Positions 1-33,796 of a DNA stretch of 33,796 bases are shown in pieces. Position 1 is the first letter of the stretch; each line of letters starts with the position of its first letter. The stretch is from sequence record SRR31156797_4962. One strand, written 5' to 3'. The notes beneath the pieces are model-generated. The model worked only from the letters and a program-made list of their open reading frames with translations. It made no database searches and was not told the origin of the DNA. The translations under genes and the position numbers were made by a program.

Positions 1-216
1 AATGGTTTCCATTTTACGAATTGGGAAATAAAGAATTACTGCTTTTTTTACCCACTCGTTCACTTGCCAGCCATCTTCTACAGGCTCTGCTGTTCTTAAA
101 ATTCCTTTATCAAGAAGTTCAATAACTTCTTCTATATTTTTCTGCACATCAGAAGATGTCAATAATGATCTATCTTCCCATGCAGCTTCGATACTTTGCT
201 TAAGATTCTCGTACAT
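1..216 (-). CDS. dapD: 2,3,4,5-tetrahydropyridine-2,6-dicarboxylate N-succinyltransferase, 5' part (runs off window start)
   Basis: Not in ORF track. Manual translation from ATG at 216: MYENLKQSIEAAWEDRSLL...IELLDKGILRTAEPVEDGWQVNEWVKKAVILYFPIRKMETI, the typical DapD N-terminus (W.VNEW.KKA.LLYF). Confidence 0.92.
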   Translation of the reverse strand, partial: MYENLKQSIEAAWEDRSLLTSSDVQKNIEEVIELLDKGILRTAEPVEDGWQVNEWVKKAVILYFPIRKMETI

Positions 217-273
217 AGTTGTATTACTTATGGTATTTTGGTTAATGGCAACAAAACTAATTAAAATGTAGGA

Positions 274-313
274 AAGTCAAAAAGTAGAAAAGTCGAATAG
301 TCAAAAAGTTGCA
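274..313. repeat. Degenerate 8-bp tandem repeat, 5 copies
   Basis: AAGTCAAA-AAGTAGAA-AAGTCGAA-TAGTCAAA-AAGTTGCA; GT recurs at 276, 284, 292, 300, 308. Confidence 0.7.
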
Positions 314-375
314 AGTATATTTCTTATTAATCATACGATACTAAAGAAATGGTTGCAACAATAATGAATCCGTAT

Positions 376-383
376 TACTTTTG
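376..383 (+). promoter_or_regulatory. Bacteroidota sigma-A -7 element for ung
   Basis: TACTTTTG matches TAnnTTTG, with TTGC at 353-356 as the -33 element; 23 nt upstream of ATG 407. Confidence 0.65.
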
Positions 384-406
384 AACAAACAATAAATCGC
401 CTCAAA

Positions 407-1156
407 ATGCAAAACTCAAGATTCCTATCCAACCTCAATATACATGAGTCCTGGAATTATTTTCTTACTGATGAAGTAGTAGCATTAATTTGTAAAATTG
501 AAGAAGCTATCGATATAGAAATATCAACTCCAGACACATCATTAGTTCTTCGATTTTTAGAGATGAATCTAAATAAAATTCCAGTGATTATTTTGGGGCA
601 AGATCCATATCCACAACAAGGAGTTGCAACAGGGCGTTCATTTGAAGTAAACGGTTTAAACTCGTGGCATGACAAATTCAGAAACGTATCCTTGAAAAAC
701 ATATTAAGAAGTATTTACAAAGCCCAAACTGGCGAAACTTTGAAATATTCAGAGATATTAGGAAAGTTGAATGAAGGTGATCGATTGCCAATGGATAAGG
801 ATTTTTCGATTTTACCTCCAAATCAACTTTTTAAATATTGGTGGGAAAAAGAGAATGTTCTGTTGCTAAATACTGCCTTAACTTGCGAAATTGGAATGCC
901 AAATTCACACAGTAAACTATGGGCTCCATTCACACAGCGAGTGTTAAACTTTTTAGCAGAGAACAACCCGAATGCAATTTGGTTTTTATGGGGCAATAAT
1001 GCTCAGAAAATTGTTGAGAATATTAAGATTAACCATAAAATAGAAACGGCTCACCCAATGATGTGCTATCAAAGAGAAAATGACATCCTGTTTGGCAAAA
1101 CAAATCCCTTTACTGAAACAAAGCAACTTGTAAATTGGCTAGGTATTCAACAATAA
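407..1156 (+). CDS. ung: Uracil-DNA glycosylase, family-1-like, divergent
   Basis: ILGQDPYP catalytic motif, ATGRSF, SLKNI, VLLLNTALT, SHSKLW, FLWGNNAQ, HP motif. Confidence 0.85.
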   Translation: MQNSRFLSNLNIHESWNYFLTDEVVALICKIEEAIDIEISTPDTSLVLRFLEMNLNKIPVIILGQDPYPQQGVATGRSFEVNGLNSWHDKFRNVSLKNILRSIYKAQTGETLKYSEILGKLNEGDRLPMDKDFSILPPNQLFKYWWEKENVLLLNTALTCEIGMPNSHSKLWAPFTQRVLNFLAENNPNAIWFLWGNNAQKIVENIKINHKIETAHPMMCYQRENDILFGKTNPFTETKQLVNWLGIQQ

Positions 1157-1263
1157 TAGCAGTATCCGCTTAATTTCGGTTAAAGAGTGTTAAACAATGT
1201 AAAAATCTATCTGTTAGAGATATTGCCTTACTATCTTTAGGTTTCACTTGAAACATAAACGAT

Positions 1264-2085
1264 TTGAAAGCAGGAATAATAACTCTCATACTACTTGTTA
1301 CATTTCATTCTATTGGATTTTCACAAGATGAATCTGACAAGAGTTTTATCGTCTCCGGAAAAGTAATTAACCCTGAAACTTTAGAAGGGATTTCTTTTGC
1401 CAATATTAACCTGGATGATACCTATTGGGGAATTATTTGCGATAGTTTAGGCTATTTTAGATTGCGCATAAATCCGGAACAAAAATTAAAAATTTCAGCA
1501 ATAGGTTACAAAGAACAAATTGTTGCCGTTGCCGAACCAAGTGCCGAAAATGAAGTATTTCAGGAAATATTTTTGGAGAGAGAGACCTATATGCTTCGCG
1601 AGGTGGATGTATATTCTTTAGGTTCCTGGAATGATTTTAAAGAACAATTTACAAAACAGGAAATTCCTCAGGAAGAGAATATTGCTGAATCCTTTGATTT
1701 TGGAAAATTAAATCTTGAACAAGCCAAAGCAAAAACACTTAACCATGGTGGTTTTGGTCTTAGTTTCGGAATGTTTGGATCGGGTAAAAAAAGAGCCAAA
1801 GGGAAATTACCAAATCCTTTAGATGATCTTCACGAACAACTCTTAGCCAATAAATACAATAAACAAATTGTAGCTGAAATAACCCATGAGTCTGGAGAAA
1901 GACTGGATTTGTTAATGAAATTCATTAATTCGCAAACCAATTTCACTTACCAAACTCGCGACATATATATTGTGAATCGAATAGAGCAACTGTATAATAA
2001 ATTTCAGCAAGAAAACCCAAGCTGGGATTACGATTTTACCTATACCGATTCTTTAGGCAATATTCCGAATCACCTGAGACCTTAA
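1264..2085 (+). CDS. Secreted carboxypeptidase-regulatory-like domain protein (paralog 1)
   Basis: Signal peptide; VSGKVINPETLEGISFANI...CDSLGYF...LKISAIGYK...LREVDV; TTG start. Confidence 0.8.
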   Translation: MKAGIITLILLVTFHSIGFSQDESDKSFIVSGKVINPETLEGISFANINLDDTYWGIICDSLGYFRLRINPEQKLKISAIGYKEQIVAVAEPSAENEVFQEIFLERETYMLREVDVYSLGSWNDFKEQFTKQEIPQEENIAESFDFGKLNLEQAKAKTLNHGGFGLSFGMFGSGKKRAKGKLPNPLDDLHEQLLANKYNKQIVAEITHESGERLDLLMKFINSQTNFTYQTRDIYIVNRIEQLYNKFQQENPSWDYDFTYTDSLGNIPNHLRP

Positions 2086-2115
2086 TCCACACAACCCACT
2101 CTACCCAAAAACTAA

Positions 2116-2964
2116 ATGAACTTTGCCCAAAAACTTATATCTATATTCACATTATGTATTGTTACCACAAGCTCTTTTGCTAACAAACAAAAACAAGATT
2201 CAACATTTACCATTTCAGGACGAGTAATAAATATCAAAAACAACCAATCCATTTCCTTAGCTACTGTAACAATTCAAAGATCCAGAAGAGGAAATATCTG
2301 TGATAGCCTCGGAATATTTCACCTTCAGGTTCAACAATCGGATACATTAAACATTAGCGCTTTGGGCTACAAACCAAAAAAGTGGGCAATATCAGATCAT
2401 TACACTCCTGAACAGTCATTTTTTACAATAAAACTAGAAACGATTTCTTACATGTTAGATGAAGTAGCAATTCTTAACTGGAGAAATTGGAGTGAATTTA
2501 AAGAAGAGTTTATAAAAGCAGAAGTTCCCGTGGAGGTCAATATGGGCAAAGCTTGTTTTCTCTCTGAGGAAGAATTAAAAGATATAAACGATAAATTAGA
2601 ATCAGAGAAGGCTGGTAATATTATTGGAGGTTTAATATACTATGGAGCCAAGCTTTTTGAAAGAAAAAAAGAACCTGAAATAATCTATACAGATCATGAA
2701 AAGGAATTGCATCGGCAAATTTTAAATGAAAAATTCAACAATAATATAATTCAGGAATTGACTCAGGAAAATGGTGATCGTTTAAATCAACTCTGCATTT
2801 TTATCAATAGCAAAACTAATTTTACTTTTAAAGATAGCGAGTTTAAAATTCAATCCAGGATATTGGAACTTTACAAAGAATTTAAATCAAATCCAGAAAT
2901 ATTAGAACAACAAAGTGTAAATTTAGAATCTGCTAAAACCTTAACCAATCACATACGACCTTGA
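2116..2964 (+). CDS. Secreted carboxypeptidase-regulatory-like domain protein (paralog 2)
   Basis: Signal peptide; ISGRVIN...ISLATV...CDSLGIF...DTLNISALGYK...LDEVAI. Confidence 0.8.
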   Translation: MNFAQKLISIFTLCIVTTSSFANKQKQDSTFTISGRVINIKNNQSISLATVTIQRSRRGNICDSLGIFHLQVQQSDTLNISALGYKPKKWAISDHYTPEQSFFTIKLETISYMLDEVAILNWRNWSEFKEEFIKAEVPVEVNMGKACFLSEEELKDINDKLESEKAGNIIGGLIYYGAKLFERKKEPEIIYTDHEKELHRQILNEKFNNNIIQELTQENGDRLNQLCIFINSKTNFTFKDSEFKIQSRILELYKEFKSNPEILEQQSVNLESAKTLTNHIRP

Positions 2965-3794
2965 AATTAACAATTAAAAAATATCGAAAAATTAGTGTAT
3001 TTACCTCCTGCTTATTTTTGTTTTTCTTCTTTTGTTTCACTGCCAAATCACAAGAGAATAAAAATATTAGTATTTCAGGACAGGTTCTTCAAGCTAAGAA
3101 TCTGGAAGTAATCTCAATGGCAACCATCAGCATTAAGCGAACCCGAATGGGATCCATATGCGATAGTCTTGGAGTTTTTCATCTCCAAATTCAACAAAAC
3201 GATACTTTAGTAATCAGTGCTCTAGGCTACCAAACTAAAGAATGGCCAATTCCTTTCATTTTTAATCCAGAGTTCCCTCCCTTTTTCACCATTAAAATGG
3301 ATGATGTATCCTATTTACTTGATGACGTAGACATTTATGCCTTAGGAAGCTGGGATGAATTTAAAGATGATTTTCTAAATACTGAAGTGAAGGAAAAAAA
3401 TCCAATTAATACAGACATTAAAAAACAACTGAAACCTTTCAATACAAAAAAGCCCAATCCAGTACCAGCACAATACCGACCTAAAAGAGAAAAACTAGGA
3501 GTCGTTCAAGCGATTTTTGCGCCTACAGATTTCCTATACGGAAAACTGAGTAAGAAAGAAAAAAACAAAAGAAAACTCTCTAAGCGAATTAAAGAGGAAG
3601 GAAAAAACAAAAAGATCAGTAAAAAGTACAATGCCCAAATTGTGGCTGATGCAACAGGTTTAAAAGGAGATGATTTATTAAATTTTATGGGGTTTTGTGG
3701 TAAAAGGATTCAGGTCACTGAAAATTCGACAGATTACGATGTAATGAAACAAATTCTGGATTTGTTTCAAGAATATACTACAAAAGAGGAGTAA
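2961..3794 (+). CDS. Secreted carboxypeptidase-regulatory-like domain protein (paralog 3)
   Basis: ISGQVL...ISMATI...CDSLGVF...DTLVISALGYQ...LDDVDIY; TTG start overlaps the previous TGA (TTGA). Confidence 0.8.
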   Translation: MKLTIKKYRKISVFTSCLFLFFFFCFTAKSQENKNISISGQVLQAKNLEVISMATISIKRTRMGSICDSLGVFHLQIQQNDTLVISALGYQTKEWPIPFIFNPEFPPFFTIKMDDVSYLLDDVDIYALGSWDEFKDDFLNTEVKEKNPINTDIKKQLKPFNTKKPNPVPAQYRPKREKLGVVQAIFAPTDFLYGKLSKKEKNKRKLSKRIKEEGKNKKISKKYNAQIVADATGLKGDDLLNFMGFCGKRIQVTENSTDYDVMKQILDLFQEYTTKEE

Positions 3795-5256
3795 ACAATC
3801 GCGCAATAGACTCCTTTAACTTTTGGATTTTGTTTCTGTTTGTCCACTGTTCTAAATTAATTTCTGTGCTTTGTTCCAAATCCTGTAAAAAACGATCTCG
3901 CAATTCAAGCGTTACTTTTTCATCGTAAACCAAAGCGTTTACTTCAAAATTTTGCTCGAAACTGCGCACATCCATATTGGCAGTTCCAACAGTCGACATT
4001 ATTCCATCTACAGTCATAATCTTACTGTGATTGAATCCGGCATTATAGAAATAGATTCGCACACCTGCCTCCAAAAGTTCCTCTATATAGGACAAAGTTC
4101 CCCAATACGTCATAAAAGAATCCGACTTCTTTGGAATTAAGACTCGTACATCAACTCCACTCATAGCAGATGTTTTTAAAGCCATTAAAATGCTACCATT
4201 CGGCATAAAATAAGGTGAGGAAATATAGACATTTTGCTTGGCAGATGTAATAGCCGAAAAATAAGCCTGCATAATACTTGCCCAATCAGAATCGGCTCCG
4301 GATGCGGTTATCTGCAACAAGCATTTCTCTTTTGCCTTTTTGTAAGGCAAATACTTCTCGTTCAGCAAAACCTCCTGACGAACAAAATACCAATCGATTA
4401 AAAAAACGATTTGTAAACTTGATGCAGCCTCGCCTCTAACTTTTAAATGAGTATCGCGCCAAATGCCAATTTCAGGTAATCCATCTAGATAACGATCGGC
4501 AAAATTTAAACCTCCTACAAAAGCAGTTTTTCCATCAATTACAATAATCTTACGATGATTTCGATAGTTTACCCGACTTGTTAAAATTGGGAAACGAACT
4601 GGCAAAAATGCCTGAACCAAAACGCCCGCATCTTCTAATGCCTGAACATATTCTTTACTCAGTTTCCAACTGCCAACATCATCGTAAATTACACGAACCT
4701 CAACTCCAGCTTCAGCCTTCGCAACCAAAATCCCAAGTAATTCCGAAGCCAATTCACCATCTTCAAGAATGTAATATTCCAAATGAATATGATCCTTCGC
4801 TTTTTTTAGTGCTTTAAATATTGAGGTAAAAGTCTCTTCCCCATCGTTCAGAATTTTTACTTGATTGTAACCAGTCAAAAGAGCTTTCGAATTGTTCAGT
4901 AGCAAGGTCATCACATTCTTCTTCTCGTGTATGCGCTCATCTTTTAAGAATCTACTTTTCTCCAATCTTAGCTTTTGATCCTGACTCATTACCTGAAGCC
5001 ATTTTAAGTCTCCCAAACCTTTCAGACTAAACATTTTTCGCTTCCTGAAACTTTGTCCAAAAACCAAATAGACTACAAAACCAAAAATGGGTAAAAATAT
5101 CAATACCAAAGTCCACGAAATAGATTTTAAAGGACTTCGGTTCTCCAGAATTACAATAATTACGGTTGCAATAATCAGCAAGACATACAAAACTCCCAAC
5201 ACCTCAAAAAAGTGTATCCAAAATTGAGACCAATTAAATGATAATAACATCGTCAT
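3778..5256 (-). CDS. cls: Cardiolipin synthase
   Basis: Two N-terminal TM helices; two PLD HKD motifs (RNHRKIIVIDG, NHSKIMTVDG); WRDTH; C-terminal PLL. Confidence 0.95.
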   Translation of the reverse strand: MTMLLSFNWSQFWIHFFEVLGVLYVLLIIATVIIVILENRSPLKSISWTLVLIFLPIFGFVVYLVFGQSFRKRKMFSLKGLGDLKWLQVMSQDQKLRLEKSRFLKDERIHEKKNVMTLLLNNSKALLTGYNQVKILNDGEETFTSIFKALKKAKDHIHLEYYILEDGELASELLGILVAKAEAGVEVRVIYDDVGSWKLSKEYVQALEDAGVLVQAFLPVRFPILTSRVNYRNHRKIIVIDGKTAFVGGLNFADRYLDGLPEIGIWRDTHLKVRGEAASSLQIVFLIDWYFVRQEVLLNEKYLPYKKAKEKCLLQITASGADSDWASIMQAYFSAITSAKQNVYISSPYFMPNGSILMALKTSAMSGVDVRVLIPKKSDSFMTYWGTLSYIEELLEAGVRIYFYNAGFNHSKIMTVDGIMSTVGTANMDVRSFEQNFEVNALVYDEKVTLELRDRFLQDLEQSTEINLEQWTNRNKIQKLKESIARLFTPLL

Positions 5257-5277
5257 TTTATGAGAATAGAAGATTTG

Positions 5278-5285
5278 TATCTTTG
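5278..5285 (+). promoter_or_regulatory. Bacteroidota -7 promoter element for prmC-recX
   Basis: TATCTTTG(CA), 18 nt upstream of ATG 5304, in the short divergent cls/prmC gap. Confidence 0.7.
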
Positions 5286-5303
5286 CAATAAATATAGAAG
5301 ATT

Positions 5304-6167
5304 ATGAGTCAACCATACAGCATACAATCTACAATAAATTACATAAAAAACGAACTTAATCCGATTTATAGTTCACGTGAAAGTGAGAGTATCTCCTACC
5401 TTTTGCTTGAGCATGTTTTAAATTGTTCACGAATGCATTTGCAACTCAATAAAAGTAATTCGATAAAGGATGATAAATTTGAACTGATCGCACAATTTGT
5501 TGAAGAATTAAAAACCAACAAACCCTTACAATACATTTTAGGAGAAGCCGATTTTTACGATTTAAAATTCAAAGTAAATGAGCACACCTTAATTCCCAGA
5601 CCAGAAACTGAAGAGTTGGTACATGCCATTATCAATGAAAATAAATCATCAAACCTTACTATTTTAGATATTGGTACAGGCAGTGGTTGCATTCCAATTT
5701 GTTTGGCTAAAAATTTAAATCAAGCCAAGCTTAGTACTGCTGATATATCTGCCAAAGCAATTGAAACCGCAAAGGAGAACGCAAAATTAAATGATGTTGA
5801 AATTTCATTTTACAATCGGGACATTTTAAAATGGATGGATTTTGAGTGGGAAGAATATGATATTATTGTGAGCAATCCACCCTATGTTACTGAAGCTGAA
5901 AAGGAGAAAATGGAGGATAATGTATTAAAATACGAACCTCACACGGCACTTTTTGTGAGCGACCATGATCCCTTAATTTTCTACAGAACCATTTCAGAAT
6001 TGGCAATTTCTCATCTGAAAAAAGGAGGCAAATTGTATTTCGAAATCAACGAAAGTTTAGGTGAAGAAATGAAAGAGCTTCTAGAAGTAAAAGGCTTTAC
6101 CAATATTTTGCTTCATCAGGATATTAATGGCAGAAACCGCATGATGTCTGCAATAAAAACAGCATAA
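5304..6167 (+). CDS. prmC: Peptide chain release factor N(5)-glutamine methyltransferase
   Basis: PLQYILG, LIPRPETEEL, LDIGTGSGCI, VSNPPY, YEPHTALF. Confidence 0.95.
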   Translation: MSQPYSIQSTINYIKNELNPIYSSRESESISYLLLEHVLNCSRMHLQLNKSNSIKDDKFELIAQFVEELKTNKPLQYILGEADFYDLKFKVNEHTLIPRPETEELVHAIINENKSSNLTILDIGTGSGCIPICLAKNLNQAKLSTADISAKAIETAKENAKLNDVEISFYNRDILKWMDFEWEEYDIIVSNPPYVTEAEKEKMEDNVLKYEPHTALFVSDHDPLIFYRTISELAISHLKKGGKLYFEINESLGEEMKELLEVKGFTNILLHQDINGRNRMMSAIKTA

Positions 6168-6659
6168 ATGTACAAGAAGAACGCACCGAAAACTGTTAGC
6201 GCCAGTGCCGCTTTATCGAAGGTTCAGTTTATTTGCAGCCGAATGGAAAAATGCTGCAGCGATATCCGAAAAAAATTAAACGATTGGAACCTAAGCCGCG
6301 ATGAACAAGATCAAATCATTCAATCGTTGATCGAAGATAAATTTATAAACGAAGAACGATTCACAACATTTTACGTTCGCGATAAATTCCGATTTAACAA
6401 ATGGGGGAAAGTAAAAATAGCCTATCATTTAAAACAAAAACAAATTCCTGAACGACTGATTGATGAAGCATTAGAGCAGATTAATGAAGATCATTACCGA
6501 GAAAATTTGCAAGAGCTCTTACAGGCAAAATTAAAGGGATTAAAGGATGATGATCCCTATCAATTAAGATCCAAACTGTACCGATTTGCACAAAGTCGAG
6601 GTTTCGAATCACAAATCTCACTAAAGCATATTGATCAACTACTATCAGAGTTGAAATAA
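6168..6659 (+). CDS. recX: Regulatory protein RecX
   Basis: FINEERF, KWGKVKIAYHLKQK, RFAQSRGF; abuts the prmC stop, the usual Bacteroidota prmC-recX order. Confidence 0.9.
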   Translation: MYKKNAPKTVSASAALSKVQFICSRMEKCCSDIRKKLNDWNLSRDEQDQIIQSLIEDKFINEERFTTFYVRDKFRFNKWGKVKIAYHLKQKQIPERLIDEALEQINEDHYRENLQELLQAKLKGLKDDDPYQLRSKLYRFAQSRGFESQISLKHIDQLLSELK

Positions 6660-6742
6660 AATATTAATTCAACTTTGGCAAGCTTATTGTTAACGAATCA
6701 TTATCTTTAAAATTGATTTTAGATATCACAAAACCTATTCTA

Positions 6743-8152
6743 ATGATAAAAACTCTACGCACACTATTCAATTATTCTCTTATTATTTTACTCCTTGTGA
6801 GCTGTTCGGCACAAAGTAGTATGGCAAAAAGAAGACCTCCAAAATGGGTAAAAGAGAGACCAATTACCCCTGATTATTTTGTTGGAGTTGCTGTAGTTAA
6901 AAAGGATGTTTCGCAAACCAATTACATACAGCTAGCAAAAAATCAGGCATTACACGACCTTTGTTCTGAAATTTCCATTTCTATTTCTGCCAATTCGGTT
7001 TTACAGCAGTTCGAAGATGAGACTCAATTTAAAGAGGAGTTTCAATCGAACATACAAACCAATCTTGCGCAGGAAATTGAGGGTTACGAAATTGTAGGAT
7101 CCTGGGATAACAAGCGAGGAAATGAATATTGGGTGTACTATCGCTTATCGAAAGCTCAGTACGAATTACAGAAACGCTTGAAATTAAATAAGGCGAAAAA
7201 AGTTGCCCAAAACTATTTTGAACAGGCAAAACAAAGCGAAAAAAATCTGGATCTGTTTCAGGCTTTAAGTTACTATGCAAAAGCAATTGATGCTATCGAA
7301 AAACATTTGGATGAAGATTTATCAGTCATGACATTCGATGGAAGAATTAACCTGGGAACAGGCATTTACAATTCCATTCAGAATATTTTTAAGCGCACAC
7401 AACTAACTCCTGACCGAAAACAGATGAAATTGGAAATATCTACTTCACAAAAAGAACCAATTTTAGTAAAAGCCGAATGGTTGGGTGATAGTGAGGAAAA
7501 ATTAATTCCAAACTTACCTATTCAGCTTGCTTTCTCGAAAGGCGATGGAGTTTTAAATAATAAGGTTAGCACCGATCAATTTGGTTATGCAGCCTCAAAA
7601 TTGTCGAAAGTAACATCGAGAATGAAACTACAGGAAATTGAGGTAAGCCTTGATATGACTTCCATTCTGAATGAAAATGAAGACAATTACAAACTACACA
7701 AATTGTTCTTTACGCCAGAATTGGCACCAAAAAGCAAAATCATTATCAATGTGGAGCGATTAAAAGCTTACATGAATTTTAAGGAGAAAATTTTTGGCAA
7801 AGATTCGCAACGTGAAATTTTAAAGAACAATCTGAAAAAAGAATTATCGGAAAATTTCTTCTCTTTTACCAATGATAAAGAGAAAGCCAAAGTAATTCTG
7901 GATATCAATACCAATGTAACCAAAGGCGAAGTGAAAGAAGGTAGAAATTACAAGGTGTTTATTGTATACCTGGATTGTTTCTTTTCACTTACCGATGTAA
8001 AAACTGGTATGGAAATATTTAATGATGCGATATATGAAGTAAAAGGAATGAAACCAATCAGCTACGACTATGCTGTTAAAGAAGCTTACGAAGAGGCGGT
8101 TGATGAAATTCACAATACCATTATTCCAAAATTAAATCAGTTAGACTTATAA
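6743..8152 (+). CDS. LPP20-family lipoprotein, large (copy A)
   Basis: ATG 6743 preferred over TTG 6713 because a near-consensus -7 element TATCTTTA lies at 6702-6709. Lipobox LLVSC; PKWV...YFVGV...AKNQALHDLCSEI...EYWVYYRLSK LPP20-like domain. Confidence 0.75.
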   Translation: MIKTLRTLFNYSLIILLLVSCSAQSSMAKRRPPKWVKERPITPDYFVGVAVVKKDVSQTNYIQLAKNQALHDLCSEISISISANSVLQQFEDETQFKEEFQSNIQTNLAQEIEGYEIVGSWDNKRGNEYWVYYRLSKAQYELQKRLKLNKAKKVAQNYFEQAKQSEKNLDLFQALSYYAKAIDAIEKHLDEDLSVMTFDGRINLGTGIYNSIQNIFKRTQLTPDRKQMKLEISTSQKEPILVKAEWLGDSEEKLIPNLPIQLAFSKGDGVLNNKVSTDQFGYAASKLSKVTSRMKLQEIEVSLDMTSILNENEDNYKLHKLFFTPELAPKSKIIINVERLKAYMNFKEKIFGKDSQREILKNNLKKELSENFFSFTNDKEKAKVILDINTNVTKGEVKEGRNYKVFIVYLDCFFSLTDVKTGMEIFNDAIYEVKGMKPISYDYAVKEAYEEAVDEIHNTIIPKLNQLDL

Positions 8153-8153
8153 A

Positions 8154-8188
8154 AATGAATAATTAGTAATGAGCAATTTTTAATTTGC
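8154..8188. repeat. Degenerate heptamer tandem repeat, 5 copies (AATnnnn)
   Basis: AATGAAT-AATTAGT-AATGAGC-AATTTTT-AATTTGC between the two LPP20 genes. Confidence 0.5.
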
Positions 8189-8212
8189 CATTACAACAAA
8201 AATTCAACACAC

Positions 8213-8809
8213 ATGAAAACAAGAAAACTACAATCATTATTCCTAGGATTAGGAGTATTATTAGCTGCAGGATTAAGCTCATGCGGTTCAGCAGAAAAAG
8301 CAGTATCGACAAAGGCACAAGGCGAAGAATTAATCGAAGTTTATTGCACTGGTTCTGATTACCAGAGTGACAAAAACAACTTTAGAGCTTCGGCTATTGG
8401 CGAGAGTTTAGACCAAATGGTTTCGAAGAAAAAAGCAGGAACCAACGCTCGTGCTGAGTTGGCTACTTTAATTCAATCAACCGTTCAGGGAACTATCGAC
8501 AACTATGTAAATTCAACTGAATTGAACAATGTTGAGCAAGTAGAAGAACGTTTTGAAGGCTTAACTCGCGAGGTAATCAACCAGCAGTTGAACAACATTA
8601 AGGTAATTTGCGAAAAGCAAACCAGAACTGCTCAAAACAAGTACAAAACTTATATCGCTATCGAAATGAGCGCTAAAGATTTGGAAGAAGCGATCAACCA
8701 AAAATTATCGCAAGATGATAAGTTAAAAGTTGATTACGATTACGAAAAATTCAAGAAGACTTTTGAAGAGGAAATGCAGAAATTGCAAACTCAGCAAAGA
8801 GGTTTTTAA
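8213..8809 (+). CDS. LPP20-family lipoprotein, small (copy A)
   Basis: Lipobox GLSSC; FRASAIGES...KKKAGTNARAELATLIQSTV motif; paralog of 23119..23688. Confidence 0.8.
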   Translation: MKTRKLQSLFLGLGVLLAAGLSSCGSAEKAVSTKAQGEELIEVYCTGSDYQSDKNNFRASAIGESLDQMVSKKKAGTNARAELATLIQSTVQGTIDNYVNSTELNNVEQVEERFEGLTREVINQQLNNIKVICEKQTRTAQNKYKTYIAIEMSAKDLEEAINQKLSQDDKLKVDYDYEKFKKTFEEEMQKLQTQQRGF

Positions 8810-8828
8810 GAAATAAATCCCATTCTAT

Positions 8829-8867
8829 AATCAGCGCATGGAGAAATTCTTCATGCGCTGATTTTTT
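8829..8867. terminator. Intrinsic terminator, probably bidirectional
   Basis: AATCAGCGCATG (8829-8840) / CATGCGCTGATT (8852-8863) inverted repeat followed by a T-run, between convergent genes. Confidence 0.85.
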
Positions 8868-9051
8868 ATATCCGAATAATATTCCCATCCCGATCAATCG
8901 CTATACTATTGCGATACCCGCAATATCTGCAAACCAATTCTTTTTTATACGGAATAATTTCCACTTTATCTATTGCCTCTCGACAACTATTACAGTAAAT
9001 GGAAAATCCCCTATCATTTAGCAAGTCAAATAAATCCTTCAATATCTTCAT
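8866..9051 (-). CDS. Small zinc-ribbon-like protein (61 aa)
   Basis: CNSC...CRYC double CxxC; starts 3 nt after the LytTR gene stop and ends at the terminator. Confidence 0.6.
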   Translation of the reverse strand: MKILKDLFDLLNDRGFSIYCNSCREAIDKVEIIPYKKELVCRYCGYRNSIAIDRDGNIIRI

Positions 9052-9054
9052 AAA

Positions 9055-9795
9055 TTACCTCAATACTTCTGATAATTGATGAACACGATTCGGTGACATT
9101 GGCAATTTGTAAATTTCATTGTCGCAGCACAACAAACACTGCTTCTCTTTACGATTTACCGATTTTAAATAATCCAGATTAATCGTTGCCGATCGACCAA
9201 CCCTAAAGAATAATTCCGTTGGCAATTGCTGAATCACACTGCTCAAAGTATTCGAAGTGGTTAAACAAGATCCACTCACCAATTTGATATCAGTATAATT
9301 TCGATCCGCCTTACAATATAAAATTTCTTCTGGCTTAATTACCTCAAATCCTACCCGGGTATTTATTCTTACCCTTTTGTTAATCCTCAACTTCAAAAAT
9401 AATTCCGACATTTTTTGCTTCTCCAACTCCTCATCTTCCAAACACTGAACTCTGTTCAAACAAAATTGCAGATCTTCCTTGTTTACAGGTTTCATTAAAT
9501 AATCTACAGCTGACGATCGGATGGCTTTAATCGTATAATCTTTATTCTTAGTTACAAAGGCAAACTTCGGATGTTCCCCTAATTCCATCAATTGATGTAT
9601 CAATTCAAAGCCATTATCATTCTTTAATTTCACCTCTAAAAAAATTACTTGAGGCTTGTGTAAGACATAAAGCAACAGTGCCTCCTCTATAGTATAAGCC
9701 TGATATATACCACACTTAGATTCCACCTCTCTTAATTTTAACTTAAGGTCATTACTGGCTTTTTTGTCGGTGTCGACGATTAAATAGTTTGACAT
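9055..9795 (-). CDS. LytTR-family response regulator with atypical receiver
   Basis: Receiver fold (LIVD...IFLEV...GFEL...FVT...DYLMKPV) plus LytTR domain (EILYCKADRNYT...FFRVGRSATINL). Confidence 0.9.
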   Translation of the reverse strand: MSNYLIVDTDKKASNDLKLKLREVESKCGIYQAYTIEEALLLYVLHKPQVIFLEVKLKNDNGFELIHQLMELGEHPKFAFVTKNKDYTIKAIRSSAVDYLMKPVNKEDLQFCLNRVQCLEDEELEKQKMSELFLKLRINKRVRINTRVGFEVIKPEEILYCKADRNYTDIKLVSGSCLTTSNTLSSVIQQLPTELFFRVGRSATINLDYLKSVNRKEKQCLLCCDNEIYKLPMSPNRVHQLSEVLR

Positions 9796-10043
9796 AGCAG
9801 ATAGTTTTAAAGGTTTATACCTGCGAAATTCACCATTCCTGATGATCTTTAAAATAACCCGAAGTAGTACAAATTATGGCTGACAAATTATCAAAAGCCA
9901 ATTTTGAGTTCTCCAAACAAGCAATTCATTGATTAAAACCCAGAATCATGCTATTCATAAAATAAATTAACTAGTGAATGAATATTCCACTATTAATTTC
10001 TATTTTAGATTACCCCACTAGCTTAATACCATTATTTTCTAAA

Positions 10044-10706
10044 ATGAATATATTAGTCGTAGAAGATCACACTTTATTGAGAACAGCCAGTGAGAAACTT
10101 TTAAAAGAAATGTTTCCCGAAGCTCGTGTGGAAGGATTCAGCTCTCCTTCGAAAGCAATGCCTTTTATTCAAAACCGAAATGTGGAATTTATGATTGTTG
10201 ATTTGGAATACAACAATCAGGAAGATGGGATCTCCTTTGTTAAAGAAGTGAAACAGAAAAAAAGCAATATTAAATGTATTGCCTACACCAGTCATAAAAT
10301 TAACCAGGTACTTAAAGACATTCGCGAAGCTGGTTTTAACTCCTACTTAAACAAGGATGCCAGCGAAAAGGAAATGATTGAGACTGTTGATGCGGTGCTA
10401 GATCAGCCTTCTGATGTTTTTTATGAATCCAGCTCTTACCTGAAGTTCAAAAAAGCAATTGAGGAACAGAAAAGCAAATACTACAGTACCGACTACGAGA
10501 AACTAAAATCGCTAACCAAAACCGAGAAAAAAGCCCTACAATTAATCTCTCAGGAAAATACGAGCAGCAACGATTTACTGGCAAACAAACTGGGCATTCA
10601 GCTCAACACCATGAAAAAGCACCTTAGTAATATTTACCGGAAATTGAACGTAAAAAGTAAGGATGGCTTAAAGCATTTCCATGAACGGATAAATGGGAAG
10701 AATTAA
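10044..10706 (+). CDS. NarL/LuxR-family response regulator
   Basis: Probable start ATG 10044 (MNILVVEDH); phospho-Asp in MIVDL; YTS; YLNK; HTH LTKTEKKAL...TMKKHLSNIYRKLNV. Confidence 0.9.
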   Translation: MNILVVEDHTLLRTASEKLLKEMFPEARVEGFSSPSKAMPFIQNRNVEFMIVDLEYNNQEDGISFVKEVKQKKSNIKCIAYTSHKINQVLKDIREAGFNSYLNKDASEKEMIETVDAVLDQPSDVFYESSSYLKFKKAIEEQKSKYYSTDYEKLKSLTKTEKKALQLISQENTSSNDLLANKLGIQLNTMKKHLSNIYRKLNVKSKDGLKHFHERINGKN

Positions 10707-10773
10707 CAAATAGAGAGCTGTCAGCTCACAGCAAAAATTTAAATTCCTCAATGTTGTTTGCTAAAAGTTAAAA

Positions 10774-12603
10774 TCAAACCACCAATTTCAAATAAAACCC
10801 ATTGCCTTCAGAGCTATCAATCTTTAGCTTGCCCGATAGAAATTCCGCTCGCTTGTGAATGTTGTGCCAGCCATTTCCTTTGCGGATTTTTTCCAAATCT
10901 ACACCAATTCCATCGTCGGCATATTCCAATTGCAATTTGCTGTTTTCCTTTTTAAACTTAATGATAATGGTAGATGCCTGAGCATGTTTTAAGCTATTGT
11001 TAATCAATTCCTGAACAATGCGAATGATATAAATTTTCTTCTTGTAATCGTCAATTTCAAAATCTTCCGACAAATGAATTTTTAAATCAATATCCTTAGG
11101 AAAATGATCCAATGGCAATGAATCGGACAAAGCCTCCCGAAACTTTTGATTACCAATAGCAGTCATATTTAACTGATGAGAAATTCCTCGCACCTCATCG
11201 CTAATTTTTCTTAGCTGAACTGCAAATTCTTGCTCTGTGTCTTCTTTTTCCATACTTCGGCACAAATGGCTCAAACTACTTGCTACTCCATCGTGTAAAT
11301 CGCGACTGATGCGATTGCACTCCCTATTTTCCCCAGCAATTCTTTCTTGCAACAACCTGGTTTTCTGGCGTTGATTTACATAAAAACCCAAAGGCAACAG
11401 GGAAAATAAAAACACGCCTAGCACAATCTTCATATACAAACTTTCCTTTTCTTTGGCTTCCTTTTCAATGTTTAACACCTCTATTTGCTGCTCCTTTTCA
11501 CGAGTTTGGTAACGGGTTTCCATCTCCTGCATGTGCTGCATGTTTTCGGTATTGAAAATGCTATCCTTTATGCTGATGTATTTGTCGTAATAAGCTAAGG
11601 CTTGTTTTCCTTGTTTTTGTGCTGCATAGAAATCCTTTAAACGTAGAAAAACTTCTTTTTGCAAATCTAATGCACCAATATGCTCTACCTGCTTTTTAGC
11701 TTTAAGCAGATAAATCTCCGCTTGCCAGAAATTATTTGTGTTAATGAATAACTCACCCAGTAAAAAACAACATGTAATTTCTAACTCTTTATCATTAGAA
11801 TCCTGACTATATTTTAGCGATTTCTTTAAACTACTTTCCGCATTTATAAAATCACCTAATTTCATTTGAACTTCACCTACATTTAGGTAAGCAGATGCCA
11901 AATATCTATTATCTCCTAACTCTAGTTTTAGCTGTAAAGCCTCATTAAAATTTGATAATGCCCGTTGATAATTCTCTTGTTCCTTATATACATTTCCAAT
12001 ATTATTTAATGCGATAACAATCCTTTTCTTAGAGTCTAATTCTCTAGCAACCTGCAATGATTTGTGATAATAAGAATGAGCTTCCTCATAATTCTTTTGT
12101 AGCTTTTTTATAATTCCAAACTCATTATAACACGAAGCAAGCTCTTTATTCCTTCGTAAGCTTTCCGCAATGTCTTTGGTTTTGTGTAAATAATTTAATG
12201 CTGATTCGTAATTACCCATTTTGCGATAAGCCTTACTTAGATTTAAAAACGTACTAAGCTTTGAGCTATCCTTATTCGAATTATATTTCAAAGATTTTTG
12301 GAAACATTCAATACCATTCTTATAATTCGCTCTTGAAATTTCAAGTCCTCCCAAATTATTCAAACTAACGACGATTAATTGAGTGTCTTTGGCTTGAACA
12401 GCTTTTCTTTCTGATTTTAATAGGTATACATATGCACTATCGTAAGAATTTTGTTTCCAGTGTTCAATCCCCAATGTAATTAGCTTGATTATTTCCTCTC
12501 GATCTGATTTCTTTTCAGCTACAAGTGTTTTAGTTGTAAACAGGATAAATACACAAAGAATCAACTTGCAGATTAAAAATTTAGGCAGTAAATATTTTTT
12601 CAT
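10774..12603 (-). CDS. TPR-repeat sensor histidine kinase (HisKA_3/NarX class)
   Basis: N-terminal signal/TM, multiple TPRs (LNNLG, YNEFG, LNNIGNVY, YLNVG), TM helix, H-box RISRDLHDG, N-box ELINNSLKHA, G-boxes DDGIG and GNG. Confidence 0.92.
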   Translation of the reverse strand: MKKYLLPKFLICKLILCVFILFTTKTLVAEKKSDREEIIKLITLGIEHWKQNSYDSAYVYLLKSERKAVQAKDTQLIVVSLNNLGGLEISRANYKNGIECFQKSLKYNSNKDSSKLSTFLNLSKAYRKMGNYESALNYLHKTKDIAESLRRNKELASCYNEFGIIKKLQKNYEEAHSYYHKSLQVARELDSKKRIVIALNNIGNVYKEQENYQRALSNFNEALQLKLELGDNRYLASAYLNVGEVQMKLGDFINAESSLKKSLKYSQDSNDKELEITCCFLLGELFINTNNFWQAEIYLLKAKKQVEHIGALDLQKEVFLRLKDFYAAQKQGKQALAYYDKYISIKDSIFNTENMQHMQEMETRYQTREKEQQIEVLNIEKEAKEKESLYMKIVLGVFLFSLLPLGFYVNQRQKTRLLQERIAGENRECNRISRDLHDGVASSLSHLCRSMEKEDTEQEFAVQLRKISDEVRGISHQLNMTAIGNQKFREALSDSLPLDHFPKDIDLKIHLSEDFEIDDYKKKIYIIRIVQELINNSLKHAQASTIIIKFKKENSKLQLEYADDGIGVDLEKIRKGNGWHNIHKRAEFLSGKLKIDSSEGNGFYLKLVV

Positions 12604-12623
12604 TAAGATTAGCTGAAGTTAAC

Positions 12624-12649
12624 AAAAGAGAGCCATAAATATGGCTCTC
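12624..12649 (-). terminator. Intrinsic terminator between the lipoprotein gene and the histidine kinase
   Basis: GAGAGCCAT/ATGGCTCTC stem (12628-12649) followed on the minus strand by TTTTGTT. Confidence 0.75.
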
Positions 12650-12680
12650 GTAATTTATTAAAATTAATTGAATATATCGT

Positions 12681-13055
12681 TTACTCCAAATTAATAGCTA
12701 ACTCTTCGCTTAAACCATCCTGATGATTTACGGTGATCAGATACTCCCCTGCTTTCTCCACCTCCAGGTAAAAAATACCATTCGTATTTGATGTGGTCTC
12801 ATCCATTGTTTCGAACTCTGGCATAGATTCCAATCTAATATTCGAACTGCTCTTTGTTTTTCCTTCAATGGTAATTGGCCAATCTGGATCTATAGCATCA
12901 TCATCACCATATTTTAAGCTTGTTTTTACAATCTTTATTGAAATGGAACTTTGAGCTTCTTCCTGTCCAAAATCCTTATCAGACTTATCACAGCCAATAA
13001 AAGTTAAAGAGAATAAAACGATTAATACGGTCGAAATAAATGTATATTTTTTCAT
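12681..13055 (-). CDS. Small lipoprotein, hypothetical
   Basis: Lipobox FIGC followed by acidic DKSDKD; C-terminal beta-rich TTSNTNGIFYLEVEKAGEYLITV (carboxypeptidase-regulatory/prealbumin-like). Confidence 0.75.
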   Translation of the reverse strand: MKKYTFISTVLIVLFSLTFIGCDKSDKDFGQEEAQSSISIKIVKTSLKYGDDDAIDPDWPITIEGKTKSSSNIRLESMPEFETMDETTSNTNGIFYLEVEKAGEYLITVNHQDGLSEELAINLE

Positions 13056-13194
13056 TTTGTTTGGATTTAAAAATTTGACATAGCTCGCCCCTTACGGTTT
13101 GGTGAGCGTTTAAATTGAAAACCAGAATTTGCTCTGGTAAAAAGTTTTTGAAAGGATGAATGAACAGTAAGCAAAACGACAAGTCGTCCTTTCA

Positions 13195-13214
13195 AAGCAA
13201 TTATCGAATTGCTT
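13195..13214. promoter_or_regulatory. Perfect 8-4-8 palindrome, candidate operator
   Basis: AAGCAATT-ATCG-AATTGCTT in the divergent intergenic region, just upstream of the -7 element at 13240. Confidence 0.5.
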
Positions 13215-13239
13215 ATGTTCACTCTTTGAGAATGTTTAT

Positions 13240-13247
13240 TATCTTTG
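13240..13247 (+). promoter_or_regulatory. Bacteroidota -7 promoter element for the STAND-GDPD operon
   Basis: TATCTTTG, exact TAnnTTTG consensus. Confidence 0.6.
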
Positions 13248-13460
13248 GTAGCTAACCAGGTTCGTACGGAACAAACATTCAGTTGAAATTTCTATGAACA
13301 AATCTATAGAGAAGCCAAATTTTAATTTTGGAAATGATTGGAAACCTCCATTTCCAAAAAATGACAATGGAAAAAATAAGATTAAAAGCTGGAGATATTC
13401 TCTGTAAATTCAGGCTTTTAATGAACAACAACTTTCGTCTGTCATTGTAAAAAAAAAGAT

Positions 13461-16400
13461 ATGCTGATAACAGAAATATCCCCAATCAGATACTTTGCCG
13501 AAGCGGAGGTGAAAGCCAATGGCTGCGAAATAAGAACGCTTATCCGTAAAGAATTTCAGCATCATGAAAACAAGGAGCTGTTAAGTACAGCCTCCAGAAT
13601 AAAAAATCATGTAAACAATGGGCTCCTAAAATACATACATGCCATCTGGAATAAATCTATGAAGGCTTGGCAAGAAAATATGGAAGAGCTTTTTGCCAAT
13701 GAAAAAACTCAAACCAATTTTTGTGCCAAGCGCTGTCTTGCCATAGTAAGCGACTACTCAAATCTGAATGATTACGTGCAAAACAATCAATTTTTGATCG
13801 CTCAAAGCAAGGAGCTACAATCAATAATTGAGGAAAATACAAGGGTTTGGAAAGAGAAGGGCAAGTATGAAGAACTACTGCGCCTGCAAGAAGAATTTAC
13901 CGATTTTGTAGAGCAAAAAATCCTGCTCGATGCCATAAATACTCTGAAGGGATGCAGAATGATCACCGATCCGTTTTTAGCTGAGATTAAAGATCTATCA
14001 GATAAGGAAATTCTAAAAAGTTTTGATTTGAATGCCGACGATTTTAAACAGTCTCAAAGCCTAATCACTGGAAATTGTACCACCGAATTCCGCGATTACA
14101 CCATCAATTTTGCAATTGGACTTTTAAGTCTGGATTTACAGGAAGAATATTCAGTTATCGAGGCACGTAAAAAGGAAGGCATTAGCCTTTTGCAAAGCAA
14201 GAAACAATGGGATGATTATCTGAAAGAAGCCAACAATCAAACCTATGGTTTCCTGGCTGAAATGTCGAAAGAAAAGTACGATGCCGAGGTATTCACCGAC
14301 CGAAATCAGATTAGCGATTCCTTTCATCAGTTTACAAAATCGACATCAACAGCCTTTATTCTTTTGGGAAGTGCTGGAAGCGGAAAAACCAATCAAATTT
14401 GCCATTGGGCATCCCAATTGTTAGAAAAGAACGAGTGTGTTATCTGTATCAACAGCAAAATTTTCTCGAACATTAGCCTTGAAGAGTATTTTCAGACTGC
14501 TTTCGGAGAACTCAAACTGGAAACGCTTTTGACCAATTTGCAGATTCTAGCCAATCAAAACAGAAAGAGAGTCTACCTTTTTTTCGATGCCATTAACGAA
14601 TGTGTAGACTATTTCGATAAATCTTCTCAGAAGAATCAGAAAGGTCCTATTGAGCTGTTAAAAATAATCGACAAGTATTTTATCAAACACAATTTGCCCA
14701 ATCTTAAAATTGTGATCAGTTGTCGTTCCTACACCTGGAAAGAGCTGATTGAACTGGAAGCATCGGCTATCAAACACGATTTGTACTATTCCAATCAAAG
14801 AAAAGAGGAGCACACCACCATTCAGCATTTGAGCGAATCGGAATTAAAGTGCACTTACAAAAAATATCAGAACAAATATCAGCTCAAAACCAGTAGCGAG
14901 GAGCTTTTTCATTCCGATTTTAATCTGATCAGGAATCGTTTAACCGATCCTTTAATTCTAAAAATGTCGTCCCTAGTATTTCAACATCAAGCTTTGCCAA
15001 ACGACATTCGCCTGTTCCATTCCAGCCAACTATTCGAGAATCTTTTAAAGGAAAAGGGAATTACTCAAACGGGTAAAAACAAACGGGAATATGTTCTGCT
15101 AAATAAAATAGCCAAATACCTTTGGAAATCGGGTCAGGATTCCATTTCGATGGAACAACTTATTCTGGCTTTCGACGATGATGATTACCCTTTACACAAG
15201 TTAAGCAAAAGCATTTTTGACAACGATGAATTTGAATTCAGTTTAGTATTCGATGCTTTGATTGAAAAGGGAATTTTAAAAATTGAGAAGAAGTATGGTC
15301 GCGATGAAATTCGATTTGTATACGAACGTTATCAGGAATATTTGTTCGCTCGTATTTTTAAGAATCAGGAAAATAGTAAGCTGGCTCATCGGGCACTTAC
15401 CATCCCGCCTGAAGCCTATAAAAGAGAACTGCTAACCGGCAAAAATTATGCTGTGGTGCGCAATGCCTTGCGTTCTGCCCTGCTTCAGGATTATCTGGAC
15501 AAGAACAACGATCCAAAAACCATTTTAAGCCTGGCTTGCGATAACAATTACGAAGTTCAGCAATTGGTAATAGATGCCCTTTCGGTGATATTGCAGGAAG
15601 ATTACAACCAGCTTTGGAGCTTGTTGGAACAAATGTTGTCTCATAACAGAGAGTCCTCAAGCGAAAAGGGGAAACAACTTGACAAATTGGAGAAGCTGTT
15701 GGAAGATTACAGCAAAAAAAAAACCAACAATCAGTCGGCAAGATATGAACAGCGCTTGCAGGAACGAAACCAGATTCTAAACGATTTATCGCCTGGCATA
15801 CAAGTTAAAAAGATTGCTATCTATGCCATCTACGAAATTTTTAAGTCGGATATCTATCAAAACCATTTATATCCTAAAGATAAAAACCCGGTTTCTTCTC
15901 TTTTGCATGCCATGGCTAACCCGATTTCAAGAGTTAGGGATATTGTTAGTTTGTATGTGTACTACATCACCAAATTGGATAAAAACCTGTGGTCCGAAAT
16001 TTTAGATCAGCTTGCAGGTAAAATGACCAAATCGAATGTAATTCTGAATTTTTGGAACGATTCATTAAAAAAGCATGTATTCGAGCCAGCTATTCGTATC
16101 AGTACGCTTTTGATTGTGGAAGATTTGTCGAGCAAAAAGAATGTAGATCTCAGCAAAGATTATGATTTTACCTTTTCCATTATCAATAGATGGATTAAGA
16201 TTTTAACCGAATTTAGCATTGTTTTTCCTGTTTTAAAGAAATTCACCCTGCGAAAGTTGGCTACCGTGCAGTCTGAGTATGTGAACAATGGAATCGAATA
16301 CCAACATTTCTGGGATAAAATTCCCATTCACAGCCAAAATGGAGAATGGTCTCACGAAGACTACAACCAAGTGCTGGATTATTTAACCAACGATAAGGAA

Positions 16401-17384
16401 GATTTTACAGATCTTCATCCTTTGGTAATGAAGGGCATGTATTCGGGCGACGCCTACAGCTTTTTAATGCTGGAAAGAGTATTAATTATGCAGGCGTTTC
16501 AAGACTGGAAACGCATAGAATTTGTTGTTCAGCAAATTAAAGCTGCAGATGTATCACATCCTTCTGTAAACTACATGCAGATGTCTGTTTTGTATGTGCT
16601 GTTCAGGTATATGATCAAAACTGAACATCCGGATCAGGAAGCCATGCGCTTGTTTTCTACTCTTATTTACAATTGGACTGCAAGATGCAAGGGTTCGTAT
16701 TATGCACACAACAATTACGAAGCCAATAACAACAAGCCATATAAGCAATACACCTTAAATTGGTATGGTGCTGCCTACTGTATGCATTATGGCGATGGAA
16801 ACAAGCGTGAAGGAGATCAGTATCCAATGCCAATTTTCTATCAGCTTATTGATGAAGCAATGCAGAAAATGGATAAGGATTTGTTGTACTGCTGCATAGA
16901 AAACATTGCTGTTTTGGTTACCGATTTTGGTTTCTACAAAAGTGCTTTGCAACTTTTCGAATATGTAGTAAATAAGATTCAGTACGAATCCACAATTATC
17001 GAATTGGATGCCATACAAGTGGAACGAGAAAATTACCAGGATGATCTTAGAACCTTCTTGTGTAAAACTCTGGGTACCATTAAAAGCTATCATCACAAGG
17101 AAGTCGATTTCTTTATCTACAACAACTTAAGAAATTCTACTTTTCCCGAAATCGACAAATTCCGAGAGGAATTGATCAAATACAATCAATCTTACGAAAA
17201 TATTGGAGACTTACTGACCCATAAATTTGGCAATTTTATAATTTGGTCTTTCCAAAACGACCCAAAAGTTAGTGCATCTTTAAAACAAATTATGCAATAC
17301 GGAACCGAAGCGAACAATTACAAAGGATGGTTTAAAAAACTATCTACTCATGTATTTGATCAACTTTTTGGTATCGAATTTTAA
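13461..17384 (+). CDS. Large STAND-class (NACHT/Avs-like) P-loop NTPase
   Basis: Walker A GSAGSGKT (14367-14390), Walker B YLFFDAINE (D at 14586), sensor-1 IVISCR, DPL motif, winged-helix FVYERYQEYL, long helical C-terminal region. Confidence 0.85.
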   Translation: MLITEISPIRYFAEAEVKANGCEIRTLIRKEFQHHENKELLSTASRIKNHVNNGLLKYIHAIWNKSMKAWQENMEELFANEKTQTNFCAKRCLAIVSDYSNLNDYVQNNQFLIAQSKELQSIIEENTRVWKEKGKYEELLRLQEEFTDFVEQKILLDAINTLKGCRMITDPFLAEIKDLSDKEILKSFDLNADDFKQSQSLITGNCTTEFRDYTINFAIGLLSLDLQEEYSVIEARKKEGISLLQSKKQWDDYLKEANNQTYGFLAEMSKEKYDAEVFTDRNQISDSFHQFTKSTSTAFILLGSAGSGKTNQICHWASQLLEKNECVICINSKIFSNISLEEYFQTAFGELKLETLLTNLQILANQNRKRVYLFFDAINECVDYFDKSSQKNQKGPIELLKIIDKYFIKHNLPNLKIVISCRSYTWKELIELEASAIKHDLYYSNQRKEEHTTIQHLSESELKCTYKKYQNKYQLKTSSEELFHSDFNLIRNRLTDPLILKMSSLVFQHQALPNDIRLFHSSQLFENLLKEKGITQTGKNKREYVLLNKIAKYLWKSGQDSISMEQLILAFDDDDYPLHKLSKSIFDNDEFEFSLVFDALIEKGILKIEKKYGRDEIRFVYERYQEYLFARIFKNQENSKLAHRALTIPPEAYKRELLTGKNYAVVRNALRSALLQDYLDKNNDPKTILSLACDNNYEVQQLVIDALSVILQEDYNQLWSLLEQMLSHNRESSSEKGKQLDKLEKLLEDYSKKKTNNQSARYEQRLQERNQILNDLSPGIQVKKIAIYAIYEIFKSDIYQNHLYPKDKNPVSSLLHAMANPISRVRDIVSLYVYYITKLDKNLWSEILDQLAGKMTKSNVILNFWNDSLKKHVFEPAIRISTLLIVEDLSSKKNVDLSKDYDFTFSIINRWIKILTEFSIVFPVLKKFTLRKLATVQSEYVNNGIEYQHFWDKIPIHSQNGEWSHEDYNQVLDYLTNDKEDFTDLHPLVMKGMYSGDAYSFLMLERVLIMQAFQDWKRIEFVVQQIKAADVSHPSVNYMQMSVLYVLFRYMIKTEHPDQEAMRLFSTLIYNWTARCKGSYYAHNNYEANNNKPYKQYTLNWYGAAYCMHYGDGNKREGDQYPMPIFYQLIDEAMQKMDKDLLYCCIENIAVLVTDFGFYKSALQLFEYVVNKIQYESTIIELDAIQVERENYQDDLRTFLCKTLGTIKSYHHKEVDFFIYNNLRNSTFPEIDKFREELIKYNQSYENIGDLLTHKFGNFIIWSFQNDPKVSASLKQIMQYGTEANNYKGWFKKLSTHVFDQLFGIEF

Positions 17385-17395
17385 AAAAGAATAAA

Positions 17396-18265
17396 ATGAG
17401 TAATAAAAGGAAGTTTACAATCAAAAAATTCATTCTAATCCTAATCTGTATCCCTTTACTTTACAGCGGATTTCATTACATCAAACTAATAACTTTTTCG
17501 GGTACAGATAATCATCCAGAACGAACTGTTATAGCGCACAGAGGTGCTGGTGGCGAAATGCCTGAGAATACGCTTGCAGCCGTAAAACAAGCAATAGAAG
17601 ATAAATCGGATTACATTGAAATAGACGTGCACGAAAGCAAGGATGGAGAAATATGTGTGATGCACGACAGAACCGTAAACAGAACCACTAATGGGAAAGG
17701 AAAAATAAAGAATTTAAGCTGGAAAGAGATTCAAAAGTTAGATGCTGGATCGTGGTTTTCACCAGAGTTTAAAAACGAAAGAGTTCCTTCCTTAGAGCAG
17801 GTTATACGTGCTATAAATGGCAAATGTAAACTACTAATAGAAATCAAAAAAGGAGATCCCTATTATCCTGATATCGAAGAAAAAGTAGTCAGAATCATTC
17901 AAAAAAATGATGCTCAAAATTGGTGTGCCGTACAAAGTTTTAATATGGATGTGATTGAGAAAATTCACAAGCTGGACTCTTCATTGGAATTGCATAAGCT
18001 GGAGATATTTGTACTGCCTTCTTTAAACTTTGCCTTTGATGGCTTGCCACATGCTTTTCGACCTAATGAGAATCCTTATATTAAAGCCTACAATGTGAAT
18101 TGTTTCTTCCTTTCTTCAAGCATTATTGAATCAATTCATTCGTACGATAAAAAAGTAAATGCCTGGACATGCGATTCTCCTTCTATTGTAAACCGAATGC
18201 TCTCGATTGGTGCCGATGGAATTATTACGAACGAACCCAGAAATACAAACAGTCTCATTAAATAA
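17396..18265 (+). CDS. Glycerophosphodiester phosphodiesterase (GDPD) with N-terminal membrane anchor
   Basis: IAHRG, PENTL, IEIDV, VMHDRTVNRTT, IEIK, QSF, WT, GADGIITN; N-terminal KKFILILICIPLLY TM helix. Confidence 0.93.
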   Translation: MSNKRKFTIKKFILILICIPLLYSGFHYIKLITFSGTDNHPERTVIAHRGAGGEMPENTLAAVKQAIEDKSDYIEIDVHESKDGEICVMHDRTVNRTTNGKGKIKNLSWKEIQKLDAGSWFSPEFKNERVPSLEQVIRAINGKCKLLIEIKKGDPYYPDIEEKVVRIIQKNDAQNWCAVQSFNMDVIEKIHKLDSSLELHKLEIFVLPSLNFAFDGLPHAFRPNENPYIKAYNVNCFFLSSSIIESIHSYDKKVNAWTCDSPSIVNRMLSIGADGIITNEPRNTNSLIK

Positions 18266-18290
18266 AAAACACATAAAGATATCTACAATA

Positions 18291-18327
18291 AAGCGCCACT
18301 CTCATTACGAAAGTGGCGCTTGGTTTT
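18291..18327. terminator. Intrinsic terminator after GDPD
   Basis: AAGCGCCACT (18291-18300) / AGTGGCGCTT (18312-18321) stem with a T-rich tail. Confidence 0.8.
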
Positions 18328-18642
18328 GGTACATCAATTATTTTATTTATGAATAGATAATCCTATCCCAAAACCATAATGAAGAATGTAGTAGTAGTAG
18401 TGAAAATTCACCTTCTTCTTCCATTAATACTGCAATTTAGTTGGTAAGAATCAACCAAAATGGCAATAACCAAATCTCTATCTACTAAATCAAATCACCA
18501 AATTGGTCGATTCCTTTCCATGTTAAGTATTAAAGTTGCAAGTAATATTCCTATTCTAATAGAGCTAATCAAAGTGACGACAGCCAATTACTATCAACCA
18601 ATCAATAGTTCCAAATGTATTGTTTCTTCAATTCTATTAATT

Positions 18643-19653
18643 TTAAGAAACAACAAGCTCAGTCTGTTTTTCAAATTTTGTCGCATACCATTTTTCCGGT
18701 GTATTTAATGGACTGATAAACGATACTGAATAATTAATTACGAAGTTGATAATTCCAAAGAATGCCACCAGGAATCCAACAAAAAAGGCAACCATTACAA
18801 TCACTACAATGAGTATCAAAGCTGATGTTCCTTCCGATTCGTGATCTCTTTTCCAAGGACCTCCGTTTACACTTACGTACTCTTTAATTGAGAATCCTGC
18901 AAAGAGGGCTGCCATTACTCCTCCAATAAATCCAAGCTTTTTCGTTTTAAAAGTCTCCAATCTCTTTTCCAAAGCATATTTCGCTGTTCTGCTCGACAGG
19001 TAATAAAATGTAATGCCAATAATATGGATTAAGGTGAAGCTTGATAGCAACATACCAATATCCATAAAACCCATAAACACTAATATTCCTATGGCACAAC
19101 CCAATATCCAGTTCGAGCCGGTGTATTGTCGTTTTGTTCTGTCGAAATAAACATTCGTGAATTCTTCAACTCGCTCTTGTATCGCAGAATCGGTAGGACA
19201 TAATCTTGTATTTATATAATTCAATCCATGTCTCATGAATCTTGCCTGCGATCCTTTAGTTATGGTTACCATTTCGTAACCATCCTCATCAGTAAATGGG
19301 GTTAGTTTTTCTTCAATTGTAACCAGAATATGTTCGGCTCTGTTGTTTCTTTCTTCATCGGTTAAACTCTCCAAAATTTTTACCTTATCCGGATTTACAT
19401 CACCCAGCATTTTTTCCTGGAAATTGGTATAAACCACCAAAGGGAACAATACAAATACGCCTAACAAATAACTACCTGCAAAAATTATTTGCATCCAATC
19501 AATTCCTTTTTCAGGAACAGCTTTATCAATTGGTTGTGCCTGTTCAACATTTGCAATTTCGGTTTGTTCTTCTGTTTGAATGAAAGTATTTGCCTGAACT
19601 GAATAAGTCCCGCAAAGAACTGCAAACAGGGCAAATAGAATTAATTTTTTCAT
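18643..19653 (-). CDS. Hypothetical multi-pass membrane protein with cleavable signal peptide
   Basis: MKKLILF...VQA signal peptide; about 5 hydrophobic segments; 336-aa ORF; family not recognised. Confidence 0.8.
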   Translation of the reverse strand: MKKLILFALFAVLCGTYSVQANTFIQTEEQTEIANVEQAQPIDKAVPEKGIDWMQIIFAGSYLLGVFVLFPLVVYTNFQEKMLGDVNPDKVKILESLTDEERNNRAEHILVTIEEKLTPFTDEDGYEMVTITKGSQARFMRHGLNYINTRLCPTDSAIQERVEEFTNVYFDRTKRQYTGSNWILGCAIGILVFMGFMDIGMLLSSFTLIHIIGITFYYLSSRTAKYALEKRLETFKTKKLGFIGGVMAALFAGFSIKEYVSVNGGPWKRDHESEGTSALILIVVIVMVAFFVGFLVAFFGIINFVINYSVSFISPLNTPEKWYATKFEKQTELVVS

Positions 19654-19760
19654 GGTTTGGGTTTTGGTTTAGTTAAAGTAAATTTCTTATTATCACATCA
19701 TTTTTTAATCGTATTAATTCTATAAAAGAATAAGAGTTATTAAGTGCTTAATTGTATTAA

Positions 19761-19785
19761 TAGCTCCAGCCTAAAGCCAGAGCTA
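19761..19785 (-). terminator. Hairpin after YccF (weak terminator or mRNA stabiliser)
   Basis: Minus strand UAGCUCUGGC-UUUAG-GCUGGAGCUA with G-U pairs, 12 nt after the stop; weak U-tail. Confidence 0.5.
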
Positions 19786-19797
19786 CTAACTATAGTT

Positions 19798-20253
19798 TTA
19801 TCCTACCATAGCATCAACCTGAGCCTTAGCTTTGCGGCTTTCAAGCTCTTTTGCTACCGAAGTGGAAACACATTTTTTATTTACAGGATTTAAATAAGTT
19901 CCTAGAGATTTGGCTAAAACCAAGGCTACAGGAATTCCAACTATGGAAACAAACAATCCAACAATTTGGAATAAAGTAATAACCGTAAGTAATAAGCCGA
20001 ATGGGAAATACAATATTCTAATAATTAGACCAAATGCTTCCCATGCTTTATTGGGTTCTGCGTTTAACTCTTTATTGTCTATCATTGAACTCGAAAAAGG
20101 CGACAAAAGAAATTTTGACAACTGAATTAATCCTAAACCAATAGGTGCGCCAATTACAGTGAGAACTAGCAATCCTCCCAACAAAAAGGTGAAAAATGCC
20201 GATACAAATCCAAAGAATGGAAAATGCCAAATAATGTTTCCTAAAAATCTCAT
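19798..20253 (-). CDS. YccF (DUF307) domain inner-membrane protein
   Basis: Duplicated motif: LGNIIW...TVIGAPIGLGLIQLSKFLLSPF and IIRILYFPFG...SIVGIPVAL. Confidence 0.85.
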   Translation of the reverse strand: MRFLGNIIWHFPFFGFVSAFFTFLLGGLLVLTVIGAPIGLGLIQLSKFLLSPFSSSMIDNKELNAEPNKAWEAFGLIIRILYFPFGLLLTVITLFQIVGLFVSIVGIPVALVLAKSLGTYLNPVNKKCVSTSVAKELESRKAKAQVDAMVG

Positions 20254-20270
20254 AGCTTAAATGTTTACAT

Positions 20271-20302
20271 CCTACTCGTAAGGCTTTTCGGTAACGCCTC
20301 GT
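20271..20302 (-). ncRNA. Candidate cis-regulatory pseudoknot RNA (DUF805-motif-like)
   Basis: Minus strand ACGAGGC-GTTACCGAAAA-GCCTT-ACGAGTAGG. Stem GAGGC/GCCTT; loop can pair with 3' GTAG/GG; 17 nt upstream of YccF ATG. Family assignment is from memory of the consensus. Confidence 0.5.
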
Positions 20303-20365
20303 TTTTTTATATGGTGTCTGAACTCCATCTTCTTTTTAGATCACATTTTGCTTAAATAGTCTATT

Positions 20366-21076
20366 TTATGAATTACTTACCATATCCAATCCCATCATCA
20401 CCAAAGCCTTTAAAATCTCGTACAGTTCGATAATGTGATCTGCGCTCATTTTAACAAAGCTTACCAGCATTGGCATTCGACCAATTACAAATGATATCAT
20501 CAGACCAAATATTAATATCTGGAAAAACAGAATGATCAGATAAGACCAAGTGACTCCGTAAACCTGAAAATCGGGTTGATGACGATGTGCCTGACGGATT
20601 CCAATTGAAAAAGAGAAACCCAATGATGCACCCAATAAACCGAAGTACACTTCCGCTCCTGAGCTAGCCAGAATGAAATAGATTGGGAAAATAAATACAG
20701 TAACAAGTGGAAAAAAATAAGGCGATAACACCGACATTATATTGTGTTTTCCCTGAAACATAAACACTCCACCCATATTAGCTTCTACATTTAAGCCTAC
20801 TGGTTTATTAAAGGTTAAAACGCCAAGTGTATTGTGTGTTAATTCATGAGATAGTATCGCCAAATATCCGTGTGCCTTTACAAAAATGGTCGTAAATAAG
20901 AATCCACCTCCTAAGGCTATCAGGAAGATTTTCTGATACAAATCGGCGAATGAAATCATCTGCACAGTGGCAATAAATTCGCGTCCAAAGGCATAAAGTA
21001 AAAGTGGTATAAGTAGCTTAAATAGTTTGGTAATCATGATGCAAAATGTTGGGTTGGGTTTTATTTTTCTATCCAA
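20366..21076 (-). CDS. M50-like intramembrane zinc metallopeptidase (M50B-type)
   Basis: HELTH zinc motif in a TM context, LSPYFFP, downstream QPD third ligand; multiple TM helices; start overlaps the M23 stop by 8 nt. Confidence 0.7.
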   Translation of the reverse strand: MDRKIKPNPTFCIMITKLFKLLIPLLLYAFGREFIATVQMISFADLYQKIFLIALGGGFLFTTIFVKAHGYLAILSHELTHNTLGVLTFNKPVGLNVEANMGGVFMFQGKHNIMSVLSPYFFPLVTVFIFPIYFILASSGAEVYFGLLGASLGFSFSIGIRQAHRHQPDFQVYGVTWSYLIILFFQILIFGLMISFVIGRMPMLVSFVKMSADHIIELYEILKALVMMGLDMVSNS

Positions 21077-22109
21077 AAAATCGTTCCGGATTCACTCGTT
21101 TTTTATTTTTTATGATTTCGTAATGCAAATGAGCCCCAGTCGATCGTCCTGTACTTCCCACCTTGCCAATTACGTCTCCTTTTTTTATTTTTTGTCCTTT
21201 TTTCACACTCACTTTCGACAGGTGACCATAAACCGTTTCGTAACCATTGCCATGTTTCACCTTAATGTAATTGCCATATCCACCATTCCATCCCGATTTT
21301 ACAACTACGCCATCGGCTGGTATGTGTATTTTTGTTCCCTTTGGGCATGCCATATCTACACCTCCATGAAAACGCCAACGATACAAGGTTGGGTGAAATC
21401 TGTTCCCAAATTTTGAACTCAATCGGTACTTGGCTAAAATGGGTTTTGTAGAAGGGATACTTCTTTTTTCAACCTCGATTAAACTGGCTTTATGATTGTC
21501 TATACTTGTGGCAGTTTTTGCGACTGGGTTGGCAATTGTACTTGTACTAGAACTTGCTGTTGGATTTCCCATTTTTGTAGGTTGCAGATCTACTTGAACA
21601 GTTTTTACTTCTTCTCTGGAAACTGCATTTACCGGATTAGACATTTTTTGGGCTTTCTCTTCTACCTGATCCGCCTGTATTTTCGGTTTTGTTTCTGCAA
21701 TTGGCTCTGCTTTTATTTCAGGAGATTTCATCGGTTCAGCAGCCGGAGAATTCTGTATTGTAATTTTTTCTACTTTACGTTTAATTTGCTCAATCTCATC
21801 ATCTAAACTTGCGCTTAAATTCACATATTTAGGTACCGAAGGTTTGGTAATAAAATCCTTATCTTTTTCCTCAACGCGTTCCGAAACAGGTGTTTCAACA
21901 TCTATTCCTAGTATTTCTTTATTCCAATCTTGTTCGTTCTTTTTAAAGGCTTCGAATTGTCGTTTGTATTCTTCTTTAAATTGTTGAAATTTCGCTTTTT
22001 CTTTTTTCTTAAAATCTTCGAACGATTCAACCTCCTGCGCTTTAATTTGAATGGTACAGAAACTTAAAATTACTAGTAAAAAGCCTGTTGTTAAGGTAAA
22101 TTTCTTCAT
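21069..22109 (-). CDS. M23-family peptidoglycan endopeptidase with N-terminal charged coiled coil
   Basis: SSKFGNRFHP...FHGGVDMA...GGYGNYIKVKH...YGHLS...STGAHLHYEI...VNP; signal peptide; N-terminal FEDFKK...FQQFKEEY...FEAFKK. Confidence 0.92.
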   Translation of the reverse strand: MKKFTLTTGFLLVILSFCTIQIKAQEVESFEDFKKKEKAKFQQFKEEYKRQFEAFKKNEQDWNKEILGIDVETPVSERVEEKDKDFITKPSVPKYVNLSASLDDEIEQIKRKVEKITIQNSPAAEPMKSPEIKAEPIAETKPKIQADQVEEKAQKMSNPVNAVSREEVKTVQVDLQPTKMGNPTASSSTSTIANPVAKTATSIDNHKASLIEVEKRSIPSTKPILAKYRLSSKFGNRFHPTLYRWRFHGGVDMACPKGTKIHIPADGVVVKSGWNGGYGNYIKVKHGNGYETVYGHLSKVSVKKGQKIKKGDVIGKVGSTGRSTGAHLHYEIIKNKKRVNPERFFG

Positions 22110-22130
22110 GATATTAAGGATTTTTATGAC

Positions 22131-23096
22131 TTACAATGTGGTTTTCATATACAATCTGTTTCCTTCTACTTTTAAGTCGGAAATTCGGAAATGCATTTTT
22201 TGATAATCAACCACCCGAAACATATTTTTAAAAATTTGATTGTACTTATCTCCTAAAGATTTTACCTCTCCTCCATCTTTAGTCATCAGTAAAAGGTTAT
22301 TCAGAATCACATCTAAATAGGCATTCCAAAACGAGTAATTTAAGGATGCTTCGATAAACCCATTCTGATAATGAATGGTATCCTGAGCCTGATAAGGCTG
22401 ATAACGAAACATTCCATTTGGAAATTTAATTTCAAACTGATTGATTTTGGAAACAATATCCTTTCCCGATTTGGTGTTGTAAGAGTAGTAATTGAGCTTT
22501 TTTATCGGATATTGATCAGGACTCTGAACATGAAATTTTATGAAATTATAACTATCCTCTCCTCTTCCTTTGGTTTCGCTTAGCAGCAAATCAGCGGTAA
22601 TTTTAATCGTATTTGTCGTATCCTTTAAAGAATCAGAACTGATGAATTTTGGTCTTTTGATCAAAACAAATACCTCCTCGAAAGGCGATGTGTAAGATTT
22701 TAAAATTTCAACTGTTTTTAAATCAATATCCGCTACCGAAACAATATTGGTTAAGCTCACAAATTTGGTATCCGCATATCTTCCTCCTTTATCTGATACA
22801 TAATTGTCAACAATGGATCGATAAGCCAATTCCTCCCTTAAACTTGCAATAGCAACAGCTCTGATTTTCGCTTGTTCCATAGCCAAATCGGTATCCAAAT
22901 AAGGATCAGAAATCCCTATACAACATTCATTTTCCAATGCATGCTCTACCAACCAATTCGGAAAACTCTGATGCTTTGATGACAGAACATCAGCAATAGA
23001 GTCTTTCTCCAAAAGACAAGAGTCTATCTCCTGTCCTTTGGTAGAAAAAACTGTTAAAATAATTAGAATCAATATCAAGAATAATCTGATATGCAT
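22131..23096 (-). CDS. Secreted hypothetical protein with LPP20-like N-terminal motif
   Basis: Signal peptide; FPNWL...IGISDP...AMEQAKIRAVAIASL resembles the LPP20 P-x-W...G...A-x-x-x-A pattern. Confidence 0.65.
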   Translation of the reverse strand: MHIRLFLILILIILTVFSTKGQEIDSCLLEKDSIADVLSSKHQSFPNWLVEHALENECCIGISDPYLDTDLAMEQAKIRAVAIASLREELAYRSIVDNYVSDKGGRYADTKFVSLTNIVSVADIDLKTVEILKSYTSPFEEVFVLIKRPKFISSDSLKDTTNTIKITADLLLSETKGRGEDSYNFIKFHVQSPDQYPIKKLNYYSYNTKSGKDIVSKINQFEIKFPNGMFRYQPYQAQDTIHYQNGFIEASLNYSFWNAYLDVILNNLLLMTKDGGEVKSLGDKYNQIFKNMFRVVDYQKMHFRISDLKVEGNRLYMKTTL

Positions 23097-23118
23097 ATCA
23101 TTAACGGAATAAAAAGGA

Positions 23119-23688
23119 TTATGAATTTCCTTTCGCCATCTCCTCTTTCAGTTCTTTTTTAAATTTCTCGTATTCAAAATCAATTTTCAATTTGTCATCT
23201 CCACTGATTCTGTCTTTCATCGAATTTACGATCTCATCACCTGCCAATTCCATAGCAACATAGCAATGAAACTTGCCTTCTTTGGTTTTCTTCATTTTCT
23301 CGCAAATGATACGTGTCCCGCTTACTACTTGCTTTACTACGATTCTTGGAAGATCCTGGAAACGTTGTTTAGCTTCTTCGTTACCATTAAAATTATGCGA
23401 TGAAGAATAGTTGTCGGTTACTCGCTCAACCTTAGCCTGAATAGCTGTTGCCAACTCGGCACGTGCATTGGTATATGCCATTTTCTTAGCGATATCCATA
23501 TTCATACTTAAACCATCAGCCGATGCTCTAAAATATTCCGCGTTGGTTCTAAAATCAGGACCTGTACAAGGCACATCAAAATCAACCTCATCTGGTTGCT
23601 GTACTTGTGCTACTTGTTGTGGTGCCGAACATGCGAACATGGCACCCATCATTACTACTGCTGCAAATTGATAAAAACGTTTTTTCAT
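23119..23688 (-). CDS. LPP20-family lipoprotein, small (copy B)
   Basis: Lipobox MFAC; FRASADG...AKKMAYTNARAELATAIQAKV; paralog of 8213..8809. Confidence 0.8.
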   Translation of the reverse strand: MKKRFYQFAAVVMMGAMFACSAPQQVAQVQQPDEVDFDVPCTGPDFRTNAEYFRASADGLSMNMDIAKKMAYTNARAELATAIQAKVERVTDNYSSSHNFNGNEEAKQRFQDLPRIVVKQVVSGTRIICEKMKKTKEGKFHCYVAMELAGDEIVNSMKDRISGDDKLKIDFEYEKFKKELKEEMAKGNS

Positions 23689-23733
23689 TATTAGTAAATT
23701 TTAAAGATTTAATTGTATTACTTATTAATTTTC

Positions 23734-25857
23734 TTACTGCTGACTGCGATAAAGCTTTTGAATTTCTTCATCTCTTAATTTTCGATTGTAAATCCTCAAA
23801 TTGTCAATTTCACCAGTGAAATACCTTTTCGATCCAGGATCATATCCGATATAAGCTCCTTCACCACTTTTTATCTTATCATTCAATTGAGTATTTTCAA
23901 CCAAAACCATTTGCCCATCAACAAACAATCTGGAACGTGATCCGTTTTGTAAAACCTCAACAGTTAAGGTGAGCATGTGCCATTGAGAATCCAGCAGCAT
24001 TTTATCCGTATCGAAACTAAACGTGTCGTAACGACCGTAATGATTTTTCTGATAGAATAACTGATTTTGAATGGTTGTTCCTAAAATGGTAGGTCCGGAT
24101 CCTTTTCGACCCAATACCGCTCCTCCCGAAGTTGTTTTCACCCATGTACTAATGGAATAGGCAGTCCATTGTTGAATAGGATGTTCAGGAATACTTAGAT
24201 AAGAATTGCCACTAAACTGAGCTGTTTTTCCTTTACCTGTCAACGTGCTTGTAACGCATAAAGGTGCATTTTCACCCTCTACCAATGCATTGTAATTGTT
24301 TATTCCAGTACTGTTTCTGCCTGTACCATCGTTAAATGTATAGTAAGCCAACAAACCCGAAGTAACAATCGTTTTTGGAGATTGAGTGCTTGTAGTTTGA
24401 CTTCGGCTAGGTTCCGTTCTGTGAATATTTGGCACCACTTCAGGTACAACTACCGATTTGTCAATGGTCATTTGCAGTTTTTTTAATTCCTGAATTAATT
24501 TTCGCTGCATTTTTTTTATGATACTCCTACTTGCCGACATGCGTGCAGTTTTTGGAGAGGTACTTTCGGGCGTCAAAGTTCGTAAATCGTTCACGCCATA
24601 GCTAAACACCGTTTCTTTGCTATAACGATTGGTAATTTGTACACTCAAAGAAGAAAAATACTCCTGCATGTTGTACATTTCACCATTTACTTTTCCGCCT
24701 TTTTTGAAATCCTCATCCAGCTCCACCACAACATCAGCAAGCGATTCGCTAGGTACAAAATTGAAATAATTGTTACTTAAAATTCTCTTTACCGATTTCA
24801 CTAAAGCGGAATTTCCATCCTGATTTTGTTTTAAATAGGCTTTAACCGTTGCACTTTCAAGACTAATGCTAATCTGCGTTTCAGGCAATGATTTTACCTG
24901 ATTTAAAATGCCATGCAACAACTTGTTTTTTCTATCGGAACAAAGCTTTTTCAGATCAGGCTTTATCAATACCAATTGTTGCTTTTGCTTGCTACTGATA
25001 TTTAGTATTTGTAAACGAGCAATTCCCGATTCATTGGTAATCAAACCATGATTCAATTCGCCCGATCCGGAAATAAATTCGGCATGTAACGGCAAATTGG
25101 CAAGTCCTTGCATTCCTCTGCTAACTCTAATCTGAATTTGATCTTTTATCGCCTGAAAGGCTTGTCCTTTTACCGACGAAGGATCAGCTTTTATCTGAAC
25201 TCCTGTAAATACATTGCTTAAACCAGCATACAATTCATTACCCAAATAAATGGTTTGACCATTTTTATGATATGGCAAATTCTTATTTAAATCATTCTGT
25301 ATCAACTTCAAGCCTTCCAAATAATTATAAATAGAAGCGGAAACTTCTCCTGAATTTCTTCCAGCATTTCCCTTCAGAAGATAATCATATGCTTTATCCT
25401 GCATGTTCTCAATTCGGATACGCTCCTTCTCCTGATAATCGTATTTATTCAACTGATAGTAAACCCAATATTCAGAATCACCTTCCCAGGATTCTACCAA
25501 TTGATAATCTTCAATTGTTCGCTTGGCTTCAATTTTAATATTTTCCTGAAAATAAGAGGATATTTTCCCATTATCATCCAAAGAATTCAATAAAGAATTA
25601 CTGGCTACTTTCACTTCTATTTCCGAAATCAAATCGCTTAAAGCCTTTTGTTTGGCAATTTTCATATAATCGGTTTCCGATTTCGAAGCAGAACCAATAC
25701 CAGTATAATACATTGTATTTATTGGTCGGCTTGTAACCCATTGAGGTCGATTTTGTGCTTTCGCTTGAACAGATCCCAATAATATCAGGCACAAAGCCAG
25801 GGAAATAATTTTCCCCGGCAAAGCACCTTTTATATTCAACACTTGAAAACTCAACAT
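23734..25857 (-). CDS. LPP20-domain protein, large (copy B), with C-terminal LamG/ConA-like domain
   Basis: SPI-type signal (QAKA-Q); RPQWV...YYTGIG...AKQKALSDLISEI...EYWVYYQL; S/T/P linker; LamG motifs GLLAYYTF, SISTWVK, QWHMLT, FTGEIDNLRIYNRKL. Confidence 0.85.
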   Translation of the reverse strand: MLSFQVLNIKGALPGKIISLALCLILLGSVQAKAQNRPQWVTSRPINTMYYTGIGSASKSETDYMKIAKQKALSDLISEIEVKVASNSLLNSLDDNGKISSYFQENIKIEAKRTIEDYQLVESWEGDSEYWVYYQLNKYDYQEKERIRIENMQDKAYDYLLKGNAGRNSGEVSASIYNYLEGLKLIQNDLNKNLPYHKNGQTIYLGNELYAGLSNVFTGVQIKADPSSVKGQAFQAIKDQIQIRVSRGMQGLANLPLHAEFISGSGELNHGLITNESGIARLQILNISSKQKQQLVLIKPDLKKLCSDRKNKLLHGILNQVKSLPETQISISLESATVKAYLKQNQDGNSALVKSVKRILSNNYFNFVPSESLADVVVELDEDFKKGGKVNGEMYNMQEYFSSLSVQITNRYSKETVFSYGVNDLRTLTPESTSPKTARMSASRSIIKKMQRKLIQELKKLQMTIDKSVVVPEVVPNIHRTEPSRSQTTSTQSPKTIVTSGLLAYYTFNDGTGRNSTGINNYNALVEGENAPLCVTSTLTGKGKTAQFSGNSYLSIPEHPIQQWTAYSISTWVKTTSGGAVLGRKGSGPTILGTTIQNQLFYQKNHYGRYDTFSFDTDKMLLDSQWHMLTLTVEVLQNGSRSRLFVDGQMVLVENTQLNDKIKSGEGAYIGYDPGSKRYFTGEIDNLRIYNRKLRDEEIQKLYRSQQ

Positions 25858-25881
25858 TGTTATTTGTTTTATGTTTTTAGC

Positions 25882-26775
25882 CTATTCAAGAATGGTAATG
25901 TAAATGGTATTTCCATCCACTCGCTTTTTGCAAGCAATGCCAATATCACTTCTCAAATAATCCCACAGATTAAAAGCAAAGTCGTTCACACTGTATGCAT
26001 TTCCATTTTCATCTTTGCTAGGCACCTGAATCTGATCGAAAATAACCGCTTCGGCTACCGATCCCTGAACATGATAACGACCTTTATGTGCATTCTTTTT
26101 AACCCAAAGGCGCAATACATCGGAAAGAGGAAGCTGATCGTTACCCAACTCGCTATCCATATCTGTCATAGAATCATTGGCAATAGAAACATTCAACACA
26201 ACGGTATTCCCATTGCTCACTTTCTTCTGAAAATTGGTATTGATCTGTGCCAAAAAATCATCCATCATGATTTTAATTGCCAAAGACGTCAACTTATCCA
26301 TTGCCGAAGTTCGAAAACGTGGCGACCAGGTTTGTTTACTGGCTAACACATTTCCTGAAGCTGTTTCATAAGCTTTCAAAACCAAAGCAACCCTATTGCC
26401 ATTTGCTGCAAAATCCTTCTTAATATCCACCGACACGTAAACATCGGCACCTGAATTTCGAATCAATTGCTTGTCTACCGTCTGAGCATCATTCATCTCA
26501 AAATTAGCCGACCGTATAGCCGCATTCAGTTTTGCTTCAAAATCGATAGTTGTAATCCCTTTCTGATTGAAACCTTCCTGTACCAATGCAACGGCAATTC
26601 TCTTGTTAAAATCATTCTGAAGAATATTCTTGTAAGAATCTCCATCCGTTTTGTAAGGAATGACCATGATAGTTGGCATTCGAACTTCCTCTATATTTTG
26701 AGCTTTTCCATTAGGAAGAGCAACTAATAAAGAGAATAGAACAAGAACTAATTTTAAGATTATATTTCTTTTCAT
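25882..26775 (-). CDS. DUF6175-like secreted protein
   Basis: Signal peptide; PTIMVIPY...RIAVALVQEGF...GITTIDF...GADVYVSVD...LKAYETASGNVLAS, a Bacteroidota DUF6175-type pattern (TolB-N/CsgG-like alpha/beta). Confidence 0.7.
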   Translation of the reverse strand: MKRNIILKLVLVLFSLLVALPNGKAQNIEEVRMPTIMVIPYKTDGDSYKNILQNDFNKRIAVALVQEGFNQKGITTIDFEAKLNAAIRSANFEMNDAQTVDKQLIRNSGADVYVSVDIKKDFAANGNRVALVLKAYETASGNVLASKQTWSPRFRTSAMDKLTSLAIKIMMDDFLAQINTNFQKKVSNGNTVVLNVSIANDSMTDMDSELGNDQLPLSDVLRLWVKKNAHKGRYHVQGSVAEAVIFDQIQVPSKDENGNAYSVNDFAFNLWDYLRSDIGIACKKRVDGNTIYITILE

Positions 26776-26791
26776 GTTATTGGTTTAGATA

Positions 26792-27664
26792 TTATAATTT
26801 TAATCCACCACCTAAAGGAATTCCGCCTGTTCTTGGAATCATCTCAGCAAAAATCTTAAGCTCAGCATTAAAATCTTTTAAAATTTTATCTCCTCCCTTT
26901 ACTACTTTACACTCAGCAAAATCATCACCTTGCACATCTAAAACTTTAATTCTACCAATTTCTTTGATTAATTTTTTACCTCTAAATTCTTTCTCCTCGC
27001 AAATCTTAAACTGATCACCTTTTTTAACCCCTTTAGCTGTTCCTGCTTCGATCAATAAAGTTTTAGCTGCACCTTTTTTCTCTGCAGTAATTTCAACGAT
27101 TTCAGCTATTACAGGAAAAATTCCTTTGATTTCCTTTATCACTTTATCTTTTGCATTTTTCACAGCTTTCATAATGGCTGCATCTTTTGTTTTTTCAGAT
27201 AAAAAAGTAGAACAAGCAATGTCTGCCATACCTTTTTGAGTACCATCTTTTAAATTGGTTACCTTAAAAACAAAGTTTAATTTCCCATTGAATCCTGTCA
27301 ATTGTCCTTTATCATTTTTAACCGGAACAGCATCATAATTAGATAAAGTACCTGTTACTACCCAATCAGCACCTTTTACTCCTGCTTCGCTCAAACGTCT
27401 CATATTATCTTCGTTTAAACCCGATTCTCCTGATTGACGATAAATTTCCTGACCAACTGCTGACAAAGTATTAATATCAATTACATCATGTAAACCTTTT
27501 TCAACAAAAGCTTGTACAATTACATCATGAACATTCTTTTTAAACTGGTCAGAATTCTCATAAGAACACTTGATATCACCAATCAACACAACTTCTTTTT
27601 TTTCCTGAGCAAATAAAATGCTCACCATCATCATTAGAGTTAAGAGTACAGATAGTTTTTTCAT
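26792..27664 (-). CDS. CsgG/TolB-N-like domain plus FlgT-C-like beta-barrel secreted protein
   Basis: Probable start ATG 27664 (MKKLSVLL). N-domain QAFVEKGLHDVID...EIYRQ...GADWVVTGTL...FKVTNLKDG; C-domain FPVIAEIVEI...IEAGTAKGVKKGDQF...IGRIKV. Confidence 0.7.
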   Translation of the reverse strand: MKKLSVLLTLMMMVSILFAQEKKEVVLIGDIKCSYENSDQFKKNVHDVIVQAFVEKGLHDVIDINTLSAVGQEIYRQSGESGLNEDNMRRLSEAGVKGADWVVTGTLSNYDAVPVKNDKGQLTGFNGKLNFVFKVTNLKDGTQKGMADIACSTFLSEKTKDAAIMKAVKNAKDKVIKEIKGIFPVIAEIVEITAEKKGAAKTLLIEAGTAKGVKKGDQFKICEEKEFRGKKLIKEIGRIKVLDVQGDDFAECKVVKGGDKILKDFNAELKIFAEMIPRTGGIPLGGGLKL

Positions 27665-27858
27665 TTTTTTCTTTTTAATAATTAATAACATGGGCAATTA
27701 CAGGTTGTTCCCTTATTTTAATTTCACGGAACAATATTTTTCAAATCCTTCAACAAAAACAATAAGTAACGACTGATTTAAAGATGATTACTCTCTGAAA
27801 TTTTCGTTTTATTTTTCTTTCCGAATTATAAATTAAACAAATATCAATCAGACAATAA

Positions 27859-27866
27859 CAAACATA
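27859..27866 (-). promoter_or_regulatory. Candidate -7 promoter element for the envelope cluster
   Basis: Minus-strand TATGTTTG; would give a leader of about 190 nt; no clear -33 element. Confidence 0.4.
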
Positions 27867-28030
27867 AATAAGCTAACTATCTAAGTGCTTTGTTTAATTA
27901 TTGAAGTACATAAACGAGAATGCTTGTTTAATTTTATGATTAATTAATTATTTCATCATGACTTGAAAGTTGGAACAATACACTTCCAGTACTTTTCATT
28001 ACCTTTACGTCTCAATTATAAATTTCTAGA

Positions 28031-29126
28031 ATGATTACAACAGACCAGCTAAAGAGTTTAGCGGAGCGCACGGAAGCGCTAAGGAGGTATCTTTGACATT
28101 GATGCCAAATTAATTCAGATACAAGAAGAAGAAATGAGAACTCAGGCTCCAGGTTTTTGGGACAACCCAAAAGAAGCTGAAGTTCAAATGAAATTGGTAA
28201 AAGAATTAAAATCCTGGGTAGAATCCTATGATAAAGTTAAAGAATCGGTTGAGGATTTAGCTGTTCTTTACGATTTTGCAAAAGAAGGTGAAGCATCGAC
28301 CGAAGAGGTGGATGAACAATTTGCCGCTACCGAAACCTTAATTGAAGAGTTAGAACTAAAAAATATGCTTCGCAAAGACGAAGATAAATTAGGTGCTATT
28401 CTTAAGATTAATGCTGGTGCCGGTGGAACCGAAAGTTGCGACTGGGCAGATATGCTCCACCGTATGTATCTACGATATGGAGAATCTCATGGATATAAAG
28501 TAAAACAACTGGAATATCAAGAAGGTGATGAAGCAGGAATTAAGTCGGCAACTTTAGAATTTGAGGGTGATTTTGCTTACGGATATCTAAAATCAGAAAA
28601 TGGTGTTCACCGTTTGGTACGTCTCTCTCCTTTCAATGCTGCGAATAAACGCATGACTTCCTTTGCATCTGTCTATGTTTATCCAGCCATTGACGATTCA
28701 ATAGAGATTGAAATCAACAATGCTGATATCTCTTGGGATACGTTCCGATCTGGTGGTGCTGGTGGACAGAACGTAAATAAAGTAGAAACAGGTGTTCGAT
28801 TACGACATGCTCCTACTGGAATCATTATCGAGAATACAGAAAGTCGTTCTCAGCTTGGAAATCGTGAAAATGCATTGCGATTGCTTAAATCACAATTGTA
28901 CGAATTGGAGTTGAGAAAACGACAGGAAGAAATCGACAAAATTGAAGGATCCAAAAAGAAAATTGAGTGGGGATCGCAGATCAGATCTTACGTTATGCAA
29001 CCATACAAGCTGGTAAAAGATGTTAGAACCAATCATGAATCTTCAAATGTTCAAGCCGTAATGGATGGAGATTTAGATGGATTTATTAAAGCCTACCTGA
29101 TGGAATTCTCAGGAGAAGAAAAATAA
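28031..29126 (+). CDS. prfB: Peptide chain release factor 2 (364 aa via +1 programmed frameshift)
   Basis: ATG 28031 gives MITTDQLKSLAERTEALRRYL, then CTT-TGA-C; the +1 frame continues DIDAKL into the ORF-track protein with SPF, GGQ and WGSQIRSY. Confidence 0.97.
28082..28097 (+). promoter_or_regulatory. prfB +1 ribosomal frameshift cassette
   Basis: AGGAGG-TAT-CTT-TGA-C: internal SD, 3-nt spacer, slippery Leu codon and UGA-C. Confidence 0.97.
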
Positions 29127-29146
29127 TAAAATTTTGTAGGGACATT

Positions 29147-29356
29147 TCACGTAATGTCCTTACTTTTTTTGGGTTTAATCATACCGCCAAGTAATACACC
29201 AAATAGTCCTCCATAAGGAACCATACTGTACCAATTCGCCTGAATTGGGCAAGTGCCGCTAATACAGCCAACATATTTCCAGTAAAGGAAGCCTCCCAGA
29301 AGCCCTAACAAACCTCCTATTATTTCAAACTTTCTATTCTTTAAAAAATTATTCAT
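29147..29356 (-). CDS. DUF6132-like small membrane protein
   Basis: GGFLYWKYVGCISGTCPI...YGGLFG; start ATG 29356 or 29365; minus-strand TATCTTTG promoter at 29391-29398. Confidence 0.75.
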   Translation of the reverse strand: MNNFLKNRKFEIIGGLLGLLGGFLYWKYVGCISGTCPIQANWYSMVPYGGLFGVLLGGMIKPKKSKDIT

Positions 29357-29530
29357 TCTATACATTTTGAATTTCAATACTTAAACCTAACAAAGATATT
29401 TTAATAATAGTGTCGAGTGCTTGACATTTAGCTTGTAAATTTCAAGTAAAATTTATCCTTAAGCAGTTCTTCTAATCTTATTGAAAGGCGTATATTTGTA
29501 CTCACAAAACAAAAAACTCAGACCAACAAG

Positions 29531-29872
29531 ATGTTAAAGATATATCACAATCCTCGATGTAGTAAAAGTAGAGCAGGATTAAAATATTTACAAGACAAAG
29601 GTTTAGAACCGGAAATCAGACTTTATTTAAAAGAAGCATATACAGAAACTGAGCTTGCTGATGTTTTAATGAGAATGAACAAAGAGCCTCAAGATATTGT
29701 TCGTACTCACGAAAAAATCTATAAAACAGATTTTAAAGGAAAAAATTTTAACCGCGACGAGTGGATCAAGATATTAATTGAATACCCTAATTTAATTCAA
29801 CGCCCAATAGTTGTAAAAGATCACAAAGCAATTTTTGCTCATCCTGCTGAAAATGTTGACGAGATTTTATAA
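29531..29872 (+). CDS. ArsC/Spx/MgsR-family reductase
   Basis: IYHNPRCSKSR, LIQRPIVV; TATATTTG promoter at 29491-29498. Confidence 0.9.
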   Translation: MLKIYHNPRCSKSRAGLKYLQDKGLEPEIRLYLKEAYTETELADVLMRMNKEPQDIVRTHEKIYKTDFKGKNFNRDEWIKILIEYPNLIQRPIVVKDHKAIFAHPAENVDEIL

Positions 29873-29976
29873 ATCCTCAACTTCTTACTTTTAAATATTT
29901 ACACGATTCAAGGTGCATTTCATTGATTTGCACCAATATGATAATGCACAATCGAGAATTCTAACAAAATCTGTTT

Positions 29977-31032
29977 ATGAGCAAATTAAGGAAGATATCT
30001 TTGATCATGTTATCGATTTTAACGGCTGCATGCGATCCTTTTCAAACCAAAATAGGTAGCGAAGTTTCGCTATATGTAAGCGATGAAATAAAGAATGTTC
30101 CCTTTCCTGACACGTTAAAGGTGATGAGTTGGAACATTAAATTTGGAGGCGGAAGAATCGATTTTTTCTTCGATTGCCATGGCGACAGAGTCATTATGGA
30201 AAAATCGGAAGTACTTGATAACATGAAAGTACTAGCTGAAAAAATCAGAGAAGTTAATCCTGATGTTTTAATGATACAGGAAGCAGATGTAAATGCAAAA
30301 AGAAGTGCTTTTGTCGATCAAGTTCAATATCTGCTAGACAGCACCGATTTTAATTATGCAGTTTATGCTTCCCAATGGAAAGCCAGCCATATTCCTAGTG
30401 ATGGAATTGGAAAAATGGATTCTGGAAATGCGATTCTTTCCAAATGGAAATTCACCGATGCCAATAGAATTGCTCTACCTCTTATTAAATCACAAAATTT
30501 CATAGTTAGATATTTTTATCTCAAAAGAAATATTCTGGAAGCTAAATTGGAACATGATGGGAATTCAATTCATCTGTTAACCACTCATGCCTCGGCTTAT
30601 GCACAAGATGATACCAAGAAAAAACAATTGGGAATTATTAAAGCTTATGCAGATTCCATATCAAATGCAGGACAGCAACTCATTCTTGGTGGTGATTTTA
30701 ATTCTCTACCTCCTCATTCGAAACAAACGAGTAAATTTGAGGATTCGGTTTGTACTGATGGTGATTTTGAAGCGGATGATTATAGCGCCGAAACACAATG
30801 GATGATGCCATTCTATGAAAAATATGCGGCAGCAATTCCATTAGAAAACTATAAAAAGGAAAACAAAAACCATTTTACTCACACAACCGACAAGAATGGC
30901 TTTTGGAATCGTAAAGTTGATTTCATTTTTACCAATGGAAACTTCATTCCAGAAAGTGGGAAAACAGAACAAAAATGGATGCAAGTATCTGATCACGCTC
31001 CTATTATAGTAGAATACGACACAAAACAATAA
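29977..31032 (+). CDS. Endonuclease/exonuclease/phosphatase-family lipoprotein
   Basis: Lipobox LTAAC; SWNI, IQEAD, GNAILSKW, GGDFN, VDFIF, SDHAP. Confidence 0.9.
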   Translation: MSKLRKISLIMLSILTAACDPFQTKIGSEVSLYVSDEIKNVPFPDTLKVMSWNIKFGGGRIDFFFDCHGDRVIMEKSEVLDNMKVLAEKIREVNPDVLMIQEADVNAKRSAFVDQVQYLLDSTDFNYAVYASQWKASHIPSDGIGKMDSGNAILSKWKFTDANRIALPLIKSQNFIVRYFYLKRNILEAKLEHDGNSIHLLTTHASAYAQDDTKKKQLGIIKAYADSISNAGQQLILGGDFNSLPPHSKQTSKFEDSVCTDGDFEADDYSAETQWMMPFYEKYAAAIPLENYKKENKNHFTHTTDKNGFWNRKVDFIFTNGNFIPESGKTEQKWMQVSDHAPIIVEYDTKQ

Positions 31033-31040
31033 AGTTTTTC

Positions 31041-31067
31041 ATGTTCTAAAAGTATGATTTAGAACAT
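31041..31067. promoter_or_regulatory. 10-bp inverted repeat (terminator or operator)
   Basis: ATGTTCTAAA-AGTATGA-TTTAGAACAT between the EEP stop and the mutA start. Confidence 0.45.
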
Positions 31068-31147
31068 TATTTAAACTTTCCGTAAATGATAAAAAGAGCT
31101 TATTTTTAGGCTCTAATTTTTAAACAGTTACATTAACAGTTACAGTT

Positions 31148-33010
31148 ATGGCAGATAATAAACTTTTTAGTGACTTTGCACCTCAATCTACTCAAGAGTG
31201 GATTGACAAAATCACTAAAGATCTAAAAGGGGCTGACTACGATAGAAAGTTAGTTTGGAGAACGAATGAAGGATTCAATGTACAGCCTTTCTACAGACTG
31301 GAGAACATGGATGACAAAGCCTTCATGAATACTTATCCTGGTGATTTCCCATATGTGCGTGGAAACAAGAAGGATAACAATGATTGGTTAGTTCGCCAGG
31401 ATATTATTGTTGAAGATGTAAAAGAAGCTAATGCAAAGGCTTTAGACATCATGAACAAAGGAGTTGACTCAATTGGATTCGTTCTAAACTGGAAATCAAT
31501 CAGCAAAGAAGAATTGACTACCTTATTAGAAGGTATCTATATGGATTGTGTAGAAATTAACTTCGAAAAATCACATTCTTCTGTTGAACTTCTTCAGAAT
31601 CTACAAGCATTAGCTACTGAAAAAGGTATTGCTTTAGATAAACTTCAAGGTGGTGTTTCTATAGATGTTATTAAAGGATTCAGTACAGTAGGTAACTATT
31701 GTGGAACCGAAGAGAGCGCTTTTGCATACGTGAAAGAAGCTATTGAAGCATCTAAAGCCCTTCCTAACTACAAGGTTATTGCAGTTACAGGTAGTTTATT
31801 CAACAACTCTGGATCTTCAATTGTTGAAGAATTAGGTTTCTCATTAGCATCAGGTGCTGAATATTTAGGAAAAATGATCGAAGCTGGTCTTTCAGTTGAC
31901 GAGGTTGCTCCTAAAATGCGTTTTAACTTTGCAACAAGCTCTAAGTACTTCATGGAGATTGCGAAGCTAAGAGCTGGTCGTATGCTATGGGCAAACATCG
32001 TTAAAGCATTTGGAGCTTCTAACGAAACTGTTTGCAAAATGTTTGTACATGGTGAAACTTCAGATTGGAACAAATCTGTATATGATCCTTATGTGAACAT
32101 GTTGCGTACTCAAACAGAGTCTATGTCTGCTGTTTTAGGTGGTTTGGATTCATTCACAGTTAAGCCTTTCGATTCTGTTTATGCTGAGTCTTCAGTATTC
32201 TCTGAAAGAATTGCTCGTAACCAACAATTATTATTAAAAGAAGAATCGCACTTGGGTAAGATTGCTGACCCTGCTGCTGGTTCATATTATATTGAGTCAT
32301 TAACTGAATCAATCGCTGATGAGGCTTGGAAATTATTCTTAGCTGTTGAAGACAAAGGTGGATACCTTGCTGCTTTCAAAGCTGGTTTCGTTCAGGAAAC
32401 AATTAAAGCTACAGCTCAGAAGAGAGATTTAGCTATTGCGACTCGTAAAGAAAACTTCCTAGGAACAAACCAGTTCCCTAACTTCGGTGAGGTTCTTGAA
32501 ACAATTCCAGAAGCGGTTCTTGCTCCAGAAGATATAACTGCTGAAGATGCAGTTTGCGAAACATTGAAACCATACCGTGGTGCTCAGGCTTTCGAAACGC
32601 TTCGTAACAAAACTGATATTTACGCTAAGGAAAATGGTCGCCCTAAAGTGATGATGTTCCCTATCGGAAACTTGAATATGCGTAAGGCTCGTGCACAGTT
32701 TGCATGTAACTTCTTCGCTTGTGCCGGATTTGATGTAGAAGACCACAATGGTTTTACTTCAGTAGAAGAAGGTGTAAAATTCGTAACAGAGAAGAATGCT
32801 AAGATCGTTGTACTTTGTTCATCTGATGATGAGTATGCAACTATCGCTCCTGAGCTTTTCGAAGCACTTAAAGGTAGCGCAACTCTTGTTGTAGCAGGTG
32901 CTCCTGCATGTGCTGACGAATTAAAAGCTAAGGGTATCGAGAACTTCGTTAACGTGAAGTCTAACGTTCTTGAAACTTTAAAAGCATATCAAGCAGACTT
33001 AGGAATTTAA
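31148..33010 (+). CDS. mutA: Methylmalonyl-CoA mutase small subunit
   Basis: DLKGADYDRKLVWRTNEG, PGDFPYVRG, YFMEIAKLRA, DPYVNMLR, RIARNQQ, DPAAGSYYIESLT, LCSSDDEY. Confidence 0.95.
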   Translation: MADNKLFSDFAPQSTQEWIDKITKDLKGADYDRKLVWRTNEGFNVQPFYRLENMDDKAFMNTYPGDFPYVRGNKKDNNDWLVRQDIIVEDVKEANAKALDIMNKGVDSIGFVLNWKSISKEELTTLLEGIYMDCVEINFEKSHSSVELLQNLQALATEKGIALDKLQGGVSIDVIKGFSTVGNYCGTEESAFAYVKEAIEASKALPNYKVIAVTGSLFNNSGSSIVEELGFSLASGAEYLGKMIEAGLSVDEVAPKMRFNFATSSKYFMEIAKLRAGRMLWANIVKAFGASNETVCKMFVHGETSDWNKSVYDPYVNMLRTQTESMSAVLGGLDSFTVKPFDSVYAESSVFSERIARNQQLLLKEESHLGKIADPAAGSYYIESLTESIADEAWKLFLAVEDKGGYLAAFKAGFVQETIKATAQKRDLAIATRKENFLGTNQFPNFGEVLETIPEAVLAPEDITAEDAVCETLKPYRGAQAFETLRNKTDIYAKENGRPKVMMFPIGNLNMRKARAQFACNFFACAGFDVEDHNGFTSVEEGVKFVTEKNAKIVVLCSSDDEYATIAPELFEALKGSATLVVAGAPACADELKAKGIENFVNVKSNVLETLKAYQADLGI

Positions 33011-33058
33011 TTAGTGAATTTTAATTTTTAGGAAACACTAATTGCAAAAAAGAAGAAA

Positions 33059-33796
33059 ATGAAACCAAATTTTAAAGATATAAATATCAAGTCATCTCAA
33101 AGAGCTGCTGCTACTTCTCAGGAATGGGAAAAGGAAAACGGCATTGAAAAATCTTGGATGACACCAGAGCAAATTCCGGTTAAAACAGCTTTTAACAAGG
33201 AAGATTTAGAAGGTATGGAGCACTTGAACTATGTTTCAGGTTTACCACCATTCCTACGTGGACCTTATTCAGCTATGTACCCTTTGCGTCCTTGGACAGT
33301 TCGTCAGTATGCAGGTTTCTCTACTGCTGAAGAATCAAATGCATTCTACCGTCGTAACCTTGCTGCTGGTCAGAAAGGTCTTTCTGTAGCATTTGACTTG
33401 GCTACTCACCGTGGTTACGATTCAGATCACCCTCGTGTAATTGGTGATGTTGGTAAGGCAGGGGTTGCTATTGACTCTATTCTTGATATGGAGATCCTTT
33501 TCGATCAGATTCCATTGAATAAGATGTCTGTTTCTATGACTATGAATGGTGCTGTACTTCCAGTATTGGCTTTCTATATTGTTGCAGGTTTGGAGCAAGG
33601 AGCTAAGTTGGAAGAACTTTCAGGTACTATCCAAAATGATATCCTTAAAGAATTTATGGTGCGTAACACATACATCTACCCACCAGAGTTCTCAATGAAA
33701 ATTATTGCTGATATCTTCGAATTTACTTCGCAGAAGATGCCTAAGTTTAACTCTATTTCTATTTCAGGTTACCACATGCAGGAAGCAGGTGCAACT
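33059..33796 (+). CDS. mutB: Methylmalonyl-CoA mutase large subunit, 5' part (runs off window end)
   Basis: Not in ORF track. Manual translation from ATG 33059: MKPNFKDI...PPFLRGPY...[47 protein letters not shown]...[11 protein letters not shown]...[15 protein letters not shown]. Confidence 0.96.

What the first reader, a model, noticed from the sequence alone, without database searches (positions are those of the whole stretch)
13461..18265. Avs/NLR-like STAND ATPase lacking a recognisable effector, in an operon with a membrane-anchored GDPD: candidate new defence or signalling system
Seen: a 1307-aa STAND NTPase (GSAGSGKT, FFDAINE, ISCR, DPL, YERYQEY) with an approximately 300-aa N-terminal region that looks helical and shows no nuclease, SIR2, TIR or protease motif I can recognise, plus a long helical C-terminal region. 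GDPD starts 11 nt after its stop. The pair has a TAnnTTTG promoter upstream and one terminator downstream. Established: Avs and bacterial NACHT proteins with this architecture sense phage proteins and activate fused or adjacent effectors. I know of no described STAND system with a GDPD partner. Inference: the effector is either a novel helical N-terminal domain or the GDPD, acting on glycerophosphodiesters or lipid headgroups. Caveat: the positive-inside rule suggests the GDPD domain is periplasmic.
Basis: partly seen in the sequence, partly recalled or inferred. Interest (0 to 1): 0.75.

Follow-up and report, generated by a model that had tools for sequence, protein, structure and literature searches.

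The report
Conserved NLR-like ATPase plus exported phosphodiesterase cassette
A large NLR-like switch protein and a secreted glycerophosphodiester phosphodiesterase form a gene pair that travels together through many Bacteroidales genomes, usually with a third membrane protein that this genome has lost; no described defence system matches it and its function is unknown.

Summary
In detail: a 1307-aa NACHT-type STAND ATPase (13461-17384) is followed 11 nt later by a 289-aa signal-anchored GDPD (17396-18265).

The pairing is not local chance. In 64 of 67 metagenome loci with room, carrying relatives down to 26% identity, a GDPD lies directly downstream, often with overlapping stop and start codons. 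STAND and GDPD divergences correlate (r 0.91).

- Most relatives carry a third gene, a ~420-500-aa CorA-like membrane protein. It is absent from the window and from Marinifilum genomes.
- The window's N-terminal ~245 aa is a lineage-specific replacement of the family's usual N-domain. It is shared only with one unrelated NACHT protein.
- The C-terminal half is an ARM/HEAT-like solenoid under strong purifying selection, not a fast-evolving sensor.

The partner GDPDs are mostly exported and belong to an ordinary Bacteroidota GDPD type that also occurs without the STAND. The cassette is accessory (4 of 8 genomes in the genus, 3 of 301 in the order) but shows no clear defence-island context. No PADLOC model matches the window's proteins.

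My best reading is a derived two-gene form of an undescribed NLR-like, envelope-directed conflict system (about 0.45). The main rival is a STAND-type regulator or signalling partner of an exported GDPD.

The parts
13144..13370 (.). Conserved non-coding block upstream of the STAND gene (promoter/operator and the first part of a long leader)
   Evidence: 67-93% of columns are invariant per 30-nt block across window, L001, L002, L003 and L006. The last ~90 nt before the ATG are 0-17% invariant. The putative leader 13254-13470 folds at -45.2 kcal/mol, z -3.18, with 0 of 200 shuffles as stable. No Rfam match at E <= 1.
13240..13247 (+). TATCTTTG, a match to the Bacteroidota TAnnTTTG promoter motif. 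That this motif is a promoter element is recalled knowledge.
   Evidence: It lies in the most conserved 30-nt blocks (90-93% invariant). The motif is not enriched in the window (34 found, 47 expected).
13461..17384 (+). STAND/NACHT ATPase gene, 1307 aa (P0001)
   Evidence: dN/dS is 0.06-0.11 against five orthologues.
13461..14195 (+). N-terminal module, aa 1-245: lineage-specific, no known family
   Evidence: No hhalign match to the family's usual N-domain or to the CorA-like family. Among 1.84 billion representatives there are only three hits: its own cluster, one other NACHT protein (P0057, E 1e-6) and one weak hit. ESM Atlas scores were at most 0.81, so leads only.
14196..15392 (+). Pre-NACHT linker plus NACHT nucleotide-binding module and helical/winged-helix region, aa 246-644
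   Evidence: Pfam NACHT aa 300-469. All relatives align from about aa 250 onward.
14367..14390 (+). Walker A GSAGSGKT (aa 303-310)
   Evidence: G303, G306, G308 and K309 are invariant, T310 at least 90%.
14580..14600 (+). Walker B region FFDAINE (aa 374-380)
   Evidence: F375, D376, A377, N379 and E380 are invariant.
15393..17381 (+). C-terminal ARM/HEAT-like alpha-solenoid, aa 645-1307
   Evidence: AF2 with a 50-sequence alignment: pLDDT 87.8, pTM 0.87, 35 helices. Foldseek against the PDB gives only generic solenoids (CAND1, transportin, beta-catenin), with no match at E <= 0.001. Conservation equals that of the NTPase core. dN/dS is 0.04-0.10.
17396..18265 (+). GDPD gene, 289 aa (P0002)
   Evidence: PF03009 E 4.5e-45. 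Catalytic H48, R49, E75, D77, H90, E149 and K151 equivalents are invariant in 37 STAND-linked GDPDs.
17432..17482 (+). N-terminal hydrophobic core (aa 13-29) preceded by five K/R: signal anchor or signal peptide
17537..18238 (+). GDPD catalytic TIM-barrel domain (aa 48-281)
   Evidence: Pfam stretch 48-281.
18291..18321 (+). Terminator-like hairpin (13-nt arms, 5-nt loop) followed by GGTTTTGG
   Evidence: Not called by the simple scan.

Best explanation
The window holds a derived two-gene form of a conserved, horizontally mobile accessory cassette of Bacteroidales. The ancestral form has three genes: (i) a cytosolic NACHT-type STAND ATPase made of an N-terminal adaptor/effector domain, the NTPase switch and a conserved ARM/HEAT-like solenoid; (ii) a CorA-like membrane protein with two C-terminal transmembrane helices; and (iii) a mostly exported, catalytically intact GDPD.

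I read it as an NLR-like conflict system, probably anti-phage and abortive-infection-like, that acts on the cell envelope. The inferred steps are these. The solenoid binds a conserved trigger. Nucleotide exchange and oligomerisation of the STAND follow. Its N-terminal domain then acts on the membrane partner (the CorA-like protein in the ancestral form), and the GDPD works on glycerophosphodiester or lipid head groups on the outer side of the inner membrane.

In the Marinifilum lineage the CorA-like gene was lost and the N-terminal domain was replaced by a rare module also found on another NACHT protein. Here the output is either that new module or the GDPD.

What is shown: the anatomy, the conserved linkage, co-inheritance, the domain swap, purifying selection and the export signals. 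What is inferred: the trigger, any oligomerisation, any contact between the proteins, and a defence role.
For: Linkage:
- A GDPD lies directly downstream in 64 of 67 metagenome loci with room, and in 37 of 38 non-redundant ones.
- Many stop/start overlaps of -4 or -1 nt.
- The same arrangement is seen in G097 and G351.

Co-inheritance:
- STAND C-terminal and GDPD identity matrices correlate, r 0.91, Mantel p 0.001 over 37 pairs.
- In the genus, 4 of 8 genomes have the STAND. The 4 without it have only partial or other GDPD hits.

Third gene:
- A CorA-like gene is present in 33 of 36 loci with adequate flanks, 23 of 25 non-redundant, in four different arrangements.
- It gives weak PADLOC CorA-like hits: E 1.2e-6 for one copy, best 3.3e-10 among neighbours.
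- G351, the nearest canonical relative, has the operon CorA-like / STAND / GDPD.

Accessory and mobile:
- Found in 3 of 301 genomes of the order, 7 of 96 of the family and 4 of 8 of the genus.
- Flanking genes differ from locus to locus.

NLR-like traits:
- Invariant Walker A and B.
- N-terminal domain swapping, with the window's module shared with another NACHT protein.
- Weak Avs2 similarity of relatives' NTPase cores.

Functional maintenance: dN/dS 0.06-0.11 for the STAND and 0.16-0.17 for the GDPD. GDPD catalytic residues are invariant.

Derived state of the window's form: the Marinifilum clade is sister to G351 (SH-like support 100) inside canonical clades.
Against: - No defence-island signal. 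Of 124 nearest non-module neighbours from 47 loci, Pfam shows mostly housekeeping or transport families, with 2 integrases and 1 transposase. PADLOC shows only single AbiEi/AbiEii, PDC-M04A/B, mad and IetA hits.
- No PADLOC hit for the window's own proteins.
- The solenoid is as conserved as the NTPase core and has the lowest dN/dS. This is not what an arms-race sensor would show.
- 34 of 41 partner GDPDs look exported, which separates them from a cytosolic STAND. The other 7 lack a clear signal, so localisation is not uniform.
- GDPDs of the same type occur without the STAND in 17 of 19 GDPD-bearing genomes of the order sample and are mixed with linked ones in the tree. In G003 and G097 the linked GDPD is the only PF03009 hit in the genome. 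It may therefore also be the cell's ordinary GDPD.
- Not found on viral contigs or plasmids.
- In Marinifilum the locus is syntenic wherever it is present.
Confidence: 0.45

Rival explanations
1. Physiological regulator or signalling pair. The STAND is a MalT/AfsR/GutR-like switch. Its conserved solenoid binds an endogenous small molecule or protein, for example a glycerophosphodiester, a lipid intermediate or an envelope-stress signal. It then controls expression or activity of the adjacent exported GDPD and, in the ancestral form, of a CorA-like cation channel. The cassette would serve phospholipid or glycerophosphodiester turnover, or phosphate and cation homeostasis, not immunity.
For: - The linkage is asymmetric. 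The STAND almost always has the GDPD (64 of 67), but similar GDPDs mostly lack the STAND (17 of 19 genomes). That is the pattern of a dedicated regulator and its target.
- The solenoid is strongly conserved, with dN/dS 0.04-0.10.
- Neighbourhoods are housekeeping-type.
- The linked GDPD is the only full-length GDPD in G003 and G097.
- A highly conserved upstream non-coding block suggests tight regulation.
- MalT's use of a helical repeat sensor is recalled knowledge, not tested here.
Against: - No DNA-binding domain was found. No HTH family appears for P0001 at E <= 1 or consistently among 44 N-domains at E <= 10.
- Stop/start overlap between a 1300-aa regulator and its target enzyme is unusual.
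- The third gene resembles CRISPR-associated CorA-like models, and Pfam found no family for it at E <= 1 in five copies.
- The N-terminal module is shuffled between unrelated NACHT proteins, as NLR effector or adaptor domains are.
- Distribution is very patchy, 3 of 301 genomes.
Confidence: 0.3
2. A variant of the defence reading. The N-terminal module itself is the effector, an RNase of HEPN type, activated when the STAND oligomerises. The GDPD and CorA-like genes are accessories. The lead is an R-x5-H motif. In the family N-domain it reads IRNEY.GH, with R, N and H invariant in 44 sequences. The window has LIRKEFQHH at aa 27-35, invariant at R29 and H35 in 7 Marinifilaceae. P0057 has LIRSKIENH.
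For: - Invariant R159, N160 and H165 in A2.
- R29 and H35 invariant in A3.
- The same spacing occurs in P0057.
- MAFFT aligned R29 and H35 with the family motif in A1.
- That Rx4-6H is the HEPN signature is recalled knowledge.
Against: - No HEPN Pfam family hit in 44 N-domains at E <= 10.
- Foldseek of the confident model (pLDDT 91.8) found no HEPN structure and no match at E <= 0.001. The whole two-domain model was searched, however, which may hide a 130-aa domain.
- hhalign finds no homology between the window's aa 1-245 and the family N-domain.
- In the window the motif sits 28 residues from the N-terminus, too early for the last helix of a four-helix HEPN bundle.
Confidence: 0.12
3. Guard of an exported enzyme. 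The conserved solenoid binds the GDPD precursor, or the state of its export, and fires when export or envelope integrity is disturbed, for example by phage.
For: - The GDPD is the one universal partner.
- The solenoid is conserved like a domain that binds a conserved self protein.
- Most GDPDs carry export signals.
- STAND and GDPD co-diverge, r 0.91.
Against: There is no direct evidence of contact. The correlation can come from co-inheritance alone. Seven of 41 GDPDs lack a clear export signal.
Confidence: 0.08

Closest known systems
Avs / AVAST antiviral STAND ATPases (closest profile: Avs2)
   Same: Tripartite plan of N-terminal variable module, STAND NTPase and C-terminal helical repeat region. 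N-terminal modules are swapped between lineages. Relatives' NTPase cores hit Avs2 models weakly, best E 1.5e-9.
   Different: The window's protein hits no Avs or PADLOC model. A relative scores 27.5 bits against NCBIfam Avs2's cut-off of 1000. There is no known effector domain. The family is tightly linked to a GDPD and usually a CorA-like gene. The C-terminal region is highly conserved. No defence-island context was seen.
Bacterial NACHT (bNACHT) NLR-related anti-phage proteins (Kibby et al.; bioRxiv 10.1101/2022.07.19.500537, passages read)
   Same: The Pfam NACHT module is at or above threshold. The proteins are large and single-chain with helical C-terminal regions.
   Different: [quoted passage not shown] Here the operon partner is conserved in 64 of 67 loci. 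The paper's main text does not contain 'GDPD', 'glycerophospho', 'CorA' or 'phosphodiesterase'. Its supplements were not seen.
Type III CRISPR-associated CorA-like membrane effector with a phosphodiesterase (NrN) that degrades the signal (recalled from memory; not read here)
   Same: A CorA-like membrane protein, matching PADLOC 'CorA-like' models weakly, sits with a phosphodiesterase and a cytosolic sensor in a Bacteroidota conflict-type cassette.
   Different: The sensor here is a STAND, not Cas10. The phosphodiesterase is a mostly exported GDPD TIM barrel, not a cytosolic DHH enzyme. The window itself lacks the CorA-like gene. No signalling nucleotide is implied.
STAND transcription regulators MalT / AfsR (SARP) / GutR (recalled)
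   Same: A STAND switch with a helical-repeat sensor next to the genes it could control, with a conserved sensor.
   Different: No DNA-binding domain was detected. The gene is translationally coupled to its neighbour.
GlpQ/UgpQ-type glycerophosphodiester phosphodiesterases
   Same: PF03009 at E 4.5e-45. The catalytic His/Arg/Glu/Asp/His/Glu/Lys set is invariant. There is an N-terminal export signal, as in periplasmic GlpQ (this comparison is recalled). Close relatives stand alone in many Bacteroidota.
   Different: It scores below the NCBIfam equivalog cut-offs: 131.8 against 264 for PRK09454, and 50 against 254 for PRK11143. It is translationally coupled to a STAND ATPase.

Membership tests
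STAND NTPase, NACHT clade | P-loop NTPase with Walker A GxxxxGK[ST], Walker B hhhhD followed by acidic residues, and a match to the NACHT profile | tested here: met
   Pfam NACHT 26.9 bits against a cut-off of 26.7 for the window. Relatives score about 35 bits, and one passes nSTAND3 at 36.5 against 27.2. Walker A and B residues are invariant. The window's own score is marginal.
Avs (antiviral STAND) families as modelled in PADLOC and NCBIfam | Match to a family profile at family level | tested here: not met
   0 PADLOC hits for P0001. Relatives hit Avs2 models over the NTPase core only. NCBIfam Avs2 gives 27.5 bits against a cut-off of 1000. PADLOC-DB here is v2.0.0 of 2023, so Avs7-24 of the 2026 preprint are not covered.
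Avs (antiviral STAND) families | Recognised N-terminal effector domain (nuclease, SIR2, TIR, protease, Cap4, TM and the like) | tested here: not met
   No family on aa 1-290. ESM Atlas gives only leads at scores of 0.81 or less. The family N-domain has no Pfam or PDB match.
Anti-phage defence system (general) | Enrichment next to known defence genes or on mobile elements | tested here: inconclusive
   124 neighbours from 47 loci show a few single defence hits, 2 integrases and 1 transposase. No background rate was computed. None on viral contigs or plasmids.
Anti-phage defence system (general) | Protection against phage when expressed | not testable with these tools
   Needs a bench experiment.
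MalT/AfsR/GutR-type STAND transcription factors | DNA-binding domain (LuxR-type HTH, SARP/OmpR wHTH or similar) fused to the STAND | tested here: not met
   No HTH family for P0001 at E <= 1. None is recurrent in 44 N-domains at E <= 10. The C-terminal model is a continuous solenoid.
GDPD (PF03009) superfamily | Profile match and the catalytic His-Arg, Glu/Asp metal ligands and second His | tested here: met
   E 4.5e-45. Equivalents of H48, R49, E75, D77, H90, E149 and K151 are invariant in 37 sequences. The roles of these residues are recalled.
UgpQ/GlpQ equivalogs (NCBIfam) | Score above the equivalog cut-off | tested here: not met
   131.8 against 264, and 50 against 254.
HEPN RNases | Four-helix bundle with Rx4-6H at the start of the last helix | tested here: inconclusive
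   R-x5-H motifs are present and conserved. There is no HEPN profile or fold match. The window's own module was not modelled.
CorA-like membrane effectors (for the third gene of relatives) | Profile match, a large cytosolic N-domain and two C-terminal TM helices | tested here: inconclusive
   PADLOC CorA-like at E 1.2e-6 and 3.3e-10. No Pfam family at E <= 1 in five copies. No PDB relative by sequence. C-terminal hydrophobic helices were seen by eye in the printed sequences. The gene is absent from the window.

The most novel reading that the evidence does not exclude
This is a previously undescribed class of NLR-like immune system whose output lies outside the cytoplasm. A cytosolic STAND switch would be coupled to a CorA-like inner-membrane protein and to an exported phosphodiesterase that attacks glycerophosphodiester or lipid head groups of the envelope. 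Alternatively the STAND 'guards' the export of that enzyme. The Marinifilum form would be a natural minimal two-gene version with a new N-terminal output module.
Probability: 0.25. Interest if true: 0.85.

Novelty: new variant of a known kind. Interest (0 to 1): 0.64.

Why it matters
Bacterial NLR-like STAND proteins are mostly described as single-gene systems that carry their own effector domain. One paper notes that the bNACHT genes it tested were only rarely in poorly conserved operons (passage).

This cassette is different. The effector-less STAND is locked to an exported phosphodiesterase across relatives down to 26% identity, and usually to a CorA-like membrane protein as well.

If it is a defence system, it adds an envelope-directed output to the NLR repertoire and gives a function to a GDPD outside nutrient scavenging. 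If it is a regulator, it is a new kind of STAND-controlled envelope or phospholipid pathway in Bacteroidales, including gut and rumen lineages.

The natural experiment in Marinifilum makes the roles of the parts testable, because there the N-domain was swapped and the CorA-like gene lost.

Tried and rejected
- Complex prediction of the solenoid (aa 645-1307) with the GDPD catalytic domain gave no verdict. It counts neither for nor against binding.
- Fusion hypothesis: that the window's N-terminal module is a remnant of the CorA-like gene fused by deletion. Rejected. hhalign A3 against A5 gives probability 0.3%, and BLASTP against the G351 CorA-like protein gives E 3.6.
- Homotypic adaptor hypothesis: that the family N-domain is shared with the CorA-like protein. 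hhalign gives probability 0.1%.
- The membrane protein downstream of the GDPD (18643-19653, minus strand) as a stand-in for the CorA-like gene: no homology, hhalign probability 0.9%.
- Sequence searches of the PDB with the solenoid, N-domain and CorA-like profiles found nothing meaningful.
- Rfam on 12600-18800 gave no match at E <= 1.
- No tRNA gene in the window.
- Viral contigs and plasmids: no relative.
- RNA evidence: one marine-sediment RNA library, held as contigs, has short pieces on the STAND ORF only. The lack of cover on the GDPD and on the junction says nothing.
- The maximum-likelihood mixture tree did not finish in time. FastTree was used instead.
- No whole genome is held for the window.
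- Supplementary tables of the STAND surveys, which may list this clade, could not be seen.
- A 37-codon upstream ORF at 13294-13407 is broken in L003 and differs at its end in L006 by my reading of the alignment. I do not count it as a gene.


Full report
**1. What is in the window**

ORF 13461-17384 (+) encodes 1307 aa and ORF 17396-18265 (+) encodes 289 aa. Eleven nt separate the TAA from the ATG.

It passes Pfam NACHT marginally: aa 300-469, 26.9 bits against a cut-off of 26.7. No Pfam, NCBIfam or PADLOC family falls on aa 1-290.

The small protein is a GDPD (PF03009, E 4.5e-45). It scores below the NCBIfam UgpQ/GlpQ equivalog cut-offs. Its N-terminus has five K/R followed by a hydrophobic core at aa 13-29.

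A TAnnTTTG match at 13240-13247 lies in a very conserved upstream block. A 13-nt-arm hairpin followed by TTTT lies 26 nt after the GDPD stop. The simple terminator scan did not call it.

Nearby genes are a TPR histidine kinase, LuxR- and LytTR-type response regulators, YccF, an M23 peptidase and unannotated proteins. No defence gene turned up among the ten neighbours scanned against Pfam. The window has no tRNA gene. GC content at the locus is 0.35-0.39, close to the rest of the window.

**2. Relatives and the GDPD link**

A word-indexed search of 5.8 billion proteins found 53 relatives.
- Five full-length proteins are 78-94% identical, two of them named Marinifilum. A sixth is a 763-aa fragment at 84%.
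- The others are 27-49% identical, 1246-1444 aa long (one 753-aa fragment), and cover 79-87% of the query. Locus alignments show the shared part begins at about aa 250.
- None has the length expected of a STAND-GDPD fusion.

Seven Marinifilaceae genomes keep the same locus and neighbours. A metagenome scan returned 80 loci at 26-93% identity. Among them:
- 67 have at least 900 nt after the STAND stop, and 64 of these have a GDPD directly downstream. After collapsing at 85% identity the figure is 37 of 38.
- The three exceptions carry a TraG-like, a VanY and an MscS gene instead.
- Stop and start often overlap by 4 or 1 nt.

Pairwise identities of the STAND C-terminal region and the GDPD correlate over 37 pairs, r 0.91, Mantel p 0.001.

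Within the genus, 4 of 8 species genomes have the STAND. The other four have only partial or different GDPD hits. In one of them the conserved neighbours on one side are present, but the STAND, the GDPD and the genes on the other side are not.

**3. A third gene the window lacks**

Clustering the neighbours showed a ~420-aa protein next to the pair in most distant loci. By eye it has two hydrophobic C-terminal helices. A ~500-aa variant occurs in a few others.

With profile searches, 33 of 36 loci with adequate flanks carry one, or 23 of 25 non-redundant. The arrangements vary: divergent upstream, same strand upstream, same strand after the GDPD, or convergent.

Pfam finds no family for it. 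PADLOC 'CorA-like' models hit weakly, at E 1.2e-6 and a best of 3.3e-10 among neighbours.

The gene is absent from the window, from all Marinifilum-type loci and from two whole Marinifilum genomes. It is present in G097.

G351, a Marinifilaceae genome whose STAND is 50% identical, has the operon CorA-like / STAND (1409 aa) / GDPD. In a FastTree of the shared region (50 representatives plus G351; midpoint root, for drawing only) the Marinifilum-type clade is sister to G351 with SH-like support 100, inside clades of the canonical type. The two-gene form is therefore most simply read as derived.

**4. The N-terminal region**

In 44 canonical relatives the N-domain is conserved. I dropped three representatives, L031, L060 and L067, because their called N-termini were over-long. 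Invariant residues are D58, E61, G107, R159, N160 and H165 in L025 numbering.

AF2 folds it confidently (pLDDT 91.8) as a helical domain plus a beta-sandwich. It has no Pfam, PDB-sequence or Foldseek match. ESM Atlas points to unnamed Bacteroidota clusters at a score of 0.95.

The window's aa 1-245 shows no profile similarity to that domain. Only aa 246-301 align.

Against 1.84 billion representatives, aa 1-250 finds three proteins. These are its own cluster, one weak hit, and P0057 at E 1e-6. P0057 is 1316 aa long. It shares only this module (26% identity over 231 aa) and continues into a different, canonical NACHT with the motifs GNPGCGKST and LILDGLDE.

Shuffling of an N-terminal module between unrelated NACHT proteins is what NLR effector or adaptor domains do. 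An R-x5-H motif recurs in all three contexts. That is only a lead towards HEPN.

**5. The C-terminal region**

With a 50-sequence alignment, AF2 gives an all-alpha solenoid of 35 helices (pLDDT 87.8, pTM 0.87). Foldseek finds only generic ARM/HEAT proteins and nothing at E <= 0.001.

Column conservation is as high as in the NTPase core. Against five orthologues, dN/dS is 0.04-0.10 for this region, 0.08-0.24 for the N-module where dS could be estimated, 0.06-0.11 for the whole protein, and 0.16-0.17 for the GDPD. The gene is clearly maintained, and its 'sensor' is not diversifying.

**6. The GDPD partners**

Catalytic residues are invariant in 37 linked GDPDs.

Of 41 partner ORFs:
- 25 have an N-terminal hydrophobic anchor or signal preceded by basic residues.
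- 9 more have a lipobox-like cysteine.
- 4 have only a short hydrophobic end abutting the HRG motif.
- 3 have no such N-terminal feature.

These are heuristic calls, not SignalP.

The GDPD is not a special type.
- 5200 proteins match at E <= 1e-20, including named stand-alone genes of Prolixibacter, Rufibacter, Adhaeribacter and others at 40-58% identity.
- In the 301-genome sample of the order, 19 genomes have such a GDPD and 3 have a STAND match, one of them weak. Only 2 genomes have both.
- In a tree, linked GDPDs cluster (2 label changes; 0 of 500 shuffles as low), but ten stand-alone ones fall inside the 19-row clade that holds the window's GDPD.
- In G003 and G097 the linked GDPD is the only PF03009 hit in the genome.

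**7. Context and distribution**

The cassette is rare and patchy: 3 of 301 genomes in the order, 7 of 96 in the family and 4 of 8 in the genus, with a single copy in the two genomes checked. It was not found on viral contigs or plasmids.

I scanned the 124 nearest non-module neighbours from 47 loci.
- Pfam families are mostly transport, metabolism and housekeeping, with 2 integrases and 1 transposase.
- PADLOC gives single AbiEi/AbiEii, PDC-M04A/B, mad and IetA hits, plus the extra CorA-like genes.

I computed no background rate, so this is 'no clear defence island', not a measured absence.

DNA about 95% identical to the locus lies on an oyster-metagenome contig, and related pieces on microbial-mat contigs. 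Eight listed short pieces from one RNA library lie on the STAND ORF, but the tool warns that DNA may be present in such libraries.

**8. Literature**

No paper held all of STAND, 'glycerophosphodiester phosphodiesterase' and anti-phage. NACHT + GDPD + defense returned three irrelevant papers. Among the 12 papers listed for a two-of-four search with 'glycerophosphodiester phosphodiesterase', 'defense island', 'phage defense' and 'NLR', none held the GDPD phrase.

By term search, the main texts of four papers contain neither 'GDPD' nor 'glycerophospho':
- the bNACHT paper;
- the 2026 STAND survey (589 clades, at least 90 defence-associated families; abstract and passages read);
- two Aravind-lab surveys (PMC7159879 and PMC8195603).

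**9. Reading**

These points are shown:
- a functional, accessory, co-inherited cassette;
- an ancestral three-gene form;
- an N-domain swap and loss of the CorA-like gene in the window's lineage;
- a conserved solenoid;
- mostly exported, catalytically intact GDPDs.

These points are inferred: what triggers the STAND, whether it oligomerises, what it touches, and whether the outcome is immunity.

I favour an NLR-like, envelope-directed conflict system, at about 0.45. The reasons are the NLR-style modular N-terminus, the CorA-like partner that resembles CRISPR-associated effectors rather than ordinary CorA, the translational coupling, and the patchy cassette-like spread.

The strongest rival, at about 0.3, is a dedicated STAND regulator or signalling partner of an ordinary exported GDPD. 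It is supported by the asymmetric linkage, the strongly constrained solenoid and the housekeeping surroundings. It is weakened by the absence of any DNA-binding domain.

Either way the module matches no described system that I could find.

Noticed in passing
window 13056-13460: The 405-nt spacer upstream of the STAND gene is more conserved than the coding sequence across five species-level genomes: up to 93% of columns invariant at 13203-13253, but 0-17% in the last ~90 nt. It contains several hairpins, including an 11-bp stem at about 13326-13359. The putative leader folds with z -3.18. There is no Rfam match. It could be an operator array, a leader RNA or a small RNA.
   Followed up: partly
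L007 8001-11920 (Marinifilum fragile JCM 15579) and G365:C4:40841-44760: The STAND orthologue is split by a frameshift near aa 258-269: 3920 nt instead of 3921, giving two ORFs. This is either a draft-assembly error or a pseudogene in that strain.
   Followed up: no
P0057 (1316 aa, one Logan contig of 6757 nt): A different, canonical NACHT protein carries the only detectable homologue of the window's N-terminal module. It is a rare shuffled N-terminal domain with a conserved LIR....H motif.
   Followed up: partly
L098 12240-13793 (-), and most of L023-L092: This is the CorA-like third gene of the cassette: two flavours of ~420 and ~500 aa, two hydrophobic C-terminal helices, a conserved SYNFLP motif and no Pfam family. 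Its end abuts the STAND start in G351.
   Followed up: yes
L046 7001-8452: The GDPD ORF runs on for at least 484 aa to the contig end, against 292 aa in its closest relatives. This is either a C-terminal fusion or a lost stop codon.
   Followed up: no
L060 3677-9115: An 1812-aa family member has a ~600-aa N-terminal region. Its neighbour (262 aa) belongs to a small cluster shared with L020 and L038, the loci where no GDPD or CorA-like gene was seen.
   Followed up: no
L010, L015, L024, L027, L082, L087 (next to the cassette): A further small protein of 124-202 aa recurs beside the cassette in 6 of 47 loci. It was not characterised.
   Followed up: no
window 9055-12603: A TPR-containing histidine kinase (10774-12603, minus strand), a LuxR-type response regulator (9978-10706, plus strand) and a LytTR-type response regulator (9055-9795, minus strand) lie just upstream. 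They are syntenic with the cassette in Marinifilum, but much less conserved (kinase 48-80% identity) than the STAND.
   Followed up: partly
window 18643-19653 (-), and L099 9360-11428: A 336-aa multi-pass membrane protein with a signal peptide lies convergent to the GDPD. It has a 25%-identical tandem paralogue in a congeneric genome that lacks the cassette. It shows no homology to the CorA-like family.
   Followed up: partly
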